DNA from: Candidatus Kaiserbacteria bacterium
Lineage (GTDB): Bacteria; Patescibacteriota; Minisyncoccia; Phycocordibacterales; UBA2100
DNA length: 64,000 nucleotides
Reading direction: 5' to 3'
Assembly (NCBI GenBank): GCA_016217925.1
Contig: JACRFK010000004.1
Location: 133,869 to 197,868 of the forward strand
This document shows positions 1-64,000 of the stretch, piece by piece. The position numbers and the translations under genes are program-made. The notes beneath the pieces are model-generated. The model ran no database searches. It worked only from the letters and a program-made list of their open reading frames with translations, and was not told the origin of the DNA. Within the stretch, counting starts at the first letter, position 1; the number at the start of each line of letters is the position of its first letter.

Positions 1-2
1 CC

Positions 3-185
3 AAGACCCTCGACGAGCTGCCGTACCTCGAACACGGCGCGCACTACGCGATTTTCGGCTTGGCCCTCGCGATGCTTCTCGGTATTTTCGTCCACGTCCC
101 CGAAGCAATCACCGGCCTCATCGGCTTGGTGATAATTATCTTCGCCTACATTTCTTCTCGCAGAGAGATTCGAAAGGATGCTTAA
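3..185 (+). CDS. C-terminal fragment of a membrane protein (5' end lies outside the window)
   Basis: open frame from the window edge to TAA at 183-185; hydrophobic TM-like stretch ...AIFGLALAMLLGIFV...GLVIIIFAYI; no family recognised. Confidence 0.3.
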   Translation, partial: KTLDELPYLEHGAHYAIFGLALAMLLGIFVHVPEAITGLIGLVIIIFAYISSRREIRKDA

Positions 186-230
186 AGGTCCATGTGTTCC
201 TTATTCTTGCGACCGCGCGAATAAGGAATA

Positions 231-998
231 TCACTTGCTCGATAGTTTCCACAGGGATTCGAAGAAATCGCGGTAGCCGTCGGCGACCTCTTTGCTTGAT
301 AGGGTGAAACAGAGAATCTCGTCGCCATACACGACGAACGAAACAGATTCGGGGAATATTTCAATGCCTATAATCCCGACACCAAGCCCGGGAAGGATTT
401 TGTATGTCCAGTTGAACCAGTTTTTTTCACGTTCTGATAAATCTACTCTTCGTGATTCGACGCCGAGGTAGCGAATGGTGATATTTTTTTCTCTTCGCAA
501 CGTATCAAGTTCTTCAAGGAAGCCGAGGTTCTCAACGACCTGTCGATACCTGTCGGCAGCACTTGCGATCGCACACCAAACTGTGTTGTTCGGCATGTTT
601 CGGAGGATGTTCATTTGGTGCGACATGAATGCGACGTCACCTTGATATACTTCAAAATCCTGTTCGTGTTTCCCGGCGAAGCGATCTTGCAACTCCCTAA
701 CGATCGACTGCGTTGTGAGCCTTTTTTCTTCTACCAGACTCAAAAGCCGATTTGGAGTGTTCGCACTGAATTTCTTACGGCCGTTTTTTATAACGTGTCT
801 CGCAAGTCCCAACTCCTCAAGCCGCGTGAGCGCATTGTAGACAAACTGCCCATGCAATCCTGTGGCGCGTATCAATTTTGAAGAGCCGATGTCGCGATAT
901 GGAAGGAGAGACAAGTAGACCTTCGATTCTTTTTCGCTCAAACCGAGACCCTCAAGTTTTTTTGTGAGCTGCAGACTATCATCAAACTTTTTTGACAT
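231..998 (-). CDS. TrmB-family winged-HTH transcriptional regulator (paralog 1 of 4 in this window)
   Basis: 255 aa; N-terminal L..LGLSEKESKVYLSLL motif typical of the TrmB HTH. Confidence 0.75.
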   Translation of the reverse strand: MSKKFDDSLQLTKKLEGLGLSEKESKVYLSLLPYRDIGSSKLIRATGLHGQFVYNALTRLEELGLARHVIKNGRKKFSANTPNRLLSLVEEKRLTTQSIVRELQDRFAGKHEQDFEVYQGDVAFMSHQMNILRNMPNNTVWCAIASAADRYRQVVENLGFLEELDTLRREKNITIRYLGVESRRVDLSEREKNWFNWTYKILPGLGVGIIGIEIFPESVSFVVYGDEILCFTLSSKEVADGYRDFFESLWKLSSK

Positions 999-1057
999 AT
1001 AGCAACAAAACGCCTTGTTTCATTGCTATTTTATCACAATAATATCATCAACAAAGA

Positions 1058-1085
1058 TTGACAATATAATACGACGTGGTATGAT
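1058..1085 (+). promoter_or_regulatory. sigma70-like promoter TTGACA-16bp-TATGAT upstream of the 1205 operon
   Basis: TTGACA at 1058-1063, TATGAT at 1080-1085; followed by the 7-bp-stem hairpin GGTGGGGaggtacaCCCCACC in the 5' UTR. Confidence 0.4.
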
Positions 1086-1204
1086 TCGTGGGAAGTTCTT
1101 TGAAAATCTTGGGAAGTGGTCATAGCGCAGGTGGGGAGGTACACCCCACCTATGCTGTGACTACTATCTAACTCAACCCCGCTACAACGCAGAAGGAGTA
1201 AATC

Positions 1205-1543
1205 ATGTCGATTGCTTGGGATGTGTTACATGAGCATGCCGCTGAGGCATTGAGCAAAGGAGAACGCCCTACCTTTACCGTCGATGAGGGCAGCGTTTTC
1301 CGAGTGTTTGACGAAGTCTTCACGTTCAAGGAATCCCCTGTCGATGCCGATTGGTTCCGACGATTTCAGTCGCGAATCTCGGAACTTAGCGGAGGTCGGG
1401 TCACACTGACCCTTGGCGACGTTCGGCAATTCAAAAGCCGCGTGAGAGGGCCTGCGGAATATCTCCTTCTTACCGTCAATGGAATTGCTCACCGTGTGAT
1501 CTTCGGTCCATACGGTACGCCGTTCTCTTTCGACAGCGATTAG
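1205..1543 (+). CDS. hypothetical protein (first of three small co-oriented genes)
   Basis: 112 aa ORF; strong SD GAAGGAG 8 nt upstream of the ATG; no homolog recognised. Confidence 0.55.
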   Translation: MSIAWDVLHEHAAEALSKGERPTFTVDEGSVFRVFDEVFTFKESPVDADWFRRFQSRISELSGGRVTLTLGDVRQFKSRVRGPAEYLLLTVNGIAHRVIFGPYGTPFSFDSD

Positions 1544-1613
1544 GTGACGGACTTCATGAGTACGTCGGGATTCAACGCAGATCAAACCGCGCTTCGGCGC
1601 AAAGGAGGGACTC

Positions 1614-1952
1614 ATGGGCTGGAGAATGTCGTTCGGTACGTTCGCTTCGGGTGACGCGATGCTTCACCACTTCAGAATGCTGGAACGTAACAGGCCAGAG
1701 GCACTCAAGCGGATTGATGAGCTTGTGGTCGAGGCTAAAATCATCAACCATCCTCTCTTCAGGCGGGTGGTCAAGAAGATAAGACAGGCCCGCGATGCAG
1801 GCGAGTTCTATATCTACAGTGGGGACTGGTGGTTCGGTGTTTATGCGGAGTCCGAGGTCCACATACTGCGCTGCTGCCTCAAGCCTCTCAAGGTGATTCA
1901 CTGCGACCAAAACTGGACAACCGGATACGGACACATCGCGGTGGAGTGGTGA
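1614..1952 (+). CDS. hypothetical protein
   Basis: 112 aa; SD AAAGGAGGG upstream; no homolog recognised. Confidence 0.55.
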   Translation: MGWRMSFGTFASGDAMLHHFRMLERNRPEALKRIDELVVEAKIINHPLFRRVVKKIRQARDAGEFYIYSGDWWFGVYAESEVHILRCCLKPLKVIHCDQNWTTGYGHIAVEW

Positions 1953-2121
1953 CAGGCTAAAAGCTCTGAACCTGGGAGGTTAAAACTCCCCTCTTTTGAG
2001 CCCACGACTCATTCGCGGTCTCATCGAGAAAGTGTTCTTTGAAAAATGATAGTTGCAGCGGAGAGATGCGTTGAGAGTACGCGTTTGTCGGCTGTGACTA
2101 TCAACCAAGAGGAGCCGTCTA

Positions 2122-2508
2122 ATGACCAAGCTGAGCAAAATCCCGACGCTAATCAATCTACCTGAAATCGTGGGAGGCCATTTCTTCAAGGCGGAGTTTC
2201 CAAAATATATTGTCGCGAAAATCTCACTAGGGTCGGAGTCAAAATACGTTCTGTACGTCAATCCAGGCAGTGAAGATGACCACTTGACGCTGGAAGAGGA
2301 GCTGAAGGGCCTGGTCGCGAATCAAGTGAGCGGCGCTGTCATCGAGTGTGTCGGCGGTGGCAGAATCGCATACGCCCCTGGTGCCAGTGATTCGTGCATT
2401 ATCGGCATCACGGGAAAGAGTTCGTTATTCGGAACCGAAAACAAAGACAACACCGTAGCGATGCTCAAGGCTGCGTTCCCACATGCCGAGAAGATCGTTG
2501 CATTCTGA
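2122..2508 (+). CDS. hypothetical protein
   Basis: 128 aa; SD AAGAGGAG upstream; followed by a rho-independent terminator. Confidence 0.55.
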   Translation: MTKLSKIPTLINLPEIVGGHFFKAEFPKYIVAKISLGSESKYVLYVNPGSEDDHLTLEEELKGLVANQVSGAVIECVGGGRIAYAPGASDSCIIGITGKSSLFGTENKDNTVAMLKAAFPHAEKIVAF

Positions 2509-2523
2509 CGTGTCTTTAGATAA

Positions 2524-2557
2524 ACGGCCGACTGAAAAGTCGGCCGTATTCTTTTTC
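2524..2557 (+). terminator. rho-independent terminator
   Basis: hairpin CGGCCGACTgaaaAGTCGGCCG followed by TATTCTTTTT. Confidence 0.7.
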
Positions 2558-2565
2558 CGATTTTT

Positions 2566-3240
2566 TTATTCCACCCCCGTTATTTTTCCCGCTTCGGCGG
2601 CGCCTTCGGCTGCCTGTTCGGCTATCGAGTCGTCGGGTGCAGAGACCTGGATGTCGCGACCTGCGGGCCTGGTGGCCGGTCCACGGACGTTACGTCCGCT
2701 GCCGCGTACGGGGCGGTAGTTCAAGAGGTAGCGGCGCGGGTCTTCGTCTAGGTCGAGGAAGTTGTCGGTCGCTTCGCGGAGTTTGCCCGAGGTCGAGCGG
2801 CCGAAGGAGACGACCTCCACCTGGCAGCCGGCGTGCATTTGTAAGTACTGAACGAGCGGGACGAAGTCGCCGTCGCCTGTGATGAGGATGACTGCGTCGA
2901 GGTTTGGTGATGCGGTGATGGCATCTACCGCCATACCGACGTCCCAATCCGCTTTTTTGGCACCGCCGTAGAAGACCTGGAGCTCTTTGGTCTTTGGTTC
3001 GATGCCGACTTTCGTAAGCGCTTCGATGAAGGCCGTCTCTTCACCGCTCTCGGTGGTCACCATGTAGGCGCGTGCGCGGATGAGGCGACGGCCGGCGACT
3101 GAATCCTTGAGGACGTTGCCGAAATTCACGCGCGCATGATAGATATTTTTCGCGCTGTGGTAGAGATTTTGCGTATCGATAAATACACCGACGCGCTGTT
3201 CTGAGTGTTTGATTATGGCCATATGATTTTGCGAAATCAT
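2566..3240 (-). CDS. NYN-domain (LabA/DUF88-like, PIN-fold) protein
   Basis: motifs VGVFIDTQN and ILITGDGDF typical of the NYN domain; the track ORF starts at a TTG, first ATG is at 3240. Confidence 0.6.
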   Translation of the reverse strand: MISQNHMAIIKHSEQRVGVFIDTQNLYHSAKNIYHARVNFGNVLKDSVAGRRLIRARAYMVTTESGEETAFIEALTKVGIEPKTKELQVFYGGAKKADWDVGMAVDAITASPNLDAVILITGDGDFVPLVQYLQMHAGCQVEVVSFGRSTSGKLREATDNFLDLDEDPRRYLLNYRPVRGSGRNVRGPATRPAGRDIQVSAPDDSIAEQAAEGAAEAGKITGVE

Positions 3241-3282
3241 GTCGCGTCCCGTCAATTGTTACGCGACCCGCTTTCTGTTAAT

Positions 3283-3306
3283 AGCCACTAGGGATTAGCC
3301 ACTAGT
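3283..3306 (+). promoter_or_regulatory. tandem TAGCCACTAG-GGAT-TAGCCACTAG motif (copy 1 of a recurrent motif)
   Basis: near-identical double motif also at 39214-39240 and 58884-58907, single copy at about 62337. Confidence 0.4.
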
Positions 3307-3383
3307 GAAATTTATTAAAATATCCGCTAATCGGAGTATAGCTTACAAAACGAAGGGTTTGTATGAAGAAAACCGATGGAGGT

Positions 3384-3650
3384 TTACTTCTTGAGACCGA
3401 GCTTCTTCACCAAAGTGCCGTACGAACGCTTGTTGGTCGCTTCCAAGTACTTCAAATGCTTGCGACGGTCGGCGACAAGACCCAAAAGCCCGCGGCGACT
3501 GTGCTTATCCTTGCGATTTTTATCCAAATGGACCGAGAGTTCCTCGATTCTACGCGTCAACACAGCCACTTGGACCTCCGGAGAGCCCGTATCAGTGTCG
3601 TGGCGGCGCGCTTTACCGATCTCGTTTTGCTTCTTACGCTTCGTAAGCAT
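3384..3650 (-). CDS. rpsO: 30S ribosomal protein S15
   Basis: 88 aa; HDTDTGSPEVQVAVLTRRIEELSVHL...HSRRGLL matches the S15 signature. Confidence 0.9.
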   Translation of the reverse strand: MLTKRKKQNEIGKARRHDTDTGSPEVQVAVLTRRIEELSVHLDKNRKDKHSRRGLLGLVADRRKHLKYLEATNKRSYGTLVKKLGLKK

Positions 3651-3743
3651 CGCGGAATCGTATCATATTCCTCGCCATTTAGCAAGAGGGCGGCCCGTAT
3701 TCATCAACAGGGGCCGCCTCTCTTCCGTGGCTTGTTTGCGGGT

Positions 3744-4271
3744 TTATTGGGTCGCCGCCGGGGCCTGTGTGGTAGCGGGCGTCGAGGTGCCGGGCTGTAC
3801 CTTCACGAGCTGAACCTGGAAAATAAGCGTCGAATTGGCTGGAATTATGACTTTTCCGGAAGCTGGGTCTTTCACGTCCTGATCCCCGTAGGCAAGGCTC
3901 GGGGGAATCGCGAGGAGACGCTCTCCACCTTCTTTCATGGTGTTGATACCGATCTGGAAGCCGGGAATAAGGCCCTGAGAACCGAGTACGAAGGTAAGCG
4001 GCTTGTTGTCGTGAGCAGCGGAACTGTCAAAGACGGTACCATCGGTAAATTTACCTACGTAGAGGACGGAGACGGTGTCTCCGGGCTTTGCTTCAAGGCC
4101 CGTGCCCACCTTCACGTCTTGGCCCTGTACCTGATTAGCCTGATCTGGAGTCGTGGTTGCAGTTTGTTGCGCAGGCGCTGCCGGAAATATCTTTGACTTG
4201 TAAACGAAATAACCACCAATAAGGATTACAATAATAACGACGAACGCGATAACCATTGCTTTTGTATTCAT
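3744..4271 (-). CDS. FKBP-type peptidyl-prolyl cis-trans isomerase, membrane-anchored
   Basis: N-terminal TM helix; GDTVSVLYVGKFTDGTVFDSS...LIPGFQ...GGERLLAIPPSLAYG FKBP motifs. Confidence 0.8.
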   Translation of the reverse strand: MNTKAMVIAFVVIIVILIGGYFVYKSKIFPAAPAQQTATTTPDQANQVQGQDVKVGTGLEAKPGDTVSVLYVGKFTDGTVFDSSAAHDNKPLTFVLGSQGLIPGFQIGINTMKEGGERLLAIPPSLAYGDQDVKDPASGKVIIPANSTLIFQVQLVKVQPGTSTPATTQAPAATQ

Positions 4272-4315
4272 AGCTTGTACAGGATAACTCTTCAGAAGAA
4301 TCGTGCAAGGGTTGC

Positions 4316-5569
4316 ATGAGACGGGTAGAGCGTATACTGGGAATTATGGAACCGCTCGCGTCAAAGATACGACCGAAAACGCTCGACGAGTTCGTCGGTC
4401 AGGAGCACTTGACGGGCGCGGGCAAGCCTCTGCGCGTGGCCATCGGGAAGAAAGAGCTTTTCTCATTTATTTTGTGGGGGCCGCCGGGGAGCGGCAAGAC
4501 GACACTCGCGCGCATCTACGCAAATGCGGTCGGCGCGGATTTCTATGAGCTCTCAGCGGTCGATTCGGGCAAAGAAGATATAAAAAAAGTGGTCCGCCTT
4601 CGCCAAGGCTTCGGCGGACAAGTCGGCTTGCCTCTAAAAGAAAAACCGCGCGTGCTGTTTGTCGACGAGATACATCGCTTCAACAAAGCTCAACAAGATT
4701 TCTTACTTCCCTTCGTCGAGCGCGGCGACATCACGCTCATCGGTGCGACCACGGAGAATCCCAGCTTCGAGATTATTTCGCCGCTGCTTTCCCGTTGCCG
4801 CGTCTTCGTATTGAACGAGCACTCAGAAGGAGAAATGAGGTTGATTATTGACCGTGCATATGCGGCGGTACAGAAAAACGCCCGCCCCGTCAGAGATAAG
4901 AACGCAAAGCGTTCTGGCGACGCAAGTCGCATCTCTAACGGGGCAAGCGAGTGGCTCGTGCGGATGGCAAACGGCGATGCCCGCCAAGCGATAACCACAC
5001 TCGAAACGACGCAGGCGCTCTATGGAAAGATTTCACTTGAGAATCTCAAAGAAGCCATTCAATCAAAACATCTTCGCTACGACAAAAAGGGCGAAGAGCA
5101 CTACAACACCATATCCGCGTTCATTAAGAGCATGCGCGCTTCACAGCCGGATGCTGCGCTCTACTACCTCGCGCGCATGGTGGATGCGGGCGAAGACCCC
5201 AAATTCATTGCGCGGCGCATGGTGATATTCGCAAGCGAAGATATCGGGCTCGCACAACCGACCGCGCTGGTCGTCGCCAATGCGGTGTTTGAGGCAGTCA
5301 ACAAAATAGGATATCCCGAGGCGACGATAAACCTTGCGCACGGCGTCGCATACCTCGCCCAGTGCAAAAAAGACCGCCGCTCATACGATGCGGTCTTTGA
5401 AGCGCTCGATGATGTAAAAAGATTCGGCAATCTCCCCATCCCGCTTCACATCCGCAACGCACCGACGAAGCTCATGAAAGAATTGAAGTATGGAAAAGGC
5501 TACAAGCAATACGACAAAGAATCCTATCTGCCGGAAAAACTAAAAAAGAAAAAGTATTTGAAAGGTTGA
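4316..5569 (+). CDS. rarA: replication-associated recombination protein A (AAA+ ATPase RarA/MgsA)
   Basis: Walker A GPPGSGKTTLA, FVDEIHRFNK, sensor motifs; a second in-frame ATG at 4346 is also a possible start. Confidence 0.85.
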   Translation: MRRVERILGIMEPLASKIRPKTLDEFVGQEHLTGAGKPLRVAIGKKELFSFILWGPPGSGKTTLARIYANAVGADFYELSAVDSGKEDIKKVVRLRQGFGGQVGLPLKEKPRVLFVDEIHRFNKAQQDFLLPFVERGDITLIGATTENPSFEIISPLLSRCRVFVLNEHSEGEMRLIIDRAYAAVQKNARPVRDKNAKRSGDASRISNGASEWLVRMANGDARQAITTLETTQALYGKISLENLKEAIQSKHLRYDKKGEEHYNTISAFIKSMRASQPDAALYYLARMVDAGEDPKFIARRMVIFASEDIGLAQPTALVVANAVFEAVNKIGYPEATINLAHGVAYLAQCKKDRRSYDAVFEALDDVKRFGNLPIPLHIRNAPTKLMKELKYGKGYKQYDKESYLPEKLKKKKYLKG

Positions 5570-5570
5570 A

Positions 5571-5605
5571 AATAAAAAAGGCGGCCGCGCTGGCCGCCTT
5601 TTACT
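5571..5605. terminator. bidirectional rho-independent terminator
   Basis: A-run, hairpin GGCGGCCGCGCTGGCCGCC, T-run; serves rarA (+) and the small gene on the minus strand. Confidence 0.7.
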
Positions 5606-5624
5606 CTCCGTTCCCCTCTGTGGA

Positions 5625-5798
5625 TTACGGGTTGTGTCGCCGGCGGTCTTCCGGGGGGACTACGATGAGCGTCGTCCCGGTACGTTCGTCGCTCGAACGC
5701 TCCGTAACGCGGGTGCCCACTGGTCGCTCGGTTTCGAACGCTTGACGACGACGATCGGTAGCTGCCATCTGGTCGATATGACCATGGTCGGTAGCCAT
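5625..5798 (-). CDS. small hypothetical protein (57 aa)
   Basis: ATG preceded by perfect SD AAGGAGGTG; upstream TTGATA-18-TAATAT promoter-like pair; terminator immediately downstream; no homolog recognised. Confidence 0.4.
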   Translation of the reverse strand: MATDHGHIDQMAATDRRRQAFETERPVGTRVTERSSDERTGTTLIVVPPEDRRRHNP

Positions 5799-5880
5799 GC
5801 CCACCTCCTTCATGCAAAGAGTCATCTTTGCGTTCTTATATTATGCCACTGGTTCGGCAATTATCAAGCTCTCCAAGACC

Positions 5881-6807
5881 TCAATCCATCAGGGGCTTTT
5901 TCACGTCCACGTTGGTCGTCTGATACACCCAGTTTATCCAGTTGGAATAGAAGACCTGGCCGTTCGCCCCCCAATTTTTGAGCGGCGTTTTCCGGGGGTC
6001 ATCGCCCGGGAAGTAATTCTTCGGAAAGTCTATCGGCAGGCCTAGCGATTTGTCCCTGAGATATTCGCCTGCTATATCATCGCGATCATATTCAGGATGT
6101 CCTTGTATGTAGATTTCTCGCCCTTTTCGTCCGGAAATCAAGTGCAATCCTGCGTCTTTGCTCTTAATGAGAATCTCGAAGCCGCGGAGGCCCAACAGAT
6201 CTTCTTCCCTGATTCCCCGTTGTCGCGCGTGGGGTACTAATATCTCGTCGTCCATTCCTTCTACGAACGGCGAACCCGAAGCGTGGTTGACCTGATGCCT
6301 GAAGACGCCGAACTTTTTCCTCTTATATGCATGTGGGCGGATGCCGTGACGGTGATACAGCATGGCGTGGGCGGCCCAGCAGCAGTAGACGGTCGATGTC
6401 ACTTGCTCGCGTGCCCAGTCGAAAAGGTCGGTGAGTTCTTTCCAAAAGAAGATTTCCTCGAATACGTGGTGCTCGAGATTTCCTCCGGTGACTATGAGTC
6501 CATCGAGGCCGCTCTTTTTTACGTCACGTAGCGACTTATAGAATGCATCGAAGTGGTCCTGTTTGGACGCCGATTTATGTTCATCGAAACGAATGAACGT
6601 CGGTTTTATCTGAAGAGGTGTATTTGCAAGGGGACGTAAGAACTGCACCTCTGTCCGCTCGAGGGTGGCGCTAGGCATGAGATTCAAGATCCCGATTTCC
6701 AGCGGACGAATGTCTTGCTTCTCTGCGCGCTCGGTAGATATCTCGGCCACCTGCTCGCGCTTGAGGTATGCGAATGCCGGGAGTTTCTTGTTGATGATGA
6801 GTGCCAT
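5881..6807 (-). CDS. metA: homoserine O-acyltransferase (MetA/HTS family)
   Basis: LPAFAYLKREQV...IRPLEIGILNLMP...GLIVTGG aligns with the MetA N-terminus; start refined to MALIINKK. Confidence 0.8.
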   Translation of the reverse strand: MALIINKKLPAFAYLKREQVAEISTERAEKQDIRPLEIGILNLMPSATLERTEVQFLRPLANTPLQIKPTFIRFDEHKSASKQDHFDAFYKSLRDVKKSGLDGLIVTGGNLEHHVFEEIFFWKELTDLFDWAREQVTSTVYCCWAAHAMLYHRHGIRPHAYKRKKFGVFRHQVNHASGSPFVEGMDDEILVPHARQRGIREEDLLGLRGFEILIKSKDAGLHLISGRKGREIYIQGHPEYDRDDIAGEYLRDKSLGLPIDFPKNYFPGDDPRKTPLKNWGANGQVFYSNWINWVYQTTNVDVKKPLMD

Positions 6808-6939
6808 AGCGAATCCTAAAAATACCATCTACGCCGCCAGAAGCAAAAAAAGAAGAAAGTTTAAGGCAAGTTGTGTTTACAAATGAATAGCTATAGAGTT
6901 GGCTCAGTCCTAGGTGCCACATCGTGATTGGAGGCGTCG

Positions 6940-7281
6940 ATGATCCCATTCCCGTTCCAAAAAGGGATGCCGTTCAGAGAAATGATCTGCAAGGAGAAGG
7001 ACCAGATGGACCGGCTCATCATCTTTCTCTGTCGCAACGGGCTTGATCCCTTTAAGGCAGCCAAAAAGATCAATACTGCGGTCGGCCGCACGATCTGCGA
7101 AGTGCATACTGGGAGCCTCGTTGAGTACGAGGATGTCGGTTCCCCGAAGCACGTCAACGTCAACGGCATTCATAAGTTTGCCCTGGTTAAGATTGTAGTC
7201 GTACGGGTCAAGTATGCGGACGGCTACGAAGGCTACACTTGGCGAACTCAAACCGAGGTGCAACCGAACCGAAAACAGTAA
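6940..7281 (+). CDS. hypothetical protein
   Basis: ATG with GGAGG 5 nt upstream; terminator hairpin directly after the stop; an antisense ORF of equal length was rejected. Confidence 0.45.
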   Translation: MIPFPFQKGMPFREMICKEKDQMDRLIIFLCRNGLDPFKAAKKINTAVGRTICEVHTGSLVEYEDVGSPKHVNVNGIHKFALVKIVVVRVKYADGYEGYTWRTQTEVQPNRKQ

Positions 7282-7294
7282 TTGATCGTTTCAA

Positions 7295-7321
7295 GTGCGC
7301 CCTCACGGGGGCGCATTTTGA
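7295..7321 (+). terminator. rho-independent terminator
   Basis: TGCGCCCtcacGGGGCGCA followed by TTTTG. Confidence 0.55.
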
Positions 7322-7331
7322 TTCGGTGCAT

Positions 7332-7415
7332 ATGTTGCACAACGCAGATTATCCAACACAAGGTGTCGGATAATCTCAAAATATTGTGCAACGTAAATAC
7401 GTCGCACAATATTTT
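7332..7415. promoter_or_regulatory. cluster of TTGTGCAAC motifs plus a 13-bp inverted repeat upstream of the xer gene (candidate operator or dif-like site)
   Basis: GTTGCACAA 7334-7342 (rev), TTGTGCAAC 7384-7392, TCGCACAAT 7402-7410 (rev); inverted repeat GATTATCCAACAC-aagg-TGTCGGATAATC 7347-7375. Confidence 0.35.
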
Positions 7416-7431
7416 CTGATACAATTCAGTG

Positions 7432-7512
7432 ATGGCGGCAGATTTGAAGGGGCTTAAGACGCAATTTCTCCCCGCCGGAGGCGGGTCCTCCTCCGGAGGA
7501 GAATACTTATGA
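7432..7512 (+). CDS. upstream ORF (26 aa) mimicking the Xer N-terminus; its TGA stop overlaps the xer ATG (ATGA)
   Basis: [26 protein letters not shown]; residues [10 protein letters not shown] match Xer residues 3-12 (9/10) with 8 of 10 codons synonymously different. Confidence 0.4.
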
Positions 7513-9686
7513 AAGACTTAAAGGGTTTGAAAACCGAGTTTCTGGAGTATATAGAAATTGAAAAAGGGCGGAGCGTGAAGACGGTCGAGAATTATGACCG
7601 CTATCTCATGCGGTTCCTCAATTTTGCAAAGGTGAAGTCCCCTGCCCAGATAACCGAGCAGATGGTGCGTGAATTCCGTATCACACTCAATCGTTCCGCA
7701 GGGGTTACAGGCACGATGAAGAAGAATACACAAAATTATCACCTCATCGCGCTGCGCGCGTTCCTCAAGTTCCTCCGCAAGCGTGATATCGAATCGCTCA
7801 ATCCCGAGCGTATCGAACTTGCCAAGGTCGGTGGACGCGATTTGGATCTCATTACCGCCGATGAGCTCAACAGGATCATGCGTGCGCCCACGGGTGACGA
7901 GCTAGGGGGTCTGCGCGACCGCGCGATCCTCGAACTTTTGTTTTCTACCGGTTTGCGCGTCTCGGAACTCTGCAATTTGAATCAGGATATTGACCTCTCT
8001 CGCGATGAGTTCTCGGTGCGCGGCAAAGGAGAAAAGGTGCGCGTGGTATTTCTCTCGGCGTCCGCGAAAAAAGCGGTGGCCGAATATTTGAAAAAGCGCG
8101 GTGATATGAGCAAGGCGTTGTTCGTCAGTTACGGCAAAGGCGGCACGAGCAAGGGAAAAGATTTACCGCGCATCACTCCGCGCTCCGTCGAGCGATTGGT
8201 AAAACAGTACGCGATAAAAGCGGGCATCACGCGCAAAGTGACGCCGCATGTCATTCGTCACTGTCTCCACGCGGAAACGCGAATAATGGGAAACCCTTCG
8301 CTCACAACGGCGAAGGAGTTGTTCGCATCCGAAAAGCAAAAGAAGGTCCTTGGATTTGATTGGAAAAACAATCGTCTCATGCGGGCCTCGATTAAGAGAC
8401 GTGAAACACATTCCACACAACGCCTGATTTCTTTATGGGCGGACGGCCGGGAAATTTGCTGCACCCCGTACCACAGCTTTTTCACCCCGAGCGTTAACGG
8501 TATTGTGCCGATACAAGCACAAGACCTGAAAGTTGGGGATTATGTAGCGGGAGTTCGCAGTGTTCAATGGTCCCAGGGAAGTAGACCCGAAAGCGAATCC
8601 ACGGACTTTTGGAGATTGCTTGGATATATTCTTGGTGATGGAACGCTTAGTGAGGCACGGCGAGGTATTATCATAAATGATAAAGAACGTCGCCACATTG
8701 ACCTATACAACGAAATTGTTTTTCGTGTGACGGGCAGGTGCGGAACCGTCACTAAATTGTCAGGCGGCAATGGGTACGCGCTCAATATCTACAATGTTGG
8801 TTTTCTGAAAAAGGTACGAGCTCTTGGAATTACACAGCGTTCAAAAGAACGGCGTGTCCCCGCGGGCCTGTTTCAGGAGTCCGAGACCGCGATCCGAGCC
8901 TTTCTTGCAGGCTATTACGATGCCGAAGGAAATAACGGCAGGATTAAGATGTTCTCCGCAAGTAAGGAACTTCTGAAAGACATACAAATGTTGCTGCTCC
9001 GGTTGTCTATCGAGAGCATACTGCTCCGCCGAGAGCGGCGAGTGAAACTTCCCCAAGGTCGGGTCATTGACCACGTCATATACATACTGCATGTGACGTA
9101 TCCACCAAGCGAGAATCGCTTTGTGGAACTCATACCAACATTCAAACAACGCATACGACCGAAAAAAGAGTGGCAGCGACTCGATATTGCATTACCTACG
9201 CAACCACTGATTCGAGGACTCTACCCCCTTTTGCTTGCCAAGAGGGGTTTCATCCATTGGCTCGGTAACCGTTATGGCATACGGTACCTGAAACGTTATA
9301 CAAGAATATGTACAACACCGCTGCTGCTCTCTGTGTTTCTTAAGGCCTGCAAAGAAAAAAGAATTCGAAATCCATTTATCAAGCAACTCGAGGTTCTCAA
9401 CCGACTCGATTCGATTCGATGGCTCCGAGTGAAGAAGCTGGAGATGGTCGGCGGTGTATCGAAAGTTTACGATTTCACGATAGAACCAACGCACAATTTC
9501 ATCACAGATGGTTTTATCTCGCACAACTCATTCGCGACTGACCTACTCGAAAATGGTGCCGATCTGCGTAGCGTGCAAGCGCTCCTCGGCCACGCCAACA
9601 TCGCAACGACCCAAGTCTACACGCACGTGACCGACAAACACCTCCGCGAAGTCCATCAGGCATTTCACGGCAAACGCCGCAAATAA
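7509..9686 (+). CDS. XerC/XerD-family tyrosine recombinase containing an in-frame intein
   Basis: N-terminal SAM-like domain; ...TPHVIRH then a 422-aa insertion then [34 protein letters not shown] (R-H box and catalytic Tyr region). Confidence 0.85.
8262..9527 (+). mobile_element. intein with LAGLIDADG homing-endonuclease domain inside the xer gene
   Basis: starts with Cys right after HVIRH; ends with His-Asn before Ser+1 (SFAT); block B TPYH; LAGLIDADG motifs [11 protein letters not shown] and [11 protein letters not shown]; C-terminal blocks [12 protein letters not shown]...ISHN. Confidence 0.8.
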
Positions 9687-9689
9687 CCT

Positions 9690-10427
9690 ATGAACGAGAA
9701 AATCGAAAATAATGAGACGAACACTATTCGCGGACCCGAACCGCTGCACGAGCAGAATATTTCCGTCATCGGCATGGGGCGTTTGGGCACCAAGCTCGTA
9801 GAGCGCTTGCAGGAAATAACGCCCCAGAACACGCATATCCGGCCGGTCGGAAATCGCGAGGAGAATAAACTCGCCGCATCGGTCTCCGACCTCGTTATTC
9901 TCACGGTGCGGCACGAACAAGTATCGGACACACTATCGGATATCGGACTGAAGCTCAGTATAGACGCGCAAGTACTTTCGTTTGCGACGCATGTTCCCGT
10001 AACGCTCCTCGAGCGCATCGGTGGCAAACCCTCCGCACGTTTTCTGTGCGATCCGTGGTTCCAAATGGGCGCGTACGTGCTCGGCGAGGGCTTTTCCACG
10101 AAGGGAATCGAGTTTATCTTCGATAATTTGACGGCAGTGAAGCCGGTACGCCTGCGCTCTGACGAGGAGCTGGAACAATACACGCACGAAATCTGCCATC
10201 TCTATGCGACGCTCTTTCTCAAAGCGCTCGGCGAGTTTCCGAACGCTGACGCACACCTGCAATTCCTCGCCGGCAAAATGAACGTGCGAGTTGAAGATCT
10301 ATTGAGTATTAATACAGGAGAGACTCCGCAGCAGGCGATAGCGCTTTTTGCCACACCAGGTGGCGTGACCGAGGCGATGATGAAGAAGTTACGCGAGAAT
10401 CCGGACATCGCACCTTCGGAGCTCTAA
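9690..10427 (+). CDS. pyrroline-5-carboxylate reductase-like NAD(P)-binding protein
   Basis: Rossmann ISVIGMGRLG at the N-terminus; C-terminal TPGGVTEAMMKKL resembles the ProC SPGGTT motif. Confidence 0.45.
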   Translation: MNEKIENNETNTIRGPEPLHEQNISVIGMGRLGTKLVERLQEITPQNTHIRPVGNREENKLAASVSDLVILTVRHEQVSDTLSDIGLKLSIDAQVLSFATHVPVTLLERIGGKPSARFLCDPWFQMGAYVLGEGFSTKGIEFIFDNLTAVKPVRLRSDEELEQYTHEICHLYATLFLKALGEFPNADAHLQFLAGKMNVRVEDLLSINTGETPQQAIALFATPGGVTEAMMKKLRENPDIAPSEL

Positions 10428-10436
10428 TTACCGAGA

Positions 10437-10465
10437 TTGACAAACGGCGCGGAATGATTTATAAT
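10437..10465 (+). promoter_or_regulatory. consensus sigma70-like promoter TTGACA-17bp-TATAAT
   Basis: perfect hexamers with a 17-bp spacer; a TTGTGCAAC motif lies 16 nt downstream (10481-10489). Confidence 0.55.
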
Positions 10466-10514
10466 TACGAACTGTTCTCATTGTGCAACCCGTGTTAAGG
10501 CACGAGAAAGGTCG

Positions 10515-11342
10515 TTGAAAATGTTCAAACGTCTAGTCGCGATGCTGCTCGCGGTTTCCCTGTGTATGCCCCATGTGGCGTTCGCAGACCCGCTTGGCGG
10601 TATGAGCGCTTCGTATAAGGCGCTCTTCAGCAAGTACATCACTCCCGACTTCGTCCGCGGTGTCTACATCGACAAGTCACTGTCGGTCGACAGTTGGTGC
10701 ATGCGCGACCAGTGGGTCAACCCACAAACCGGCAAGCGCTGTCGGGACGGGACCGAAAGGCCGCTCTACAAGTTCGTGATTCCGCAAATCGTCTACCAAT
10801 CACAAGGCGGCACGAACTCTACGGCGGCTGCGGTGCGGAATCGCCGCTCTGCGTCGCCTCTCGGCGCCGGTCAAGAAATCGGCGTCGAAGAGCTTGAGCC
10901 GAGCTACTATCCGGCCGAGTTCTACCTGCGCGGTCCGCCTCGTGAGAAGAACGCCTACGGAGTGTTTCCGTGGACGTCATTCATCGAGCGGGTCGTCGTG
11001 GAGGCGGGCTCGTTCGTCCCCAACAAGGCGCCGGCGCTCGTTGCATTCGATGTCGCGGGTCGTGCGTATGATTCCGACATCAAACGAGCGTTGCCAGCAC
11101 ATCACGAGTTCGGTGAGAGCGAAGTATGCTGGGTCATAGCCCAGCTTTCGAGCGCACAGCGCAACGGTGAGACCGGTGCACTCGTCGCTAATGGCCACGC
11201 GAACGTGTTCTACACCGCCTCCCATGCCGTACTTCTGATTTGGTGCGGCGCGAAGATCGGGTGGGGCATCGGAGCGTGGCAAAGCGGGAATAACCGGTGG
11301 GAAACCGGTGACCGGGTCTTCATTCCGAAACCGGCGACCTGA
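10515..11342 (+). CDS. secreted hypothetical protein with signal peptide
   Basis: 275 aa; N-terminal MKMFKRLVAMLLAVSLCMPHVAFA signal peptide; no domain recognised. Confidence 0.55.
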   Translation: MKMFKRLVAMLLAVSLCMPHVAFADPLGGMSASYKALFSKYITPDFVRGVYIDKSLSVDSWCMRDQWVNPQTGKRCRDGTERPLYKFVIPQIVYQSQGGTNSTAAAVRNRRSASPLGAGQEIGVEELEPSYYPAEFYLRGPPREKNAYGVFPWTSFIERVVVEAGSFVPNKAPALVAFDVAGRAYDSDIKRALPAHHEFGESEVCWVIAQLSSAQRNGETGALVANGHANVFYTASHAVLLIWCGAKIGWGIGAWQSGNNRWETGDRVFIPKPAT

Positions 11343-11380
11343 TCGCGTCGTTTTGAGAACGCGACGCGACACCAAACTGA

Positions 11381-11416
11381 GAAACGGCGGGCCTTGTGTC
11401 CGCCGTTTTGTTTTTC
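11381..11416. terminator. bidirectional rho-independent terminator
   Basis: AAACGGCGGGCCttgtgtCCGCCGTTTTGTTTTT. Confidence 0.7.
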
Positions 11417-11421
11417 CTCCG

Positions 11422-12141
11422 CTAGCTTTGTCCGAGAAAGACACGATGCAGCGCCTCGCTGTCTATCGAATCGGGCGAGCCTTCAAGCACCACAGAACCC
11501 CGCGAGAGTACAAACACGCGTGTCGCTATTGCAAGCACCGATTTTATAGAATGTTCGACCACGACGACGGCGATGCAGCGCTCGCGATGAATTTCGGCTA
11601 TTTTTTCGAACACTTCTTTCACGACCTTCGGTGCAAGTCCGAGGGAAGGCTCGTCGAGGAGCAGTATCTTTGGGTCTGCAACAAGGCCGCGTGCGATGGT
11701 CAGCATTTGCTGCTGCCCGCCCGAAAGGAGCCCCGCTTTGTGCGAGAGTTTCTCTCGAAGCGATGGAAAGAGATGAAGCACTGATTCGATATTTGCTTTT
11801 GTAGCGGAACGGTTGTTGAGGGTGTAGCCGCCGAGCTCCAGATTCTCCAGCACGGTGAGGCTCTTGAACACCTGCCTGCCCTGCGGCACGTATGCGATTC
11901 CGCGCGCGACCATTTCATGGGTCTTCGGTTTTATCGCAACACCGTGCCAACGAACCTGCCCGCGTGAAAGTGGTGCAAGGCCAATGAGCGCTTTGAGCAC
12001 GGTCGATTTGCCCGCGCCATTTGGGCCCATGAGCGCGATGAGCTCATGTTCATCGACCTTAAGCGTCACATTGTCAATCGCCCGTACACCACCATAGTGG
12101 ACCGATGCGTTCTCGAGCGAAAGTAGTGTTTCCTTTGCCAT
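11422..12141 (-). CDS. livF: branched-chain amino-acid ABC transporter ATP-binding protein
   Basis: Walker A GPNGAGKST, LSGGQQQML signature, LLLDEPSLGLAP. Confidence 0.85.
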   Translation of the reverse strand: MAKETLLSLENASVHYGGVRAIDNVTLKVDEHELIALMGPNGAGKSTVLKALIGLAPLSRGQVRWHGVAIKPKTHEMVARGIAYVPQGRQVFKSLTVLENLELGGYTLNNRSATKANIESVLHLFPSLREKLSHKAGLLSGGQQQMLTIARGLVADPKILLLDEPSLGLAPKVVKEVFEKIAEIHRERCIAVVVVEHSIKSVLAIATRVFVLSRGSVVLEGSPDSIDSEALHRVFLGQS

Positions 12142-12143
12142 AG

Positions 12144-12875
12144 TTATTTTCCGAGATATGCCTCAATGACGTGTGGCTCTTTGAGCACCTGCTCGGGAGT
12201 CCCCTCGGCGATGACCTTTCCGCTGTCGAGCACATAGCAGAAATCGGCGAGATCGCGGATAAGGTCCATATCATGCTCGACGAGCACGACCGCAGCACCG
12301 CCCGCGCGCAGTTCGCGGAGGATTTCTGCGACCACCTTGCGCATTTCGGGGAAGAGACCCGCGAACGGTTCGTCGAAAAAGTATATGCGCGAACGCATAG
12401 AGAGCGCGCGTGCTATCTCGAGGAGTTTCCGCTGCCCGTACGAAAGTTCTTCGGCGTTCGCGTGCCGTTTCTCGGAGAGCCCGACGCGTCGCAATACCGC
12501 CTCTGCGGCGTCGAGGTGAGATTGCCCTTGCCGCTCAAATAGAGCCCTCCACACCGAACGCTCCGTCAGCGCGAGGAGGATGTTGTCGAGCACGCTCATC
12601 TGACCTATGAGCCGTGTGTTTTGAAATGTGCGCGCGATGCCGAGCCCTGCCGCGTCGGTAGGCCGCACGCGCGTAAGTGTCCGCTCCCCTACGCGGATCT
12701 CGCCGCCGTCCATCGGAAGGATGCCTGTGATGGTGTTGATAAGCGTTGTTTTTCCGGAGCCGTTGGGACCGACGAGTGCGGTAATAGAGCCGTCCTTACA
12801 TGCAATGTCGACGTGATCGACCGCGTGGACTCCGAGAAAACGCTTCTCTAATTTTCGTGTGACAAGAGCGGTCAT
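12144..12875 (-). CDS. livG: branched-chain amino-acid ABC transporter ATP-binding protein
   Basis: GPNGSGKTT, LSYGQRKLLEIARAL, FFDEPFAGL. Confidence 0.85.
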   Translation of the reverse strand: MTALVTRKLEKRFLGVHAVDHVDIACKDGSITALVGPNGSGKTTLINTITGILPMDGGEIRVGERTLTRVRPTDAAGLGIARTFQNTRLIGQMSVLDNILLALTERSVWRALFERQGQSHLDAAEAVLRRVGLSEKRHANAEELSYGQRKLLEIARALSMRSRIYFFDEPFAGLFPEMRKVVAEILRELRAGGAAVVLVEHDMDLIRDLADFCYVLDSGKVIAEGTPEQVLKEPHVIEAYLGK

Positions 12876-12878
12876 ATA

Positions 12879-13745
12879 TCAAATGCGGAATTTTCCAAAA
12901 AGCCCGCGCGGCAGATAGAGCATGAAAAGAATGAGGATCAATCCATAGAATACCTGGCGCATGTCGCCGGCAATGCTCGCGGGGAATCCGATGAATCGCA
13001 ATGCCTCGAACGCGCCGACGAGCATACAGGTGCCGACAATCGCCCCGTACGCGGAACCCAATCCGCCGAGGATGACGATTGCGAGGATGAAAATCGAGTC
13101 GTTCACCGTGAATGCGGACGGATTGATATAGGAGAGGTAGGTCGCGTAGAGCGATCCGGAGAATGCGACGAGCGCAGCGGAGATTACGAAGATGACGATC
13201 TTATACACCTCGGTTTTGTAGCCGAGGACGGCGATGGCCTCTTCGTCTTCACGCACCGCATGCAGGACGCGTCCGAAGTTCGATTTCATGATGGCATAAT
13301 GCGCGGCGAAAACGGCGAGGAGAACGACGGCGCAGAGAATAAGAAAGGCCGTGTTATCCGCAAACGATATGCCGAGTACCTCGGGTCGGGTAATGCCGGG
13401 GATGCCAAGCGGTCCGCGGGTGAGGCTGTCCCAATTTAGGAGAATCGCCCAGACGATCATATTGAGGCCGACCGTACCGAACACGTAGTACACCTCCCGA
13501 AGAGACAGGAATATCGCGCCGATGATGAGCGCGATCGCGCCCGCAATGAGCGCGGAGAAGAGTGCCGCCGCGAGAAATGGGATGCCCGCGTGGAGCATGA
13601 GGAGTGTCATGCCGTAAGCGCCGATGCCGGCAAAAGCGGCTTGGGCGACGGAGACGAGGCCCGTTTCGCCGATAAGGAGGTTGAGCGAGACGGCCGCGAT
13701 GCCGGTAATCGCAATCATGGTGAGAATGTGTACCGCGTAGTCCAT
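12879..13745 (-). CDS. livM: branched-chain amino-acid ABC transporter permease
   Basis: polytopic membrane protein; start set to the ATG at 13745, 1 nt after the livH stop (the track ORF extends further). Confidence 0.75.
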   Translation of the reverse strand: MDYAVHILTMIAITGIAAVSLNLLIGETGLVSVAQAAFAGIGAYGMTLLMLHAGIPFLAAALFSALIAGAIALIIGAIFLSLREVYYVFGTVGLNMIVWAILLNWDSLTRGPLGIPGITRPEVLGISFADNTAFLILCAVVLLAVFAAHYAIMKSNFGRVLHAVREDEEAIAVLGYKTEVYKIVIFVISAALVAFSGSLYATYLSYINPSAFTVNDSIFILAIVILGGLGSAYGAIVGTCMLVGAFEALRFIGFPASIAGDMRQVFYGLILILFMLYLPRGLFGKFRI

Positions 13746-13746
13746 A

Positions 13747-14658
13747 CTACTTGGGCAAGATTCCCTGCGGGCGGTAGAGCAAGAAGAGGATGAGGACAGC
13801 GAACGCAAAGGCGAATTTCCATTCGCCACCGAATTGCCACGCGCCGATATTTTCTACGAGCGCGAGAAGAAATCCGCCGAGCACCGACCCGTACATGTTG
13901 CCGATGCCGCCCACGACGGCGGCGATTACCGCCTCGAGGAGGATTGTCATTCCGAGCGGTTGCAGACCCATATCGAAGCCGACTGCAATGCCTGCAATGC
14001 CTCCTACGGCGGCACCGATGAAATAGACGGCGCCGATTACGCGCTCGCTGTCGATCCCGACGGTCTGCGCCACTTCTTCATCGTCGGCAATCGCGCGCAC
14101 CGCTCTGCCGAACTTCGTATAGCGCCATACGACGACAAGGATCCCCATCACGGCGAAAGCCGCCGTAAGTATGAGAAGCTGCGTCGCTGTGATGACGCCG
14201 CTTTCGATGCTGAACAAGCGCTGTGAAGCGATATCCCGCGAGAGCGACTGGAACTGGCTCGAGAAGAAAATCGCGAGCGCCGCTTGCCCGAGCGTGAAGA
14301 CACCGAGCGATGCGATGAGGAGGACCGTGTTCGATGCGCGCCGCGCGCGCAATGCGCGATACACGATTTTTTCCGTCAGAAAACCGGTGAGGCCCGCAAT
14401 GAGGACGCCGAGCAACAGTGACAGCTCAAGATTGATCCCGACCCATTTGTACAAACAGAGCACTGCATATCCGCCGACGAGCGCGTATGCACCGTAACCG
14501 AGATCGAAAAAGCGCGTGGTACTGTAGAGTACGTTGAATCCGAGCGCCGCAAGACTGTAGATTCCACCCGCGATCACAATGTTGAGGACAATTTGCGGCA
14601 CTGCGTCCATAGGGTCTTCGGCAAAAGCCACGAGAGGTATTCGGGGCTTTTGCCGCAA
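13747..14658 (-). CDS. livH: branched-chain amino-acid ABC transporter permease
   Basis: polytopic membrane protein with LivH-like signature; alternative start at 14610. Confidence 0.75.
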   Translation of the reverse strand: MRQKPRIPLVAFAEDPMDAVPQIVLNIVIAGGIYSLAALGFNVLYSTTRFFDLGYGAYALVGGYAVLCLYKWVGINLELSLLLGVLIAGLTGFLTEKIVYRALRARRASNTVLLIASLGVFTLGQAALAIFFSSQFQSLSRDIASQRLFSIESGVITATQLLILTAAFAVMGILVVVWRYTKFGRAVRAIADDEEVAQTVGIDSERVIGAVYFIGAAVGGIAGIAVGFDMGLQPLGMTILLEAVIAAVVGGIGNMYGSVLGGFLLALVENIGAWQFGGEWKFAFAFAVLILFLLYRPQGILPK

Positions 14659-14664
14659 TTCTCG

Positions 14665-15786
14665 CTACTGCACGACCGTAGCCGTGCCGTTTGCCATGCG
14701 CTTCACAACGTAGTCCGCCACGGTGAGGTCGCCGTTTTGGTCGAACTCGATGTGCCCTGAAACGCCATCATATTTCGTAGCGCGGATCGTGTCGGCGAGT
14801 TTGTCCGGATCGGTTCCGGCACTCTTCATTGCGTTCGCGAGGATGTACACCGCGTCATACGCCTGCGGAGCGCCAACCGGCACATCCGGGCTCTTCGTCT
14901 TCTGCTGGAGCTTTTGCTTGAATGCGTCGGTCGTCCCCGTTTTCCCCGTAGTGTAGAGGATGTCGAGGCCGAGATTTTTCGCATCTTTCGCGAGCTGCGG
15001 GTCGTCCCACCCGTCGGCCCCGAGGATTTTCGCCTTGATGCCTAGCTCGCTCGCTTGCTTCATGAGCGCGGTGTCGCCCTGCGGATACATGGGCGTGTAG
15101 ATGTAATCGGGGTTCGCAGCCTTCGCTTTCGTGAGGTCCGTGCGGTAATCGGTCGCGGTCTGCGGTTCTCCGCTCTCCGAGACTATCTCTCCGCCGAGCT
15201 CCTTGAAGCGCGTCTCGAAGACGTTCTTAATGCCGGTGCCCCAGTCGCTTATATGGTAGATGACAGCGACCTTGCGCGCGCCGAGGGTGTTGTACGCGTA
15301 TTCCGCAGCGAATTTGCCTTGGAACGCATCAGACGGGTAATCGCGGAAGAAGTATTTGCCGGTCTGGCTAAGATTCGGCGCAGATGATGCAGGTGAGATG
15401 ACAACGACTTTCTTCTGCATTGCCGCCGGCGCGAATGTCGCCGTTTCGGTCGAACACAATCCGCCGATAATCGCGATTACGTTGTCGGCATTCATAAGCT
15501 TGTTCGCCGCGTTCGATGCCGCCGTCGATGCGCACTGCCCGTCTTCATATATCATTTCGAGTTGGCGACCGTTCACGCCGCCTGCCGCGTTGATCTCCGC
15601 GACGGCAATCTCTACTGCCGCTCGGTCGATCGTACCAATCGACGCGGCGTCTCCGGTAAGCGGAAGCACCGAGCCGATCTTGATGGGCCCTGTCCCGCTC
15701 TGGGCGGAATTGCCTGAGAAGCCAATCGCCCACCAGCCGAGACCCACGATGATAATGACTATCAGTGCCCAGATCCACTTGTTCAT
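14665..15786 (-). CDS. periplasmic amino-acid-binding protein of the Liv ABC system
   Basis: signal anchor then IKIGSVLPLTGDAASIG...AAVEIAVAEINAAGGVNGRQLEM typical of LivJ/LivK-type binding proteins. Confidence 0.8.
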   Translation of the reverse strand: MNKWIWALIVIIIVGLGWWAIGFSGNSAQSGTGPIKIGSVLPLTGDAASIGTIDRAAVEIAVAEINAAGGVNGRQLEMIYEDGQCASTAASNAANKLMNADNVIAIIGGLCSTETATFAPAAMQKKVVVISPASSAPNLSQTGKYFFRDYPSDAFQGKFAAEYAYNTLGARKVAVIYHISDWGTGIKNVFETRFKELGGEIVSESGEPQTATDYRTDLTKAKAANPDYIYTPMYPQGDTALMKQASELGIKAKILGADGWDDPQLAKDAKNLGLDILYTTGKTGTTDAFKQKLQQKTKSPDVPVGAPQAYDAVYILANAMKSAGTDPDKLADTIRATKYDGVSGHIEFDQNGDLTVADYVVKRMANGTATVVQ

Positions 15787-15852
15787 AGTTAGATTGCTAC
15801 GTTAGGTATAACGCGCGCATCATGGCTTCTTTTTTAGAAAGTTGTCAATCGG

Positions 15853-16647
15853 TCATTTCTTTTCGTGTCCGATTTCGCCGACAGTGGAACTATGATCGCG
15901 CATGAAATCGAACATCATGCGCAGCGTATGTGCTATCGTCGCGTCTTCGATAAGTACTGCGATCGGTCTCTCTTGTGCAAAAGAAAATATTGCTACCGTT
16001 TCTCCGTATATCGCGAATTCAGTGTCCATCGCGTAGCGCGCAGGAATGAACGAGGCTGTACGGCGGAATTTCTTGTCGTGTTTCGCCGCTTCGCGCGCCA
16101 CAGCCGAGTCAGGCGTTACATAGGCAACGTCTATACCGAGCCTTGTGCGTTTGCGCATGTAGTGTTCGATAAATCCCGGACGCAATTTCGTAAACACAGA
16201 TTCGAAGCCAGTGATCTCATATATCCGCTTCTGCGGATTGTTCTCCAGGGTGTCCTCAAAGGCCTTCTCTACGCCCTCAGGTCCTTCAAAGTAGCGTATC
16301 TTGGGAAGTGCGCGTCCCCTCTCCCGCAAGAGTCGCAGCTGTGGCAGCGTATCCGCCACCTCGTCTTTTGCGTCGAGGAGCTCTTTGCCGCGCCGCTCGA
16401 TATAAGAAGGAAGCAGGCCCGGATCGATTGACCGGAACATCGCTACTCCCTGGCGCCGTTCTTCAAAAGCGAGCCCCTTCCGCTTCAGCTCTTCAAGAAT
16501 CCCGTACGTCGTGGTGCGGTTCAGTCGCGCCTCCCGGGCGATCGCCGAAGCGTAGAGCGGGCCACTCGGAAGAAGCGCAAGCATCACACGCGATTCTTTC
16601 TCGGAGAGACCGATGCTCGTGAGGGCTTTTCTGATGGCAGGGGGCAC
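15853..16647 (-). CDS. TrmB-family transcriptional regulator (paralog 2)
   Basis: LTSIGLSEKESRVMLALL N-terminal HTH. Confidence 0.7.
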   Translation of the reverse strand: MPPAIRKALTSIGLSEKESRVMLALLPSGPLYASAIAREARLNRTTTYGILEELKRKGLAFEERRQGVAMFRSIDPGLLPSYIERRGKELLDAKDEVADTLPQLRLLRERGRALPKIRYFEGPEGVEKAFEDTLENNPQKRIYEITGFESVFTKLRPGFIEHYMRKRTRLGIDVAYVTPDSAVAREAAKHDKKFRRTASFIPARYAMDTEFAIYGETVAIFSFAQERPIAVLIEDATIAHTLRMMFDFMRDHSSTVGEIGHEKK

Positions 16648-16761
16648 GACACCAGTGTAACAATTTGTCGGGAATTCTCAACAGTATTTTTGTATACGCC
16701 AATTTCATCCAATTTAGGGGGATATTTCCCGTCAATTCATTCAGACACCGTTGGCATCACA

Positions 16762-16788
16762 CACGAGCCGCCGGCGGGGCCGGCGGCT
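16762..16788. promoter_or_regulatory. perfect palindrome GAGCCGCCGGC-GGGG-CCGGCGGCTCG upstream of xth
   Basis: 11-bp arms with a 4-nt loop and no flanking T-run, so more likely an operator than a terminator. Confidence 0.25.
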
Positions 16789-16844
16789 CGTGCTCTCAGA
16801 GGGCCTGATATTCCCGTGAAGCGGCTTGTGGTATCGTTCTTCGT

Positions 16845-17642
16845 ATGAAACTGATCTCATGGAATGTAAACGGTATCCGGAGCGTCCATCGCAAAGGTGT
16901 GCTCGCGCCATTTCTCGACAAGGTGAAACCGGATATTGTGTGCCTGCAAGAGACCAAAGCAGAGGAGCATCAGTCCGAGGTGGACTTGCCAGAATATGAA
17001 GAATATTGGAATTCTTCAAAAGGGCGCAAAGGCTATGCCGGCACGGCCATCTTCTCAAAAACCAAGCCGTTGAGCCTTATTTTCGGATTTCCGGAGGATA
17101 TTCTCAAGAGATACAAGCTGAAGGACGGCTACGGCGACCCGAATGAGGAGGGGCGGGTGGTCACGGCTGAATACGAGGATTTTTATGTTGTGAATGTGTA
17201 CACCCCTAATTCGAAGCCCGATTTGAGCAGGCTTGCGCTGCGCCATAAACACTGGGACCCGGCATTTCTCGCCTTCTGCAAGCAATTGGAGAAGAAAAAG
17301 CCTGTTATCTTCTGCGGCGACTTGAATGTAGCGCATACGCCGGACGATTTGGCCAATCCCAAAGCAAACGAGGGCGAACATGGTTTTACAAAGGAGGAGC
17401 GGGAGGGGATCGATACGATCATCAAGGTCGGATTCGTCGATACGTTTAGGATGTTCACGAAAGGCAACGGGAACTACAGCTGGTGGGCCCACTTCGCCAA
17501 TGCACGAGAGCGCAACGTGGGCTGGAGGATAGATTATTTCTTTGTGAGCAAGGCCTTAGCGCCCAAAGTGCGCTCGGCGAAGATTCACGCCGACGTTATG
17601 GGTTCAGACCACTGCCCCATCTCGATAGAGCTAGATATATAG
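16845..17642 (+). CDS. xth: exodeoxyribonuclease III (AP endonuclease)
   Basis: MKLISWNVNGIR...CLQETK...GDLNVAH...IDY...SDHCPI matches ExoIII along its full length. Confidence 0.9.
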   Translation: MKLISWNVNGIRSVHRKGVLAPFLDKVKPDIVCLQETKAEEHQSEVDLPEYEEYWNSSKGRKGYAGTAIFSKTKPLSLIFGFPEDILKRYKLKDGYGDPNEEGRVVTAEYEDFYVVNVYTPNSKPDLSRLALRHKHWDPAFLAFCKQLEKKKPVIFCGDLNVAHTPDDLANPKANEGEHGFTKEEREGIDTIIKVGFVDTFRMFTKGNGNYSWWAHFANARERNVGWRIDYFFVSKALAPKVRSAKIHADVMGSDHCPISIELDI

Positions 17643-17644
17643 CG

Positions 17645-17699
17645 CCGACGTAAAGTCGGCGTCCCGACCGAAGCGTCGGGACCATATTTTAAGCCATAT
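17645..17699 (+). terminator. tandem hairpins and T-run after xth
   Basis: GCCGACgtaaagTCGGCG and TCCCGACcgaagcgTCGGGA followed by ccatatttt. Confidence 0.5.
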
Positions 17700-18138
17700 C
17701 TTGGCTTGTCCGATAGAGGACAGGGTTTATCCCCATGTATGTCCTTTACTCTGTCCTATAGGGGGCTACTATTCACCTTGGCCGCTCTTTCTGTCTCTCG
17801 TAACTCTAATCAGTTAACGAGTACATACATTACAAAGTACTCTCGCTACTAAATTAAACGGCACCTCTGTGTCGATTGGATGCAAAGGTACTTCGTGTAT
17901 AAACTCAAGTTCTTTTGGAGGAACGGAGATAACGCTAAAAGCCGCTTCACGGCGGCGACAGGTTAAAAGAGAAAGAAACCCGTCGCCAGGTGAGGCGGCT
18001 TTTTCTATTCCGGTTCGCTAGCTGCCTGTATCCCCTCAGAGCACGGACTTTTCTACTGAAAAGTCCTCAATCCTCGCCTCATCGGCTGCGGGGGCTCTTC
18101 GAGGACACAAGCAGCTCTCGAACGGCCCTCTTTTGTTG
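17700..18138 (+). other. 440-bp low-GC, highly structured non-coding region (candidate ncRNA locus)
   Basis: no ORF of 60 aa or more; extended stem-loop at 17941-18005 flanked by A-run and T-run; perfect 9-bp hairpin 18043-18070; hairpin plus T-run at 18090-18135. Confidence 0.25.
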
Positions 18139-19608
18139 TTATGAAACGTGATGCTTCTCCCTCAATTTCTGTATGGCCGCTTCGTCCTCCTCTTCGCGGC
18201 GGTCTTTGCCTGCTTCGCCAAGCTTGCGCAGTTCGGCATCCTCAATTTTCATAAGTTCAGAGGCTTTCTTTTCCAGGTATTCCTCGGTGTTTTTGGCGGG
18301 CTCGTCGAGCACTTCTTCGAGGAGCGCGTGCAATATCCAACCGATGCGGGGGCCGGGCTTCTCGCCGAGTTCGATGAGTTTTGTGCCGTCGATCTTGAGC
18401 ATGCCGACGGAAACTGGATCGCGCATTGCTTCGTCCACCATCGACATGTATTTACGCAAACGGAACGGGTGCGCCTTGGGACGGCCGGTACCGATGCGAT
18501 CGCAGACACGCAGATTGAGAAGGTCGTTAATATTTTCCTTGCCCACACGCGCTATCACCCGGCGCACTGCCGAGAGTGTGACGACTTCCGGGTCCGAGAA
18601 AAACATATGCGTGCGTACGAGTGTCGCCACATTATGTGTCGTCTCTTTTGGAAACCTGAGCTCATTAAGTATCTTCTTGGTCATACGTGCCGAGACGACG
18701 TCGTGACCGTGAAATGTCCAATCTTTCTTCTCGTCCGACCATACACGGGTCGCCGGCTTGCCCACGTCGTGCAAGAGTGCGGCAAGGCGCACGTCGAGCG
18801 GCCAGTCCTTGTCTGCGGCGTGTTGGAGGCTTCGCATCAGGTGTTCGAATACATCGAATGAATGCGCCTGGTTTTGCGCACAACCGATACCCTCTTCTAA
18901 TTCCGGAATAACGTATTTGAGAATGCCGAGCTTTTGAGCCACATACAGAGCTTGCAGCGGGCGGGGACTTAATACGATGCGCACGAGCTCGTCGCGCACG
19001 CGCTCACGCGAGATTTTCGCAAGCTGTGCCGCTTGTGCATTGATACCTTCGGCCGTCTGCGCATCAATAACGAAATCGAGCTCGGCGGCGATGCGCACTG
19101 CGCGCAGCATACGCAACGCGTCTTCTTCAAATCGCTCGTGCGGATTTCCGACGGTCTTGATGCGTTTCGCCGAGAGATCTTCACGGCCGCCGTGCTCGTC
19201 GACGAACTCCCCCGTTGAGGCGTCATAAGCGATAGCGTTGATTGTGAAGTCGCGCCGCTTCAAATCTTCCGACAACGTATCGCTGAAGGTGACTTCGTCC
19301 GGATGGCGGGCGTTTGAGTACTTCCCTTCCGTGCGATACGGCGTCACCTCGATGACCTTGAGCCGCGGGTCTTCGGATTTTGTGACGACGCCGACGGTGC
19401 CGTACTCATTCTCATAAAAAGTGTCTTCGAAAAGTCCCTGGATTTTCTCCGGCGTCGCATCTGTCGTGATGTCCCAATCCTTCGGCTCGCGGCCGATGAC
19501 AAGATCGCGCACGCATCCGCCGACGAGGTACGCTTGGAATCCGGCAGTCTGCAGGGCGTCGGAAACGGACTGTACTTCTTTGGGGATGGCCAGCTTTACG
19601 GACTTCAT
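18139..19608 (-). CDS. cca: CCA-adding tRNA nucleotidyltransferase with HD domain
   Basis: GGCVRDLVIGREPKDWDITT, RRDFTINAIAYD, HD-domain LLHDVGKP; start set to MKSVKL because the upstream in-frame ATG overlaps tRNA-Arg. Confidence 0.85.
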   Translation of the reverse strand: MKSVKLAIPKEVQSVSDALQTAGFQAYLVGGCVRDLVIGREPKDWDITTDATPEKIQGLFEDTFYENEYGTVGVVTKSEDPRLKVIEVTPYRTEGKYSNARHPDEVTFSDTLSEDLKRRDFTINAIAYDASTGEFVDEHGGREDLSAKRIKTVGNPHERFEEDALRMLRAVRIAAELDFVIDAQTAEGINAQAAQLAKISRERVRDELVRIVLSPRPLQALYVAQKLGILKYVIPELEEGIGCAQNQAHSFDVFEHLMRSLQHAADKDWPLDVRLAALLHDVGKPATRVWSDEKKDWTFHGHDVVSARMTKKILNELRFPKETTHNVATLVRTHMFFSDPEVVTLSAVRRVIARVGKENINDLLNLRVCDRIGTGRPKAHPFRLRKYMSMVDEAMRDPVSVGMLKIDGTKLIELGEKPGPRIGWILHALLEEVLDEPAKNTEEYLEKKASELMKIEDAELRKLGEAGKDRREEEDEAAIQKLREKHHVS

Positions 19609-19634
19609 TTTGGTATTGTAACTCACAAGTGTGT

Positions 19635-19709
19635 TGGTGCTCCCGCCAGGATTCGAACCTGGAACGTCAGTTCCGAAGACTGATGTGATATCCATTTCAC
19701 CACGGGAGC
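19635..19709 (-). tRNA. tRNA-Arg (anticodon TCG), CCA encoded
   Basis: hand-folded cloverleaf: acceptor GCTCCCG/CGGGAGC, anticodon loop CTTCGGA, T-loop TTCGAAT, 3' ACCA. Confidence 0.8.
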
Positions 19710-19825
19710 TAGCGAGGGGCAAAATGAAAGCTTGCTTTCACTTTTCCCGAGCGACGATTCCGTATGCTCCAGACCTACGGGAGCGTTCACGCATAATACG
19801 CGGGCATGCCCCTGAATACAATCTG

Positions 19826-19896
19826 TGCGGATACGGGGAATCGAACCCCGATCTGTACCTTGGCAAGGTACCGTTCTACCACTAAACCATATCCGC
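19826..19896 (-). tRNA. tRNA-Gly (anticodon GCC)
   Basis: acceptor GCGGATA/TATCCGC, anticodon arm GTACC-TTGCCAA-GGTAC, T-loop TTCGATT; CCA not encoded. Confidence 0.8.
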
Positions 19897-19903
19897 GAGC
19901 GTC

Positions 19904-20584
19904 TCACATACTCGCATAATACTTCCGGTCCATCAACTCTTTTGGCAAGAGACTCATCCATTCGAGTATTTTCGTCTTAAAGTAACTGCTCGAAACCACA
20001 ATTATGCAAACGCCGTTCGGAAGTCGCTTCGTCTTGTGTCGTCCGGAAATCCTAATGCATTTCGTAAAGCTGTTCTTGTCGAGCGCGGAGTTTCTGGACC
20101 AATAAGTAAGGCACTCAGCGGCATTCAAGTCAGGATAAACGAGAACAGATGCCTTTATCTGTTTGCGCGGTATACGACATGCACGTGTCAGGAAAAATAC
20201 GAAGAGCCGTATCATCTCAGGATCAGTGTTCGTAAGGCGTGTATTATGCCGCGTAACCTTATCCCCCTCGCCCCAGTACAACATGAGTCCTGCTATAAAA
20301 AGAGGGTTGTATTTCAATTCTATGAACTCCTCCCGTGCTTCCCTCCGCGCCTCGTCGTAGGCGTTTTTTAGGTTGTTGCCGCGTATTTGATTAAGCTCGC
20401 GTAGCCTCTCTGTGCTCAACGTTGTGGCGGTCTTTGCGAGCCTCTTCCGGACACCTTGGGACCAATTCGCTTTACCAAACCAGCCCGAAAGGGTGGCTTT
20501 CGGAATCTTGAGAGCCTTGAGTATCTCGGAATAACTTTTCCCTTCACGGCGCATCGTGGTCGCAGCTTTCTTGTCGGCCCGCAT
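19904..20584 (-). CDS. HTH-domain protein with a single LAGLIDADG-like motif (possible homing-endonuclease-like mobile gene)
   Basis: N-terminal HTH-like GKSYSEILKALKIPKATLSGWF; motif GLMLYWGEGDKV; start set after the terminator hairpin at 20641-20668. Confidence 0.3.
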   Translation of the reverse strand: MRADKKAATTMRREGKSYSEILKALKIPKATLSGWFGKANWSQGVRKRLAKTATTLSTERLRELNQIRGNNLKNAYDEARREAREEFIELKYNPLFIAGLMLYWGEGDKVTRHNTRLTNTDPEMIRLFVFFLTRACRIPRKQIKASVLVYPDLNAAECLTYWSRNSALDKNSFTKCIRISGRHKTKRLPNGVCIIVVSSSYFKTKILEWMSLLPKELMDRKYYASM

Positions 20585-20595
20585 ATATACAGGAT

Positions 20596-20628
20596 AACAC
20601 GGGAGTTCGATTCTCCTCGCTCGCTCTA
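20596..20628 (+). other. tRNA 3'-half-like fragment (T-arm plus acceptor 3' strand without a 5' partner)
   Basis: ACGGGAGTTCGATTCTCCTCGCTCGCTCTA; no complementary acceptor 5' strand found within 700 bp upstream. Confidence 0.3.
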
Positions 20629-20640
20629 AGAACCAACGAA

Positions 20641-20668
20641 GAAAAACGCCGGGCATCCAGCGTTTTTC
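20641..20668. terminator. bidirectional terminator
   Basis: AAAAACGCcgggcatccaGCGTTTTTC. Confidence 0.5.
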
Positions 20669-20690
20669 TTTGTGCAGAAGCTAATAAATC

Positions 20691-21683
20691 TTACTTCTTT
20701 GGCGGCGGAGTGATGATCGTTGCGGAAGTCGTTTTTGTCTCTTGGATGAGGAGCAGTTGGGTTACGCGCGGATGATTCCAGAACGCTGCAAGTAAGCCCA
20801 ATACGGCGATAAGGAATGCGGCGAGAGGCATCCAGAGAGCTGCTCTGCACGAGATAGAGAAGTACCAGAACGCGAGAAGAAGGAGCAGAAGACCAAGGAT
20901 TATGGTCGCAATTCGCTCAGGAGTGCGGGCCCATGTCGCAGCCATCGGGAATTCAGCCCAGAGGGCAGCGCCAACGATAAGCGTGTACAGCACGAGTAAG
21001 ACGAGCCACAGACGGTATGCACCCACGTCCGTCGAGCATATGTTGCGCAAAGGATTGGACACGGTCTTCACGACAGGGGCCGGAGCGACGTTTGTAATGG
21101 CGGGAGCTTGGGTCGCGGCTGTCGTAGAAGGAGCCACGGTTGGTTTGACAGCCGGGTTCACGACAGTGGTTATAGGTGCGACCGATGGCGCAGCAGTTAC
21201 GGTGCTTACTGGCTGGCTCGGAATCACCACGGGCCCTGAGCCCACGCTCATGGATACGACGGTCATACATACCGGGCTGCCAGTGCGCGCCGAGAGCAAG
21301 GTGACCGAGAGCGGAAGTGTGCCTACTATGGGCGTCGTCCCGATGTCAACGTGAACGCGGAGCATTCCCGAAGCGTCTACGCGGCGGGTCATAAGGTTGA
21401 AGGATATTGACGTGTTCCCTACTGAACCGAGAAGAGCAACATAAGAAGGATCAGAGACGGTGAATTCAAATGAATGAAGAGCCCCATCGTACATGTACGG
21501 AGTAAAGTTTGACACTGATATCGGCGCACAGGAATTACCGCCGACGGGCAATACCTGCGCCGTTTGCGCGGCGACCTCAAGTGCCGAGGCGTTCGTCGGG
21601 AAGGCCGTGAGAAAGAAGGTAAGAGCAGTCGAAGCAAGAGCAAGAACGAACAATTGATAAGTTGTAACTCCGACCTGTTTCAT
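20691..21683 (-). CDS. hypothetical secreted/membrane protein with Pro/Thr/Val-rich linker
   Basis: signal peptide, low-complexity PTVAPSTTAATQAPA linker, C-terminal TM helices. Confidence 0.55.
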   Translation of the reverse strand: MKQVGVTTYQLFVLALASTALTFFLTAFPTNASALEVAAQTAQVLPVGGNSCAPISVSNFTPYMYDGALHSFEFTVSDPSYVALLGSVGNTSISFNLMTRRVDASGMLRVHVDIGTTPIVGTLPLSVTLLSARTGSPVCMTVVSMSVGSGPVVIPSQPVSTVTAAPSVAPITTVVNPAVKPTVAPSTTAATQAPAITNVAPAPVVKTVSNPLRNICSTDVGAYRLWLVLLVLYTLIVGAALWAEFPMAATWARTPERIATIILGLLLLLLAFWYFSISCRAALWMPLAAFLIAVLGLLAAFWNHPRVTQLLLIQETKTTSATIITPPPKK

Positions 21684-21869
21684 ATGAGCGAAACGTAGTA
21701 TACGAGTGGCATTGGCGTCAAGGAGAAATCGTGTTGTAAATGGACGTTTTTACCGCTCTTCTGAGCCAAGAATTCTAAAGGACAAACGTTAATTATGCAC
21801 TTCAATCACGTGGTGTTTCTTGTTGGGCAAGAAAAGCGAGCAACGACAGAGATATTTTGTGCATGAAAC

Positions 21870-22070
21870 TGTGGACAACTCTGTGGACATGTGGATAACG
21901 GACAGAGCTCTTTGCGTTGATGTCCGTTCTATGTGCAATATATCCATATAAGAAGCCATATATCTGGAAGAGCAGCTATCGGGCATAAAAGACAAATAAT
22001 GTTACTTAAGAAACACAATAGAGATGTTTCGCGTGAAATCCTCTTCATAATATGGCGTATACTGTGGATA
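21870..22070. promoter_or_regulatory. cluster of DnaA-box-like 9-mers in a low-GC intergenic region
   Basis: TGTGGACAA 21870-21878, TGTGGACAT 21882-21890, perfect TGTGGATAA 21890-21898, TGTGGATAT 22062-22070, with AT-rich sequence between. Confidence 0.4.
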
Positions 22071-22071
22071 T

Positions 22072-22464
22072 ATGGTTGGTGACGCAGCGAGAAAAGAAGT
22101 TGGTCGCCTCGGGGAAGACATCGCCGCTCAGTTTCTTCTAAGGAAGGGTTTCAGTATCCTTGCCAGGAATTATCGGAAGCCGTGGGGCGAGATCGACATC
22201 ATTGCGGAAAAGGACGGGATTGTGCGGTTCGTGGAGGTAAAGGCAGTTTCACGTGAACCTCTGTCGAGTATTTCGGATGAGATATCCAACTACAGGCCTG
22301 AAGAGCAGGTGCATCCCACGAAGCTCAAGAAGATCTGCCGGACAGCTGAGCTCTACATGGCTAATAACAAAGACGAAAGGGAATTTCAGGTTGATGTAGT
22401 AGGCGTATTTCTGGACATGAGGGGCCGCAAGGCCCGCTGCCGGCTCCTGGAGCAAGTCCTGTAG
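22072..22464 (+). CDS. UPF0102/YraN-family endonuclease-like protein
   Basis: GEDIAAQFLLRKGFSILARNYR...GEIDIIA...RFVEVKA matches the YraN family. Confidence 0.7.
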   Translation: MVGDAARKEVGRLGEDIAAQFLLRKGFSILARNYRKPWGEIDIIAEKDGIVRFVEVKAVSREPLSSISDEISNYRPEEQVHPTKLKKICRTAELYMANNKDEREFQVDVVGVFLDMRGRKARCRLLEQVL

Positions 22465-22512
22465 CCCCACAGCGATAAAGGACACACTGTCCGATAGGAT
22501 GTCCCTTAGAAG

Positions 22513-23247
22513 CTAGACGGCCTTCCACATGAGTGAATGCATATTCCTGAATAAATCAGCAATATCTTTGTTCTCGATAACGACCGCAGAGAGATCCCGC
22601 AAGCTAATGAGGGCAACCTTTTCACTATAAATAAGCACGTCCACATTACTGTCGAACCAATCCGGGAGTTTTTTAGAGACCTTGTTTGAGGGCCCGTTCT
22701 TTTTACGTATCTCCTGTAGCGTTTTGTAGTGTTTGTCTGCGACGAACAGGTCGCGGCTCGCTATCGCGTATTGGGTTATAGATTTGTCAAAATCGTCGTA
22801 GTCTTGTTCGGTGAAATTCTCGAAGAATGTCGTAGGTGGGAAAATCGAATACACTACCCCGACTGTCTTGAAGAGATCCTCGTAGATGAGTTTCAGTTGC
22901 CGTTTCCCCTCGAAATACGTCACTCGCGGCCTATTTACGGCATACTCGTGAATAGTACCCATTTCAAGGATTGCGCCCTCTATATTGGCCATATTTCTAC
23001 GAAAGGTGGTGAAAACTCTCTGGGGGGCCACGGCGGAGTAATAGGTGCGTTTACCGGAGGGTTCACGTGTAACGTAGTCTTTTGCGAGCAGTTGGTCTAT
23101 GTACTCATAGCAAGATGCCCGTTTTATGCTGGTTTCTCGGGAGATCTGAGAAACGGTCATCCGTGGTCGTTTCAGTAGGGCGAGATATATATTTGCCTCT
23201 TTTTCATCCAGACCCATTGTCCGGAGTGCCTCCAGTGAGCGCTGCAT
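22513..23247 (-). CDS. TrmB-family transcriptional regulator (paralog 3)
   Basis: LRTMGLDEKEANIYLALL N-terminal HTH. Confidence 0.7.
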   Translation of the reverse strand: MQRSLEALRTMGLDEKEANIYLALLKRPRMTVSQISRETSIKRASCYEYIDQLLAKDYVTREPSGKRTYYSAVAPQRVFTTFRRNMANIEGAILEMGTIHEYAVNRPRVTYFEGKRQLKLIYEDLFKTVGVVYSIFPPTTFFENFTEQDYDDFDKSITQYAIASRDLFVADKHYKTLQEIRKKNGPSNKVSKKLPDWFDSNVDVLIYSEKVALISLRDLSAVVIENKDIADLFRNMHSLMWKAV

Positions 23248-23441
23248 GAGGGCAGTATCTCAGATACACAGAATATGTCAATAAATCCGACACATTTGTG
23301 CTAATAAGTATTCAGGAAGGGCTTAGAGTATAGATTTGATAGTCTATGATGTCGCATATTACAGCATATTATCTGAACTTCGTCCATAATGCTGCCAACT
23401 GGAGAAGGGCTCCAGAGTTCATTGAAAGGGAGACAAAGGCT

Positions 23442-23657
23442 ATGCGCAAGATTATTGGATGGTTGCTCATCGTCATTCTGCTCATTGGAGCAGGATATCT
23501 GGTTGTGAATCCCCCGAAAGCTGCCTGCTTTATAGGGTCGGGCCACTACACGAATCGTTGGAGAGGGCCACTTGAGGGCCGCGAACAGTGGATAGCTGAT
23601 CGTATGTCCAACGCGGCAGTTCGTGACGGTTGCTACGGCTGGGGGAGGGATCCATGA
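23442..23657 (+). CDS. small membrane protein (71 aa)
   Basis: ATG preceded by AAGGGAGA; TM helix IIGWLLIVILLIGAGYLVV. Confidence 0.4.
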   Translation: MRKIIGWLLIVILLIGAGYLVVNPPKAACFIGSGHYTNRWRGPLEGREQWIADRMSNAAVRDGCYGWGRDP

Positions 23658-24136
23658 TCACTAATGCTTGCCACTTCAAAACCAAGTTCGGAATGTTCGA
23701 TCTAACGCTCCATAAGCGGTTCTGGTGGAGTAAAGGTTATCTAGCGCTCACCTACGGCGATACTGCAAGCGGCATACCTATAATCCGCCTGCAGTCAACT
23801 TGTCTCTTCGGAACGGCACTTCACTCGATTGAGTGTGATTGCAAACGCCAACTCAATGATGCGTTCAGGCAAATCAAGAAACATGGTCGAGGAGTCGTTG
23901 TGTATGCGCTCGAAGAAGAGGGAAAGGGGAACGGACTTGAAGACAAAATTGACTCGATGCTAGACAAATGCGGTCATCCTTACCTCGATAGTCTGTACGT
24001 TCTGGTGGATAAACGTAGGTATTCGGGTGCCGCGCGTGTTCTTACAGAACTTTCTGTTAGTAAACGCATCCACGTGCTTACCCAGAACGAAGAAAAGTGT
24101 GAAGCCCTTCGGAAAGCGGGTTTCGTTATTCTCTGA
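23654..24136 (+). CDS. GTP cyclohydrolase II (RibA)-like protein, short form
   Basis: zinc-site pattern C..(9)..CDC and GRGVVVYALEEEGKGNGLEDKI resemble RibA; start ATG preceded by GGGGGAGGG. Confidence 0.5.
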   Translation: MITNACHFKTKFGMFDLTLHKRFWWSKGYLALTYGDTASGIPIIRLQSTCLFGTALHSIECDCKRQLNDAFRQIKKHGRGVVVYALEEEGKGNGLEDKIDSMLDKCGHPYLDSLYVLVDKRRYSGAARVLTELSVSKRIHVLTQNEEKCEALRKAGFVIL

Positions 24137-24152
24137 AAGATGAGTTGTTCTC

Positions 24153-24187
24153 AGCCTCCGGTTTGACCCGGAGGCTTTTCTTTTGTC
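24153..24187 (+). terminator. rho-independent terminator
   Basis: AGCCTCCGGtttgacCCGGAGGCT followed by TTTCTTTTG. Confidence 0.75.
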
Positions 24188-24212
24188 TTGTGGTAGCATG
24201 CGCAACGAAGGA

Positions 24213-24283
24213 CGGGGCGTAGTATACCGGTAGTACGTCTGCTTTGGGAGCAGATAGACCGAGTTCGATTCTCGGCGCCCCGA
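24213..24283 (+). tRNA. tRNA-Pro (anticodon TGG)
   Basis: acceptor CGGGGCG/CGCCCCG with C1-G72, anticodon arm TCTGC-TTTGGGA-GCAGA, T-loop TTCGATT. Confidence 0.8.
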
Positions 24284-24421
24284 ATGCAATGAGGAAGAAC
24301 AGGCAAACTGCTTTGCCTGTGTCCGGAATCGAAAGGCGGAGCGCTGCCGCTTTGCGGCCGCGAGCCCGGGCCGGCGGTACTTATGAACAAAGCGAATTAG
24401 TAACCGTGGCCGATTCTCGGC
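24267..24421 (+). repeat. 20-21 bp direct repeat of the tRNA-Pro 3' end flanking a ~115 bp GC-rich palindromic segment (att-like)
   Basis: GATTCTCGGCGCCCCGAATG at 24267-24286 (inside the tRNA) and again at 24402-24421. Confidence 0.6.
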
Positions 24422-24449
24422 GCCCCGAATGTTGTGCGCAGCCGCAGTC

Positions 24450-25694
24450 CTACTTTCCGAGCTGCGCTACGTAGAGGTCTATCAATCTTGGCGCGGTGTG
24501 TGTATTAAAATCGAGTGCTTCAGCGACGATATCACCGCCGAGCGTGGTCGCGATGTCGAATTGTGTTTGGGTTGCGAGATCGCGATTGATGTAACTTAGA
24601 GTAACGGCGCGGAGGTCGCGCGTGGCGGTGGTTTCGCCCTCGCTCGTCGTTGATATGAGGGCGATGAGCCTGCCCCAGGCATTCACGACGGCGCCGCCCG
24701 AAGAGCCACCTTGCGCCTCGATGATGCCGCCGAGGGAGATGAGGTCGACCGTTTTTGTGGCGAATGTCATGAGCGCTCCTATCGTGGTCACCGAGGATGC
24801 TGGATACATATTGAATTGTGCCGCCGCCGCAAGGAATTCTGCGGGATAGGTGGCCACCAAGACCTGGTCGTCCTTGAAGCCGATGGCCTCTCGCGTGTCC
24901 ACGGGGAGATGGGGGAAGTAGCTCGGGAGCGGCGTACTGTCGACCGTGCCAGTTATGCGCAGTAGGGCGTAGTCGTGTTCACCGGTGCCGACCGGATTCT
25001 TCATCTCAATCTCGGGGGCGTGGACCTCGACCCATACGGGCGGGATGTAGAGGATCTCGGCGTGCCACCGTGGGGTCGCCGGTGCCCCCGTGCGAATAAC
25101 ACAAGATAGGTTAATGCGCGAGCTCTGAGAGAGGAGCACGTATTGCGCGACGTGTGCATTGGTGAGTATGACTCCTCGCGGGTCAATGATTACTCCGGAA
25201 CCGGAAATAGGGGATAGAGACGCCGCGCCGCGCGGCGTGCAAAGGATATTTACAAGTGCGGGTCGCGTAATCGCATTTATGGATTCAAATGAAACTGGCG
25301 CGAAGGAATAGGGGTTCTTGATACGCAAGGCCTGGTTGTCGGGCGGCCTCTGTTGTGCGACCGGCTGTTTTACCGTCACTTTTTTTACAACGGTTTTCGC
25401 TGAGGTAGTTGCCTTGGTCTGCTCGGTAGTTGAGGTCGCCAGGGGGAGGGGTGCGTCGGTCCCGATATTCACCGCTGCTGCCTGTGCCTCGCCCGTCGGT
25501 CTCGCCCCGCCGCCCGCGGGGCTCGTCTCGGGCTCTGCGACTATCGGAGTTATCGTAGGTGTCGGCCATTGGTAGAGAACGAGAAAGAAACCGCTCGCGA
25601 TCAGGGCGAGTGCCGCTATGTTGACTAAAAGTGAGGAGAGGCCGGATTTCATTTGCTTGAATATACGCTGTCTGGGTAGTTTTCGCAAAATCAC
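24450..25694 (-). CDS. membrane-anchored trypsin-like serine protease (HtrA/S1 family)
   Basis: TM anchor; His-site GSGVIIDPRGVILTNAHV; Ser-site GGSSGGAV. Confidence 0.7.
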   Translation of the reverse strand: MILRKLPRQRIFKQMKSGLSSLLVNIAALALIASGFFLVLYQWPTPTITPIVAEPETSPAGGGARPTGEAQAAAVNIGTDAPLPLATSTTEQTKATTSAKTVVKKVTVKQPVAQQRPPDNQALRIKNPYSFAPVSFESINAITRPALVNILCTPRGAASLSPISGSGVIIDPRGVILTNAHVAQYVLLSQSSRINLSCVIRTGAPATPRWHAEILYIPPVWVEVHAPEIEMKNPVGTGEHDYALLRITGTVDSTPLPSYFPHLPVDTREAIGFKDDQVLVATYPAEFLAAAAQFNMYPASSVTTIGALMTFATKTVDLISLGGIIEAQGGSSGGAVVNAWGRLIALISTTSEGETTATRDLRAVTLSYINRDLATQTQFDIATTLGGDIVAEALDFNTHTAPRLIDLYVAQLGK

Positions 25695-25719
25695 GAATTC
25701 AGTGTATTCTTCTCTAAAA

Positions 25720-25790
25720 GCGGGATTAGTTTAGTGGTAAAACGTCAGTTTTCCAAACTGAAGTTGGGAGTTCGATTCCCCCATCCCGCA
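25720..25790 (+). tRNA. tRNA-Gly (anticodon TCC)
   Basis: acceptor GCGGGAT/ATCCCGC, D-arm GTTT-AGTGGTA-AAAC, anticodon arm TCAGT-TTTCCAA-ACTGA, T-loop TTCGATT (one A-C mismatch in the T-stem). Confidence 0.7.
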
Positions 25791-25961
25791 TTAAAACTGC
25801 CGACGCCACAGCGACGCTGTGGCGTCGTGCTGGTTTTTGCGGGTGGGTGATGAGAAAGACGGAGGCGGGGCCCCCGCGAGCTCGCGGGGAGCCGAGTCGG
25901 GGTCGCGGAAATTCGCGAGCGGCGGCGAACGAATTACCGTGACCGATTCCCCCATCCCGCA
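25773..25961 (+). repeat. 18-bp direct repeat of the tRNA-Gly 3' end flanking a ~150 bp GC-rich segment (att-like)
   Basis: CGATTCCCCCATCCCGCA at 25773-25790 and 25944-25961; the second copy is preceded by CGAATTAccgtgaCCGATTC, as in the tRNA-Pro island. Confidence 0.6.
25801..25838 (+). terminator. rho-independent terminator after tRNA-Gly
   Basis: CGACGCCACAGcgacgCTGTGGCGTCG followed by tgcTGGTTTTT. Confidence 0.65.
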
Positions 25962-26060
25962 CATTTCGACAGGTTCGACGAGCTCACCGCAAGCAAGTTC
26001 AGTGCAAGCGAAACAAAATCCCGCCACTACGGCGGGATTTTGTGTAGAAATGCTAAAAAG

Positions 26061-26336
26061 CTATTTCACCGCATCCTTCAAAGTCTTGGAAGCGCGGAAC
26101 TTCGGCACCCGCATCGCCTTAATCTGAATGGTAGCGCCCGTGCGTGGGTTTCTACCCGTGCGGCCCGCTCGTACCTTCGCCTGGAAGATACCCAAACCTG
26201 CTATCGAGACCTCCTGACCGGCCTTGAGCGTATTGGTAATCATGTCAATGATCGCCTCTACTGCGCGCTCACCGTCGGCCTTCGTGCAGCCGATTGTTGC
26301 TGCCACTTTCTCAACCAAATCCATTTTATTTGCCAT
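26061..26336 (-). CDS. hup: DNA-binding protein HU
   Basis: 91 aa; MANKMDLVEKVA...GLGIFQAKVRAGRTGRNPRTGATIQIKA is the canonical HU/IHF fold. Confidence 0.9.
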   Translation of the reverse strand: MANKMDLVEKVAATIGCTKADGERAVEAIIDMITNTLKAGQEVSIAGLGIFQAKVRAGRTGRNPRTGATIQIKAMRVPKFRASKTLKDAVK

Positions 26337-26497
26337 ATATTTTTGTTATACGTCTATTAAATAATAACCGTCATGCGCACTCGACCTCCCTCCAGACCAT
26401 TTTGAGCCGTATTTTCGGCGTGTCAATTGACAAAAGCCCATTTTCCACAGCTTTTGAGCCGCGGAATAACTACCGAAAATATGGCTCAACAGAAGCC

Positions 26498-27238
26498 TCA
26501 GACTCCCTTCTCCCACACGATATTGAATATCTGCCGCATCGCCTCAGCCGTCTGCTTATCGTCGATTATGGTCGTTTGAAGCTCGCGTTCATTGGTAATA
26601 CGGATGAAATTCTCGGCTATTTCAATCGATTGCGTCGGCGGGTAGGTGTAGTCCTTCAGGTATTTGACTTTTATATCATCGTTATTCTTTGCCAATTTGA
26701 CCATGTCATTCTCAGTGTTACCTTTCTCCACGATAACCTTGAAAGATATTCCGTCGGCAACAGCTTTCCTGTCCCATCTTTCGTACAGATGAAGGACCTT
26801 CTCGTCAACCCCCTTAAGATTGCTATAGAAGCAGCACAGCGTTTTACCGAGAAGTTCCCGATACTTGTAATCGCATGCCTGCGCGACACCGCTCATGCCG
26901 CTAAAGTACAGCACATCGGGTCTCCGGCCACCGAGCGAGTGCAACTGTGGCACTATAGCTCGCACCGATTTGAGCCGCGATTCCTGTTCGGTGAGGAATT
27001 CATTGATATCTCGTGCCGAAAAAAGGGCTTTTTTCGCATGTGGGACCTTGAGCACCAACCCTTTCTTGCGTAAATCTTCCAAAGTCACATACACAGTAGG
27101 TTTTTTAACGTCGCATGTTTCCGCGATACGGTATGCAGTACCCGTACCAAGCGATAAGAGAGCAAGGTATACGACGGACTCTTTTTCGGTAAGCCCGATT
27201 TCCTCCAACTCCCGAACAAAACCCGATTCTTTAACCAT
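26498..27238 (-). CDS. TrmB-family transcriptional regulator (paralog 4), divergent from the transporter gene
   Basis: LEEIGLTEKESVVYLALLSLG N-terminal HTH. Confidence 0.7.
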   Translation of the reverse strand: MVKESGFVRELEEIGLTEKESVVYLALLSLGTGTAYRIAETCDVKKPTVYVTLEDLRKKGLVLKVPHAKKALFSARDINEFLTEQESRLKSVRAIVPQLHSLGGRRPDVLYFSGMSGVAQACDYKYRELLGKTLCCFYSNLKGVDEKVLHLYERWDRKAVADGISFKVIVEKGNTENDMVKLAKNNDDIKVKYLKDYTYPPTQSIEIAENFIRITNERELQTTIIDDKQTAEAMRQIFNIVWEKGV

Positions 27239-27374
27239 GAACGCATCCTAGTCCAATTCTTAGAAAAGTCAATTTTTCTGACTAATATTTAGTGATACAT
27301 AAATACTCCAATCTTTAGAACATATTATCAAGTTTTATATAGTAGAACAGGTCAGGATTTTTATCTTTCTTTGA

Positions 27375-28808
27375 TTGAGTGCTCAAATCATGGCACTTAT
27401 GAGAATAGAGATTCTTCTGGCCGCTTCGGTTGCCTTGCCGATTCTTCTCTCGATCGGACTAACTTTATTACGGAAGTACCAAAGTCATAGCGCCAACCAA
27501 TTTTTTTATGCTGGCGGCACTTTGAACGCTAGATGGGGAGCCGAACTCTTTATCTCAACATCACTTGCGCTCGGAAACGCAGTCGTTTATTTCGCGTACC
27601 TCGGCTACATTGCAGGCGCAAGCGGGATTTGGTTTCAAATTGCCTGGTGCGCTGGGTTTGTTTTCATCGCCTTTTTTGCAGAACGCATTGCCGCGCGCGT
27701 AAGAAACAGGACCATCCACAGTGTGCTAGGAGAAGCATTCGGTACCCGAGCGGCACAAGTTGCCGCGCTTGCAACTGTGACGGGCTTTACCCTCAACCTC
27801 GGCTGGGAGTTGGTTGCGGGTTTTTCAATTTTCTCGGTACTCAACCTCTCTCCTTGGGTAAGCGTTGTCTGCATTCTACTTCTCGCGGGCGGTGCTGCGT
27901 TTTATACGGCGCATGGCGGGATGCGGGGTAATTTGCTCCCCAATCGGGCGTTCAATATCATGTCCTATGTTTCACTCGTTTTACTCGTTATTTTTCTTGC
28001 GCTCCAAAACAGCGCACAAACGGGTCAACTTGTTTCGTTCTTTTACCCGTCACTCAACAGCCTTGTCGTTGCTGTGGGGCTCGGCGGGGTTTTGACGAAC
28101 ATCCTCTTCAGTATTCTTTGGCAGTTCGTTGATATGTCTGGATGGCAAAACCTCGCCGCGACGACCACCGAACACAAAGCACCTGTTAGATCACTCCTGT
28201 GGTCGTCGCTTGTACTTCTATTTATTCCTGGAGTCGCCGGCATTTCGATTGGTATGCTTTTGAGGAATATCTCCGGCGTGACGGCAGATAACCTATTGCC
28301 GTCGGTTGTTACATTATTGTCTGCCCACCCGATTTTATTTGTCGTCATTATCTCTGGTCTAATCGCGGCAATGCTCTCAACAATAGACGGGTTTCTTCTT
28401 GCGTCGGCAAACACTATCGTTCAAGATATTTTTGGCCTGTCTGAACAGGAATCTGAGAAAGGTCTCAAAATTGCGCGCACCTCAATCGTTCTTTTGGCGC
28501 TTTTAGGTGCCACAATAGTTTTTTTCCTCAATACCTATGCAAAAATCAACCTCTACAATCTTGTATACGTCACATACTCCGCGCAGCTCGCACTTTTTCC
28601 AGCCGTTATGGCGATTCTTCTCGGAAAAAAGATTCATGCCGGTGTTGGAGCAACCGCGCTCATCGCCGGCATTTTCGGGGGTCTTGGTGTCGCGCTTTAT
28701 GCCTCATTCACCGGTCTTTCTGATTTACTAACATGGGCGCCACTGATCGGCCTCGCGATTTCCGGGCTGTTGGTTGTAGCGGGTTGGTTCAAAGCAAGAA
28801 CCACGTAA
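27375..28808 (+). CDS. sodium:solute symporter (SSS) family transporter
   Basis: about 13 TM helices; FYTAHGGMRGN and AAMLSTIDGFLLASANTIV resemble SSS-family signatures. Confidence 0.55.
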   Translation: MSAQIMALMRIEILLAASVALPILLSIGLTLLRKYQSHSANQFFYAGGTLNARWGAELFISTSLALGNAVVYFAYLGYIAGASGIWFQIAWCAGFVFIAFFAERIAARVRNRTIHSVLGEAFGTRAAQVAALATVTGFTLNLGWELVAGFSIFSVLNLSPWVSVVCILLLAGGAAFYTAHGGMRGNLLPNRAFNIMSYVSLVLLVIFLALQNSAQTGQLVSFFYPSLNSLVVAVGLGGVLTNILFSILWQFVDMSGWQNLAATTTEHKAPVRSLLWSSLVLLFIPGVAGISIGMLLRNISGVTADNLLPSVVTLLSAHPILFVVIISGLIAAMLSTIDGFLLASANTIVQDIFGLSEQESEKGLKIARTSIVLLALLGATIVFFLNTYAKINLYNLVYVTYSAQLALFPAVMAILLGKKIHAGVGATALIAGIFGGLGVALYASFTGLSDLLTWAPLIGLAISGLLVVAGWFKARTT

Positions 28809-28811
28809 ATT

Positions 28812-30341
28812 CTATCTCGCGTACTCGATGACCCTCGTTTCTCTTATCACGCTGATCTTTATCTCTCCGGGATACTGCATGTCTTTCTCTATCTTGTCCG
28901 CGATGTCGCGCGCGAGTTTGCGGGCTTCGAGGTCCGAAATTGCATCAGGCTTCACGATAACGCGCACTTCGCGGCCGGCGGCGATGGCGTAGCTCTTCTC
29001 GACGCCCGGTTGGCCGTTGGCGATGGCTTCCAATTCGGTGAGGCGTTTGATGTAGTTCTCTACAGAGTCGCGGCGAGCACCCGGGCGGGCACCGGAAATG
29101 GCGTCGGCGACCTGGACTATCATCGATTCGGGGGTTTCGTACGGGTATTCCTCGTGGTGCGCCTGCATCGCCTTGACCACCTCCTCGCTCACACCGAATT
29201 TCTGCAAGATACGGCGGCCGATCTCAACGTGCGTACCAGGGACCTCGTGGTCCACCGCCTTGCCGATGTCGTGGAAAAGGGCTCCCGCGCGAGCGACTCC
29301 TTCGTCGGCGCCGAGTTCGGCGGCCAACATCCCTGCCAAATGCGCGACTTCGACAGAGTGGTCGAGCACGTTCTGGCCGTAGCTCGAGCGGAAGTAAAGC
29401 CGCCCGAGGATCATGATGAGTTTGGGGTCGAGATTCGGGACTTTCGCCTCAAATGCGGCTTCTGCGCCCTTCTTTTTGATGATGGTATTTATTTCCTGCT
29501 CGGCTTTTTGCACGGACTCCTCAATCTTTGCAGGTTGGATGCGACCGTCGAGAATGAGATTCTCAAGTGCGATGCGCGCGATCTGGCGCCGTATCGGATC
29601 GTAGGAAGAGAGGGTAATCGTGCCGGGGGTGTCGTCCACAATGACGTCGACGCCGGTCGCGCGCTCGAAGGCGCGGATGTTGCGGCCTTCCTTGCCGATT
29701 ATTTTGCCTTTTATTTCGTCGTTGGGAAGTGAAATGGTCGTCGCCAAGACGTCGGAGACGACGGAATTGCCGAGGCGGTGCACCGCGGTCACGAGTATTT
29801 CGTTGGCGCGGTGCTCGAGCTTCTCATTGCCGGTTATTTCGAGCTTACGCATACGGCTCTCGATGTCGCTCTCGTTCTGTTGCTCGACGGATTTCAGGAG
29901 GTCAACCTTCGCTTCTTCCGCGGTAAGGCCGGCGATTTTCTCCAGTTTTACTTGCTCCGCTCGGCTGAGCTCATCGAGCTTCGCCTTGGCGACGATGATC
30001 TCCTCGCCTTTCTTCGCAAGATTTTCCTGTTCGAGATCGAGGTTGGTCTGACGCTTGTCCAGGAGCTCTTCCTTGCGCACCAAACGCTCCTCGACCTGTT
30101 TCAAATCGAGTGCGCGCACTTTCAGCTCGTCGGTGACGCGGCCTTCGGTCGCTTTTGCGCGGGCCTCGGCTTCTTCGGTGATTCTCTTCGCGCGCTCTTC
30201 GGCGTCGAGCTTCATTTTGCGAATCTCGAGTTCCATCGAGCCGCGCTTACCCAACGAAATAATAAGTCGGAGGAAATATCCGATGGCAATACCTGCTGCA
30301 CCCGAAAGGCCGAGCAGGAGGAGGATGATTTTTAATGACAT
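28812..30341 (-). CDS. rny: ribonuclease Y
   Basis: N-terminal TM, coiled-coil, KH domain (GKIIGKEGRNIRAFE), HD domain (LFHDIGKAVDHE). Confidence 0.9.
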   Translation of the reverse strand: MSLKIILLLLGLSGAAGIAIGYFLRLIISLGKRGSMELEIRKMKLDAEERAKRITEEAEARAKATEGRVTDELKVRALDLKQVEERLVRKEELLDKRQTNLDLEQENLAKKGEEIIVAKAKLDELSRAEQVKLEKIAGLTAEEAKVDLLKSVEQQNESDIESRMRKLEITGNEKLEHRANEILVTAVHRLGNSVVSDVLATTISLPNDEIKGKIIGKEGRNIRAFERATGVDVIVDDTPGTITLSSYDPIRRQIARIALENLILDGRIQPAKIEESVQKAEQEINTIIKKKGAEAAFEAKVPNLDPKLIMILGRLYFRSSYGQNVLDHSVEVAHLAGMLAAELGADEGVARAGALFHDIGKAVDHEVPGTHVEIGRRILQKFGVSEEVVKAMQAHHEEYPYETPESMIVQVADAISGARPGARRDSVENYIKRLTELEAIANGQPGVEKSYAIAAGREVRVIVKPDAISDLEARKLARDIADKIEKDMQYPGEIKISVIRETRVIEYAR

Positions 30342-30552
30342 ACGCGGTGGCTTCAGCCGCGTGAGTGTTATGTGCGCGTCAAACTGACTTCGATTGAGAA
30401 ATCACGAATAAGTGCTTGGAGCGCATCCATTGGCTCACTGGTCGAAACAAAATTGAATTTCTTGAACATACTAATAGGTACAGGGGCACTATACCACGGG
30501 CACAGAAAAAGGAAATATGAAGGGCTGGACCTGCCTTGTTGATCATCTATAG

Positions 30553-30786
30553 ATGTGTTGTAATGCCTTCTCGCAGAGAGAGGGTGTGACCGTGGTCTTT
30601 TGGACGATTTTGCTCACATGTCTTATGGGGGCCGTCTCACTGGGGGCTCTCATACTAGGGATGCGTCTTGTTTGGCGGTTGTGGCGTCTCAGCCGTATAC
30701 CAAATCTTGCCGACTTGCCGGTTGTGTGTAGGCTTGTAGCGCGATACGAAGTTGAGCGGCTTATGCGCCAAACTCACATAAAATAA
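30553..30786 (+). CDS. small hypothetical membrane protein
   Basis: TM helix WTILLTCLMGAVSLGALILG; hairpin plus T-run terminator directly downstream (30787-30828). Confidence 0.3.
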   Translation: MCCNAFSQREGVTVVFWTILLTCLMGAVSLGALILGMRLVWRLWRLSRIPNLADLPVVCRLVARYEVERLMRQTHIK

Positions 30787-30828
30787 CCACCGGACGACGC
30801 GAATCGTTGCCCGGTGGCCCGCTTTTTC
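30787..30828 (+). terminator. rho-independent terminator
   Basis: CCACCGGacgacgcgaatcgttgCCCGGTGG followed by cccgCTTTTTc. Confidence 0.5.
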
Positions 30829-30941
30829 AGACGGGTACCTTGCCGATAACGTCGCTCAAGGGGATTTAATCGCTGAACCTTGCCGAAGCATAAAGGCCAT
30901 GCTACGACTACGGCTGGCAAATCTTATAGGGGAAGACACAC

Positions 30942-31316
30942 ATGGCAAACGCCAAACAGCCTATCGCTCGCTTGCGCGGACTGTTCGCCGAATCTGCGTA
31001 CTACGCCCTTCCCATTGCGAAGCGGTTTCGCATCAGGACGGGAGACTTCGTACTCGTGCCCAAGAGCCGAGCTCTGCTCCCGACCCCGTTCCTCGTGGTC
31101 CGGGCAAGGTCTCACGGCGCGATCGAAGTCAGGCCGTTCGGCATTCCGGGCGTGCACCAGGTCGCTCAGGAGATTATCGAGCGTGCCCGGACACATCACC
31201 ATATCTCGGTTGTGTGGAATCCGAAGTCGTTCTGGCCGCAGCGCAGGAACCTTCGCCTTGAGCACGTCCTCGCACCTGAAGGGCAAAAAGAGCTCCGAGG
31301 ACTCGGCGAACCATGA
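30942..31316 (+). CDS. hypothetical protein
   Basis: 124 aa; GGGGAAGA 6 nt upstream of the ATG; several overlapping ORFs in this GC-rich stretch make the call uncertain. Confidence 0.3.
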   Translation: MANAKQPIARLRGLFAESAYYALPIAKRFRIRTGDFVLVPKSRALLPTPFLVVRARSHGAIEVRPFGIPGVHQVAQEIIERARTHHHISVVWNPKSFWPQRRNLRLEHVLAPEGQKELRGLGEP

Positions 31317-31424
31317 AGCAGCCCCGACCGAAAGGCCGGGGTTGCACTCTACGCAGACTAGTCATCTGCTGGCGTATTTTCAAGATTAGATTTGACTCGG
31401 CCTCCTCGAGGCCATCACCCTATG

Positions 31425-32039
31425 TTACACCAACACCTTGTCGACGATGCCGTATTTGACGGCCTCTTCGGCTGTCATGAAGAAGTCGCGGTCCACGTCG
31501 GCGGCGATTTTCTCGATCTTCTGACCTGTATTTTTTGCGAGTATCTTATTGAGGCGCTCGCGGAGTTTTAATATTTGTTTTGCGGTTATCTCGATGTCCG
31601 CCGCCATACCTTCGGCGCCGCCGCTCGGCTGGTGGATCATCACCTCCGCATTCGGAAGCGCGAAACGTTTTCCCTTCTGTCCGGCAGAGAGCAGTACGGC
31701 ACCCATCGAGGCCGCCATACCGACACAGACAGTGGAGACATTCGGCTGGATGTGATTCATCGTGTCGAGGACAGCAAGGCCGGCCGAGACGTGTCCGCCC
31801 GGGGAGTTGATGTAGAAAGAGATATCCTTTTTCGGATCTTCGGATGCGAGGAAGAGGAGTTGGGCAACGACGAGATTTGCCACGTCGCTATCAATAGGCC
31901 CACCGAGAAAGACGATACGCTCTTTGAGAAGGCGCGAATAAATATCGTATGCTCGCTCGCCCATCGAGGTCTTCTCGATGACCATAGGCACGAGCATTTG
32001 CGAACGTGATGCGCCAGATTGCGATTTTGGAGTGTTCAT
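31425..32039 (-). CDS. clpP: ATP-dependent Clp protease proteolytic subunit
   Basis: [11 protein letters not shown], active-site regions [11 protein letters not shown] and HQPSGG. Confidence 0.9.
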
Positions 32040-32092
32040 AAGGGAGAGTGTACCCCAGTAGCAATTTTTCTCAAAATGTACGGTCTCTGTTG

Positions 32093-33127
32093 TTAGAATT
32101 TGCGGCCGGACTTGTCCTCATCTGAGTCGTTCGAATCGGAAATAAGGTCCTCTATCTCTGTCGCGGACTCGAGGGCTGAATCGAAATGCGAGGACGCCTC
32201 CTCTTTTTTGCCGTGTGCGACATCGTCATCTCCGGAAGAAAATGACTCTGTAGCTTCCTTGAGGCGTTCCTGTGCCTTCTCACGCGCCTCAATTTTCAGA
32301 TCTCGGGAACGTTCGAGGAATTTCTTCGTTGCCTCGATCCGCACTTTTGCGGCCGTTCGATGACCTCGCGCCACGGTCTCCGGCTCATCAGAGACTTGCG
32401 GGCTTTCCTGCGTCAATTGGACGAGAGCCTCCGTCGTCGAGCTCGTTGCGGTGGTGTCGGCGGCGGCTTTTGCCTGTAGCGCCGCCACAACGACACGTGC
32501 CCCTCTGCGCGTGCCGTCAAGAATGTTCCTGCGTGCAACGCGTACCGCGCCGATATTCTTCTCGATCTCAGATGCGTCCGATGAGTCGCTGTCGTTCTCA
32601 AGCTGTGTACGGTTTTCATCCGCGCGCTGCATGTGCTCGTCGAAGTTGGCATCGAGTGCCGTGCGCGTAGCATCGTCGAGTCTCCCTGCAAGTGCGAGCA
32701 TGGCGGCTTCCTCAAGGCGGCGTTCTGCACGCGCGACAGCCCAATCGGCTCGCGCTTTTGGAGTGGTCGCGATCGAGGCCCGTATTTCTTCGGTGATATG
32801 CACTTTCACGGGATAGAGTGTGTCGCCGGGAAGCGAGGTTTCCGCAGCGGCAACCGTGCCGCCGCTCACTGCGACAATGAGCACCGCCGTGAGGACAGGT
32901 ATTGGGCGTATGTGCGCAGTGAGGTTTGCTAAGAATCCATAATAGTGGGACGCCGACGTTCGAGAAACGCGCCCCGCGTGCATCGGCCGGAGTTGGGTGT
33001 ATTCAAAAAGGTGCGCGCGCATGCGCTCGCGCGAATCCTTGTCCATAGAGATGTTCGTAGCGGCTTTGATCTGCGCCGCGACATCATCCTGGTCGTTATT
33101 TCGTTTAAATATGTCGGTGAATTTCAT
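32093..33127 (-). CDS. anti-sigma-factor-like single-pass membrane protein (DUF5667-like)
   Basis: immediately downstream of the ECF sigma gene; one TM helix [15 protein letters not shown]; charged coiled-coil C-terminal region. Confidence 0.45.
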
Positions 33128-33132
33128 ATATT

Positions 33133-33660
33133 TTATGTTGCGCTTGGCCCGAGCAGTGTCCGGAGTTTTTCAACGCCGCGATGAATGCGCACCGACACGA
33201 CATTTTCCGAGAGTCCTGTTATACGCGCGATCTCTTTGGGCGGCAAGTCCTCGGTGAACCTAAGGAGGATAATATCTCGGTAGGTCAGGTCAAGCTTGTC
33301 TATCGCCTTGCGCACTCGCGACACCTCGGCCTGTTCGACCGTGCTCCTTTCCCCCACGCTATTATCCGTCATCGCAAACCCGTCATCCTCCAGAAGCGCG
33401 TCGAGAGAGACGGATTTCTTTTTTCGATAGACATCAACGACCAAATTGTAGGCTGTGCGATAGAGGAACGGCCGCCACTCGCGAATTTCTCCGCCCTCAA
33501 CGCAAAAATCCCACGCGCGAGTGAACGTCTCTTGCGTAAGGTCTCTCGCTGTCTCCCGGTCGGCTATCTTCATAGAGAGAAAACGGAAAATTGCATCGCC
33601 GAATTCGTCATATGCGGCAAGGAACTCTTTTTCCCTCTCTTGCTCTGACGTTTTATCCAT
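33133..33660 (-). CDS. RNA polymerase sigma-70 factor, ECF subfamily
   Basis: region 2 ARDLTQETFTRAW; region 4 DIILLRFTEDLPPKEIARITGLSENVVSVRIHRG; start set to MDKTSEQ. Confidence 0.8.
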   Translation of the reverse strand: MDKTSEQEREKEFLAAYDEFGDAIFRFLSMKIADRETARDLTQETFTRAWDFCVEGGEIREWRPFLYRTAYNLVVDVYRKKKSVSLDALLEDDGFAMTDNSVGERSTVEQAEVSRVRKAIDKLDLTYRDIILLRFTEDLPPKEIARITGLSENVVSVRIHRGVEKLRTLLGPSAT

Positions 33661-33879
33661 AGGTTTCTTACTGGCGACGTAGGACGAGTGAAATGCGTCT
33701 GCTCCCAGATGCATCTCCGAGTCGAGGAGCCAGAAACTGGCCGGACGCCAGTTTACCCACCATACCATAATTGAGGCAGTACATAACTGGGGGCCAATGT
33801 AAGACATTCCGCCCCGGTTCGTCATACGAACACGGGGAGAGCAATCCGCCCCATTATCATCTAATACAGAATAATCATC

Positions 33880-34668
33880 ATGAAACTAGCAACGCAATTC
33901 GGCATAGGCGCCGCATCAGTCGCGGTAGCTTCTGCCCTCGCATTCCTACCGATCATCGCGGCTGCGGATGAAGGTCGCGGCACGAGGGACATCCGTGATA
34001 CCCGCCCGCTTGCACAGCGCGTGGAGATTGCCATCACCGACTCGGGCAATGTCTTAGTGCGCGGCGCGAAAGTGACCGGCATCACCGGCAGTACGCTCAC
34101 TGTGACGACGACCGCAGGGTCCTCGACACTCTCGTGGGCGGTCACGACAAACAGCTCGACCGTGTTCGTCACATCGACCGGCTCGGGATCTTCCCTCGGT
34201 GCGATCTCGGTGGGCGACACCGTGAGCTTTGTCGGCGTGCTCTCGGGCAATGGGCTGAGCGTGAACGCAACGGCAGTCAAAGATTGGACGCTCGGTGTGA
34301 GGGAGCGCTCTATCACCGGGCCGGTGCAAAACATAAACAGCACCAGTACGTCGCTCATACTCGGCAACGGGACTGGAAAGGACAATGACAACGACAAGGA
34401 CAACAAAACCCGCGCGACCGTCCAATTCACCGGCAGCACAGTCATCATGCTAAACGGCGCGACGACGACCTTCGCCTCCATCCAGATAGGCGACAAGATA
34501 AAGGCGACGGGCACCATGAATGAGAGCGGCACAGTATTGACGGCGACTTCGGTCTCGGTCACTCGTCCCACCGTGCGGCTCGATACCGACGAGTTCAGAA
34601 AGAAAGTGAGAGAGTGGTTCTCGGGCCACGGCTTCAGCGTCTTCGGTAAAAGCGGAAAGGGGAACTAA
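33880..34668 (+). CDS. secreted beta-rich repeat protein (possibly DUF5666-like, sigma/anti-sigma associated)
   Basis: signal peptide; three internally repeated units (VLVRGAKVTGITGSTLTV / VSFVGVLSGNGLSVNATAV / DKIKATGTMNESGTVLTATSV). Confidence 0.5.
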   Translation: MKLATQFGIGAASVAVASALAFLPIIAAADEGRGTRDIRDTRPLAQRVEIAITDSGNVLVRGAKVTGITGSTLTVTTTAGSSTLSWAVTTNSSTVFVTSTGSGSSLGAISVGDTVSFVGVLSGNGLSVNATAVKDWTLGVRERSITGPVQNINSTSTSLILGNGTGKDNDNDKDNKTRATVQFTGSTVIMLNGATTTFASIQIGDKIKATGTMNESGTVLTATSVSVTRPTVRLDTDEFRKKVREWFSGHGFSVFGKSGKGN

Positions 34669-34685
34669 CGTAAGTCCTAGAGGAA

Positions 34686-34720
34686 CAAAAACGGCACGTT
34701 TGACGTGCCGTTTTTGTTCG
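34686..34720. terminator. bidirectional rho-independent terminator
   Basis: AAAAACGGCACGtttgaCGTGCCGTTTTTG. Confidence 0.75.
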
Positions 34721-34800
34721 GGACGGTGTACTTCAAAGTTAAATGCGTCTCGTTTCCCATGGACTTTTTACGCGTATTATGGTACTGTATCGGGCAGTAA

Positions 34801-34840
34801 AGTTGCGTTTTGTTGCGTCGTGTTGCGTATGCGTGCGTTG
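34801..34840 (+). promoter_or_regulatory. helically phased direct repeats TTGCGT x3 (plus one degenerate) at exact 10-bp spacing
   Basis: TTGCGT at 34803, 34813, 34823 and TGCGTT at 34834; resembles response-regulator-type direct-repeat sites. Confidence 0.3.
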
Positions 34841-34875
34841 TCGAAAACACCTATAACCAAGAGGCTTCGCACATC

Positions 34876-35166
34876 ATGCAAATCGATGAAAATAACTTAA
34901 CCGCGAGGTTAAGTCTTGCTGCAGAGCACGTCGTCAGCCGCCATCCAAAGCTCGACGCCGTCCCGCTCGCAGTTTGGCGGGAAGCAGCTAGCGTTGGCGA
35001 ACTTCCTGAAGTGAAAGATGAGCACAGTCCGTTGGCGCTGGCGATCCACAGCTTCGCGGTCGAGCTCATCATCCGTCGTCTCGGTAAGAGGCCGAGTCGG
35101 CGTCTGGTGCAAGCCCAGCAGCGTCTTTTCTCTGCTGCGCACCAGCATGTCTGCGCGGCTGCGTAA
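34876..35166 (+). CDS. hypothetical protein
   Basis: ATG with AAGAGG upstream; terminator-like hairpin downstream; no homolog recognised. Confidence 0.3.
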   Translation: MQIDENNLTARLSLAAEHVVSRHPKLDAVPLAVWREAASVGELPEVKDEHSPLALAIHSFAVELIIRRLGKRPSRRLVQAQQRLFSAAHQHVCAAA

Positions 35167-35224
35167 CGCGTTTGTTCGCTACACGTTAATTTCGAGGGCG
35201 CCCCGGTCGGGCGTCCTCTTCGTT

Positions 35225-36331
35225 TTAATGCTCGTGGTCGTGTCCCGTATGGGCGACGGGCGCGGCATTTCCTTCCAAGAAACGCAGCGTCGCGTCGTTG
35301 CGCATCGCATGCGAGATGTGTGCGCGCAGCGCGATGGGGTCAGCTTGCGGGTAATGCTTCTTTGCATGTTCAAGCTCGTGCTCGAGCGACTTTTCATCCG
35401 GTTCAATATGTTCCTTACGCGCTATTTCGGTCAGTATCAGGCGTACCTTTGCGCGCTTGTCGGCGGTGTCTTTCCAATCGGCACGGACCTGCTCACGCGT
35501 TTTCTTGGTCTGTGTGAAATACGATTCGAGCGTCTGGCCGATGCGCGAGAGGTCGTCCTTGAGGCGCGCCTCCATGTCGTCGAGCTCGTATTCGCGCAGT
35601 GCCGAGGGGTACGAAATCTTCGATTCTTTGACGAGCTCGTCGAGGATAAGGGCGCGGCGCTTCTCGGCAGCCTGCATTTCTTTTTCGGTCTTGATGTTTA
35701 CGCGAAGTGCTTCGGTGAATTTCTCCGCACTTTCGTACCCGAGTGATTGCACAAATGCGTCGTCGAGCTCAGGCAGGTCCTTCAATTCGGCGGCGCGCGA
35801 TTCCTCCGCCGCCTTTTGTGCATCGGTGCCGCCTTCAATTTTATCAATACGTGCCCGCTCACGGCGCAGATGTGTAAGCGCCTGTGTATGCTCCTCGTCG
35901 GACACGGAGATTTCTTCTTTTTTGTCGGTATGCTTCTTGGCGATTTTCTTGTAATCCGGCAGTTCCACGGAAGGAGCAAGCGCGGCGCGTGCGGTAAATT
36001 TGACGGGCTTGCCCAATTCCGGCGTATCGGTCGTCACGCGCGGGGACTCGATAATAAGAAGCTTTTCTGCCGCAAAAAGCTCGGGAAGCTCATGCTGTAT
36101 CGCCATTTGCACGGCCTCACGCAAAATCGCGCCTTCTCCGTATACGCGTACAATTTCTTCTTCCGGCGCTTTGCCCGGACGGAAACCGTCGAGCTTTGCG
36201 GTCTTCGTTATTTCTTTCAACGCTTCAGCCCGGTAGTGGGCAAGCGCTTCTGCGGTAATCTGCGCTTGTACTTCGGCTTCCCACGCCGTCTCGTCGCGCG
36301 AGGTTTTTACGTCCGTAAGATAATTTGACAT
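35225..36331 (-). CDS. tig: trigger factor, apparently lacking the central PPIase domain
   Basis: ribosome-binding signature KLDGFRPGKAP in the N domain; acidic C-terminal chaperone domain; 368 aa versus about 430 for full-length Tig. Confidence 0.65.
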   Translation of the reverse strand: MSNYLTDVKTSRDETAWEAEVQAQITAEALAHYRAEALKEITKTAKLDGFRPGKAPEEEIVRVYGEGAILREAVQMAIQHELPELFAAEKLLIIESPRVTTDTPELGKPVKFTARAALAPSVELPDYKKIAKKHTDKKEEISVSDEEHTQALTHLRRERARIDKIEGGTDAQKAAEESRAAELKDLPELDDAFVQSLGYESAEKFTEALRVNIKTEKEMQAAEKRRALILDELVKESKISYPSALREYELDDMEARLKDDLSRIGQTLESYFTQTKKTREQVRADWKDTADKRAKVRLILTEIARKEHIEPDEKSLEHELEHAKKHYPQADPIALRAHISHAMRNDATLRFLEGNAAPVAHTGHDHEH

Positions 36332-36376
36332 TGGGCGAGTGTAACAGAAAAAGATCCAGGACCCAAGATTGGACTT

Positions 36377-36592
36377 TTACTGCGACACCGCCGACCCGTC
36401 TCCTGGAATAAGTGGCAGCTGGTCTTCCGGGTCTTGCGCATTCAGATGTGCGCCCCAGAAATATAATGCACCGATGACGAGCAGTATCACGATGATGATG
36501 ATGCCGACGACCGGCCCCATTGAAGACTTCGGTGCCGGCGGAAGCAGATGGTCGGCCGGATTGAATGGTACGGGGTTGGAAGGGGGAGGCAT
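36377..36592 (-). CDS. small Pro-rich membrane protein (hypothetical)
   Basis: 71 aa; TM helix VVGIIIIVILLVIGALYFW; no clear SD. Confidence 0.25.
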   Translation of the reverse strand: MPPPSNPVPFNPADHLLPPAPKSSMGPVVGIIIIVILLVIGALYFWGAHLNAQDPEDQLPLIPGDGSAVSQ

Positions 36593-36661
36593 GACATTAG
36601 TATAGCTGGAAGCAGCCAGCCCGCGGCCACCCTAAAAGGGGACAACTGATGAGGCACGCGC

Positions 36662-37198
36662 CTAGCCCTCCTGACTCTTCTTGTACATCGCTACCGATTT
36701 CTTGACGGCCTCGATGGCCTCTTTGCGACCCTTGATGCCGCCGATGGAGACGGGCGACGGCTTGCCTTTGAGCGCTTTGTACGTTTCGAAGAAGTGCGTG
36801 TACTCCTTGAGCGCGTGTTTGTTGAGGTCATGCAGATCCTTCACATCGTCCCAACGCTTGTCGTCAACGGGTACTGCGAGGATTTTGTAATCGCTCTCGC
36901 CGCTGTCTATCATTTCCATAACCGCGATCGGCCGCACAGCGACGAGAATGCCGGGGTGCAGCGGATAGCTCGTTAGTACGACGACATCAAGCGGGTCGTT
37001 GTCGTCCCAGAGCGTCTGCGGTGCAAAGCCGTAATCAAAGGGGTACGGTGCTGCGGAATAATTCACGCGGTCGAGTTTGATGAGTCCGGTCGCCTTGTCT
37101 ATCTCATATTTATTCGGCGAGCCTTTCGGTATCTCGATGATGACGTTTATCTCGTCGGGCGCATTTTCGCCGAGCGGTATGTCGTGCCAAAGGTTCAT
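36662..37198 (-). CDS. ppa: inorganic pyrophosphatase (family I)
   Basis: NVIIEIPKGS.NKYE, DPLDVVVL, DYKILAV; start set to MNLWHDIP. Confidence 0.9.
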   Translation of the reverse strand: MNLWHDIPLGENAPDEINVIIEIPKGSPNKYEIDKATGLIKLDRVNYSAAPYPFDYGFAPQTLWDDNDPLDVVVLTSYPLHPGILVAVRPIAVMEMIDSGESDYKILAVPVDDKRWDDVKDLHDLNKHALKEYTHFFETYKALKGKPSPVSIGGIKGRKEAIEAVKKSVAMYKKSQEG

Positions 37199-37236
37199 GG
37201 GAAAGAGTGTAGCAAATTGACAGGAGCAGCGGAAGG

Positions 37237-37713
37237 GTGTTAGCTGTCGCGCAGTGGGCATCCCGCCCCGGAGTACATGCCATGAACCTTAAGCAGGCGT
37301 ATCGAGTGGACGGCTGCGGTCGCCCATTCGTGATCACAATCCCTGCACACGCGAATACGTCGTCGGAGGATCTTCTGCGCAATGCAGAAGATGCGGTTCG
37401 ACCGCTACGCAGGCCGACACAGATTGCGCTCCGTCCCGCCGTCGGATATGCCGGTGAGCCGGGCGCCTCTGCCCCCAGTATTATTTTCACTGGCCAGATT
37501 CAAGCGGGGCAGAATCACGAACTCTACAATAATCCAGGTGCTGCGATGCAGGCACTGGTCAAGATTGCAGAGGAGGTCGCGCAATACTTGCCGGCGCATC
37601 TGTCGGTCGACGGGAAAAAGCGACCGTCGATTCGAATCCAGTATGACGATCAAGACGTCTATCTCGATCGCGATGGTGCGGTCACGAAGGCGCACCAGGC
37701 GGTGGAAGCCTAA
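37237..37713 (+). CDS. hypothetical protein
   Basis: 158 aa; GC-rich hairpin downstream; no homolog recognised; alternative start at 37282. Confidence 0.35.
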   Translation: MLAVAQWASRPGVHAMNLKQAYRVDGCGRPFVITIPAHANTSSEDLLRNAEDAVRPLRRPTQIALRPAVGYAGEPGASAPSIIFTGQIQAGQNHELYNNPGAAMQALVKIAEEVAQYLPAHLSVDGKKRPSIRIQYDDQDVYLDRDGAVTKAHQAVEA

Positions 37714-37861
37714 GGCAGTTGTTCGGACTTGCGCATTAACAAGCGGGGCGGCCAATCGGCCGCCCCGCGAAGAATTTATGACAGGCGCTTACTCAGCGTC
37801 TTTTTCTCCCGACGCTCTGAAGGAGGTCGGGACCCCGACCACTCCGTGCGTCGGGGTTTAT

Positions 37862-39202
37862 CTATTCAGCGTCCTTCTCCTTGTCTGTTGCAACTTCCTC
37901 CTGCTGCTCTTCGACCTTTTCTGATGCGATGTCACGGTCCTGGGCGACGGGGTCGATATTCTTCTCGCCGATGTCGGCCGGCTCTTCACCCGCAGTCATC
38001 TCCTTCTCGGTTTCTTCGAATGCACTTTCTTTTTGCGTGATGTCTTCCACTTGTGTGTCCTGGATTTTGGGAGCCTCAGTGCCGTCAGTCGCGGCGATTT
38101 GTTCACCGCCTGTCGAGCGGATATCTATCTTCCAGCCTGTGAGGCGTGCGGCGAGGCGGACGTTCTGCCCACCGCGGCCGATGGCGAGCGATTGCTGATC
38201 TTCGGCGACTTGGACAGTCGCGCGATTCTCTTCTTCGTTGAGTTCAATCGACAGTACTTGCGCGGGCTTCAGCGATTCCTTGACGAAGTCTTCCGGTTTC
38301 TCGGACCATTCCACGACGTCGATTTTCTCACCACCCAATTCGGAAGTAACGACTGCGACGCGCACACCGCGCTGGCCGACGAGTGCGCCGACCGGATCGA
38401 TGTGATCATCTTTGGAAAATACCGCAATCTTGGCACGGCTACCCGGTTCGCGGACGATGCCTTTGACCTCGACGATGCCACTGGCCATTTCCGGTACTTC
38501 GGCCTCAAACAATTTCGTGAGGAATCTAGGGTGCGAGCGCGAAAGGCGGATGAAGGTACCGCGCACGCCCTCGTCGACGCGCAAGAGAAGCGCACGCACG
38601 CGCTCGCCTTGTCGGTAGCGCTCGCCAGGGATCTGTTCGTCGTAGGGAAGTATGGCGGTCGCGCGGCCAAGGTCGACAAAAAGGTTGCCGCGCTCAAAAC
38701 GCTGCACGTGGCCCGTAACGATGTCGCCTTCTCGCTCCCCGTATTCTTGGATGATGCTCGCGCGCTCCGCTTCGCGCACTTTCTGCATGATTACCTGTTT
38801 AGCGGCTTGCGCGGCGATACGCCCGAAATCCTCGCGCGTCTCGAGCGGGAAGGAAATTTCCTCGTCGAGCTGTGAATCTTTCTTGATGCGGCGCGCGTCG
38901 GCGATCATGATGTGCTGCTCCGGATTGAAGCGCGAGCGGTGGTCGTCGTCACCCGTCGATTCTTCGCCCTCTTCGCGTACGAGCGTCTTGTCCACGACTA
39001 TTTTCGCCTGACGGAATTCCATGTCGCCTGTCGCGGGATTAAAGGTGGCGCGGATTATTTGTCCGCGCTTGCCGTATTCGCGGCGGTATGCGGCAGCAAG
39101 CGCTGTTGCAAGGGCATCGACAACAGATTCGCGTGAAATACCGCGCTCCTGCTGGAGCTCGTCGAGGGCTGAGTTGAGGGATTTGAGGTCAAATAGAGCC
39201 AT
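37862..39202 (-). CDS. nusA: transcription termination/antitermination factor NusA
   Basis: N-terminal domain, S1 domain (GDIVTGHVQRFERGNLFVDLG), KH domains (LAIGRGGQNVRLAARLTGWKIDI), acidic tail. Confidence 0.9.
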   Translation of the reverse strand: MALFDLKSLNSALDELQQERGISRESVVDALATALAAAYRREYGKRGQIIRATFNPATGDMEFRQAKIVVDKTLVREEGEESTGDDDHRSRFNPEQHIMIADARRIKKDSQLDEEISFPLETREDFGRIAAQAAKQVIMQKVREAERASIIQEYGEREGDIVTGHVQRFERGNLFVDLGRATAILPYDEQIPGERYRQGERVRALLLRVDEGVRGTFIRLSRSHPRFLTKLFEAEVPEMASGIVEVKGIVREPGSRAKIAVFSKDDHIDPVGALVGQRGVRVAVVTSELGGEKIDVVEWSEKPEDFVKESLKPAQVLSIELNEEENRATVQVAEDQQSLAIGRGGQNVRLAARLTGWKIDIRSTGGEQIAATDGTEAPKIQDTQVEDITQKESAFEETEKEMTAGEEPADIGEKNIDPVAQDRDIASEKVEEQQEEVATDKEKDAE

Positions 39203-39213
39203 AGGAATAGTAG

Positions 39214-39240
39214 TTAGCCACTAGGATTTAGCCATTAGTA
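39214..39240 (+). promoter_or_regulatory. tandem TAGCCACTAG motif (copy 2), 12 nt upstream of the nusA start codon
   Basis: TTAGCCACTAGGATTTAGCCATTAG; in gene orientation the nusA leader ...CTAGTGGCTAACTACTATTCCTATG matches the rpsG leader. Confidence 0.4.
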
Positions 39241-39304
39241 AGGTCTTTTAAAAAAAGCGTCCGCCAGAGGCGGAACGAATGAGAAGAGTTTAGCAGATGT
39301 TACG

Positions 39305-39673
39305 ATGATGTCAATGATAGATAATTCAGATGAAGTGTTCGAAAAATACGATAAACCCTTGCTTGCCTATGAAGAATTCGTACAGCGTTGCAGCAATTTT
39401 GCGAGTTTTTTTGCTCCCATAGGCAGCATGGTTGGTGACATGAATAGAAGCAAGCCTGTTTACCAAAGCTGCCTTGCGGACCATCCAGAACTCGCGGCGT
39501 TGGCAGCAGAACTTCAGGCGTATGATTTTTACAAATTTGATATAGATGAAAAAACGGGAAGGCCGATTATTAAGCCGCCCGACCCTCAAAGGCCCGTGAT
39601 GCTACGCAAGTTATATGATGCATACCTTTTAATAAGACCTTACGCAAAGAAAAAACAGGATTTGCCTATCTGA
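39305..39673 (+). CDS. hypothetical protein
   Basis: 122 aa; lower GC than its surroundings; immediately upstream of pilB. Confidence 0.4.
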   Translation: MMSMIDNSDEVFEKYDKPLLAYEEFVQRCSNFASFFAPIGSMVGDMNRSKPVYQSCLADHPELAALAAELQAYDFYKFDIDEKTGRPIIKPPDPQRPVMLRKLYDAYLLIRPYAKKKQDLPI

Positions 39674-39701
39674 ACTTTCGTGGGCGCGCTATAATTGACG
39701 C

Positions 39702-41444
39702 ATGTACATCTCCGACACACATTTGAAATCATTTCTCGCCGATGCGGGGCTTGTCTCGGCAAAAGATTTTGATACCGCAGAAGTGGAGGCCAAGCAGACC
39801 GGGCAATCGGTCGGCGACATCCTAAAAGCGAAGAGCGCCATCGGGGAGGACGAACTGCGCCGCACCTATGCGTACATCCTCGGCATTCCATTTGTATCGC
39901 TTGTGGGGACCACCATCCAGTACGACGTGCTCTCTCTTCTTCCCGAACCCGTTGCGCGCCGCAACAACATCATCGCCTACAACCATCGCGGCGAAGAGTT
40001 GGAGGTCGCGATGCTCGATACTGATGACCTGGCGGCGATAGATTTCATCAAGAAGAAGACGCATCTCAAGGTCTTGCCGCGGCTCACCGATGTCGCATCT
40101 ATCAAAGCAGCACTCAAACAGTACCAACAGGGGCTCAAAGATAATCTCGGTGACGTCATCGGCCGTGAGACCGCCGCGCTCGAAAAGACCGCTCTCGGAG
40201 AGGGAAAAGAAACAGACCTCAAAGAGATCGCGGAAGGGACACCCACAGTACGCATCGTCGATACGCTTATAAGGCACGCCAATGCCCAGAACGCATCCGA
40301 CATCCACATCGAACCGCTCGAGCAGGCTCTCCTCATCCGCTACCGCATAGACGGTATTTTGCACGACGCGATGGAATTGCCGAAGCATGCCGCGGCCGCC
40401 ATTACCGCGCGCATTAAGGTGCTCGCCAACATGCGCCTCGACGAGCATCGTTTGCCGCAAGATGGACGGTTTGGCGCGGAGAGCGGAGGCGAGAAGATAT
40501 CGTTCCGTGTTTCTATTTTGCCGACCTACTACGGCGAGAAGATCGTTATGCGTCTTTTGCGTGACTCGATATCGGGATTCACTCTCGAGAGTATCGGATT
40601 CCATGGCGTAGGACTCGAGCGCATGCACGAAGCAATGCGCAAGACGACCGGCATGATCCTCTCCTGCGGCCCGACGGGTGCCGGAAAATCAACGACGCTC
40701 TATACATTGCTCGATATCGTGAATACTCCGGATGTGAATATCTCGACCATCGAAGACCCGATAGAGTATCAGATGCCGCGCATCAATCAGACCCAAGTGC
40801 GGCCCGATATCGGATTTACTTTTGCCAACGGCCTCCGCAGCCTCGTGCGTCAGGATCCGGATATCGTGATGGTGGGTGAAATACGCGACAAAGAGACAGC
40901 CTCGCTCGCGGTGAACGCCGCCCTCACGGGCCACCTAGTACTCTCGACACTGCACACGAATTCGGCGGCGGGTGCCGTCGCGCGATTACTCGACATGGGC
41001 ATCGAGCCGTTCCTTCTCGTTTCCACGCTGCGCGTCATCATCGGTCAGCGCTTGGTGCGCAAACTCGCTCCCGATAAAGAAAAGTACGAACTTTCACGCG
41101 ATGAGCAGGCACAGCTTGAGCATGTGGTAGACCAAGGCGTCGTCCTGAAAGCACTCAAAGACGAAAAAGCCCTTCCTCCCGAAGCGACGTGGAAGAATAT
41201 GTCTTTCTTCAAACCAAAAGAAAACGGAAAGACTCCCTCTGGCTATTCCGGACGCGTCGGTATTTACGAGGTCTTACCGGTAACTTCAACCATCAAAGAG
41301 CTCGTGATGAAAAATGATACCGGCGATGCGATAGAGCATCAGGCGCGGAGCGAAGGAATGCTCACGATGAGCGAGGACGGCATTTTTAAATCGGTGCAAG
41401 GCGTCACGACAATAGAAGAAGTACTCCGAGTCATTACGGAGTAG
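39702..41444 (+). CDS. pilB: type IV pilus assembly ATPase (GspE/PilB family)
   Basis: N-terminal GSPII_E domain; Walker A GPTGAGKST; Asp box and His box regions. Confidence 0.9.
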   Translation: MYISDTHLKSFLADAGLVSAKDFDTAEVEAKQTGQSVGDILKAKSAIGEDELRRTYAYILGIPFVSLVGTTIQYDVLSLLPEPVARRNNIIAYNHRGEELEVAMLDTDDLAAIDFIKKKTHLKVLPRLTDVASIKAALKQYQQGLKDNLGDVIGRETAALEKTALGEGKETDLKEIAEGTPTVRIVDTLIRHANAQNASDIHIEPLEQALLIRYRIDGILHDAMELPKHAAAAITARIKVLANMRLDEHRLPQDGRFGAESGGEKISFRVSILPTYYGEKIVMRLLRDSISGFTLESIGFHGVGLERMHEAMRKTTGMILSCGPTGAGKSTTLYTLLDIVNTPDVNISTIEDPIEYQMPRINQTQVRPDIGFTFANGLRSLVRQDPDIVMVGEIRDKETASLAVNAALTGHLVLSTLHTNSAAGAVARLLDMGIEPFLLVSTLRVIIGQRLVRKLAPDKEKYELSRDEQAQLEHVVDQGVVLKALKDEKALPPEATWKNMSFFKPKENGKTPSGYSGRVGIYEVLPVTSTIKELVMKNDTGDAIEHQARSEGMLTMSEDGIFKSVQGVTTIEEVLRVITE

Positions 41445-41489
41445 GGGAAAAGAGAAAAAGTATTCGTTCCGCACGCTATACTTACGTGA

Positions 41490-42707
41490 ATGGTGAAGTT
41501 TACCTACACCGCTGAAAAGAGCGATGGCGAAGTATACAAGGGTGTCGCCGAGACGGCCGACCGTTTCGAACTCTACGGCATCGTGCGGCAAGAGGGCGGC
41601 AGGATTATTTCGATGGAAGAAACGGGCGGAAGCGGCTGGCTCTCGATGAGTTACTGGAACGCGAAAATGTCGCGCATTACCGAATACGAAAGGATACTCC
41701 TTGCGCGCAACTTGGGCGCCATGTTGGGCGCAGGATTGGCACTTGCGCGCGCTTTGGCCGTAATAGAACGGCAGACCAAAAATCCGAAAATGTCGTCGGT
41801 AATATCGCAAATATCTTCGGATGTGCGCCGCGGAGATACCCTGCATGATTCACTTGCAAAATATCCAAGCGTGTTCTCCAAGTTGTTCGTCGCGATGGTA
41901 CGCGCCGGCGAAGAGGGTGGAGATCTCGCGGCATCCTTGCAGGTCATATCGGATCAGATGGAGCGAATGTACTCCTTGAAAAAAAAGATACGCGGCGCAC
42001 TCATCTATCCGTGCATCATCCTCATCGCAATATTCGGTATCGGCATACTCATGATGATAGAGGTGGTGCCGACGCTCGCGCAAACATTCGAAGAAATGAA
42101 TGCAGAGCTCCCAGCATCAACGCAATTCGTCATCAGCGTCAGCAACTTCCTCGTGGAGTACACATTCTTGGCGCTCGGGGGTCTCGTCGGCTTCGGCGTC
42201 CTTATCTATGTTGCCGCGCATACAAAAGTGGGAAAGCGCGGATTGGATTTTTTCTTCCTGCACTTGCCGCTCATCGGACCGATGGTGCGCGAAGTAAATG
42301 CTGCGCGTACGGCTCGTACGCTTGCGTCGCTCCTATCATCGGGTGTTGATGTCATCACCTCGCTCGATATCGTGGGCGAAGTCGTCCAGAATTCCTATTT
42401 CCGTGCTGTCGTCAAGGATGCCGCACTCGGTGTGAGCGGAGGGCAATCGCTCGCGGCCGCATTCGTGCGGCGAGAGGACTTGTATCCCGCCTTCGTTGGC
42501 GAAATGATGGCGGTCGGCGAAGAGACCGGTCAAGTTTCCGAAATGCTGAAACGTCTCGCGGTGTTCTATGAGGACGAAGTGGACCGCAAGACCAAGGACA
42601 TGTCCACCATCATCGAGCCGTTCCTCATGCTTCTCATCGGGGGCGCCGTCGGATTCTTTGCAGTCTCGATGATAAGCCCGATCTATTCGCTTTCTCAAAA
42701 TATCTGA
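41490..42707 (+). CDS. pilC: type IV pilus inner-membrane platform protein (GspF/PilC family)
   Basis: duplicated T2SS-F domains with 3 TM helices; 405 aa. Confidence 0.85.
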   Translation: MVKFTYTAEKSDGEVYKGVAETADRFELYGIVRQEGGRIISMEETGGSGWLSMSYWNAKMSRITEYERILLARNLGAMLGAGLALARALAVIERQTKNPKMSSVISQISSDVRRGDTLHDSLAKYPSVFSKLFVAMVRAGEEGGDLAASLQVISDQMERMYSLKKKIRGALIYPCIILIAIFGIGILMMIEVVPTLAQTFEEMNAELPASTQFVISVSNFLVEYTFLALGGLVGFGVLIYVAAHTKVGKRGLDFFFLHLPLIGPMVREVNAARTARTLASLLSSGVDVITSLDIVGEVVQNSYFRAVVKDAALGVSGGQSLAAAFVRREDLYPAFVGEMMAVGEETGQVSEMLKRLAVFYEDEVDRKTKDMSTIIEPFLMLLIGGAVGFFAVSMISPIYSLSQNI

Positions 42708-42713
42708 TACGGA

Positions 42714-42741
42714 AGTATGGAGTATGAAGTATGGAGTATGG
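42714..42741 (+). repeat. heptanucleotide tandem repeat AGTATGG x4 (one copy AGTATGA) spanning the pilin-1 start codon
   Basis: 28 bp; each unit contains an ATG; it is the reverse complement of the CTCCATA repeat in pilin-3. Confidence 0.7.
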
Positions 42742-44534
42742 CGGAAAAGAAAATCTTAGATTCCCCTCTCCACACACGATACGCTATAGGCTATACACGC
42801 CGCGCTTCGCGCGGCGTCACGCTCATGGACACAGTCGTTGGTACTGCCCTCATGCTCGTGATATTCCTAGGTATATGGGCAGCATTCCAACTTTCCATCG
42901 ATGTCGTAACAAATAACAAAGCGCGCGGAAGCGCTATTGCGCTTGGGAATGAACGCATGGAATATATCCGGAGCATCACCTATGCCTCGATCGGGACCTC
43001 GGGCGGGATTCCCTCCGGGTCGATAGCGCAGTCAGAGTCCACCACGCTCAATGGTGTCACATTTACACGCCGCACCGTGATCGAATATGCCGATGATCCC
43101 AAAGATGGGACCGGCGGAGCTGATACAAATGGCATCACGTCCGATTACAAGGTCGCAAAAGTTGACGTCTCATGGACTTCACGCACGGGGGTGCGGCACA
43201 TCATACTTGTCTCTCGATTCGAGCCGCCTGCCGGCATGGAGATCGCATGTACCCCGCCGTGCGGCACGCTTACCGTGGATGTCGTCAACGCGAATTCACA
43301 GCTGCTCTCCGGCGCGTCTGTCTCCATCGTGAATTCTTCGACCGTGCCGACGATTTCCATCAACACGTTTACCAACGCGAGCGGCACGGCCTCGTTCATC
43401 GGAGCGCCAGCCGCTTCCGGCTACCAGATAGTGACAACGAAAAGCGGCTATTCGACCGCACAGACATACAGCGTCACGGCGCAAAACACGAATCCGGACC
43501 CCGGGCATCTGACCGTTTCGAATAATCAGACGACCACGGGGACCTTCGCGATAGATGTCCTTTCTTCTCTCGCCGTCAGTACGTACTCACGTTCGACGAA
43601 CACCTGGTCGGACTCTTTCTCGGATGAGAGTAAAATAGGCGCTTCGACGGACAACATTGAAGTGAGCGGCAACCGTGCGCGCTTTGAGGGTATCCAGCCG
43701 TGGACCGCACCCGCCAATCTCTATTCGCAGACGATTACCCCCATCGCACTTTCGCGCTGGGGGACTTTTTCTTGGAATGATACACAGCCTTCCGAGACGA
43801 CCATCACCTACCACGTCTACTATCCGTCGGGCGGTGGACTCACGCTCGTCCCCGATTCGGTCCTTTCGGGCAACAGTACGGGTTTTTCGTCCAGCACGTC
43901 TCTCGACGTAAGCGGCATACCCGCAGATACCTACCCGAGCCTCGTTCTTCACGCGTATCTCGTCGCTCAAAATCCCAACGCCCCTTCGCCCTCTATCGAG
44001 GAATGGAGCCTGACGTATGAAAGCGGACAGGGGATAGCGATCCCGTTCACCATGCGAGGGGCAAAGGTGATCGGCTCGGGACCGAGCGGAACCGTCTACA
44101 AATACGACCAGTTACTCACGACGAATTCTTCGGGGGCGTTGACGATCTCGAATCTCGAGTGGGACGCATATACGCTCTCCGTCGCAGCTTCCACCGGATA
44201 TGACATTGCGTCGTCATGCGCACCGCAGCCGATAGTGATCGCGCCGAACACGTCCCGCTCCGTCCAGCTCTTTCTTGCCGCACAAACGGCCAATTCTCTT
44301 CTCGTGGACGTGAAGAATAACTCCGGCACGACGATCTCGGGAGGATCGGTACGCCTCACGAAAGGCGGGTCATACGACGCGACGGTAACAACCGACGCAT
44401 GCGGGCAAGCGTTCTTCGGCGGCCTCACGAACGGCAACTATTCTGTCTCCGCTTCGTCGACCGGATATCAAACGTACTCTGCGGATGGGATTGATGTCAC
44501 CGGCACCACCCGATTCTCTATAGTACTCAACTAA
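42717..44534 (+). CDS. large type IV pilin-like protein with prepilin-type N-terminal domain
   Basis: leader ...YTRRASRG followed by the hydrophobic VTLMDTVVGTALMLVIFLGIWAAF class-III signal; 605 aa Thr/Ser-rich body. Confidence 0.7.
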   Translation: MEYEVWSMAEKKILDSPLHTRYAIGYTRRASRGVTLMDTVVGTALMLVIFLGIWAAFQLSIDVVTNNKARGSAIALGNERMEYIRSITYASIGTSGGIPSGSIAQSESTTLNGVTFTRRTVIEYADDPKDGTGGADTNGITSDYKVAKVDVSWTSRTGVRHIILVSRFEPPAGMEIACTPPCGTLTVDVVNANSQLLSGASVSIVNSSTVPTISINTFTNASGTASFIGAPAASGYQIVTTKSGYSTAQTYSVTAQNTNPDPGHLTVSNNQTTTGTFAIDVLSSLAVSTYSRSTNTWSDSFSDESKIGASTDNIEVSGNRARFEGIQPWTAPANLYSQTITPIALSRWGTFSWNDTQPSETTITYHVYYPSGGGLTLVPDSVLSGNSTGFSSSTSLDVSGIPADTYPSLVLHAYLVAQNPNAPSPSIEEWSLTYESGQGIAIPFTMRGAKVIGSGPSGTVYKYDQLLTTNSSGALTISNLEWDAYTLSVAASTGYDIASSCAPQPIVIAPNTSRSVQLFLAAQTANSLLVDVKNNSGTTISGGSVRLTKGGSYDATVTTDACGQAFFGGLTNGNYSVSASSTGYQTYSADGIDVTGTTRFSIVLN

Positions 44535-44535
44535 T

Positions 44536-45135
44536 ATGGAACGCTCATCACCTTCTAGCGGCATGGGTCTCCTCGAGGCAGTGGTATGGGTCGCGGTCTT
44601 CACTTCAGCGATGCTCGCTCTCACGTCTTCCGTCCTCTATTTCTATCGCACAAGCAATTATGCGATACAGCAAGGGTCAGCGACCGCTTCAGCGCAACGC
44701 GGCATTGACCTTATGATCCGCACTATCCGCGAGGCCTCGTATGCAAGCAACGGCGCGTATCCGATCGTCTCTATGGGAAACAACGACCTGAAATTTTATT
44801 CAGAAATTGACGGCGATCCTGCAATCGAGCGGGTGCACTACTATTTCTCCGGTACGGCGCTTGTGAAGGGAGTCATCGATCCGACGGGGGATCCGGCCGT
44901 CTACAGTGGAGTCGAAACGATCTCGACCACATCTGAGGACGTGAGGAACGTTGCTCAGGGCACATCACTTTTTTCCTACTATGATAAGAATGGCGCGCTC
45001 CTGAGCGATCTAACGAAGATCGGTGACGTGAGATACATCTCGGCGACCTTGCTCGTCGATGTCGACCCCGTCCGCTCTCCGACGCCGCTTTCGCTCCGCT
45101 CTTCCGCCGCGATGCGCAACTTAATAGGGAAATAG
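44536..45135 (+). CDS. pseudopilin / minor pilin
   Basis: short leader MERSSPSSG then MGLLEAVVWVAVF with Glu at +5. Confidence 0.7.
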   Translation: MERSSPSSGMGLLEAVVWVAVFTSAMLALTSSVLYFYRTSNYAIQQGSATASAQRGIDLMIRTIREASYASNGAYPIVSMGNNDLKFYSEIDGDPAIERVHYYFSGTALVKGVIDPTGDPAVYSGVETISTTSEDVRNVAQGTSLFSYYDKNGALLSDLTKIGDVRYISATLLVDVDPVRSPTPLSLRSSAAMRNLIGK

Positions 45136-45136
45136 T

Positions 45137-46642
45137 ATGGCGTATAGCGTATCGCGTATGGCGGGAGAAAGAAAAAGAGCAGATGCACGCTCTCTCCATA
45201 CTCCATACTCCATACTCCATACGCGCGCGCAGCGCGGCGTGACGACGATGCTCGTCATCGCGTTTATGGGGATTTTCCTCCTCATCATGGGCACTATCAC
45301 AAGCTACATATTCGAACAGGCGAAGTATGGGCGTGCTCTCTACAGTCGTGAACAGGCCCTGAGCATCGCCGAGGCGGGGCTCGAATATTATCGATGGTTC
45401 CTCGCGCACAATCCCAACAATCTGACCAATGGCACTGGTCTACCTGGTCCGTATACCTATACGGTGAGCGACCCCGAAGGTGGCACGCTGGGCTCGGCAT
45501 CAATATCGGTGGCGGGCAACTCGCAGTGCGGCGTCATCCAATCAATAGATATAACCTCGCAAGGCGCCTCGGACAGCAATACAACCTTCAAACGAACGCT
45601 TCTCGGGCGATACATGCGCAGATCTGTCGCTGCGTATTCGTATTTGTTGAATAGCAACGTATGGGCGGGAGCGGACCGCGCGATTACAGGCCAGTATTTT
45701 TCCAATGGCGGTATCCGTATGGACGGCAGTAACAACTCAGATGTCTCAAGTGCTCTTACCACCTGGAACTGCACGTCGAGTTACGGTTGTTCTCCTGCCG
45801 TGAATCCCGCAGCGGGGGTACTCGGGAGCGGGTCGGGGTCGGCGCTCTGGCACAATTCGGCCGCATCGATAGATTTTGCCGGTATCGCGACCAGCCTTAC
45901 GAACCTGAAGACCTACGCGCAAACAGGCGGCGGATTGTATTTCGCACCCTCTACCGGATCGGTCAATAGTCGCGGGTACCACATGATCTTCAAGTCGAAC
46001 GGGACGGTCGACGTGTACCGCGTGACGGGAACGACGGGCATAACAGGCTATCCGGATGGCAGCACAGCCACGACCGAATACAATATCATCGCAACGCAGA
46101 ATTTGCTCGGCAACTACACGGTACCTTCGGGCTGCCGCTTGATATTCGTCGAGGATCGCGTGTGGGTCGAAGGTGTCGTAAGCGGCAAGGTTACCATCGT
46201 CGCTGCGACACCGAGTGACACAGGCACGACTCCGTATGTGATCCTCCCCAACAACCTTACGTATGCGACCAATGATGGAACCGCTGGCTTTACCGCCATT
46301 TCGGAATCGGATGTGCTCATACCGCTCAACTCACCGAACGTGATGGAGATCCACGGTATCTTCGTCGCGCATAATGGCCGATACGGTCGCAATCATTACA
46401 CGACCTCGAGCCTGATTTCGCAATGGGACCCGTACGTCCTACGCTCGCAGCTGACAACCGTCGGCACAATTGTTTCCAGTGGCCGCACCGGTACGAAGTG
46501 GATTAATACTTCCACAGGAGTTACCACGTCGGGCTACCAAACACGCATTGATGCATACGACCAATTGCAGGCGACCGATCCGCCGCCGTTTACCCCTTCT
46601 GCCTCTACCGACTACAGTTATGTGCTGTGGAGAGAACAATGA
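45137..46642 (+). CDS. large type IV pilin-like protein with prepilin-type N-terminal domain
   Basis: leader ...HTRAQRG followed by VTTMLVIAFMGIFLLIMG; the leader is paralogous to pilin-1 (LHT.Y.I..TR.A.RGVT). Confidence 0.65.
   Translation: MAYSVSRMAGERKRADARSLHTPYSILHTRAQRGVTTMLVIAFMGIFLLIMGTITSYIFEQAKYGRALYSREQALSIAEAGLEYYRWFLAHNPNNLTNGTGLPGPYTYTVSDPEGGTLGSASISVAGNSQCGVIQSIDITSQGASDSNTTFKRTLLGRYMRRSVAAYSYLLNSNVWAGADRAITGQYFSNGGIRMDGSNNSDVSSALTTWNCTSSYGCSPAVNPAAGVLGSGSGSALWHNSAASIDFAGIATSLTNLKTYAQTGGGLYFAPSTGSVNSRGYHMIFKSNGTVDVYRVTGTTGITGYPDGSTATTEYNIIATQNLLGNYTVPSGCRLIFVEDRVWVEGVVSGKVTIVAATPSDTGTTPYVILPNNLTYATNDGTAGFTAISESDVLIPLNSPNVMEIHGIFVAHNGRYGRNHYTTSSLISQWDPYVLRSQLTTVGTIVSSGRTGTKWINTSTGVTTSGYQTRIDAYDQLQATDPPPFTPSASTDYSYVLWREQ
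45194..45221 (+). repeat. perfect heptanucleotide tandem repeat CTCCATA x4 inside the pilin-3 leader coding region
   Basis: 28 bp encoding LHTPYSILHT; not a multiple of three per unit. Confidence 0.75.
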
Positions 46643-46656
46643 TACAATCCGTCAAT

Positions 46657-46722
46657 GAATCCCGCCCTTTCTCGTTTCTCACGTTGCGCGCAACCGATTA
46701 TTCAGATAGAAAGAGCGGGATG
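46657..46722 (+). promoter_or_regulatory. hairpin element pairing the tpiA putative RBS (AAAGAG) and start codon
   Basis: GAATCCCGCCCTTTCTC ...(35 nt)... GAAAGAGCGGGATG: the arms are complementary (1 mismatch); the same element occurs at pgk. Confidence 0.5.
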
Positions 46723-47475
46723 AAATCGATTGTCGTTGCCAATTGGAAGATGAATCCGGGGACGATGCGCGAAGCAAAGAAGCTTTTTGATGCAACGAGA
46801 GAGGCGGCCGAGTCCGCGAAGCATGTATCGGTCATTGTGGCACCTCCCGCGATCTTTTTGCGCGAGTTGCGAGCGCGGTACAAAGGAAAGCGCCTTGGGT
46901 TTGCGATACAACAAGCAAGTGCGGAGGGAAGCGGTGCGTACACCGGAGATATTTCTTTGCCGCAAGCAAAGGACGCGGGTGCGCAGTACGTGATAGTGGG
47001 CCACTCCGAGCGGCGCGCCAAAGGCGAGTCGAATGAAGATGCCGGGAAGGTCGTCGCTGCCGCGCTCGAAAGCGACATGACCCCCATCCTGTGTGTCGGA
47101 GAAAAGGCGCGCTCACACGAAGGTGAACATTTCAATGTAGTAAAGGAACAGTTGCGTACGGGATTTTCCGGTGTGGAGCCGGGGAAGATCTCGAAAGTAC
47201 TCGTCGCATACGAGCCTGTGTGGGCAATCGGCGGTGAGAAAGCCATGAGCCCGCGCGATATGCACGAAATGGCGATATTTATTCGCAAGACGATAATCGA
47301 ACTTCACGGCGAAAAAGGAATGGGCGTCCGAATCATTTATGGCGGCGCAGCGACCGAGTCGAATGCGGCAGAGATGTTGCGCGATGGTGATGTCATCGGG
47401 CTTCTCGTGGGACACGTGAGTATCAACGAGGCGCGTTTTGCTGCACTCTTACAAGCATTAGAGAACGCACGATGA
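46720..47475 (+). CDS. tpiA: triosephosphate isomerase
   Basis: VVANWKMN, IVGHSERR, AYEPVWAIGG, GGA signature; start set to MKSIVV. Confidence 0.9.
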   Translation: MKSIVVANWKMNPGTMREAKKLFDATREAAESAKHVSVIVAPPAIFLRELRARYKGKRLGFAIQQASAEGSGAYTGDISLPQAKDAGAQYVIVGHSERRAKGESNEDAGKVVAAALESDMTPILCVGEKARSHEGEHFNVVKEQLRTGFSGVEPGKISKVLVAYEPVWAIGGEKAMSPRDMHEMAIFIRKTIIELHGEKGMGVRIIYGGAATESNAAEMLRDGDVIGLLVGHVSINEARFAALLQALENAR

Positions 47476-47536
47476 ATCCCGCCCTTTCGCACCCAAGATA
47501 CTCATTCAGGTTTATTAGCATAGAAAGAGCGGGATG
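47474..47536 (+). promoter_or_regulatory. second copy of the start-codon-pairing hairpin element, upstream of pgk
   Basis: GAATCCCGCCCTTTCGC ...(31 nt)... ATAGAAAGAGCGGGATGAAAT; the left arm overlaps the tpiA stop codon. Confidence 0.5.
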
Positions 47537-48658
47537 AAATGCATCGATGAGGTACCGGCAAGCGAATTAAAAGGGAAGCGCGTACTTCTGCGTCTCGATA
47601 TCAACTTGCCCATTGGAGATGATGGCGAGGCTTCCGACGTTTTTCGTATCGAACAAGCGTGGAAGACCATACGCTATCTTGCCGAACGCGGTGCCCGTGT
47701 GATCATCGTTTCCCACTTTGGACGCGAAGGCGATTCCATCGAGCCGGTTGCGCGCGCTATGAAAAAATTCGGTGCCGCCGTATTTATTCCCGACCTTGTT
47801 GGCCCCATTGCCCGTGGTGCCGCGAAGTCCATGAAAGACGGCGAAATTGCACTCCTTGAGAATGTCCGCCGTGATGTGCGCGAGACCGAAAACGACGAAG
47901 GGTTTGCAAAAGAACTTGCCGCGCTTGCAGATATATACGTTGACGACGCGTTTGCCGCCGCGCACCGTGCTCACGCATCTATCGTCGGGGTGCCGAAATT
48001 CCTTCCTTCATACGCGGGATTGTTGATGCGGAACGAGGTAAGAGAGATTGATGCCGCCCGCGCGCCCGGGCACCCGTCACTCGCCATTCTTGGTGGTGCG
48101 AAATTCGAGACGAAAGCACCGCTCATTAAATTATTGCTCGAAAAATATGACCACGTGTTTATCACGGGCGCGCTTGCCAACGATGTCTTCAAGGCACGCG
48201 GACTTCCGGTCGGCCGCTCGCTCATTTCAAAGGAGCAGCCTGGTGAGGATATACTTTCGAATCCGCATTTCCTTGCTCCCGTCGATGTGACGACAGAAGC
48301 ATCCGACGGGCAGGCACGTGTAAAGAAACCGCAGGACGTGCAGCCTGACGATAAGATAGTAGACATCGGCCCCAGTACCGTCGCCATGCTCGCTCCGCAC
48401 ATTGCGGGTGCAAAATTCATTCTCTGGGCCGGCCCGACGGGCATGTACGAGAACGGTTACATCCACTATACACAAGCAATTGCGGAGCTCATTTCAAAAA
48501 ACGAAGGGAAAAAAGTCATCGGGGGCGGTGACACCATCGCCGCCATCGAAGCGACCGGCGTATCGCAAAAAGACCTCGGCTTCCTTTCGACCGGCGGCGG
48601 CGCCATGCTCGAATACTTGCTAAAGGGAACATTACCGGGAGTCGAGGCTCTTGGCTAG
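47534..48658 (+). CDS. pgk: phosphoglycerate kinase
   Basis: RVLLRLDINLP, VIIVSHFGR, GGGA..EYL C-terminal motifs. Confidence 0.9.
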   Translation: MKCIDEVPASELKGKRVLLRLDINLPIGDDGEASDVFRIEQAWKTIRYLAERGARVIIVSHFGREGDSIEPVARAMKKFGAAVFIPDLVGPIARGAAKSMKDGEIALLENVRRDVRETENDEGFAKELAALADIYVDDAFAAAHRAHASIVGVPKFLPSYAGLLMRNEVREIDAARAPGHPSLAILGGAKFETKAPLIKLLLEKYDHVFITGALANDVFKARGLPVGRSLISKEQPGEDILSNPHFLAPVDVTTEASDGQARVKKPQDVQPDDKIVDIGPSTVAMLAPHIAGAKFILWAGPTGMYENGYIHYTQAIAELISKNEGKKVIGGGDTIAAIEATGVSQKDLGFLSTGGGAMLEYLLKGTLPGVEALG

Positions 48659-49071
48659 TGCAAAACTGCGCGGATTTTTTCTCCCGTTGCTTCGAATTCT
48701 CCCTCGGCATACGGCTTGCCGGGCCAGAGTGAGTGCGGGTCGCCCTTGAATCGCGGCATCACATGCACATGCGCGTGGAATATCACTTGCCCCGCGCCGG
48801 CGCGGTTGTTCATACCGAGATTAATGCCGTCAGTTTTCAGCGCTTTCTCCAGAGCATGCGCGACGATGCGCGATGTGCGCATGACGGCTACCCAATCAAG
48901 GTCGTCGATCTCAAAGACGTCGGTCGAGTGTTTTTTTGGAATGACAAGCGTATGACCGGGATTCACCGGGTTGATATCGAGAAATGCGAGCGTCTCATCG
49001 TCTTCATAGACGATCTGCGCGGGAAGTTCCCGTGCAACGATTTTGCAAAAAAGGCAATCTGCAGCACTCAT
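48655..49071 (-). CDS. HIT-family (histidine triad) protein
   Basis: CLFCKI..., NPGHTLVIPKKH, HAHVHVMPR triad. Confidence 0.85.
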   Translation of the reverse strand: MSAADCLFCKIVARELPAQIVYEDDETLAFLDINPVNPGHTLVIPKKHSTDVFEIDDLDWVAVMRTSRIVAHALEKALKTDGINLGMNNRAGAGQVIFHAHVHVMPRFKGDPHSLWPGKPYAEGEFEATGEKIRAVLH

Positions 49072-49157
49072 GTATCCAGTATACCCTGTGAGGTATGGAC
49101 TTTCACATGTCGCACAGGCCCGAACATCTTATCGCATGGGGTATACAATAGGACATC

Positions 49158-50861
49158 ATGCATGACCTTGTTGTAAGACTTCTTGCAAAACGGGGGATTA
49201 CCGAAGCCGCTGCGGTCGCGGCGTTTTTGAATCCGGATTATGAGCTGCACACGCACTCGCCTTTTTTGTTACGGGGAATGGATGTTGCCGTCGCCCGCGT
49301 GTTTGACGCGATGGAGAAAAACGAACGGGTTGCGGTGTATGCAGACTTTGATTGCGACGGGATTCCCGGTGCGGCCCTCCTTTCAGACCTTTTCAACAAA
49401 ATAGAGTACAAGAACTTCGAAGTGTATCTGCCACATCGCGACAGGGAAGGATACGGGTTTCATACGGAAGCAATTGAAACGCTTGCGGGGCAGGGAGTAA
49501 AACTCATCATCACCGTCGACGTCGGCACGACCGCATTTGACGCGGTCGCGTTCGCCAAGGAAAAAGGAGTTGATGTCATTGTGACCGACCACCACGAGCC
49601 CATTAGAGAGCCTTCGGCCTCTAACGGGCCAGGAATACCCGGGGCACTACCGGGTGCAGTTGCGATGCTTAATCCAAAACTGGCACCGTACCCCTTTCCG
49701 CATTTGTGTGGCGCGGCGGTCGCCTTCAAGCTCGCACAAGCAATTCTTGCGGAGGGCCACAAGAGGGAATTGAAACAATTCGAAGCAATTCCCCAGGGCT
49801 GGGAAAAATGGCTCCTCGATATGGTCGCGATCGCGACTGTTGCAGATATGGTCCCGCTCGTCGGAGAAAATCGTGCACTCACACACTGGGGCTTGCAAGT
49901 CTTGCGCAAATCACCGCGGCCGGGGATACAAGCGCTTTGTGCAAAATTGCGATTACGTCAGTCAGAACTTTCCGAAAGTGATATCGGCTTCTCTATCGCT
50001 CCGCGCGTGAACGCCGCATCCCGGATGGATGAGCCCGACTTGGCACTACAGCTTCTCATCACGCGCGACGTTGCCGAAGCCGAGCATCTGGCGGCGCAAC
50101 TTGAAAAATTGAATACACGCAGGAAAAGCGTGGTCGCAAGTTTGGTAAAACAGGCGCGCACACATGTGAAAGAGCGGTACAAAGATGATGAACGTGTCGT
50201 CGTCGTGGGCAATCCCGAATGGAAACCGGCGCTCCTCGGCCTTGCCGCCAACTCCGTCATGTCGGACAGAGGCGGCGTCGTGTGCATGTGGGGACGCGAT
50301 GTGAACGGAAAATTGAAAGGCTCGTGCCGCTCGGACGGCGACGTTTCGGTTCTCGAACTTTTTGAGAATGCCGGAGATGTGTTCGAGGAATACGGAGGAC
50401 ATGCTGCATCCTGTGGCTTCACCGTTTCACACGAGCGCGTGCATCAATTGGGGGAGGCGCTTGCGCGTGCCGCAGAAAAATTGCCGCCTCGCGTAGATGG
50501 AGTCGCACTCGAACACGACGTGTCCGTCACCCTTTCCGATATTTCGTCGGCGTTCTTTAAAGAGGTTTCGAAGCTTGCCCCATTCGGCATCGGCAATCCG
50601 AAACCCATCTTTCTTTTGAACAACACGACCATCGTCGGGGTGAAACGTTTCGGCAAGGAAAATAATCACGTAGAGGTTATGCTCGAATGCCGCGCGAGCG
50701 GGAACTCCGCTCGCGCGTTCGAATTTTTCAAATCACCCGGCGATTTTTCTCTTGAGCCAGCTCCGGGACAATTTGCGAGCCTCCTTGCGACCATCGAGCG
50801 CGACTCCTACCGCGGTGGGCTTGCGCTCAGGATTGTTGATATCGTTCCCGTGTCGGTATAA
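49158..50861 (+). CDS. recJ: single-stranded-DNA-specific exonuclease RecJ
   Basis: DHH motifs VYADFDCDG and VIVTDHH; DHHA1 domain; 567 aa. Confidence 0.85.
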   Translation: MHDLVVRLLAKRGITEAAAVAAFLNPDYELHTHSPFLLRGMDVAVARVFDAMEKNERVAVYADFDCDGIPGAALLSDLFNKIEYKNFEVYLPHRDREGYGFHTEAIETLAGQGVKLIITVDVGTTAFDAVAFAKEKGVDVIVTDHHEPIREPSASNGPGIPGALPGAVAMLNPKLAPYPFPHLCGAAVAFKLAQAILAEGHKRELKQFEAIPQGWEKWLLDMVAIATVADMVPLVGENRALTHWGLQVLRKSPRPGIQALCAKLRLRQSELSESDIGFSIAPRVNAASRMDEPDLALQLLITRDVAEAEHLAAQLEKLNTRRKSVVASLVKQARTHVKERYKDDERVVVVGNPEWKPALLGLAANSVMSDRGGVVCMWGRDVNGKLKGSCRSDGDVSVLELFENAGDVFEEYGGHAASCGFTVSHERVHQLGEALARAAEKLPPRVDGVALEHDVSVTLSDISSAFFKEVSKLAPFGIGNPKPIFLLNNTTIVGVKRFGKENNHVEVMLECRASGNSARAFEFFKSPGDFSLEPAPGQFASLLATIERDSYRGGLALRIVDIVPVSV

Positions 50862-50870
50862 TGCGGACTC

Positions 50871-51281
50871 ATGGCTAAACAAGTCGTTATCTACACTGAT
50901 GGAGGTGCCCGAAATAATCCGGGGCCCGCGGGTGCCGGCGTCGTCATCATTGATGAAAAGAAGAAAGTCACACTGAAAAAATATCTCGGAAGTCAGACCA
51001 ATAATTGGGCAGAGTACGAGGCCGTAGTACTCGCGCTTTCAGAGGCGAAGAGGCTCGGGCTCGGCGGGCGCCCTCTAGAAGTGCGTATGGATAGCAAGCT
51101 CGTCGTTGAGCAAATTCTCGGCAATTGGAAAATAAAAGAACCGACGCTCAAGCCACAGGCTGCGAAAGTTCGCGCGCTGCTCGCGGCAGATTTTCCAAAA
51201 TATCATTTCGTACACATTCCGCGCGAGGAAAACGCCGAGGCGGATGCGCTCGTCAATGAGGTGCTAGATTCATCCCGTTAG
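50871..51281 (+). CDS. rnhA: ribonuclease HI
   Basis: VVIYTDGGARNNPGPAG, TNNWAEYEAV, C-terminal EENAEADALVN. Confidence 0.85.
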   Translation: MAKQVVIYTDGGARNNPGPAGAGVVIIDEKKKVTLKKYLGSQTNNWAEYEAVVLALSEAKRLGLGGRPLEVRMDSKLVVEQILGNWKIKEPTLKPQAAKVRALLAADFPKYHFVHIPREENAEADALVNEVLDSSR

Positions 51282-51282
51282 A

Positions 51283-51345
51283 AATAGCGCGCCCCAAAGG
51301 CCCGTCGGGCGTGCAAGCACGGGCGCGATTTCTAACGGGACGGGG
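51283..51345 (+). terminator. long GC-rich hairpin after rnhA (terminator-like)
   Basis: GAAATAGCGCGCCC ... GGGCGCGATTTC outer stem enclosing inner hairpins. Confidence 0.4.
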
Positions 51346-51369
51346 TGGTGTATTTTTCTTGATAATCTC

Positions 51370-52866
51370 ATGAACATGTCTGTCAATGTCTTATGGGCAC
51401 TCGTCGGAGGATTCTTGGTGGGAGTCTTTGCGCGCTCATTCTTTTTGGTGCCGTGGCCATTTGCGGCTTTTTTATTCTTACTTTCCCTCGGCGCGCTCGC
51501 CCTCGCATACTTCGAAAGGTCAAAATGGCAGCAGTTGGTAGTCGTTTCGGTCGCGCTCACCGCATGTGCCGCAGGGATTTTTCGCATGGATCTGGCCTCG
51601 TTGCGCGGTGCTCCGGAACTCACCTCGCATCTCGGGGAGACGGTGACCGTCGAAGGTTTGGTCGTTGACGAGCCGGATGTTCGCGAAAGCAACATGCGGC
51701 TGCACATACGCGTTGGGGAAACCGGCGTACTCGCCACGGTGCCGCCGCATACGGAAGTGCACTACGGCGACATCGTCCGCGCTAAAGGCAAGCTCGGATT
51801 GCCGGAGAATTTCGACACAACTCTCGGTAGGCAATTTAATTATCCGATGTATCTCGCCAAAGACGGGATCGTATACACGCTCTCGTTTGCGCAAGCCGAT
51901 ACGGTAGCGAAAGGGCACAGCAACTTCCTGAGAACGGCGGCGATTTGGACAAAGCAGCAGTATCTGAAAGGGTTGCAAGTAGTTTTGCCGGAGCCGGAAT
52001 CGGGACTTGCCGGTGGCATTACGGTGGGAGACAAGCGCGGAGTGGGAAAGGAGTACTCGGACATTTTTATTGTCGTCGGGCTTGTGCACATCATCGTGCT
52101 TTCCGGATACAACATAACCGTCGTGATGAACTTGGTCGGGAAGTTGCTCGCGGGCGCATCGCGCGTGGTACAACTCTCGACGAGCGTACTCATCGTTGTG
52201 TTCATTGTGCTCATGACGGGCATGGCGCCAAGTGCGACACGTGCCGGCGCGATGGCGCTCCTCCCGCTCGTCGCGCGCATGACGGGGCGCATGTATCTGG
52301 CGCTCCGCGCGCTTGGGGTCGTCGCACTCGTGATGGTGCTTTGGAATCCGTATATCCTCGCGTTTGACCCGGGATTCCAATTATCCGTACTCGCAACACT
52401 CGGACTCGTGCTTTTCTCGCCCGTATTTGCGCAGTGGCTGTATTGGATACCGGAAAAATTCGCACTGCGCGAGATCGCCGCCTCGACACTCGGTACGCAA
52501 ATGACGGTATTGCCACTCTTGTTGTATCAAAATGGGCTTCTCTCGCTCGTCGCATTGCCCGCGAACCTCCTTGCGCTCATCGTGGTGCCGCTCGCGATGG
52601 CACTCTCTGTCATCTCCGCGATGGCGGGGATATTGTTCGGCTTGCCCGCCCTGAGCGCAGTCGAAGGGTTTGGGACGTTCATCGCATTTCCTGCATATGT
52701 ATTGCTCGCGTATATCATCAAAGTTGCTGAACTTTTCGCCGCGTTGCCATTTTCCGCGGTATCGGTCGCCGCGTTCAGCGCGTGGTGGATGTTTGGAGCG
52801 TACGCGCTCATGTTCGGCGGGTTGTGGTCCATGAAAAAAGGCACGACCGATGGTCGCGCCTTTTAA
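51370..52866 (+). CDS. comEC: ComEC/Rec2-family DNA-internalisation channel protein (membrane domains only)
   Basis: DUF4131-like N-terminal region plus competence domain GITVGDKRG...IVVGLVHIIVLSGYNIT; no C-terminal MBL domain (encoded separately at 55500). Confidence 0.8.
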   Translation: MNMSVNVLWALVGGFLVGVFARSFFLVPWPFAAFLFLLSLGALALAYFERSKWQQLVVVSVALTACAAGIFRMDLASLRGAPELTSHLGETVTVEGLVVDEPDVRESNMRLHIRVGETGVLATVPPHTEVHYGDIVRAKGKLGLPENFDTTLGRQFNYPMYLAKDGIVYTLSFAQADTVAKGHSNFLRTAAIWTKQQYLKGLQVVLPEPESGLAGGITVGDKRGVGKEYSDIFIVVGLVHIIVLSGYNITVVMNLVGKLLAGASRVVQLSTSVLIVVFIVLMTGMAPSATRAGAMALLPLVARMTGRMYLALRALGVVALVMVLWNPYILAFDPGFQLSVLATLGLVLFSPVFAQWLYWIPEKFALREIAASTLGTQMTVLPLLLYQNGLLSLVALPANLLALIVVPLAMALSVISAMAGILFGLPALSAVEGFGTFIAFPAYVLLAYIIKVAELFAALPFSAVSVAAFSAWWMFGAYALMFGGLWSMKKGTTDGRAF

Positions 52867-52939
52867 CGTTAGCTTTTAGAGACGATTACCCAGTAGGCGA
52901 ATCAGCTGATTCGTGGCTAGGCCATAACCTTGTACTCAA

Positions 52940-53365
52940 TCACATCGAGGACCCCTTCGGTTGCATGTACCAACCCAAGGCTGCTGCGGGAATTATCCAG
53001 TAGCCGGCCAAGACGAGGGTGGACCAATTAGCGAGGAATGGCCAGAAGTTGGGGAGTACCCCCGCGACCGCCGAGAGCGAGCCCGTTTGTGCCAAAACTC
53101 CTGCGACGCCGGTAATGAAGGCGGCTGCAATCGTGACGACAAACCCTGTAGCACCGAAAATGGCACCACTCTTTAGATCGCGTGCGCCGTACCACCAGGT
53201 AAGGAGCCCCACGAGGACAGCCGAGAGGACGACGAACGTTATGTATTGAGGAGTGAGCATTCCTCCGCTTGCCGATGCCGGAACGAGCGCGACCAAGGCC
53301 GCAATGACCGTATTTATCAAATAATTGCCCAAAAACGCCACTAAAATCGCTCTATCAACGTTCAT
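52940..53365 (-). CDS. hypothetical integral membrane protein (4 TM)
   Basis: 141 aa, uniformly hydrophobic helices. Confidence 0.45.
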   Translation of the reverse strand: MNVDRAILVAFLGNYLINTVIAALVALVPASASGGMLTPQYITFVVLSAVLVGLLTWWYGARDLKSGAIFGATGFVVTIAAAFITGVAGVLAQTGSLSAVAGVLPNFWPFLANWSTLVLAGYWIIPAAALGWYMQPKGSSM

Positions 53366-53553
53366 AATGTATATATGATTATCCTAATGTCCTAAGGATA
53401 CCATGTATCCAGGGGCGCAAGCCCCTTCTCCACACAGGCAAAAAACGGGCCGGCGTCGCCGCCGGCCCGATGGATTCGCGACTGATGACATCGCCGCGTC
53501 GTATTTTGTGGGCTCCGCCTGCCCATTGCTGTCTGACTCATCGGCCGCTCAGG

Positions 53554-53958
53554 TCAAGCAATCGGCAGTACTTCGGCCTTGGAATTGCCGATGCCGGAGT
53601 CGTCCATCGGTGGGCTGCCGCCGACCTCGTCCGGTTTCTTCGGCGGCCAAACGTCCTCAACCGTGTAGGACTTCTTCGGTTCAGCGTTGCGCTTTTGCTC
53701 CGACGCGACCCACGTGAGCGCGGCTTGAACATCTGCCTCGTTGCCGAGTCCAATCAGATCGGCACTGACGACGATGCTCTTGGCGAAGGCCTCGTGCTCC
53801 TTCGGAACAGCCGTCCCTTTTAGCAGCTTGCAGGCGCCGCGAAACTCATCCTGCACGGTCTGCAAATTATTGCCGCCGTTGTACTGGGCGGCGATATCCT
53901 CGAACACGTCGCTGCGTTCGTGCAACGGCGGAGGCTTCGTCTGATTGGTTTCGGCCAT
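53554..53958 (-). CDS. hypothetical protein
   Basis: start set to MAETNQ; no homolog recognised. Confidence 0.3.
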   Translation of the reverse strand: MAETNQTKPPPLHERSDVFEDIAAQYNGGNNLQTVQDEFRGACKLLKGTAVPKEHEAFAKSIVVSADLIGLGNEADVQAALTWVASEQKRNAEPKKSYTVEDVWPPKKPDEVGGSPPMDDSGIGNSKAEVLPIA

Positions 53959-54055
53959 GGCCGTATCCTCTCTAGCTAGCGAGAACAACCCATGTCGACA
54001 TGGGGCTTCACAGGATGCGAAGCCCAAAGACTATATGCCCGCGGCAACCGACTGT

Positions 54056-54646
54056 CTATTTCTGCGCTTCATCGAACCGTTTTTCTATCACGCTCCAATT
54101 GAGGTTTTTGAAGAACGCGTCTATATATTTGCCCTTGCCCGTCGCACCGTAATCGAGGAGAAATGCGTGTTCCCATACGTCGAGCGCAAGGAGTATGGGA
54201 AGCGTCACGAAATGTCCCTGGTGCTGCTCGCCGGAAAATCCCGAGAGGAGCTCGTCTCCTTTTTTGTCGTAGTACAAAATCGCCCAGCCGGGCCCGCGCA
54301 TGTTGCCAATCTTCGTCATGACCTCGACGACGTCTTTCGGTTTGTATGTCTTTTGGAGCGCCTTCCCGAGCGCGCCACCCGCCGCAAGCTCTTTGGCGCC
54401 ACCCTCAAACTGCTCGAAGTAGTGCTCATGCAGCCGCATGCCGTCGAATTCAAATGAACGGCGGCGGATGAGCTCGGCGACGGGATGCATATTTTTCTCC
54501 CAATCTTCCATAGCGAGTTCCGCAATCTGTTTGGATATCGCATTAAAATTCTTTACATAGCCTTCGTAGAGCCCGATGTGCTGCTTCACGGATTCATCCG
54601 AAATGCCTTCGAGCGAGGGGAGAGTAAACTTTTTTGCTTCGTACAT
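54056..54646 (-). CDS. Fe/Mn superoxide dismutase
   Basis: metal ligands in HH..YV and DVWEHAF motifs; 196 aa. Confidence 0.85.
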   Translation of the reverse strand: MYEAKKFTLPSLEGISDESVKQHIGLYEGYVKNFNAISKQIAELAMEDWEKNMHPVAELIRRRSFEFDGMRLHEHYFEQFEGGAKELAAGGALGKALQKTYKPKDVVEVMTKIGNMRGPGWAILYYDKKGDELLSGFSGEQHQGHFVTLPILLALDVWEHAFLLDYGATGKGKYIDAFFKNLNWSVIEKRFDEAQK

Positions 54647-54719
54647 ATACGGCTAGTATATCATCGCGGTCCGTGAAGGCACGCTGAAAAAGAAGAAACC
54701 CGGGGCGGCCGGCCGGGTT

Positions 54720-55451
54720 TCAAGCAGAAAGGATCATTTTTTGAAGTTTTCCATTCTCCGCACCGAGGTCGAACGGCTTTTCGACCCGATACGGCTCATG
54801 TCCGAAGTAGACGGTCATCCGGCGCCCGCGTTTTGCGAAGAGGTGGAAAATACTTCCCCAGAAATGGAGTTTCCGTTCCACTCCCGGCACGTCGATCCAC
54901 ACAGGAAGCACAAGCGCCCCGCCCAGCGAAGCAAGCAACGGTAGGCCGGTTTCCCTCACCGGCCGCATACGACGCCCGTTCATTTCGACGAACACAACTT
55001 CTGAATTGTCGTCGTCGAACGTTCGCGTGCCTTCCGCAAATATGAGAATGTTGCCACCCGCTTTCAACACGCGGGCAGCCGCAGCGGCAGCGTGCACCTT
55101 CTTCACCGTGCTATCGCGGTCGACTTGGATACATCGCAGTCTCCTACGAAGCAGTGCCGTCGGGACAAGTCTTTCCCGGGGCATGTTCCAGACGAAGAAG
55201 CGCGGGTTCACGAAATAGTGACGATGAAATATCGCTGACATCAGGAAGGGACTGAGCCCCTCCGGATGGTTGGCTGCGATAATGACGCCACCTTCACGCA
55301 GCGCCCGCACAGCAGGTCCGTATCCTTCGACGCGCACCTTGCCGCAGGCGCGCAACAGGATGTATCCAATGGCCAGAAACAAGCCGAACGTCCACGCAAT
55401 CGCGTAGCCGTTCAGCCAATCGGGGCCGAGTAGCTTTTTCATGCGAAGCAT
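54720..55451 (-). CDS. lysophospholipid (1-acylglycerol-3-phosphate) acyltransferase family protein
   Basis: N-terminal TM; NHPEG and FAEGTRT acyltransferase motifs. Confidence 0.55.
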   Translation of the reverse strand: MLRMKKLLGPDWLNGYAIAWTFGLFLAIGYILLRACGKVRVEGYGPAVRALREGGVIIAANHPEGLSPFLMSAIFHRHYFVNPRFFVWNMPRERLVPTALLRRRLRCIQVDRDSTVKKVHAAAAAARVLKAGGNILIFAEGTRTFDDDNSEVVFVEMNGRRMRPVRETGLPLLASLGGALVLPVWIDVPGVERKLHFWGSIFHLFAKRGRRMTVYFGHEPYRVEKPFDLGAENGKLQKMILSA

Positions 55452-55499
55452 GACGTTCTCCTAAGACCTCTATGGTCCGACGGGCATAGTAGCAACCAG

Positions 55500-56393
55500 A
55501 TGTCGACGGTCAACGATAGTGCGGGCTATACTTTGGCCATGCGAAAAAGCGTGCGGATAAAAGGGGCGGCGATAGTTGTACTTCTCCTTGCCACGCTCTG
55601 CATCTGGTACGCGGCAATACAGGAAGACCACCGCGGCTTTCTCGCTGTTTCTTTCCTTGATATCGGCCAGGGCGATTCCATTTTCATCCAAGTGCCTTCA
55701 GGCAGGCAGGTCCTTGTCGACGGCGGCGCGAACACAAGCGTGTTGCGCCAGCTTTCGCGTGTGATGCCTTGGTACGACCGTTCAATTGATGTCGTTATTT
55801 CTACTCACCCGGATGCCGACCACATCGGCGGACTCATAGATGTGCTCGCGCGGTATAAAGTGGATACCGTCGTTCACTCAAGCGTCGAAGGGGATACGAA
55901 AACATTCGCCGCCTTCAACCGCGCGATGGTGGACGAGCACGCACAAGAGGTTGTCGCTATCCGCGGACAAATTGTTGACCTCGGTAGAGGGGCGTACCTC
56001 CAAATACTTTCTCCCGACCGGCCCGTGCCACATGAAGATACCAACGATGGTTGCGTCGTGGCGCGGCTCGTCTACGGAACGACCGCATTCATGCTTTCGT
56101 GCGACGCGCCGCAATCTATTGAAAATTATCTCGTAGCCCTCGGCACGTCTACCCTCAAATCAAATGTCTTGAAAGCCGGACACCACGGCTCTAAGACTTC
56201 TTCGTCACCGCTTTTCCTCGGATATGTCGCGCCTGAGTACGGCGTATTCTCCCGCGGCTGCGACAACAGCTACGGGCACCCCGCGCCGGAAATCGTCGCG
56301 CGCTTCGCGCAATTCGGCATCCCGACATTCGATACCTGCAAAGACGGCACGGTTACATTCGTGTCCGATGGAAAGACCGTGAGGAGGAATTAG
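55500..56393 (+). CDS. standalone metallo-beta-lactamase-fold hydrolase of the ComEC C-terminal-domain type
   Basis: LDIGQGDSIFIQ...VLVDGG...HPDADHIGG...GHHGS motifs; N-terminal TM. Confidence 0.7.
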   Translation: MSTVNDSAGYTLAMRKSVRIKGAAIVVLLLATLCIWYAAIQEDHRGFLAVSFLDIGQGDSIFIQVPSGRQVLVDGGANTSVLRQLSRVMPWYDRSIDVVISTHPDADHIGGLIDVLARYKVDTVVHSSVEGDTKTFAAFNRAMVDEHAQEVVAIRGQIVDLGRGAYLQILSPDRPVPHEDTNDGCVVARLVYGTTAFMLSCDAPQSIENYLVALGTSTLKSNVLKAGHHGSKTSSSPLFLGYVAPEYGVFSRGCDNSYGHPAPEIVARFAQFGIPTFDTCKDGTVTFVSDGKTVRRN

Positions 56394-56632
56394 ACGAGGC
56401 CGGCTTTCTTTAAGGTCTGGAAGGCGCCGCGCTTCTGCATCGTCTTCAGGCCTTTGGCCGAGACGCGCACGGTGATTTTCTTTCCGAGTTCGGGGATAAA
56501 AAGCGTTTTTGTCTGAAAATTGACCTGGCGGCGGCGTTTGCCCGTCGGGTTGAATTTGGTCGCGCGGACGCGGTTGGAATACCCGCCTCCCACTTGAGAC
56601 TTTTTGCCTGTTATGTCGCAGACGCGTGCCAT
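56390..56632 (-). CDS. rpmB: 50S ribosomal protein L28
   Basis: MARVCDITGKK...VRVSAKGLKT matches L28; start set to MARVC. Confidence 0.85.
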   Translation of the reverse strand: MARVCDITGKKSQVGGGYSNRVRATKFNPTGKRRRQVNFQTKTLFIPELGKKITVRVSAKGLKTMQKRGAFQTLKKAGLV

Positions 56633-56672
56633 AAGAAGACGCATGCTAGCATGGGGAAGCTAAAACGCAAAA

Positions 56673-56712
56673 TAATTTACAATTTTGCAATTTACAATTT
56701 TCAATCAATTTC
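56673..56712 (+). repeat. left AT-rich inverted repeat flanking the four-helix-bundle gene
   Basis: AATTTACAATTTTGCAATTTACAATTTTCAATCAATTTCC; partner at 57102-57130. Confidence 0.5.
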
Positions 56713-56714
56713 CA

Positions 56715-57092
56715 ATGGAACAAGCTTCAAACAAGAAGCAATACGACCTCGAGGAGCGGACGGCCGTTTTTGGTGAATCTGTCATCGGTCTGTGCAAACA
56801 GGTGCGACATGATGCGGTTACGAAGCCGATCGTTAATCAGTTGATCAGGTCCGGTACCAGTATCGGGGCAAACTACATGGAAGCCAACGGTGCCAGCTCA
56901 AAGCGGGACTTCATCAACAAAATCTTTATCTGCAAAAAAGAAGCTCAAGAAACGAAACACTGGCTCCGCATGCTTGCGAGTTGTTTGCCGGAAAAGGGCG
57001 TGGCGATACGTACTCTGTGGAAAGAGTGTCAGGAGCTCACCCTCATTTTTCAGAAAATTGCCGCTTCCTCGCGTTTGAAAATTGAGCCTTGA
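56715..57092 (+). CDS. four-helix-bundle protein (23S rRNA intervening-sequence protein family)
   Basis: GTSIGANYMEANGASSKRDFINKIFICKKEAQETKHWLRML is the family signature. Confidence 0.8.
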   Translation: MEQASNKKQYDLEERTAVFGESVIGLCKQVRHDAVTKPIVNQLIRSGTSIGANYMEANGASSKRDFINKIFICKKEAQETKHWLRMLASCLPEKGVAIRTLWKECQELTLIFQKIAASSRLKIEP

Positions 57093-57101
57093 GCCTTCAA
57101 T

Positions 57102-57130
57102 GAAAATTGTGAATTGTAAATTGAAAATTA
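57102..57130 (+). repeat. right AT-rich inverted repeat flanking the four-helix-bundle gene
   Basis: GAAAATTGTGAATTGTAAATTGAAAATTA, about 80% complementary to the left repeat. Confidence 0.5.
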
Positions 57131-57143
57131 ATATTCTGGTATA

Positions 57144-57773
57144 GTGTCTGTCATGGGCTTGGATACTATTTTTCTCGTCGCCGTTATCATGTTCTCCGCG
57201 ATCATCCATGAGGTGATGCACGGTGTCGCGGCCGACAAGCTCGGAGATCCGACGGCGCGCTATGCGGGGAGGCTCACGCTCAACCCCATTCCGCACCTTG
57301 ATATGTTCGGCTCTATCATCTTGCCGCTCGTGCTCGCGCTTTCGCAGTCACCGTTCTTCTTCGGCTGGGCAAAGCCGGTGCCGTACAACCCGTACAACCT
57401 TCGTCCCGGCCGTTTCTCAGAAGCCATCGTCGCCGGTGCCGGGCCTGCATCCAATCTCGTCATCGCTCTCATCGGGGGCCTCATCATTCGCTCGGGGCTT
57501 CTCTCTGCGGGGAACGACATCGTATTTCTCATCGTTGTCGTCAACGTCATGCTCTGCTTCTTCAACCTCATTCCCGTGCCGCCGCTCGACGGCTCGAAGG
57601 TACTCGCGGCGCTTTTGCCCAGGCCCTTGTCGCATGGCTACGAGGGGTGGCGGACGCGCATGGAGATGAACCCGTTCATTGGCATAGGCGTCGTTCTACT
57701 AATCGTATTCCTGCTCGGAGGGGCATTCAGCACCTTTATCTATTCAATTGCGCAGGCCATTGCGGGGGTATAA
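57144..57773 (+). CDS. site-2 protease (peptidase M50) family membrane metalloprotease
   Basis: HEVMHG zinc motif and NLIPVPPLDG second motif. Confidence 0.75.
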   Translation: MSVMGLDTIFLVAVIMFSAIIHEVMHGVAADKLGDPTARYAGRLTLNPIPHLDMFGSIILPLVLALSQSPFFFGWAKPVPYNPYNLRPGRFSEAIVAGAGPASNLVIALIGGLIIRSGLLSAGNDIVFLIVVVNVMLCFFNLIPVPPLDGSKVLAALLPRPLSHGYEGWRTRMEMNPFIGIGVVLLIVFLLGGAFSTFIYSIAQAIAGV

Positions 57774-57780
57774 TACCGCT

Positions 57781-58287
57781 ATGAGTGAAATAGATAACGA
57801 GAAGAACTTCACCAGGCGAGGGCTGTTTGCAGCGGGTGCCGCGGGCGTTGCTGCGGGCGTTCTCGGTACAAGAGCAGTTGACGCCGTGCAAAACGCAACG
57901 TCGGGGTCAACCATCCAAGAGATTCCGCAAGCGATAGGCTCGCGCGAGGAGATCGAAGGTGAGTGGATAAACGAGAAGGTCTTCATGCAGAAAGGTGTGC
58001 GGGAATTGATCGCAGCGCAACCCGAACGGATACGTTTTAATGAAGCGACAGGAGAGATACACCTCAAGGGTGATGATGGATACGAATTCGAACTGCTCCC
58101 CAAGAGTGAACTTAAGCAAGTGCGTGTCACCATGCCCGATTCCTCGACAGTTGAGTTTGCGCATGTAGACAGGAAAGGGGATGCTGAAACGGTGAGTATT
58201 CGCAGGATTTTTGATGGTACGTTCACATCGGAATCGGGCGGTTGGATGAATCGTTTTGAAGACGAAACTCTCCAAGAGAAGACTTAA
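57781..58287 (+). CDS. Tat-signal secreted hypothetical protein
   Basis: twin-arginine motif TRRGLFAAGAAGVAAGVLG; start ATG at 57781. Confidence 0.5.
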   Translation: MSEIDNEKNFTRRGLFAAGAAGVAAGVLGTRAVDAVQNATSGSTIQEIPQAIGSREEIEGEWINEKVFMQKGVRELIAAQPERIRFNEATGEIHLKGDDGYEFELLPKSELKQVRVTMPDSSTVEFAHVDRKGDAETVSIRRIFDGTFTSESGGWMNRFEDETLQEKT

Positions 58288-58469
58288 GACAAAGAGCCGC
58301 CGCCCAGTTTTCTTTCTCGAGCCATCCCTAGTACACCCCGTGAGATAAGCTAACGCGTGTTATGACGTACGTTTGAAAATACAGAATCTTTTTGAGTGCC
58401 CACAAAAACTGGACTTTTTTATCTCATGGGGTACACTCCTCGGACTCCCTTCGGGGATTTTTAATTGTC

Positions 58470-58886
58470 ATGTCGACCATAAATCAACTTACGCGTAAGG
58501 GCCGGGCAAAAAAGACCTGGCGCACGAAGACCATCGCGCTTTCGCGCGGTTTCAACACGCTCGAAAATCGCCCTTCTTTCTACTCCGCACCCTTCAAACG
58601 CGGTGTTTGCACCCGTGTGACGACTAAGACTCCCCGCAAACCGAACTCCGCTATCCGCAAAATCGCGCGCGTACGCCTCACCAACGGTATGGAAGTCACG
58701 GCCTACATTCCGGGCGAGGGCCACACTCTGCAAGAACACTCGGTCGTTCTTATCCGCGGTGGACGCGTGAAAGACATCGGTGTGCGCTACACGATAGTGC
58801 GCGGCAAATTAGATGCGACAGGCGTCGAGAAGCGTCGTCGCGGCCGCTCTAACTATGGTGCCAAGAAGCCCAAGGCTAGTAAATAG
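58470..58886 (+). CDS. rpsL: 30S ribosomal protein S12, with an ~10-aa insertion near the N-terminus
   Basis: [12 protein letters not shown] ... [58 protein letters not shown]. Confidence 0.9.
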
Positions 58887-58907
58887 CCACTAGGGACTAG
58901 CCACTAG
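58884..58907 (+). promoter_or_regulatory. tandem TAGCCACTAG-GGAC-TAGCCACTAG motif (copy 3) between rpsL and rpsG
   Basis: begins at the rpsL TAG stop codon; inverted-complementary CTATTGGCTA lies at 58946-58955 just upstream of rpsG. Confidence 0.4.
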
Positions 58908-58968
58908 AAAATACATTCAAATTCAGAATTCACTAATCACTAACCACTATTGGCTAACTACTATTCCC

Positions 58969-59430
58969 ATGCGACGCCCCACAAAAAACAGAAAACAGCC
59001 GCAGCCGGACGAAGTGTACGGTTCGTTCAAAGTCGCGAAGCTCATCAACTACGTAATGGAACGCGGCAAGAAAGACACCGCCCGCAAAATCGTATACAAG
59101 GTGATGGAAGAATTGAAGAAAGAAGGCGATCCCGTAACTGTTCTTGAAGATGCGCTTGAGAAGGCCTCGCCATCGGTAGAGGTGCGCTCTCGCCGCGTCG
59201 GCGGTGCCAACTATCAGGTACCTCGCGAGGTGAATCCCGCCCGCAGAATGGCGCTCGGTATGCGCTGGATAGTGGAGGCCGCCGAAGGCACTAAGGGCAA
59301 GCCGATGAACGAATCTCTTCTCGCCGAAATCCTCGCCGCACACAAAGGAGAAGGCGCCGCCGTCACCAAAAAAGAGACGACGCACCGCATGGCCGAGGCC
59401 AACAAAGCCTTCGCCCACTTCGCTTGGTAA
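58969..59430 (+). CDS. rpsG: 30S ribosomal protein S7
   Basis: KFVNYVMERGKK..., VEVRSRRVGGANYQVP. Confidence 0.9.
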   Translation: MRRPTKNRKQPQPDEVYGSFKVAKLINYVMERGKKDTARKIVYKVMEELKKEGDPVTVLEDALEKASPSVEVRSRRVGGANYQVPREVNPARRMALGMRWIVEAAEGTKGKPMNESLLAEILAAHKGEGAAVTKKETTHRMAEANKAFAHFAW

Positions 59431-59436
59431 TTTTCC

Positions 59437-59946
59437 ATGCATGTTACGCGTGAGGATGCGCAGATTCTCGCCGGCAAACTGAAAGAGGCAAGTCCTCATA
59501 TTCACCATATTGAATTGTTTGGAAGCGTGCTGCGGAATGGTTTGGGGAATGATGCCGACCTTGTTCTCATCGTCGACGAAGGCATTGCACGACGGTGGTG
59601 GAATGAGATGGGGGACGAGCTGCGTGTCCGTATGGGTACGCGCTGGCTTCCTCTCAGGCGATTCATAAAAACGTACCTCACGTGGCTCGACACGATGAGC
59701 ATTCGGGGGAGGAAACATCGCCGCATCGCACGCGCGTCGGAATTACTCGGCGTCAACATCGAGAAATTGGTCACTGAGTACAAGCCCGGCGCGATGGTCG
59801 ATATCTTCCTTTTCCCTGAAACGTGGCGTACCGAAAAAACACCAAATATGTCGGTTCTATGCTCGCTTGCCGGCGTCATCCGGGACCACAAGGAAACTCG
59901 GCTTTTTTTGGAACGTACCGCGCACAGTGCTATTCGGCTCAATTAA
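59437..59946 (+). CDS. minimal nucleotidyltransferase-domain protein inserted between rpsG and fusA
   Basis: ELFGSVLRNGLGNDADLVLIVD is the GS..D.D nucleotidyltransferase signature; 169 aa. Confidence 0.55.
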   Translation: MHVTREDAQILAGKLKEASPHIHHIELFGSVLRNGLGNDADLVLIVDEGIARRWWNEMGDELRVRMGTRWLPLRRFIKTYLTWLDTMSIRGRKHRRIARASELLGVNIEKLVTEYKPGAMVDIFLFPETWRTEKTPNMSVLCSLAGVIRDHKETRLFLERTAHSAIRLN

Positions 59947-60013
59947 TCTTGCATTTCTTCGAATTTCCGTTACATTACTGAGACGCGCACAGCGCGTTTT
60001 TGTTTAAATCACT

Positions 60014-60118
60014 ATGGCACGGGATTACCCACTCGAAAAAGTCCGCAACCCCGCAGGAAAGCGCTATGCACTTCCGACGGGGCATGCTTCGGTAGCTAAC
60101 TTCGCATTAAATATATGA
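60014..60118 (+). CDS. upstream ORF (34 aa) mimicking the EF-G N-terminus; its TGA overlaps the fusA ATG (ATGA)
   Basis: [34 protein letters not shown]; 11 of its first 12 residues are identical to EF-G, with all nine compared codons synonymously different. Confidence 0.4.
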
Positions 60119-62256
60119 GTAGAGATTACCCGTTAGAGAAGGTGAGAAATTTTGGGATAGTAGCGCACGTGGATGCTGGCAAGACGACCACATCCGAGCG
60201 TATTTTGTATTACACGGGCGAGAGCCACAAAATCGGCGAAGTACACGAGGGCAACACGGTGACCGACTGGATGGAACAGGAGCGCGAGCGCGGCATCACC
60301 ATCACCGCCGCCGCCATTACTTGTTTCTGGAATCCTTCGTACATGGGCACCGACCTCTCGGCGAAAGTGCGCTTCAACATTATTGATACCCCCGGACACA
60401 TCGACTTCACTTCCGAAGTGAAGCGTTCCATGCGTGTGCTCGATGGCGCGGTCGTCGTCTTCGACGGCGTCGCCGGTGTCGAGCCGCAATCGGAGACCAA
60501 TTGGCGCTATGCCGAAGAAGCCAACGTGCCGCGCATCTGCTACATCAACAAACTCGACCGCACGGGCGCGTCATTCGAAAAGTCATACGCCTCTATTCTC
60601 GACCGCCTTTCCACGAAAGCCGTGCGATTCCAAATCCCCATCGGACTCGAAGAAAAATTCGAGGGCATCATTGATTTGCTTTCCATGAAGGCGTATCACT
60701 TCGAAGGCGAAATGGGAAAGAACGTCGTCGCCGGAGACATCCCCGCAAACATGATGGACGAGGCCAAGAAATATCGTCACGAACTCGTCGAACGCATCGT
60801 TGAAAATGACGATGCGGTCATGGCGGACTTCTTGGACGGCAAAGAAATTCCGCTCGACGTCCTGAAGTCGACGCTCCGCAAGGGCGTTATCGCGAATAAG
60901 ATTTTTCCCGTACTCACGGGCAGCTCTCTCAAGAACAAAGGCGTGCAGCTCGTCCTCGACGCGGTTGTCGATTATCTCCCGTCACCGAAAGACATGCCGG
61001 AATCAAAAGGAGTCAACACAGATACAGGCGCGGAGGAAACGCGTCCCGCATCCGATGAAGCACCATTTGCTGCGCTCGTTTTCAAAATTCAGACAGACCC
61101 GTTCGTCGGACAGCTCTCGTTCTTCCGCGTCTATTCGGGTACCTTTACCGCGGGCGACACAGTCTACAATTCCGCCAACAATAAGAAAGAGCGCGTCGGA
61201 CGCATCGTGCGCTTGCAGGCGGATAAGCGCGAGGACGTGAAAGAGGTCTACGCAGGCGAAATCGCCGCCGCGGTCGGCATGAAAGAAGTGAAAATCGGAC
61301 ACACACTCTGTGATGTAGCGCACCCCATCGCGCTCGAATCCATCGTCTTCCCGGAGCCCGTCGTCTCGATGCGCATTGAGCCCAACACAAAAGCCGACCA
61401 GGAAAAAATGGGTATGGCGCTTTCAAAGCTTTCTGACGAAGACCCGACCTTCCGCATCAAGTCGGACCCCGAGACGATGGAAACTATCGTATCGGGAATG
61501 GGTGAGCTCCACTTGGAAATTATCGTCGACCGCATGAAGCGCGAATTCGGCGTGCAGGCGACGACCGGCAAGCCGCAAGTCGCATACCGCGAGACCATTC
61601 AGGGTACAGCGGATGTTGAATACAAACACATCAAGCAGACGGGCGGTCGCGGTCAGTATGGCCATGTGAAAATCCGCGTGAAGCCGCTTGAGCCGGTAGA
61701 AGAAGGCAAGAAGGTCAAGAACAATGTAGAGCGCGACGACCATTTCGAGTTCATCAACAACATCAAAGGAGGCGTCATCCCGCAGGAATACATCCAGCCG
61801 GTGAAGAAGGGTCTCATCGAGGCGATGGAGCGCGGCATTCAAGCAGGATTCCCCGTTGTCGATATTTCCGTCGAGCTCTACGACGGCTCGTACCACGATG
61901 TGGACTCATCCGAAATTGCGTTCAAGCTCGCCGCCATCAACGCAATGCAGGAGGCGATGCAGAAGGCGAAGCCCGTCATCCTCGAACCGATAATGAAATT
62001 GGAGGTCGTCGTCCCGGAGAAATTCATGGGCGACGTGACGGGTATGATAAACAGCAAACGTGGCGCCATCGAGGCGATGGGCGAGCGCGGTCAGGCGCGC
62101 GTCATCACCGCGAAAGTTCCGCTTTCAGAGCTTTTCGGCTTTACCACTCAGCTCCGAAGTTTGACGGAGGGAAGAGGAGTACCGAACTTGGAGTTCTCGC
62201 ACTACGCAGTCGTACCGAAGACCGCAGCAGACGCTGTCATCGCAAGCAGGAAGTAA
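60115..62256 (+). CDS. fusA: translation elongation factor G
   Basis: G domain [21 protein letters not shown]; domains II-V; 713 aa. Confidence 0.95.
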
Positions 62257-62356
62257 CCGCCCATTTTCTTAACAAAACCCGACATGTGCACACGCCGCGT
62301 TTTGTGCATCGGTAGGGGTGTAAGATATAGGTATTACCACTAGGGGCTAATTCTCT

Positions 62357-64000
62357 ATGCTTAAAAAAATCGCGTTCACTGCAGCCGGCATCGCGTTACT
62401 CGCTTCTCCCCTCATCACGTCGGCCGACACGCTCTCCGACGTGCAAGAAAAGATCGCAGCGCTTCTTCGACAAGTCGCGCAACTCCAAGATCAACTAAGG
62501 TCGCTCAAAAGGGCGGATCCGATACCATTTGCCCGCCCCTGCCCGCAAATCCTCCGTACGCTCGACCAGGGAATCTCTGGTTCTGATGTAAAAGAATTGC
62601 AAGCGTACCTCGGCGTCTCGGAGACGGGCTACTTTGGGCCCATGACCGCCCGTGCGGTTGCCGCATTCCAAGCCGAAGAAGGACTCACGCAGGCCGGCAT
62701 CGTTGGCCCCATGACACGCGCTGCCTTCGCGCGCCGCTGCGGATGGGGCAACCGGACGTTCACCGCCTCGCCGACTTCCGGCGCGGCACCGCTTACGGTT
62801 ACATTCTCGGCGCGTGGCGGAAAGGATGCTCCTATCGACTTCGGTGACGGCTCAACGGGAACGATGACTGTGACGGGTCCGATGATGGGGTGCCCGAACG
62901 ATCAGACAGATCAGAATAATTCCGCGTGCGGCACATACGGACTTTCGGCGACGCACATCTACGCGACGGCCGGCACGTATACGGCAAAACTTAGAAAGAT
63001 TGTTGGGGTCAAGGAACTGTTCGGAGGGGGAGATCCAAATATCTACGAAGTCGTCAGCACCGTGACGATCCGGGTCGGCGGAACGGATACGTGGCCGGAG
63101 TTCTCGGTCTCGCCGACATCCGGCGTCGTCCCCCTTACTGTTACGGCAACGTTTTCACTCGGCTCGTCGTGCTCGCCGTTTACCCTCACATGGGGGGACG
63201 GTTCGAATAGCAACTATGCCGGCCCGCCGGCCGGCATGACGTGTGCGGCCGTAGTCGTATCCGGGGTTCAAAAATCGCACACCTATACAGCAGCCGGCAC
63301 ATACACCGTTACGTATCAGACGGGAGGTTCTACAGCAAAAACCGCGACGGTTACCGTCGGTCCTCGAACGGCATGTCCGGGTGCCGGATGTCCAGACCTT
63401 CCCCCAAACACACCGGGAGCTCCGGTCGTAAACGGTATTGACGGTCCGGCATCGCTCGGGGCAGGTGCGACGGGCCTATGGACCGTACGCGCGTCCGTAC
63501 CGAACAACACGAATACACAGCTTCGATACTCAGTCATCTGGGGCGACGAAGGTGTCCTCGACCAGATACGAGCATTCGGTAACGCCGCCGCGGGCGTGCT
63601 CCAGACGACAGGCACGTTCACACATGCATACGCGCGGGCGGGTACGTTCCGTCCGACATTTACAGTCTCCAACACCTTCGGCAGCGTGCAGACGGGCATG
63701 AGCGTCGTTGTTGGAGGCGATGGCGATGGCATCTGCGAACATGCAGCACCTCCCGCAGGATGCTACTGGAAGAGTGGGAATACGTGCAGTCTGGATACGC
63801 TGGTATGCGACGGCGACAACTCAACATTCTCTGCCTCGCCGACTTCAGGCGCGGCACCCCTCACCGTTATTTTCCGGTCAAGCATTGTCAACGGACTGGA
63901 AGCGTACTCGATTAATTTCGGTGACGGGGCAAGCGGCACATTCCAGAATAACTGTGCGTTCGGACTCGGCGGCTGCGGCATGCCAACCGCCATGCACACC
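62357..64000 (+). CDS. large secreted protein with peptidoglycan-binding domain and multiple PKD-like repeats (3' end outside the window)
   Basis: hand-translated: signal peptide MLKKIAFTAAGIALLASPLITSA; PG_binding_1-like LQAYLGVSETGYFGPMTARAVAAFQ; four or more repeats beginning SPTSGAAPLTV.F with DFGDG; not in the ORF track because it has no stop in the window. Confidence 0.6.
   Translation, partial: MLKKIAFTAAGIALLASPLITSADTLSDVQEKIAALLRQVAQLQDQLRSLKRADPIPFARPCPQILRTLDQGISGSDVKELQAYLGVSETGYFGPMTARAVAAFQAEEGLTQAGIVGPMTRAAFARRCGWGNRTFTASPTSGAAPLTVTFSARGGKDAPIDFGDGSTGTMTVTGPMMGCPNDQTDQNNSACGTYGLSATHIYATAGTYTAKLRKIVGVKELFGGGDPNIYEVVSTVTIRVGGTDTWPEFSVSPTSGVVPLTVTATFSLGSSCSPFTLTWGDGSNSNYAGPPAGMTCAAVVVSGVQKSHTYTAAGTYTVTYQTGGSTAKTATVTVGPRTACPGAGCPDLPPNTPGAPVVNGIDGPASLGAGATGLWTVRASVPNNTNTQLRYSVIWGDEGVLDQIRAFGNAAAGVLQTTGTFTHAYARAGTFRPTFTVSNTFGSVQTGMSVVVGGDGDGICEHAAPPAGCYWKSGNTCSLDTLVCDGDNSTFSASPTSGAAPLTVIFRSSIVNGLEAYSINFGDGASGTFQNNCAFGLGGCGMPTAMHT

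Follow-up and report, generated by a model that had tools for sequence, protein, structure and literature searches.

Tyrosine integrases of the T-loop class reportedly leave the tRNA 3' end directly repeated from a point within the T-loop onward, and delimiting genomic islands by tRNA 3'-end repeats is routine practice. We analyzed a 64-kb stretch of DNA (the window) in which the 3' end of a tRNA-Pro gene is repeated in this manner a short distance downstream. The segment between the two copies belongs to a family of ORF-less, highly structured elements that follow tRNA and tmRNA genes directly on their 3' side, without exception on the gene's strand, in Paceibacteria/Kaiserbacteria and in uncultured bacteria related to them. 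We are highly confident that this is a structured, tRNA/tmRNA-linked family and that the repeat is a strand of its closing helix. A closing helix made of a copy of the neighboring tRNA 3' end and its complement is, to our knowledge, without precedent among described RNA families and mobile elements. The family is large and apparently without earlier description in the Patescibacteria (CPR bacteria), whose genomes are tiny and poorly understood.

A sequence-only reading of the locus had drawn attention to the repeat, and the observation was borne out: the downstream copy is exact over 21 nt, a result absent from shuffled sequences. The gene and the two copies are as follows.

24213-24283, plus strand: intact tRNA-Pro(TGG) without encoded CCA (ARAGORN; Rfam tRNA, 61.2 bits).
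24266-24286, plus strand: copy 1 of the direct repeat, comprising T-loop C56, the T-stem 3' strand, the acceptor 3' strand, the discriminator and ATG.
24411-24431, plus strand: copy 2 of the direct repeat (the "tail"), comprising the 3' strand of helix P1b, the duplicated acceptor 3' strand with its discriminator, and ATG.

The maximal exact repeat, CGATTCTCGGCGCCCCGAATG, starts at T-loop position C56 and ends 3 nt beyond the discriminator. It has two exact copies in the 64-kb window, where none is expected; no third match was found there with up to 3 mismatches allowed, and none of 100 dinucleotide shuffles gave two matches. Under relaxed matching, the repeat reaches 29 nt (90% identity). The copies lie 145 nt apart from start to start and enclose a gap of 124 nt, which corrects the spacing of 135 bp and the segment of 115 bp initially reported; likewise, the end initially placed at 24421 cuts copy 2, which runs to 24431. 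The neighbors of the element are genes for GTP cyclohydrolase II and a trypsin-like protease. The parts of the element itself can be laid out along the same strand.

24284-24431, plus strand: whole tRNA-tail element behind tRNA-Pro, with a type B core (match to covariance model R1 at 24283-24429, 63.1 bits, E 5.7e-13).
24299-24320, plus strand: hairpin Pa, ACAGGCAAA-CTGC-TTTGCCTGT, read from the sequence.
24323-24331, plus strand: "anti-T" strand CCGGAATCG, the 5' strand of P1b, which complements the T-loop/T-stem part of the tail copy.
24335-24366, plus strand: P2, with a GGC/GCC base, GCG/CGC and the terminal hairpin CCGC-TTT-GCGG (R1 alignment).
24369-24411, plus strand: P3, GGCCGGCGGTACTTA…TTAGTAACCGTGGCC, with a G·U pair (24373·24407) and the terminal loop TGAACAAAGCGAA.

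In this copy, the anti-T strand has 1 nt deleted relative to the perfect complement, P2 has a bulged G (G24338) and tandem G·A/A·G pairs (24339-40 with 24362-63), and the acceptor part of the tail has no detectable partner within the copy, its duplex energy being at the control level. The GC-rich palindromic stretches described earlier do exist and are helix strands, GCGGAGCGCTGCCGC in P2 and GCCCGGGC at the P2/P3 junction. ORFs called across the stretch between the repeat copies were left out of the Pfam scan; the stretch matches the RNA model end to end.

A second element, missed by the sequence-only reading, follows another tRNA gene of the window, in which an 18-nt exact copy of the tRNA's own 3' end lies 171 nt downstream (25773-25790 and 25944-25961).

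25720-25790, plus strand: intact tRNA-Gly(TCC), 1.5 kb from tRNA-Pro (ARAGORN, Rfam).
25801-25838, plus strand: terminator-like hairpin of 12 bp with a T-run, between tRNA-Gly and the element (inverted repeat).
25839-25961, plus strand: second tRNA-tail element, type B, more diverged (R1 match at 25813-25962, 28.5 bits, E 4.9e-5).
25839-25847, plus strand: anti-tail GCGGGTGGG of this element.
25858-25898, plus strand: its P2.
25901-25944, plus strand: its P3.
25944-25961, plus strand: its tail.

The sequence that precedes the Gly tail copy is homologous to the Pro element (…GAATTA..ACCGTGRCCGATTC), and the minimum free energy fold of the Gly element pairs 25839-47 with 25951-60 (z = -6.95). 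A hammerhead or C/D-box, considered for UGAUGAG…GAAA in this copy, was ruled out; the motif is a decayed GGAGAAUCGAAAG.

To delineate the family, model R1 was seeded from 21 elements of other genomes, with no window sequences. Within the window it matches only the Pro and Gly elements, and overall it yielded 146 matches in ~1.6 Mb of related and metagenomic DNA. The 861 kb of Kaiserbacteria loci together with the window hold 41 of these, 40 of them directly after a tRNA, which amounts to an occupancy of ~16% of the 254 tRNAs in related loci; metagenomic loci gave 85 and then 20 further matches. Among the 126 mapped matches, 97 lie on the same strand within 130 nt 3' of a tRNA (31 anticodons), 6 stand in tandem after another element, and 2 are directly 3' of tmRNA genes. 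A copy of the tRNA's own tail occurs 35-230 nt downstream of 36 of the 254 tRNAs (80 related loci), and the core motif is positioned 36-91 nt past the tRNA, on the same strand. A core scan of metagenomes extended the association to ~33 anticodons, with the tail of the local tRNA carried by 49 of 68 copies. The elements are 125-190 nt long and free of ORFs, their core-to-tail distance is constant at ~105 nt, and a sampled locus may contain several of them (two in the window, three in locus L055). The segment behind tRNA-Pro is therefore neither unique nor missing from relatives, as it belongs to a multi-copy family with a paralogue 1.5 kb away and members in many genomes; the search for further copies proposed in the sequence-only reading thus returned a second one in the window and many elsewhere.

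The elements share a common layout. From 5' to 3', each begins with a short purine-rich spacer or, in ~30% of the copies, a terminator-like palindrome, followed in about one-third of the copies by a strand that complements the acceptor 3' strand (P1a), and then by hairpin Pa. Next come the anti-T strand, which is the complement of the neighboring tRNA's T-stem 3' strand and T-loop positions 56-60, the conserved junction GAA-M, P2 (GSC-G-GA-GC…GC-GA-GSC) and a variable P3. The element ends with a duplicate of the terminal part of the neighboring tRNA, which starts at C56 or G57 and stops at about the discriminator. Pa, P2 and P3, with tandem G·A pairs, are predicted to meet in a three-way junction that helix P1 closes. 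With this arrangement of an anti-T strand and a tail copy, the att-like repeat is thus the 3' strand of P1, paired with the internal anti-T strand.

Covariation supports these helices. The family alignment contains 54 pairs, with 80.5% of the cells paired and both sides changed in 39 pairs; the covariation score is 0.492, compared with 0.168 in shuffles (reached by 0 of 500) and 0.07-0.16 with slid partners. RNAalifold independently recovered the same helices, with compensatory changes in 33 of 42 pairs. Hairpin Pa shows compensatory changes in all 9 of its pairs, with 95.8% of the cells paired, and its CUGC loop recurs through the family. At the middle pair of P2a, the aligned type B elements have CG in 11 cases, GC in 9 and AU in 1; the G·U pair of P3 is kept in 21 of 21, next to a pair that is UA in 17 and CG in 3. 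A strand signal is present as well (143 G·U/U·G vs 80 A·C/C·A), and the tandem-GA positions hold G·A/A·G in 541 cells. By these sequence criteria, the sense strand is the predicted folding strand. DNA, too, accommodates tandem G·A and G·T pairs; the folded species is, by a modest margin, more likely RNA than single-stranded DNA. Several familiar motifs were considered and rejected. A kissing contact of the Pa loop (CUGC) with the P2 loop (GCAG) is inconsistent among copies; a canonical K-turn in P2/P3 does not fit a bulge of 1 nt instead of 3 or a P3 tandem GA that becomes Watson-Crick in some copies; and the likeness to 5S rRNA (three-way junction, CGAGAG…GGGA) is accompanied by no Rfam 5S score on the element.

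Both strands of P1 follow the local tRNA. In 90 of 112 elements, the loop part of the anti-T strand is a perfect match to whichever T-loop variant the local tRNA has (AATCG, ATTCG, ACTCG or AGTCG), and P1b covaries with the T-loop variant of the neighboring tRNA. The tail is perfect over 14 nt in 46 of 83 elements; the left boundary of the repeat is C56 (n = 33) or G57 (n = 13) in 46 of 46, and the right boundary falls between -1 and +2 nt from the tRNA end in 33 of 46. Because the repeats span 16-54 nt (mode, 18-21 nt) and their boundary varies with the core type, the left one being different in a fourth type, a simple target-site duplication of fixed length is unlikely. An acceptor-like helix is significant in ~31% of the copies and absent in about half, and the acceptor tail is still a perfect copy; the role in the closing helix does not explain this perfection. 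A terminator-like hairpin with a T-run intervenes between tRNA and element in 34 of 112 copies, including the Gly copy of the window, and such hairpins disfavor obligatory co-transcription with the tRNA; there is none in 70% of the copies. Priming by mature tRNA, in the manner of a retroviral primer-binding site, was rejected: the anti-tail runs into the complement of the genomic flank, not into a CCA complement (loci L119 and L122). The frequency of CCA after the distal and the proximal tail (12 vs 8 of 46) is uninformative on priming.

Elements differ in presence, number and type between close relatives. The window has copies at tRNA-Pro and tRNA-Gly(TCC), whereas locus L001 has an Arg copy only. 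A comparison of occupied and empty tRNA-Pro sites, suggested in the sequence-only reading, could be made between locus L048, which is occupied, and L057, which is empty: the sequence beyond the distal tail in L048 is that which flanks the bare tRNA in L057. In the tRNA-Ser region compared between L091 and L171, the two are identical but for one extra identical unit. On sequence comparison, such presence/absence patterns could be explained by loss alone; a search with the protease for closer strains showed the source contig to be unique and gave 84% for the next relative. Some copies are truncated or decayed, others form tandem arrays; several core types coexist within a single genome, and related genomes can differ in the core type at a given tRNA. 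The nearest core shares the anticodon in only 11 of 76 cases, and near-identical cores are found at different tRNAs (Gly-GCC vs Tyr-GTA, 92%; Arg vs Asp, 89%).

No mobility gene was found with the elements. Among the 61 of 65 window ORFs of at least 110 aa scanned against Pfam, there was no transposase or reverse transcriptase and no match to Y1_Tnp or OrfB; three of the four ORFs not counted among them overlap scanned genes or tRNAs, and the fourth, 53554-54027, gave no family. The search for an integrase elsewhere, proposed in the sequence-only reading, yielded in the 64-kb window a single recombinase gene, XerC/D-like with an intein, at 7509-9686, 15 kb from the element; the window also encodes a CCA-adding enzyme (18139-19722); the other scanned ORFs belong to housekeeping families or have no match, and the "RVT_3" match is RNase HI. 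Clustering of the 266 neighboring ORFs of 85 metagenomic loci revealed no recurrent neighbor family: the largest cluster spans 6 loci and has no Pfam match, and the other cluster representatives scanned were PilM, a VTT-domain protein, Sua5, LepA, an ABC ATPase, FtsH, a peptidoglycan-binding-domain protein and RluA. Rfam 15 reported only tRNA and tmRNA at the gathering threshold across 12 loci and no match on the elements even at E values up to 10 (window positions 23-27 kb; two element regions). Phage and plasmid collections contained no similar DNA; core-pattern matches in 5 viral contigs were attributed to chance, all being without tRNAs and none being recovered by the model. The family was not found described in the literature covered, which was full text outside subscription journals.

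We consider it more likely than not that these are non-autonomous, RNA-structured elements of tRNA 3' trailers, and we lean slightly toward a primarily mobile or selfish element over a resident host RNA gene. Under the trailer-element reading, the sense strand would be transcribed within the 3' trailer of the tRNA, at least in the 70% of copies without a terminator in between, and the transcript would fold into the three-way junction, with P1 closing it. P1 would sequester the strand that is antisense to the tRNA, such that the upstream tRNA still folds, and would supply a helical end resembling T-stem and acceptor, where tRNA end-processing enzymes could cut the element off, rendering the insertion harmless. 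The element would behave as a non-autonomous, selfish-like repeat: recombination between tRNA-tail repeats would lead to the loss, gain and amplification of units, and cores (Pa, P2 and P3) would have moved among tRNA species, with both P1 strands matching the local tRNA. The catalyst of new insertions, if any, would act in trans. The earlier suggestion of a miniature non-autonomous element thus holds in part, there being a multi-copy, ORF-less family at many tRNA genes with a paralogue nearby.

The strongest rival, which we regard as possible but rather unlikely, is a resident family of functional noncoding RNA genes, that is, a vertically inherited host RNA released from the tRNA 3' trailer, for example, a protein-binding RNA or one acting in tRNA metabolism. 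Loss would then proceed via tail-repeat recombination, cores would be homogenized or shuffled by gene conversion, and the P1 match would be kept by selection or by templated (quasi-palindrome) correction. This explanation draws on the strong covariation, on the conserved unpaired GAA-M, bulged G, tandem GA and CUGC loop of Pa, on the folding of the sense strand with no terminator before most copies, and on the fit of all presence/absence cases to precise deletion without any mobility gene found. Moreover, the tRNA-Gly(TCC) elements of L048 and L057, whose loci are orthologous by our reading, are ~91% identical in sequence comparison with paired compensatory changes in P2, and P3 of the window Pro element is almost the same as that of L048, whose protease is only ~54% identical; judged from these sequences, the conservation looks like purifying selection and favors a host function. 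However, most tRNAs are unoccupied and occupancy varies between close relatives, multiple core types share a genome or are found at the same tRNA in relatives, copies are found in tandem, truncated and decayed, and core similarity is independent of tRNA identity. A resident RNA gene with a single function is disfavored because these are the habits of a repeat.

Rather improbable, in our estimate, is a new class of nucleic-acid-guided, ORF-less mobile element. Here, the anti-tail would be a re-programmable guide by which a trans-acting enzyme inserts the element behind a matching tRNA or tmRNA; alternatively, the 18-21-nt 3' tail would act as the 3' guide on a scaffold of the omega-RNA/crRNA type, and the universal T54-T55 "GTT" would be its adjacent motif. 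Locus-specific segments (anti-acceptor, anti-T and tail) do alternate with shared ones (Pa and core), and a guided mechanism would leave this interleaving together with the fixed C56/G57 junction. If it were true, each tRNA gene would be a safe harbor with a matching element lineage.

The sequence-only reading had proposed an att-like scar, left after a tyrosine-integrase element in the T-loop site of tRNA-Pro was deleted except for ~125 bp between attL and attR. The T-loop start of the repeat, reportedly typical of T-loop-class integrases, speaks for it, as do plain partial tRNA-Pro duplications in seven relatives (L006, L009, L050, L067, L073, L076 and L079). Nevertheless, the interior is not a remnant: it is a conserved, covarying fold of constant size, common to >100 loci, 31 anticodons and tmRNA, and one of its strands is the complement of the tail, T-loop and T-stem, a feature that does not arise by att recombination. 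No integrase or remnant of one lies in or near the element, and cores closest to those of another tRNA still have both local tails, where reciprocal att recombination would give a chimeric tRNA. Given the conserved fold, the inner complementary strand, the local tails at 31 or more anticodons and the lack of a linked enzyme, we reject the scar as very improbable. A decayed tandem tRNA pseudogene, namely, a second tRNA-Pro that lost its D and anticodon arms and drifted, is scarcely credible either. The order of parts in copies with P1a (acceptor-5'-like, hairpin, T-stem-5'-like, T-stem 3' and acceptor 3') recalls a tRNA, but the T-stem-5'-like strand is followed by the complement of the T-loop (AATCGAA), not by the T-loop itself. 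In L119, pairing of the 5' strand includes the discriminator and the base after it, and an A-U replaces the Ala G3·U70 wobble; this strand is therefore a complement of the 3' strand and not a copy of a 5' strand. In addition, ~100 nt of non-tRNA core are conserved across tRNA species, with no score from ARAGORN or Rfam tRNA. Chance local duplication of 21 nt, for which only the short length speaks, is dismissed: no shuffle gave two matches, and the same layout recurs at the window tRNA-Gly and, outside the window, at dozens of tRNAs.

Should the family prove to be what it seems, a considerable share of the tRNA and tmRNA genes of CPR/Patescibacteria is followed by a structured element that is invisible to current annotation. 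Island delimitation by tRNA 3'-end repeats would yield false att calls at these elements. For tRNA biology, it would mean that many 3' trailers in these bacteria are long and folded, with parts antisense to the tRNA; for mobile-element biology, this could be a noncoding element with tRNA-specific, re-targetable recognition.

Among known systems, the attL/attR sites of tRNA-borne islands and prophages share with the elements the T-loop-started repeat of the tRNA 3' end, the intact proximal tRNA and partial distal copy, the additional use of tmRNA genes and the tandem arrays. The elements differ from them in being without integrase or cargo, in the conserved three-helix interior with an inverted copy of the tail, in the common core that stands behind every tRNA species with both tails local, and in repeats of 16-54 nt. 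Bacterial MITEs and structured repeats (Correia/NEMIS, REP/REPIN, RUP and ERIC) are likewise short, ORF-less and multi-copy, with inverted-repeat ends and a long hairpin; they, too, form several subfamilies per genome, include decayed copies, are presumed to be mobilized in trans and are polymorphic in presence and copy number. Unlike MITEs, the elements have no constant terminal inverted repeats but an anti-tail/tail pair re-tailored for each tRNA, an absolute specificity of site and orientation for tRNA/tmRNA 3' ends, and a junction of several helices in which nucleotides outside the helices are conserved; no parent IS is known, and no transposase was found in the window or near the 85 loci.

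The RNAs with tRNA-like ends (the tmRNA domain, mascRNA/MALAT1, viral structures and the sRNAs of 3' external transcribed spacers) are comparable in their co-transcription with, or mimicry of, tRNA and in a helix equivalent to acceptor plus T-stem at the RNA ends. In the elements, however, a continued helix and a junction replace the T-loop, and the acceptor-like helix, where present, pairs the discriminator too; the Rfam tRNA, tmRNA and mascRNA models have no match on them. The folded single-stranded sites of integrons (attC) and of CTX phage (attP(+)) resemble the elements in that structure prevails over sequence, in strand specificity and in an imperfect hairpin of ~60-140 nt whose stem recreates a duplex recombination site. 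Compared with attC, the elements have neither IntI nor cassettes around them, their stem restores the T-arm site in its right half only, P2 and P3 are without counterpart, and the helices and the GAA-M/GGAG/CGAG motifs are unlike.

Finally, in group II introns (EBS-IBS), IS200/IS605 guides and the tRNA-gene-targeting homing crRNAs of type V-K CRISPR-associated transposons, as in the elements, an internal segment complements the sequence just before the insertion point, tRNA genes offer safe harbors, and the specificity segment can be changed on a fixed scaffold. The likeness is one of analogy: the elements were found with neither a ribozyme core nor genes for a reverse transcriptase, TnpA/TnpB or Cas/Tns, and their complementarity of 9-20 nt is also satisfied in cis by their own tail. 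The palindromic elements of the IS200/IS605 family come close in geometry, with flank, guide and hairpin in the same order; they pair over 4-5 nt and make no duplication, and the tRNA-tail elements pair over 9-20 nt and have one.

The last 21 nt of the tRNA-Pro(TGG) region, CGATTCTCGGCGCCCCGAATG, occur in exactly two copies in the window (24266-24286 and 24411-24431), with no further match there at ≤3 mismatches; two matches were found in 0 of 100 dinucleotide shuffles. The tRNA 3'-end repeat described in the sequence-only reading is therefore real. Its dimensions needed slight correction: the copies lie 145 nt apart, start to start, with 124 nt in between and an end at 24431, rather than 135 nt, 115 nt, and 24421. 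The repeat extends from T-loop position C56 to 3 nt past the discriminator. The 3' end of tRNA-Gly(TCC) is likewise copied 171 nt downstream (18 nt exact, by a repeat finder), and the two downstream tail copies are preceded by homologous sequence, GAATTA(GTA)ACCGTGRCCGATTC. The features of these two loci are as follows.

24213-24283, + strand: tRNA-Pro(TGG), detected by ARAGORN; Rfam tRNA, 61.2 bits
24299-24320: hairpin Pa of the tRNA-Pro element
24323-24331: anti-T strand of the tRNA-Pro element
24335-24366: helix P2 of the tRNA-Pro element
24369-24411: helix P3 of the tRNA-Pro element
24411-24431: tail of the tRNA-Pro element
25720-25790: tRNA-Gly(TCC), with its 18-nt exact 3'-end repeat at 25773-25790 and 25944-25961
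25801-25838: strong terminator-like hairpin between tRNA-Gly(TCC) and its element

The tail repeat forms the 3' strand of the helix (P1) that closes a conserved sense-strand fold. After the tRNA, the element starts with a purine-rich spacer, often containing GAACGAAGUGA, or with a terminator-like palindrome, and only some copies carry a P1a strand, which complements the acceptor 3' strand together with the discriminator and the base after it. Hairpin Pa, its loop often CUGC, is followed by CGU and by the anti-T strand (P1b), the complement of the T-stem 3' strand and of T-loop positions 56 to 60. GAA-M comes next, then P2 (GSC, bulged G, tandem G·A/A·G, GC…GC-GA-GSC), P3, of which there are several types, and the tail copy. 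This structure was written onto an alignment (A2) of 21 elements from other genomes, located behind nine tRNA species. Its 54 pairs are formed in 80.5% of cells, with both-side changes in 39 pairs, and covariation reached 0.492, compared to 0.168 after shuffling (0 of 500 reached the observed value) and 0.07 to 0.16 with slid partners. Run blind, RNAalifold recovered Pa, P1b, P2, and P3, with compensatory changes in 33 of 42 pairs. The tandem G·A of P3 belongs to the helix because Watson-Crick pairs replace it in a few members. The GC-rich palindromes reported earlier between the repeats are present and turn out to be the P2 and P3 strands of the tRNA-Pro element. In four loci (L122, L123, L191, and L196), a small extra hairpin or insert lies in the tail after CGAT/GAT, between T-loop positions 59 and 60. 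In five loci (L119, L122, L130, L156, and L196), one long perfect palindrome at the spacer runs from the tRNA tail through an A-tract, a hairpin, and a T-tract to the anti-acceptor strand, so the anti-tail strand could pair with either the tRNA itself or the element tail.

A covariance model (R1) built from A2, which includes no sequence of the window, matched the 64-kb window at 24283-24429 (63.1 bits, E = 5.7e-13; tRNA-Pro copy) and 25813-25962 (28.5 bits, E = 4.9e-5; tRNA-Gly copy), with no other match there better than E = 0.5. In both copies, P3 is of type B (GGYCGNGG…CCGUGRCC), with a G·U pair kept in 21 of 21 aligned elements. At the middle P2a pair, the 21 type B elements have CG (11), GC (9), or AU (1); opposite T-loop positions 59/60, P1b pairs follow the tRNA (AU in 12, CG in 3, UA in 3, and GC in 1). 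The tRNA-Gly copy (25720-25961 including the tRNA) is more decayed or diverged, and the loop part of its anti-T strand now reads UGAUGAG; in its fold, the 5' GCGGGUGGG still pairs with the tail (z = -6.95).

The other copies of the segment that the sequence-only reading suggested looking for exist not only at this second window site but at many loci of relatives and metagenomes. Of the 254 tRNAs in the window and 80 related loci, 36 (Gly-TCC, Gly-GCC, Pro-TGG, Pro-CGG, and Arg-TCG) have their own last 16 nt copied 35 to 230 nt downstream. Seven of these are plain partial tRNA-Pro duplications, and the other copies have a common conserved interior. In the seven (L006, L009, L050, L067, L073, L076, and L079), the gene is followed at 35 to 96 nt by a partial second tRNA-Pro that spans the anticodon stem/loop through the 3' end; such classical att-type remnants differ from the structured element. 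A motif of the conserved interior, ATCGAA[AC]G[GC]CGGAGC, lies 36 to 91 nt past a same-strand tRNA in nearly all occurrences. The pattern TCGAAMGSCGGAGC-N(8-38)-GCGAGSC retrieved at least 120 loci from public metagenome contigs; among the matches listed, 68 sit <200 nt past a same-strand tRNA (∼33 anticodons, 16 amino acids), and a local tail copy closes 49 of them. In 861 kb of Kaiserbacteria loci plus the window, R1 gave 41 hits, 40 directly 3' of a same-strand tRNA and 1 at a contig end; a further 85 came from the first 100 viral and metagenomic loci and 20 from the remaining 25. When 126 hits were mapped, 97 lay ≤130 nt past a tRNA (31 anticodons), 6 in tandem behind another element, 3 at contig ends, and 20 elsewhere. 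Two of these 20 are directly behind tmRNA genes (Rfam tmRNA, 95.7 and 70.9 bits), and two more follow an ARAGORN-missed tRNA-like 3' end and an element of another type, respectively.

L102, 8667-9242: tmRNA-linked element, anti-tail matching the tmRNA 3' end
L163, 944-1512: tmRNA-linked element, anti-tail matching the tmRNA 3' end

What these sites share is thus an upstream gene whose RNA product has a T-arm and acceptor strand at its end. The fold is a member of a large family linked to the 3' ends of tRNAs and tmRNAs. The window belongs to a Candidatus Kaiserbacteria genome (Paceibacteria, CPR), and the protease gene between the two window tRNAs has matches only in Kaiserbacteria and Parcubacteria MAGs.

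Of 83 tails, 46 are perfect over 14 nt. Within these 46, the exact repeat starts at C56 in 33 and G57 in 13, its end falls between -1 and +2 nt relative to the tRNA end in 33, and its modal length is 18 to 21 nt (outliers to 54 nt), so that the 21 nt of the window are typical. Of 112 elements, 90 have an anti-T loop part that agrees perfectly with the local T-loop variant; the stem part is perfect in 30 and has one mismatch in 41. By these counts, the tail adheres to the tRNA sequence more closely than the complementary strand (e.g., L072, a compared locus). The acceptor half of the tail is kept as a perfect copy despite having a significant partner in only ∼31% of copies; the window Pro copy is without one.

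The tRNA-sense strand is the one that folds, whether as RNA or as single-stranded DNA: model-fitted alignments contain 143 G·U/U·G versus 80 A·C/C·A cells, tandem-GA positions hold 541 G·A/A·G cells that would be C·U/U·C on the other strand, and the type B G·U is invariant. A terminator-like hairpin with a T-run separates tRNA and element in 34 of 112 copies, including the window Gly copy; the other 70%, including the window Pro copy, have none.

Occupied and empty sites, a comparison suggested earlier for tRNA-Pro, were found. L048 carries the element, its relative L057 (86% DNA identity) does not, and the L048 flank past the distal tail aligns with the L057 flank directly after tRNA-Pro. The flanks correspond in the same way at tRNA-Arg, occupied in L001 and empty in the window; of these close relatives, the window has the Pro and Gly-TCC copies and L001 the Arg copy only. 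The compared tRNA-Ser regions of L091 and L171 are identical except for one extra identical 155-nt tandem unit in L091, which indicates recombination between tail repeats. Tandem arrays consist of two or three units, each ended by a tail copy.

L091, 4557-5021, - strand: tandem array
L103, 5897-6461, - strand: tandem array
L171, 5407-5716, - strand: tandem array

The proximal unit of these arrays has a fourth, smaller core type, with a tail copy starting at G52/G53 and a GAACC-UGUAA-GGUUC hairpin before it. Some copies are truncated or internally deleted. Units are thus gained, lost, and amplified at tail repeats. Cores (Pa, P2, and P3) are also transferred between tRNA species: in only 11 of 76 cases does the nearest core share the anticodon, and core identity is 92% between Gly-GCC and Tyr-GTA, 89% between Arg and Asp, and 97% between Ala-GGC and Ala-TGC. 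In such pairs, Pa and core are common and the anti-acceptor, anti-T, and tail strands local, making each an interleaved mosaic.

The element would be transcribed together with its tRNA, and P1 could sequester the tRNA-antisense strand and provide tRNA-processing enzymes with a T-stem/acceptor-like end. The family would behave as a non-autonomous, selfish-like repeat. Selection, templated (quasi-palindrome) correction, or heteroduplex repair in a guide-like pairing step may account for the anti-tail matching its tRNA. The main alternative, a resident functional RNA lost through repeat recombination, seems less likely to us; it fits purifying selection, of which the tRNA-Gly(TCC) elements of L048 and L057, loci taken as orthologous, show signs at the sequence level (∼91% identity, paired compensatory P2 changes), and it fits the lack of any mobility gene. 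An integrase scar, one of the two earlier proposals, is contradicted by the place of the tail in the conserved fold and by the lack of a phage-type integrase next to the tRNAs among the 61 of 65 window ORFs of ≥110 aa scanned against Pfam; membership tests contradict it as well as a tRNA pseudogene and chance.

The same scan found no transposase, TnpB, or reverse transcriptase, and matching ORFs are mostly ordinary CPR housekeeping genes. No protein family recurs around 85 metagenomic loci. Other window genes are as follows.

7509-9686, + strand: XerC/D-like tyrosine recombinase, 725 aa (SAM-like N-domain plus Phage_integrase)
18139-19722, - strand: CCA-adding enzyme, longest ORF (PolyA_pol plus HD)
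19635-19709, - strand: tRNA-Arg(TCG)
50871-51281: RNase HI
56685-57092, + strand: 23S_rRNA_IVP protein, Avd-like four-helix bundle, without an adjacent reverse transcriptase

The XerC/D-like gene, the sole recombinase found in the window, is split by an intein that carries a LAGLIDADG homing-endonuclease domain. The longest CCA-adding-enzyme ORF overlaps tRNA-Arg, so the gene probably starts further downstream; CCA is encoded by tRNA-Arg(TCG), not by tRNA-Pro or tRNA-Gly(TCC). Neighbors of the Avd-like gene are an M50 peptidase and a metallo-beta-lactamase-fold protein (55500-56393), possibly RNase Z-like. In L199, a compared locus, a LepA (EF4) homologue (1281-3623, - strand) has a PD-(D/E)XK nuclease domain inside its GTPase domain.

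No Rfam family matched the element, and neither similar phage or plasmid DNA nor a description in the literature searched was found. T-loop-class att sites share the repeat geometry, but the element lacks both an integrase and the unrelated interior of such sites. The lifestyle is that of MITEs and REPINs, without constant terminal repeats or a parent IS. The strand-specific folded site recalls attC and CTX attP(+), whereas integron and phage contexts are absent. Complementarity upstream of the insertion point is shared with group II EBS-IBS, IS605 guides, and V-K transposon homing guides, whose machinery is missing. Finally, tRNA-like processing signals have a similar tRNA-like helical end, but the element is without a T-loop. 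We rate the element architecture as categorically new.

Follow-up and report, generated by a model that had tools for sequence, protein, structure and literature searches.

Duplicated tRNA 3' ends and a shared motif

The 64,000-nucleotide stretch of DNA analysed here (the window) contains two tRNA genes that are each followed, at a short distance, by a second copy of their own 3' end, which raises the question of whether the two arrangements are related and what kind of insertion they represent. The tRNA-Gly(TCC) gene (25720–25790, forward strand), detected by both ARAGORN and Rfam (tRNA, 72 bits), is intact and has no encoded CCA. A repeat search showed that its terminal segment from C56 to A73 (CGATTCCCCCATCCCGCA, 25773–25790) recurs on the same strand at 25944–25961 (CGATTCCCCCATCCCGCA) with identity at 18 of 18 positions, so that the copies lie 171 nt apart from start to start, as the preliminary description had reported. 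The tRNA-Pro(TGG) gene (24213–24283, forward strand), likewise intact and recovered by both programs, has its C56–A73 segment at 24266–24283. This segment is repeated at 24411–24431 on the forward strand as an exact match of 21 nt, which includes a chance match of 3 nt such that the first copy of the exact repeat ends at 24286; at 90% identity the repeat extends over 29 nt (24258–24286 and 24403–24431). The other two of the four tRNA genes in the window, Gly(GCC) and Arg, are devoid of any such insert structure.

A related motif precedes the second copy at both sites, as described earlier: CGAATTAGTAACCGTGGCCGATTC at Pro (24393–24416) and CGAATTACCGTGACCGATTC at Gly (25930–25949). Exact matches to its segment ACCGTGRCCGATTC are found in the 64 kb only at 24403 and 25936, and a longer gapped pattern of the motif had no matches in 100 shuffles. 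Furthermore, upstream of C56 the Gly tRNA reads GGGAGTTCGATTC (GGGAGTT), whereas the second copy reads CCGTGACCGATTC (CCGTGAC). The shuffles, together with this unlikeness of the Gly copy to its own tRNA, eliminate chance and T-arm conservation as sources of the motif. Both elements recur unchanged, with identical model scores, in L047, an independent Logan assembly from this organism (other loci and assemblies are likewise designated by L numbers), which rules out an assembly artefact. An alignment of the two islands, which had been proposed as a check, recovered the shared right-end motif, but a plain pairwise alignment of the inserts shows no significant likeness beyond it. The kinship of the two inserts is visible only through a family alignment and the structure derived from it.

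Detection of further copies

The motif was scanned for, in a form biased toward one of the two subtypes defined below (subtype A), in representative genomes and in metagenomes. The genome scan gave 30 matches, 28 of which lie in coding DNA far from any tRNA and represent chance. The two genuine ones were found after tRNA-Pro in a syntenic metagenome-assembled genome (L022) and, as a fragment, after tRNA-His (L015). Two of the four metagenome matches were genuine, namely L045 (tRNA-Pro) and L046 (tRNA-Gly(GCC)), and the other two lay by chance in coding DNA that has no tRNA; apart from chance matches, both scans returned only tRNA-linked copies. Repeat searches over whole loci revealed that L022 and L045 also have an element at Gly(TCC), with a perfect 3'-end repeat. 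Six copies then served to build a covariance model, which recovered copies after tRNA-Arg in L040, after Gly(TCC) and Gly(GCC) in L057/L058 and after Gly(TCC) in L051–54, as well as two weaker matches at a contig end. A search of the window with the filters off returned only the two known copies.

In total, these searches yielded 10 copies that are full and several that are truncated or divergent; seven related genomes have none. The full copies follow genes for tRNA-Pro, Gly(TCC), Gly(GCC) and Arg, and a fragment follows tRNA-His; the 3'-end repeat measures 18–22 nt in L022, L045 and L057. With further copies in at least 7 other assemblies, and with similarity that extends outside the tRNA-derived part, the suggestion that both structures belong to one family of tRNA-associated insertions was borne out, as against a likeness confined to T-arms at two isolated sites. 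Three pattern scans of viral contigs (IMG/VR) gave only chance matches in protein genes, on which ground a phage or plasmid parent was rejected, and neither a circular or free form nor an autonomous relative was found in the viral, genome and metagenome motif scans.

Architecture of the element

Each of the two loci holds one copy of a small non-coding structured element at the 3' end of a tRNA gene. It is about 125–155 nt in size (inserts of 124–153 bp), GC-rich and ORF-less, and is positioned exactly between the tRNA discriminator base and the second copy of C56–N73. All full copies share a common plan on the tRNA strand, comprising a linker, a hairpin (HP1), a three-way junction of helices P1, P2 and P3, and the second copy of the tRNA end (copy 2). 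The linker begins directly after the discriminator and is often purine-rich (TGAGGAAG), and the loop of HP1 is often CUGC. The left inverted repeat (IR-L) consists of a T-stem-5'-like run followed by (A)ATCGAA(A/G)G, which is the antisense of the T-loop and the T-stem 3' strand. It pairs with the start of copy 2 (CGATT and the T-stem 3' strand) to form the closing helix P1 of 9–13 bp. Beyond the P1 strand, copy 2 continues as a tail with the acceptor 3' strand and the discriminator; it lacks U54–U55 of the T-loop, which are replaced. P2 starts from three base pairs, opens into a conserved 3x2 internal loop (GGA/GA) and ends in an apical hairpin that is free in sequence and length. P3 reads GGCCGaCGGyACU...AGUrACCGUGGCC in subtype A and GGUCGCGGAAAUU...GUGACC in subtype B, and the shared motif (ACCGTGRC) is its 3' strand.

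In the Gly element, all of whose features are on the forward strand, the 10-nt linker, HP1 and a U-rich tail occupy 25791–25839. HP1 (25801–25827) has 13-nt arms followed by TGCTGGTTTTTG and, together with the tail (25828–25839), is terminator-like. Alignments, duplex energies and the MFE structure place IR-L (GGGTGATGAGAAAG) at 25845–25858, where a T-stem-5'-like run and a degenerate antisense T-loop form the 5' strand of P1; this arm reaches 25838 (TGCGGGTGGGTG), and the acceptor tail is a second possible pairing partner for it. P2 (25858–25898) has a GAC/GUC base, the GGA/GA loop and an apical palindrome, CCCCGCGAGCTCGCGGGG, at 25872–25889. P3 (GGGGTCGCGG...CCGTGACC, 25899–25944) is of subtype B, with the motif CGAATTACCGTGAC as its 3' strand. 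The terminator hairpin and the GC-rich palindrome noted earlier are where they had been placed (25801–25827 and 25872–25889), although their roles are those of the family HP1 and of the tip of P2. In the Pro element, also on the forward strand, the linker (ATGCAATGAGGAAGAA) and HP1 span 24284–24319, and HP1 proper (24300–24319) has a CUGC loop and recurs in L045. IR-L (TCCGGAATCGAAAG, 24322–24335), the antisense of the T-loop and T-stem 3' strand, is the 5' strand of P1. It is followed by P2 (24335–24366), with a GGC/GCC base, the GGA/GA internal loop and a short apical hairpin, and by P3 of subtype A (GGGCCGGCGGTACTT...AGTAACCGTGGCC, 24368–24411), which holds the shared motif. The GC-rich stem and U run that typify intrinsic terminators are both present in HP1 of the window Gly copy (25801–25827 followed by TGCTGGTTTT), and also in L057 Gly(TCC) and in L046; the Pro-type HP1 has no U run.

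Evidence for a conserved single-stranded fold

The structure was predicted by RNAalifold from a MAFFT alignment of six copies, in which 87.7% of cells are paired, compared with 20–39% when the partners are slid, and 9 pairs show compensatory change. For the ten full copies the corresponding values are 89.2% of cells with standard pairs versus 29–42%, with compensatory changes in 18 of 30 pairs and a covariation score reached by none of 500 shuffles, these figures being those of a ten-sequence alignment fitted to the model and drawn from about a dozen loci of one clade. Compensation affects the motif itself, where GTA/GTG is matched by GGTAC/GGCAC on the other strand of P3. Elsewhere in P3, GGCC/GGCC of subtype A is replaced by GGTC/GACC in subtype B, and at the base of P2, GGC/GCC is replaced by GCC/GGC or GAC/GTC. 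The tip of P2 has unrelated sequences, yet it forms a hairpin in every copy. The 20 G.U cells, nine of which come from one invariant pair, compare with 6 A.C cells, and this excess favours the tRNA-sense strand as the folded one.

The reading frame is not conserved among the copies: it shifts between the window and L057 relative to CGATTC, and the Pro type has a stop codon. A small ORF through the Gly element (window ORF 25819–26127) was rejected on this ground. The combination of covarying helices with an unconserved frame points to selection on a single-stranded fold, either RNA or ssDNA, rather than on double-stranded protein-binding arms. Given this, and the preference for the tRNA sense, we infer that the active form is single-stranded, either a read-through transcript or one strand of the DNA. 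The motif, rather than being a recombinase arm site, is one strand of a covarying helix. A separate observation is that HP1 and the U run of subtype B argue against efficient co-transcription, and that the GGA/GA loop looks RNA-like.

A cmscan of positions 19000–27000 against Rfam 15 (E<=1) returned four tRNAs and four chance-level matches, none of which lies over the inserts. Ribozymes, HEARO/IscB, TnpB-related motifs, Y-RNA-like molecules and tmRNA were rejected as candidates, with no Rfam match. The literature searched has no description of such elements, and a conserved fold that carries both a copy and an anti-copy of its tRNA target is absent from it as well as from Rfam.

Subtypes and matching to the local tRNA

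Pairwise identities of the core, calculated with the tRNA-derived arms left out, define two subtypes. Subtype A includes the Pro copies of the window, L022 and L045 and the Gly(GCC) copy of L046 (P3 84–96% identical), and subtype B includes the Gly(TCC) copies of the window and L057, the Gly(GCC) copy of L057 and the Arg copy of L040 (P3 75–90% identical). Three further copies fall outside both, each alone, and the His fragment of L015 was judged by eye to be the 3' strand of a subtype A P3. As both groups mix tRNA species, subtype does not follow tRNA identity; and the window itself has one copy of each subtype, A at Pro and B at Gly, so that neither is a recent copy of the other.

In each case, IR-L and copy 2 match the local tRNA, with CCGGA/CTCGG at Pro, GGGAG/CTCC at Gly(GCC) and GGGGG or GGGTG/CCCCC at Gly(TCC). 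The Pro copy of L045 and the Gly(GCC) copy of L046 are one base apart in P3 and have four bases changed in IR-L. With only that single difference in P3, the four-base change is not ordinary drift; it must either have been templated from the target, presumably by gene conversion or quasipalindrome correction, or have been strongly selected. We also noted that the complementarity of IR-L to the real T-arm of the preceding tRNA equals or exceeds its complementarity to copy 2 in 7 of 10 copies, and an alternative pairing of IR-L with the tRNA itself may be possible. In the Gly(TCC) copies of the window, L057 and L045 the 5' arm additionally resembles the acceptor 5' strand, which results in a look-alike of the top half of a tRNA. 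Such mimicry was rejected as a universal feature, given that acceptor-strand pairing is notable only in these three copies and is absent from the Pro type. In L051, drift has affected the T-loop portion of copy 2, which still pairs with IR-L, and the acceptor tail is exact.

Presence, absence and decay

An identical 71-nt tRNA-Gly(TCC) is found filled in L045 and empty in L040 and L055. The three loci have a common downstream flank, with the protease promoter CTTGAG...TATATTCA...ATG, and the filled allele of L045 is distinguished from the empty ones by the element and a 20-nt repeat. The syntenic genomes L034, L035, L037, L038, L041, L055 and L059 have no element at any tRNA of the block. Judged by its protease, the window has its nearest relative in L034 (84% identity), which has neither element, whereas L022 and L045, whose proteases are only 54–57% identical to that of the window, have elements at both Pro and Gly(TCC). 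The distribution of the element is patchy with respect to its hosts.

Several copies are incomplete: L015 retains only the 3' half of P3, the Gly(GCC) copy of L022 consists of a P3-like hairpin and 9 nt of the repeat, the Arg copy of L040 has neither P1 nor a repeat, and the repeat is limited to 9 nt in L046 and L015. L057 Gly(GCC) and L046 each have an intact element and its repeat next to the tRNA, with a decayed unit, whose repeat is degenerate, behind it. This order, with the intact unit proximal and the decayed one distal, is the one predicted if newcomers insert at the tRNA and displace older copies outward.

Genomic context

The gene between the two tRNAs encodes a trypsin-like protease, whose nearest homologues are labelled Candidatus Kaiserbacteria, and the window as a whole is ordinary core genome, with genes for HU, RNase Y, ClpP, trigger factor, NusA, the type IV pilus, ComEC and EF-G. 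The 40 large window ORFs that were scanned include a single recombinase, a Xer-type gene split by an intein and 14 kb away, which is also syntenic in element-free relatives. No transposase, TnpB, reverse transcriptase, Cas1 or IntI was detected in this set. The immediate surroundings of every copy of the element are free of recombinase, transposase and reverse transcriptase genes, and the genes called in those loci that were fetched with gene tables include no reverse transcriptase. The gene content beside both tRNAs varies among relatives (GtrA, EamA, YkoP, TrmB, helicase), and these variable genes are not flanked by tRNA repeats.

Comparison with known systems

In its insertion point in the T-loop and a repeat that corresponds to the tRNA 3' end, the element resembles the islands and prophages of tyrosine integrases (the T-loop sublocation class, with P4-like integrases), and in both the tRNA is regenerated, the old 3' end is displaced and older remnants are pushed outward. 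A repeat that starts in the T-loop, with regeneration of the tRNA end, is the classic integrase pattern (PMC9897764), as Williams reportedly also described in 2002. However, those islands span kilobases, whereas the element has 125–155 bp with neither integrase nor cargo, conserves a covarying single-strand fold in place of double-strand arm sites and contains an internal antisense copy of the T-arm. As in integrative elements, direct repeats of the tRNA 3' end flank the insert; no recombinase gene lies inside it, and the motif scans found no free or parental attP form (phage, plasmid or ICE). The earlier view of islands bounded by the att sites of a shared recombinase is not supported in that form: the inserts of 124–153 bp contain no gene and are adjoined by no integrase.

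Small size, the lack of a mobility gene of its own, several copies per genome and presence/absence polymorphism are features that the element shares with CIMEs and MITEs, and IR-L with copy 2 forms an inverted repeat of 9–13 bp, comparable to those of MITEs. CIMEs differ in being kilobase-sized, att-flanked remnants that lack a conserved fold. In MITEs the inverted repeats are terminal and the target duplications measure 2–10 bp, whereas the left inverted repeat of the element is internal and its duplication is of 18 nt, ends at the tRNA end and involves repeats copied from the target. The linker and the end of P3 do not form inverted repeats, and the inverted pair, IR-L and copy 2, is target-derived.

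The closest mechanistic analogues are recombination sites that act as folded single strands, namely integron attC sites and the attP(+) of CTX phage. In these, as in ORF-less cassettes, structure is conserved while sequence drifts, and two inverted segments about 90 nt apart in one strand pair to mimic a duplex target; in integrons, moreover, new units enter beside a fixed site and old ones move outward. Unlike them, the element has no IntI or phage genes, its target is the T-arm of a tRNA rather than attI or dif, the R'/R'' consensus of attC is only loosely matched, and the junction is GTT|C, not G|TT. IR-L ATCGAAC and tRNA GTTCGAT agree with 6 of 7 positions of each attC core consensus (RYYYAAC...GTTRRRY) in L046 and L051 only.

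The IS110 bridge RNA and the TnpB reRNA of IS200/IS605 are likewise structured, of 100–200 nt, with target-matching segments on both strands, one of them at the 3' end. They differ in that no recombinase or TnpB gene lies in or near any copy of the element, its 3' segment is partly base-paired in the fold, and the target is intact in the filled allele, such that cleavage by a guide of this sort would hit the element's own locus; no Rfam family of these RNAs matched. Like tRNA-trailer sRNAs and tRNA-like domains (3'ETS-leuZ, tmRNA TLD, mascRNA-type), the element occupies the 3' trailer of a tRNA, in the same orientation, with a look-alike of the T-stem and acceptor strand at its 3' end. In contrast to these, most copies have no full acceptor helix, a T-loop is missing, and the element is dispensable, polymorphic and hops between tRNA species.

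Nature of the element

With moderate confidence we interpret the element as a non-autonomous, structured, T-loop-targeting insertion element specific to the 3' ends of tRNA genes in Candidatus Kaiserbacteria (Patescibacteria), with mobility probably provided in trans. It would enter the tRNA gene between T55 and C56, and the insertion would regenerate the tRNA 3' end, supply a hairpin after it and displace the old 3' end. In the mechanism we prefer, a folded single strand would recombine with the tRNA gene by means of a recombinase supplied in trans, with P1 reconstituting a duplex copy of the T-loop/T-stem target in the way of integron attC and CTX phage attP(+); arguing from these analogues, we would put the probability of this route at about one in three. 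Re-matching of IR-L and copy 2, once the element has reached a different tRNA species, might proceed by gene conversion, quasipalindrome correction or selection for P1. Several observations speak against an insertion element. No recombinase, transposase or reverse transcriptase lies beside any copy and no free form was found; the repeat is missing from the L040 Arg copy and reduced in L046 and L015; P1 is shorter than a full tyrosine-recombinase core site; and the conservation of the fold could equally mean that it is an RNA useful to the host.

This last possibility, the main rival and in our view unlikely, would make the element a small RNA from the tRNA trailer, in some copies a mimic of the tRNA top half. 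It would be co-transcribed with the tRNA and freed by the cut of tRNA 3' processing, its T-arm antisense segment and acceptor-strand tail acting on the tRNA or on tRNA-handling enzymes. It could spread passively by homologous recombination after DNA uptake, with the tRNA and the 18-nt copy as homology arms, and the window does encode type IV pilus and ComEC competence genes. Functional 3' external transcribed spacers of tRNAs, such as 3'ETS-leuZ, are known in E. coli. The strong covariation, the sense-strand bias and the GGA/GA loop, which is typical of protein-binding RNAs, all fit an RNA of this kind, as do the constant location on the tRNA strand directly after the tRNA, the kept pairing and exact acceptor tail of L051, the complementarity of IR-L to the genuine T-arm and the acceptor-strand mimicry of the Gly(TCC) copies. 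Against it, half of the related genomes lack the element and truncated or decayed copies are common, the terminator-like HP1 and U run of subtype B precede the structured core, subtypes hop between tRNA species unlike a plain host gene, the Pro type lacks acceptor pairing, and no Rfam family matches.

Two other explanations appear weaker. Integration is a known and widespread source of tRNA gene fragments (PMC9897764), and the inserts could be scars of integrase-borne islands or prophages, in which attL and attR came to lie 125–155 bp apart after deletion of the interior and the motif is an arm or core site of one integrase family. Direct repeats from the T-loop to the tRNA end are the textbook signature of tyrosine integrases, and the neighbouring gene content at both tRNAs is variable. 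This reading is already disfavoured, and we regard it as improbable: independent deletions would not converge on one architecture and size across four tRNA species and seven assemblies, neither compensation in three helices nor a free-sequence hairpin at a fixed place follows from a double-stranded arm site, no copy has an integrase or cargo, and the variable neighbours are without flanking tRNA repeats. It is very improbable that the insertion was RNA-mediated, with the 3' tail of a read-through tRNA-element transcript able to pair with the bottom strand of an empty tRNA gene, a reverse transcriptase in trans copying the transcript into DNA from a nick in the T-loop as primer, and the target's own C56–N73 becoming copy 2. 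Such a route would account for the constant match of copy 2 to the local tRNA and for the coincidence of the left boundary with the tRNA 3' processing site, and it agrees with the sense-strand fold. However, neither the 40 scanned window ORFs nor the called genes of the fetched loci include a reverse transcriptase, there is no poly-A-like or other hallmark of retro-insertion, the matched IR-L is left unexplained, and the terminator-like HP1 of subtype B stands in its way.

Other candidates were rejected on specific grounds. A retron-like shape (a1/a2-msr-msd) is present but has no reverse transcriptase. A miniature IS200/IS605 element was rejected because HP1 and P3 are unrelated hairpins and that family gives no 18-nt duplication. 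A cleaving homing guide RNA would target itself, the target being intact in filled alleles. A hammerhead or box C/D RNA was considered for GUGAUGAG of the Gly copy, which is not conserved in the family. The completeness of the upstream tRNA and the lack of an evident bulge-helix-bulge motif speak against a T-loop intron or a split tRNA.

Returning to the insertion element, we tentatively propose an undescribed class of mobile elements in candidate-phyla-radiation bacteria: a three-way junction of about 150 nt (RNA or ssDNA) that would mimic the T-arm of its target, insert between positions 55 and 56 and re-template its antisense arm and terminal repeat from the tRNA entered. Alternatively, a new tRNA-mimicking regulatory RNA may be riding on such a cassette. 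Mobile DNA classically lands in tRNA genes, but the known occupants are kilobase-sized and bring their own integrase, whereas here the whole occupant is a fold of about 150 nt, which would copy part of its target into its own closing helix. Were the proposal true, this would be the smallest structure-defined, site-specific insertion element known. If mobile, it would suggest that Patescibacteria possess a trans-acting machinery with tRNA-gene T-arms as its recognition site, and would reveal a minimal substrate of that machinery, both of interest to the biology of mobile elements and to tools for site-specific insertion. Should it instead be an RNA that serves the host, it would add a new class of tRNA-linked RNAs to a lineage in which very few non-coding RNAs have been characterised. 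In practical terms, such elements create partial tRNA copies and contig breaks, which confuse the annotation and binning of CPR genomes. As a minor observation on the tRNAs themselves, we noted variants with C55 (GTCCGATTC).

Sequence and orientation variants of the tRNA genes

The sequence GTCCGATTC, which has C in place of the nearly invariant U at position 55, was encountered in three tRNA-Pro genes (L040 4275–4348, L055 8202–8272 and L056 4877–4947) and one tRNA-Gly(TCC) gene (L059 627–698) of the related genome and metagenome loci (L-numbers) that we compared with the window. All four are alleles devoid of the element, i.e. the ORF-less structured insert that follows a tRNA 3' end and closes in a copy of C56–N73, and they belong to exactly the two tRNA species, Pro and Gly(TCC), that bear elements elsewhere. 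The displaced copies of the tRNA 3' end at the distal end of the elements likewise have a C before C56 (GGC|CGATT, GAC|CGATT). The C55 of the element-free alleles may have been left behind by the loss of an element or by gene conversion. The T stem of the tRNA-Gly(TCC) in the window (25768–25782; GGGAG/CCCCC) has an A52·C62 mismatch that it shares with L034, L038 and L057, while the stem is fully paired in L035 (GGGAG/CTCCC) and in L040 and L045 (GGGGG/CCCCC).

The tRNA units, including their promoters and any element, are inverted in place among the syntenic genomes (tRNA-Pro at 24213–24283 and tRNA-Gly(TCC) at 25720–25790 of the window versus L022, L034–L041, L045 and L051–L059). Relative to the trypsin-like protease gene that lies between the two tRNAs, tRNA-Gly(TCC) is antiparallel in the window, L034–L037, L041, L051, L057 and L059, and parallel in L022, L038–L040, L045 and L055; in L022, tRNA-Pro is also inverted. 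We further noted that both tRNA-Gly genes of L022 have their own 5' end repeated 80–83 nt upstream (GCGGGATTAGTTT; GCGGATATGG; 3961–3973 and about 292–301, as viewed on the minus strand), with CGGTGGrTGATAC common to both segments that separate the duplicate from the gene. These duplicates may correspond, on the 5' side, to the 3' elements.

Contig ends and possible assembly irregularities

Several contigs end at an element or shortly past it, namely at the L051/L052 locus ends (about 10570–10970), the end of L046 and L015. The L051 end has two tandem element-like units and no detected tRNA. This pattern suggests repeat-induced assembly breaks. In L034, the closest relative of the window by its protease gene, a scaffold gap of 10 N lies between HU and tRNA-Gly(TCC) (about 300–440), and beside it the promoter and start codon of the protease gene seem to recur in inverted orientation. 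This arrangement may stem from a misjoin or from inverted duplication of a local segment.

Gene neighborhood

The genes adjoining both tRNAs differ among genomes: a GTP cyclohydrolase II-like gene in the window (23630–24136), and EamA, YkoP, TrmB, GtrA, an HTH protein, DUF2378 or a DEAD helicase in the syntenic loci. In neither the window nor the syntenic loci do tRNA repeats flank any of these variable neighbors. Four TrmB-family regulator paralogues occur in a 27-kb part of the window, two confirmed with Pfam (231–998 and 15853–16647) and two, which flank the tRNA-Pro/Gly block (22513–23247 and 26498–27238), assigned through orthology to TrmB genes in the syntenic loci. The window also encodes a 725-aa Xer-type tyrosine recombinase (7509–9686, + strand) with a SAM-like N domain and a catalytic domain in two stretches, its coding region being split by an intein bearing a LAGLIDADG homing-endonuclease domain; intein-free orthologues of 308–333 aa occupy the same neighborhood in L055–L058.

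Follow-up and report, generated by a model that had tools for sequence, protein, structure and literature searches.

Two neighbouring glycolytic genes of Candidatus Kaiserbacteria, tpiA (triose-phosphate isomerase) and pgk (phosphoglycerate kinase), begin with the same sequence, and each start is preceded by a complementary arm, so that the same hairpin would lie across both. Is this repeat a regulatory device shared by two genes of one pathway, as the initial annotation proposed (coordinated post-transcriptional control, for example by an RNA thermometer or a protein-binding site), or did it reach both genes by another route? The analysis was carried out on the whole stretch of DNA around the pair, 64,000 nucleotides, here called the window, and on related loci from metagenomes; sample SRR12113407 also contains this contig.

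The left arm GAATCCCGCCCTTTC has exact matches in the window at 46657-46671 and 47474-47488, and the right arm ATAGAAAGAGCGGGATGAAAT at 46706-46726 and 47520-47540; all coordinates given earlier proved correct except the first, which was 2 nt off (46706, not 46704). The exact arms are spaced by 34 nt in the tpiA copy and by 31 nt in the pgk copy. The pairing of the repeat at the two starts is real: both arms are exact at both genes, and the 21-mer right arm had 0 exact or near copies in 100 shuffles of the window (expected 0.00). The stem is formed by AUCCCGCCCUUUC with GAAAGAGCGGGAU (46659-46671 with 46709-46721, and 47476-47488 with 47523-47535), i.e., 13 bp made up of 12 Watson-Crick pairs and one C·A mismatch, with a computed duplex energy of -17.3 kcal/mol and a loop of 34-37 nt. 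As annotated, the loops differ, and those of the two window copies are in fact unrelated (41-47% identity within the 34-nt class). These are the only two type-A copies, as we call them, in the 64 kb; a DNA uptake sequence was ruled out by there being only two arm pairs over this length.

RNA folding places the stem, described earlier as one of about 13 bp, in the minimum free energy (MFE) fold of both leaders, in 83-86-nt as well as in 146-nt contexts, whereas the z-scores of whole-segment folding are unremarkable (-1.5 and -2.5 in the short contexts, +0.8 and -0.4 in the long ones). In the predicted fold the A and the U of both start codons (AUG of tpiA at 46720, of pgk at 47534) lie inside the stem, and the structural part of the proposal is upheld for both genes, with the purine-rich stretch and two start-codon bases covered by the predicted hairpin. 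The sequence AAAGAG is likewise buried, but its identity as the ribosome-binding site is uncertain, because much of the genome appears to be leaderless. AGAAAGAG is a candidate Shine-Dalgarno sequence and CCCGCCCUUUC a candidate anti-Shine-Dalgarno mimic. In silico, the right arm is paired with a probability of 0.88-0.91 from 5 to 65 °C, and a stem predicted to be closed throughout this range argues against the RNA thermometer. What the initial annotation missed is that each copy opens with an ATG of its own, at 46655 and 47472.

The comparison with the closest relative (L002/L163) bears directly on the origin of the two hairpins. TpiA is 90% identical there and synteny extends over 19 kb, with neither copy present, and the flanks align at more than 90% identity around clean gaps of 65 nt and 62 nt. 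The features of the locus, with the evidence for each, are the following (window coordinates).

46640..46648, + strand: extended -10-like box TGATACAAT, putative ancestral leaderless tpiA promoter, 6 nt 5′ of the ATG at 46655 (read from the sequence)
46655..46659, + strand: left ATGAA copy, ancestral tpiA start and now the start of sORF1 (alignment with the L002 empty site; flanks covary across the family)
46655..46723, + strand: sORF1, 22 codons, MNPALSRFSRCAQPIIQIERAG; its stop TGA (46721-46723) overlaps the tpiA ATG (46720-46722)
46660..46719, + strand: type-A palindromic element, copy 1, consisting of T, CCCGCCCTTTC, a 37-nt loop and GAAAGAGCGGG (65-nt clean insertion relative to L002)
46720..46724, + strand: right ATGAA copy, present tpiA start (L002 alignment; flank covariation)
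46720..47475, + strand: tpiA, triose-phosphate isomerase, 251 aa (PF00121)
47472..47476, + strand: left ATGAA copy, ancestral overlap of tpiA stop and pgk start; its ATG starts sORF2 and the TGA at 47473-47475 is the tpiA stop
47472..47537, + strand: sORF2, 21 codons, MNPALSHPRYSFRFISIERAG; its stop TGA overlaps the pgk ATG (47534-47536)
47477..47533, + strand: type-A palindromic element, copy 2, consisting of T, CCCGCCCTTTC, a 34-nt loop and GAAAGAGCGGG (62-nt clean insertion relative to L002)
47534..48658, + strand: pgk, phosphoglycerate kinase, 374 aa (PF00162); its first five bases are the right ATGAA copy

L002 keeps the starts ATGAAATCG and ATGAAATG but neither arm, and this is the arrangement, a start retained in an ortholog in which the upstream arm is absent, that the initial annotation had itself set against its proposal. 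Both window insertions sit exactly at ATGAA, which is duplicated on either side of the element and single in the empty site of L002. The alignment shows each copy as a clean insertion into an ATGAA that was formerly the start of the gene. In L002 the tpiA stop overlaps the pgk start (ATGA) at a junction that reads ...CGATGAAATG... without an insert, and tpiA has a leaderless-type promoter, TGATACAAT-N6-ATG. The same box and spacing precede tpiA in most relatives, and in the window the box shares bases with the stop codon (TGA) of the pilin-like gene that lies before tpiA. Since TAnnnT-N5-8-ATG is found at 22 window genes, leaderless-type promoters appear to be widely used here. Most of the 41 related tpiA loci are without the element, and in L008, L021, L025, L026, L033 and L054 the tpiA start or the tpiA-pgk junction is held by different subfamilies.

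Type-A copies also lie far from glycolysis. The family occurs in Candidatus Kaiserbacteria and its relatives, and a metagenome scan yielded 22 or more distinct copies that have the same arms, set between a left flank ATGAxT and a right flank ATGAx; the set was gathered by an exact-arm pattern, so that arm conservation within it is by construction, and it includes some orthologous copies (e.g., L050, L114), which inflate the statistics. At least 15 different genes are preceded by such copies, among them pgk, rpiB-like, murA-like, map, fmt, gmd-like, a sugar nucleotidyltransferase and ftsK-like genes. Because many of these genes are non-glycolytic, the presence of the hairpin at both tpiA and pgk is explained by a dispersed repeat that inserted twice, and not by a regulatory design common to the two genes. 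In 22/22 copies the two flanks covary (ATGAA/ATGAA in 19, ATGAT/ATGAT in two, ATGAG/ATGAG in one), and the flank repeat matches the native start; at the sixth base the left flank always has T and the right flank varies, and the length of the target-site duplication, 4 or 5 nt, is ambiguous. Deviant flanks occur in a few copies (TACAA in L058/L134, TGTA in L155, and L064). The 17 asymmetric copies all point in the direction of the gene, none against it, and the C·A mismatch is retained in 17/22. A TAnnnT box lies 6-7 nt 5′ of the left ATG in 8/22 copies, while a long upstream ORF with a TGA overlapping the left ATG is found in 10/22. The loop of copy 1 is 76% identical to that of L048 and 68% to those of L050/L114, all with other genes downstream, against a median loop identity of 46%; by this measure, one loop subfamily is present at non-orthologous sites. 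L149 contains a nested insertion flanked by ATGAAT, and L094 has tetraloop short versions of the same arms.

How could a gene survive the insertion of a stable hairpin into its start codon? The left ATG opens an intact frame of 21-23 codons in 19/22 copies, and the TGA of this frame overlaps the ATG of the gene; the resulting ATGA stop/start overlap is present at 46720-46723, at 47534-47537 and in 19/22 family members. The offset from ATG to ATG is 2 mod 3, without an in-frame stop, in 19/22 copies. Element lengths cluster at 56, 59 and 62 nt, and all three off-length copies (57, 58 and 61 nt) have early stops. Shuffled loops are open in only 47% of cases, which gives 0.47^19 ~ 6e-7, a significance inflated by the orthologous copies in the set. 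Between the orthologous copies L050 and L114 the differences are mostly non-synonymous and the sORF peptide is not conserved, a pattern consistent with a model in which it is the act of translation that counts and not its product. Where the right arm varies between AGA and AGG, both codons encode Arg, and ERAG is therefore invariant. We infer from these frames that the sORF is translated. Translational coupling has two recognised models, RNA unfolding and ribosome reinitiation, and weakens with growing distance between the ORFs (PMC12548453).

A sister family, type B, is represented once in the window.

51273..51340, no strand assigned: type-B palindrome TCCCGTTAGAAAT...ATTTCTAACGGGA, between the RNase H gene and comEC; it supplies the RNase H stop codon

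No clean empty site is definable for this copy, as the region is too diverged from L163. In L008, L016, L021, L025 and L033, type-B-related copies occupy the start of tpiA or its junction with pgk, and the ends of the type-B frame differ from those of type A (MNPVRN...YF*). Hairpins of both types were located by explicit hairpin scans; the arm covariation among subfamilies is real, but as evidence it is circular, since inverted repetition was the feature by which the copies were found. A type-B-like hairpin at 4886-4942 was considered as an in-frame insertion in rarA and dropped, since the alignment to E. coli RarA has no clear insertion.

Taken together, both hairpins are likely to be copies of a short (57-60 nt), non-autonomous, MITE/REP-like mobile palindrome that tolerates or targets start codons, with expression kept via the relay sORF, and the tiny relay reading frame probably makes the type-A element harmless to the host gene. 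The transcript would carry the hairpin, which would lock the AUG of the gene. A ribosome would reach the left AUG by 5′-terminal leaderless initiation, or by reinitiation after tpiA, and would translate the 21-23 codons of the sORF, unwinding the stem as it goes. It would then terminate on the UGA within AUGA and either reinitiate or expose the site to a new ribosome, so that the host gene would still be expressed, with coupling as before. A stable stem 5 nt after a 5′-terminal AUG might, as a counterpoint, hinder leaderless initiation on the sORF. The element may persist at start codons because few other sites are nearly neutral in a very compact genome, and it may also prefer (A)TGAN targets. 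A bolder formulation, rather unlikely when taken as a whole, is that of an undescribed “translationally transparent” mobile palindrome for the start codons of leaderless or overlapping genes in ultra-compact CPR genomes, which duplicates the start codon, carries a conserved relay sORF and may be co-opted as a ribosome-dependent gate, possibly pausing at ...ERAG-UGA, on dozens of housekeeping genes.

Pfam scans of the window ORFs found no transposase or RAYT, only an intein-containing Xer-like recombinase, and no autonomous partner IS with the same terminal repeats was found in the 64-kb window. In Rfam 15 only tRNAs of the window reach the gathering score, and the matches at 46600-47600 are at chance level (all E >= 0.03, far below gathering scores). 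No copy of type A or type B was found in IMG/VR, and a phage origin was rejected. A literature search turned up no specific account of elements of this kind, either from Patescibacteria or from start codons.

Mobility could also have brought in an expression signal, as in the REP2 repeats of Neisseria. The gene would then be driven by a weak outward promoter inside the element (T(T)GC..N17..TAGAAA-N7-ATG, with a leaderless mRNA beginning at the right ATG) or by AGAAAGAG in the role of a Shine-Dalgarno sequence; the palindrome would serve transposition alone, as DNA, and the sORF would be a by-product. The loop is indeed conserved in its 3′ part, with TTAT-N5-TA directly before GAAAGAG, a motif that the relay model leaves unexplained; one subfamily has TTGC about 17 nt 5′ of a TAGAAA that lies 7 nt before the ATG, and TATAAT-N7-ATG occurs in the long element at the L008 junction. 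TAGAAA, however, is without the final T that is invariant in the -10 boxes of this organism, a consensus scan of 46400-47700 detected no sigma-70 promoter inside the element, and the portable signal does not predict the kept frame, its open reading and the TGA/ATG overlap of 19/22 copies; it is an unlikely account. We regard as improbable a domesticated leader, in which hairpin and sORF would now serve many housekeeping genes as a co-opted, ribosome-dependent gate. Such a gate might sense translation capacity or act by termination pausing at ...ERAG-UGA, an end that resembles the RAG(P) arrest motif of SecM. The conservation of the sORF, the stop/start overlap and the orientation, a predicted stable stem that locks the AUG, the C·A mismatch and the invariant ERAG all speak for it; but the palindromic arms themselves dictate the ERAG and NPALS ends, the sister families encode other ends, copies are gained and lost between close relatives, and the target genes have no evident function in common.

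The cis-regulatory hairpin dedicated to tpiA and pgk, whether thermometer or protein-binding site, would account for identical arm pairs exactly at two consecutive glycolytic starts and for the hairpin in the MFE fold. It is contradicted by the comparative data and largely refuted: the element is missing in the closest ortholog and in most of the 41 related tpiA loci, precedes many non-glycolytic genes, has a stem that is predicted to remain paired (P about 0.9) at all temperatures between 5 and 65 °C and has no Rfam match, and this reading is now very improbable. Local duplication or gene conversion between the two starts, or an assembly artefact, would dispense with mobility and draws on the short distance between the copies (817 nt) and on the ATGAAAT common to both. 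Yet their loops are unrelated, more than 20 independent contigs carry the element in other gene contexts, and an independent Logan assembly (L001) also has both copies, so that this explanation is scarcely credible. Programmed translational bypass, as in T4 gene 60 or the mitochondrial byp elements, with ATGAA as matching take-off and landing sites, was rejected: the gap is open and in frame, and bypass would need neither.

A mobile palindrome with a relay frame would illustrate how selfish DNA can persist where there is almost no intergenic space, the element sitting in a start codon while the relay frame keeps the gene translated. For annotators of candidate-phyla genomes, identical “leaders” at neighbouring genes may be repeats, and not regulons, and gene callers will misplace starts at such elements (the Logan call for tpiA is 278 aa, versus 251 aa). 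Type A would also be a natural, compact and portable translational-coupling module, a candidate for synthetic operons, and would give indirect access to the way uncultured Patescibacteria carry out leaderless initiation and reinitiation.

Among known systems, RNA thermometers (ROSE, fourU) likewise mask the translation start region with a hairpin, but the type-A stem is too stable, with no melting in silico between 5 and 65 °C, orthologous loci do not conserve it and it has no link to heat-shock or virulence genes. Type A agrees with MITEs in being short (<~400 bp) and without a transposase ORF, its only ORF being the 21-23-codon frame, and in its 13-nt terminal inverted repeats with one mismatch, its target-site duplication, its multiple dispersed copies and its presence/absence polymorphism. 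The bacterial MITEs, such as the Correia elements of Neisseria and ERIC/RU of enterobacteria, are similarly short and transposase-less, with hairpin-forming terminal inverted repeats and short flanking direct repeats. We know of no parent IS for type A. Its arms are only about 13 nt long and its loops nearly free, whereas MITE copies are usually similar over their whole length, and it differs further in sitting exactly in start codons, in the (A)TGAN duplication, in the kept frame of the relay sORF and in the strict orientation with the gene. MITEs are dispersed and polymorphic, are co-transcribed with their neighbours and can alter their expression (PMC3184786).

The REP/REPIN sequences mobilised by RAYT/TnpA-REP are also small, dispersed intergenic repeats with conserved, G+C-rich imperfect palindromic stems and variable loops. 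They lie mostly 3′ of genes, whereas type A is found at the 5′ ends of genes, within the start codon and between duplicated flanks. REPs carry a GTAG or CGTC head (PMC3733652); the type-A arms begin with (A)TCCCG, without either. Closer in position are REP2 of Neisseria and the upstream repeats of Borrelia, which lie directly 5′ of genes and contain an ATG start and stem-loops (PMC3184786), all features shared by type A. As described, REP2 supplies both a promoter and a ribosome-binding site (PMC3184786), in contrast to type A, for which no convincing promoter was found and whose start codon comes from the duplicated host ATGAA. In-frame insertions of repeats into protein genes are cited as well (PMC3184786).

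Selfish palindromes can be tolerated in expressed sequence in more than one way: the Rickettsia palindromic elements (RPE) because the frame is kept, and the “byp” GC-clusters of yeast mitochondria because the ribosome bypasses them. Type A would be neither fused to a protein nor bypassed; instead, a separate small ORF is proposed to hand the ribosome on at ATGA. Here it comes nearest to the coupled pairs phage f1 VII-IX, MS2 coat-lysis and rpmI-rplT, in which a hairpin-locked start is opened by the upstream ribosome at a stop/start overlap (PMC12548453). Type A shares the stop/start overlap and, by prediction, the hairpin-locked downstream start, but its 21-23-codon upstream ORF appears to have arisen through a mobile insertion, and many genes are preceded by a copy of the device.

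The initial annotation had noted that tpiA and pgk begin with the same sequence, each preceded by a complementary arm, and both elements proved to be exact repeats, although the first of its coordinates was 2 nt off. The features concerned are the following:

46657-46671 and 47474-47488, upstream arm of 15 nt, repeated exactly
46706-46726 and 47520-47540, start region of 21 nt, repeated exactly
46720 and 47534, starts of tpiA and pgk
46655 and 47472, ATG opening each copy, six bases 5′ of CCCG
51273-51340, sister-family palindrome TCCCGTTAGAAAT...ATTTCTAACGGGA, between the RNase H gene and comEC

The exact arms and start regions have no further copies in the window, and about zero would be expected by chance. 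The stem predicted to bury the start region joins AUCCCGCCCUUUC with GAAAGAGCGGGAU through 12 Watson-Crick pairs and one C·A mismatch (computed duplex energy -17.3 kcal/mol), and takes in the A and U of the regenerated AUG with the purine-rich stretch before it. Folding recovered this stem in the minimum-free-energy structure, in short contexts as well as in one of 146 nt; the total folding energy of the hairpin segments was ordinary compared with shuffles (z -2.5 to +0.8). The loops differ, as had been claimed: they measure 37 nt at tpiA and 34 nt at pgk and are unrelated except for TTATT...ATA adjoining the right arm. The shared start consists of 14 nt of element followed by the native ATGAAAT, which was already present in both genes.

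The sites were compared with 41 tpiA loci from the genomes of related species. Going by the names of the nearest TpiA proteins and loci, the organism belongs to Candidatus Kaiserbacteria (Patescibacteria). In most of these, TG-n-TACAAT and a further 6-7 nt precede the ATG of tpiA, an arrangement recognisable as a leaderless-type promoter, and the pgk start is overlapped by the tpiA stop or lies a few bases off. The closest relative (L002/L163), whose TpiA is 90% identical and whose synteny extends over 19 kb, keeps both the promoter and the stop/start overlap and has neither hairpin; absence of the upstream arm from orthologous loci with the identical start region had been named beforehand as grounds for abandoning the proposed control element. 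In pairwise alignment with this relative the flanks match closely and are separated by clean gaps, 65 nt long at the tpiA start and 62 nt long at the junction. The empty sites read ...TACAATCCCCCC-ATGAAATCG and ...CACG-ATGAAATG and the filled ones ATGAA-T-CCCG...CGGG-ATGAA-A, and because they differ in this way the window copies are read as insertions into ATGAA with duplication of the pentamer; a 4-nt TGAA duplication around T...A describes them equally well.

A metagenome scan with both arms matched at least 120 contigs, many of them unrelated perfect palindromes of other organisms. At least 22 distinct copies, the two window copies included, combine the common arms with a left flank ATGAxT and a right flank ATGAx, and most of the 22 listed keep the C·A mismatch. 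Judged by their N-termini, the genes 3′ of the listed copies encode Pgk, a ribose-5-phosphate isomerase B-like protein, a MurA-like protein, methionine aminopeptidase, Fmt, a GDP-mannose dehydratase-like protein, sugar-phosphate nucleotidyltransferases and an FtsK-like protein. The coordinated control of tpiA and pgk suggested earlier, and with it any glycolysis-specific control, is contradicted by these comparative data, in which copies precede many unrelated genes. Ten of the 22 listed copies lie at gene junctions, with the left ATG overlapped by the TGA of a long upstream ORF, and eight have a TAnnnT box 6-7 nt 5′ of the left ATG. The left and right pentamers covary in all 22 (ATGAA/ATGAA in 19, ATGAT/ATGAT in two, both before map, and ATGAG/ATGAG in one, before fmt), and the sixth base, always T on the left, varies on the right, so that the flanks look like a target-site duplication and not a fixed part of the element.

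The loop of the tpiA copy is 76% identical to that of a copy before another gene (L048) and 68% to those before an ftsK-like gene (L050/L114), against a median of 46% among the listed copies, which places the same subfamily at non-orthologous sites. Nested hairpins occur in L149 (7094-7200), where a CCCGCCCTTC...GAAGAGCGGG element encloses CCAGCCCTTC...GAAGGGCTGG, itself bordered by ATGAAT at either end. Short tetraloop forms of the arms seen at tpiA and pgk occur in L094. A sister family with the arms CCCGTTAGAAAT/ATTTCTAACGGG and the same flanks, ATGAAT...ATGAA, is found at the start of tpiA or at its junction with pgk in six loci (L008, L016, L021, L025, L026, L033); where sequence had been collected independently of the arm pattern, ATGAATCCCG opens a hairpin of this kind in 7 of its 9 occurrences. 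In the window copy at 51273-51340 the left arm provides the RNase H gene with its final codons and TAG stop, and the syntenic region of L163 has a 5-nt spacer without the element. Taken together, dispersal, flank covariation, shared subfamilies, nesting and sister-family occupancy make it very probable that the hairpins belong to a family of small mobile palindromes and do not represent a leader conserved at two glycolytic genes. An Rfam search returned no known RNA family, and a phage origin was rejected, no copy being found in the viral contigs of IMG/VR.

From its own ATG each copy holds an open frame, of 22 codons at tpiA (MNPALSRFSRCAQPIIQIERAG) and 21 at pgk (MNPALSHPRYSFRFISIERAG), whose final TGA overlaps the ATG of the gene (ATGA); the ATG of the second frame also overlaps the TGA of tpiA. 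Among the listed copies, 19 of 22 have an ATG-to-ATG distance of 2 mod 3 and a frame open to the TGA of ATGA, at element lengths of 56, 59 or 62 nt, and those of 57, 58 and 61 nt each meet an early stop. Shuffled loops keep the frame open in only 47%, giving for 19 of 19 a P of ~6e-7 if copies are independent and ~1e-4 if only a dozen are; frame 2 is interrupted by stops in 10 of the 22. The small frame thus appears to be under constraint. Since open frames are kept while the orthologous copies of L050 and L114 differ mostly non-synonymously, what counts seems to be the act of translation rather than the peptide. Of the listed copies, 17 are made asymmetric by the mismatch, and all of them point with the gene and none opposite. 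Gene callers are misled by the insertion at the tpiA start: the public call on a matching Logan contig (L001 6526-7362, window 46639-47475) starts upstream of the element and gives 278 aa instead of 251 aa.

An RNA thermometer, also suggested by the initial annotation, was excluded in silico, since across 5-65 °C the right arm remains ~90% paired. A domesticated regulatory gate is a less likely reading. The invariant ...ERAG-UGA end resembles RAG(P), the arrest motif of SecM, but it follows from the palindrome itself, and different ends are encoded by the sister families. Expression of the downstream gene from a promoter or ribosome-binding site inside the element, as such signals are brought by Neisseria REP2 (PMC3184786), is improbable: TAGAAA lacks the final T common to all native -10 boxes here, a promoter scan found none in the element, and neither signal predicts conservation of a frame.

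We lean towards the relay frame as the way in which the insertions are tolerated, and the combined statement of mobile insertion with such tolerance is likely. At tpiA the former leaderless promoter would drive transcription of the hairpin, placing the 5′ end at 46655, and the hairpin at pgk would be transcribed within the tpiA-pgk message. A ribosome would start at the left AUG, read 21-23 codons, unwinding the stem, and terminate on the UGA, where it would reinitiate at the overlapping AUG or leave the start accessible to a second ribosome. Two models of translational coupling are recognised, RNA unfolding and ribosome reinitiation (PMC12548453). The state before insertion, a leaderless start at tpiA and stop/start coupling at pgk, would thereby be restored. 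Insertions elsewhere in such gene-dense genomes would usually be lethal, and this by itself might account for the occurrence of copies at starts; a true (A)TGAN target preference is also likely because the same two sites are taken by several subfamilies. One weak point of the relay model is that a stable stem 5 nt from a 5′-terminal AUG should hamper leaderless initiation. The conserved loop sequence TTAT-N5-TA, complementary to AUGA when G·U pairs are allowed, is left unexplained by it and could serve as an A/U-rich enhancer, as a weak promoter directed outwards, or as a recognition or guide sequence for a transposase.

Further palindromes were seen. The tpiA-pgk junction of L008 (3756-3873) contains a 118-nt element with TATAAT-N7-ATG and a frame of 18 codons that stops at the right arm's TAA, 4 nt 5′ of the pgk ATG. 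This suggests that long members bring with them both a leaderless promoter and a relay frame; a decayed ortholog is present in L026. Between a pilin-like gene and the tpiA promoter, L163 (8255-8356) has an inverted repeat whose 22-nt arms match perfectly and enclose a loop of 58 nt, and the motif gcctgcgaag recurs upstream of tpiA in several relatives (loci L002, L016, L027 and L038); these are probably yet another palindromic repeat family. Upstream of rpsL, an inverted repeat with 19-nt arms (58330-58437, CCCGTGAGATAA...TTATCTCATGGG, GTACAC on both sides) may likewise belong to the CCCG-hairpin superfamily or may form a leader structure. A 57-nt hairpin in the rarA/mgsA coding region (4886-4942, CCCGTCAGAGA...TCTCTAACGGG) shows no clear insertion when aligned to E. 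coli RarA and may be due to chance.

In at least 22 window genes a TAnnnT box lies 5-8 nt 5′ of the ATG (e.g., 49140-49160, 50852-50873, 39684-39704, 54646-54665), so that first genes of this genome appear, as a rule, to have leaderless transcripts; few Shine-Dalgarno-like sequences are present in the window. A tandem TAGCCACTAG-N4-5-TAGCCACTAG in three intergenic regions (3275-3319, 39208-39252, 58877-58921), adjoining an NYN-domain gene, nusA and rpsL and also found upstream of tpiA in L009, could be an operator or another repeat family. The window also contains a Xer-like tyrosine recombinase gene split by an intein with a LAGLIDADG homing-endonuclease domain (7509-9686), and three TrmB-like winged-helix regulators (231-998, 15853-16647, 22513-23247) in 64 kb of a very small genome.

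Literature searches found no description of such palindromic elements in Patescibacteria, of a family living in start codons with start-codon duplication, or of a conserved relay frame ending in a stop/start overlap. The palindrome lacks the GTAG/CGTC tag of REP sequences, and in size, inverted repeats, duplication, dispersal and polymorphism it agrees with MITEs; Pfam scans of the window's ORFs turned up no transposase. Bacteria are well known to contain MITEs and small palindromic repeats, among them some with ORFs, some fused in frame to a gene and some that supply expression signals and an ATG (PMC3184786, PMC2759123, PMC3733652).
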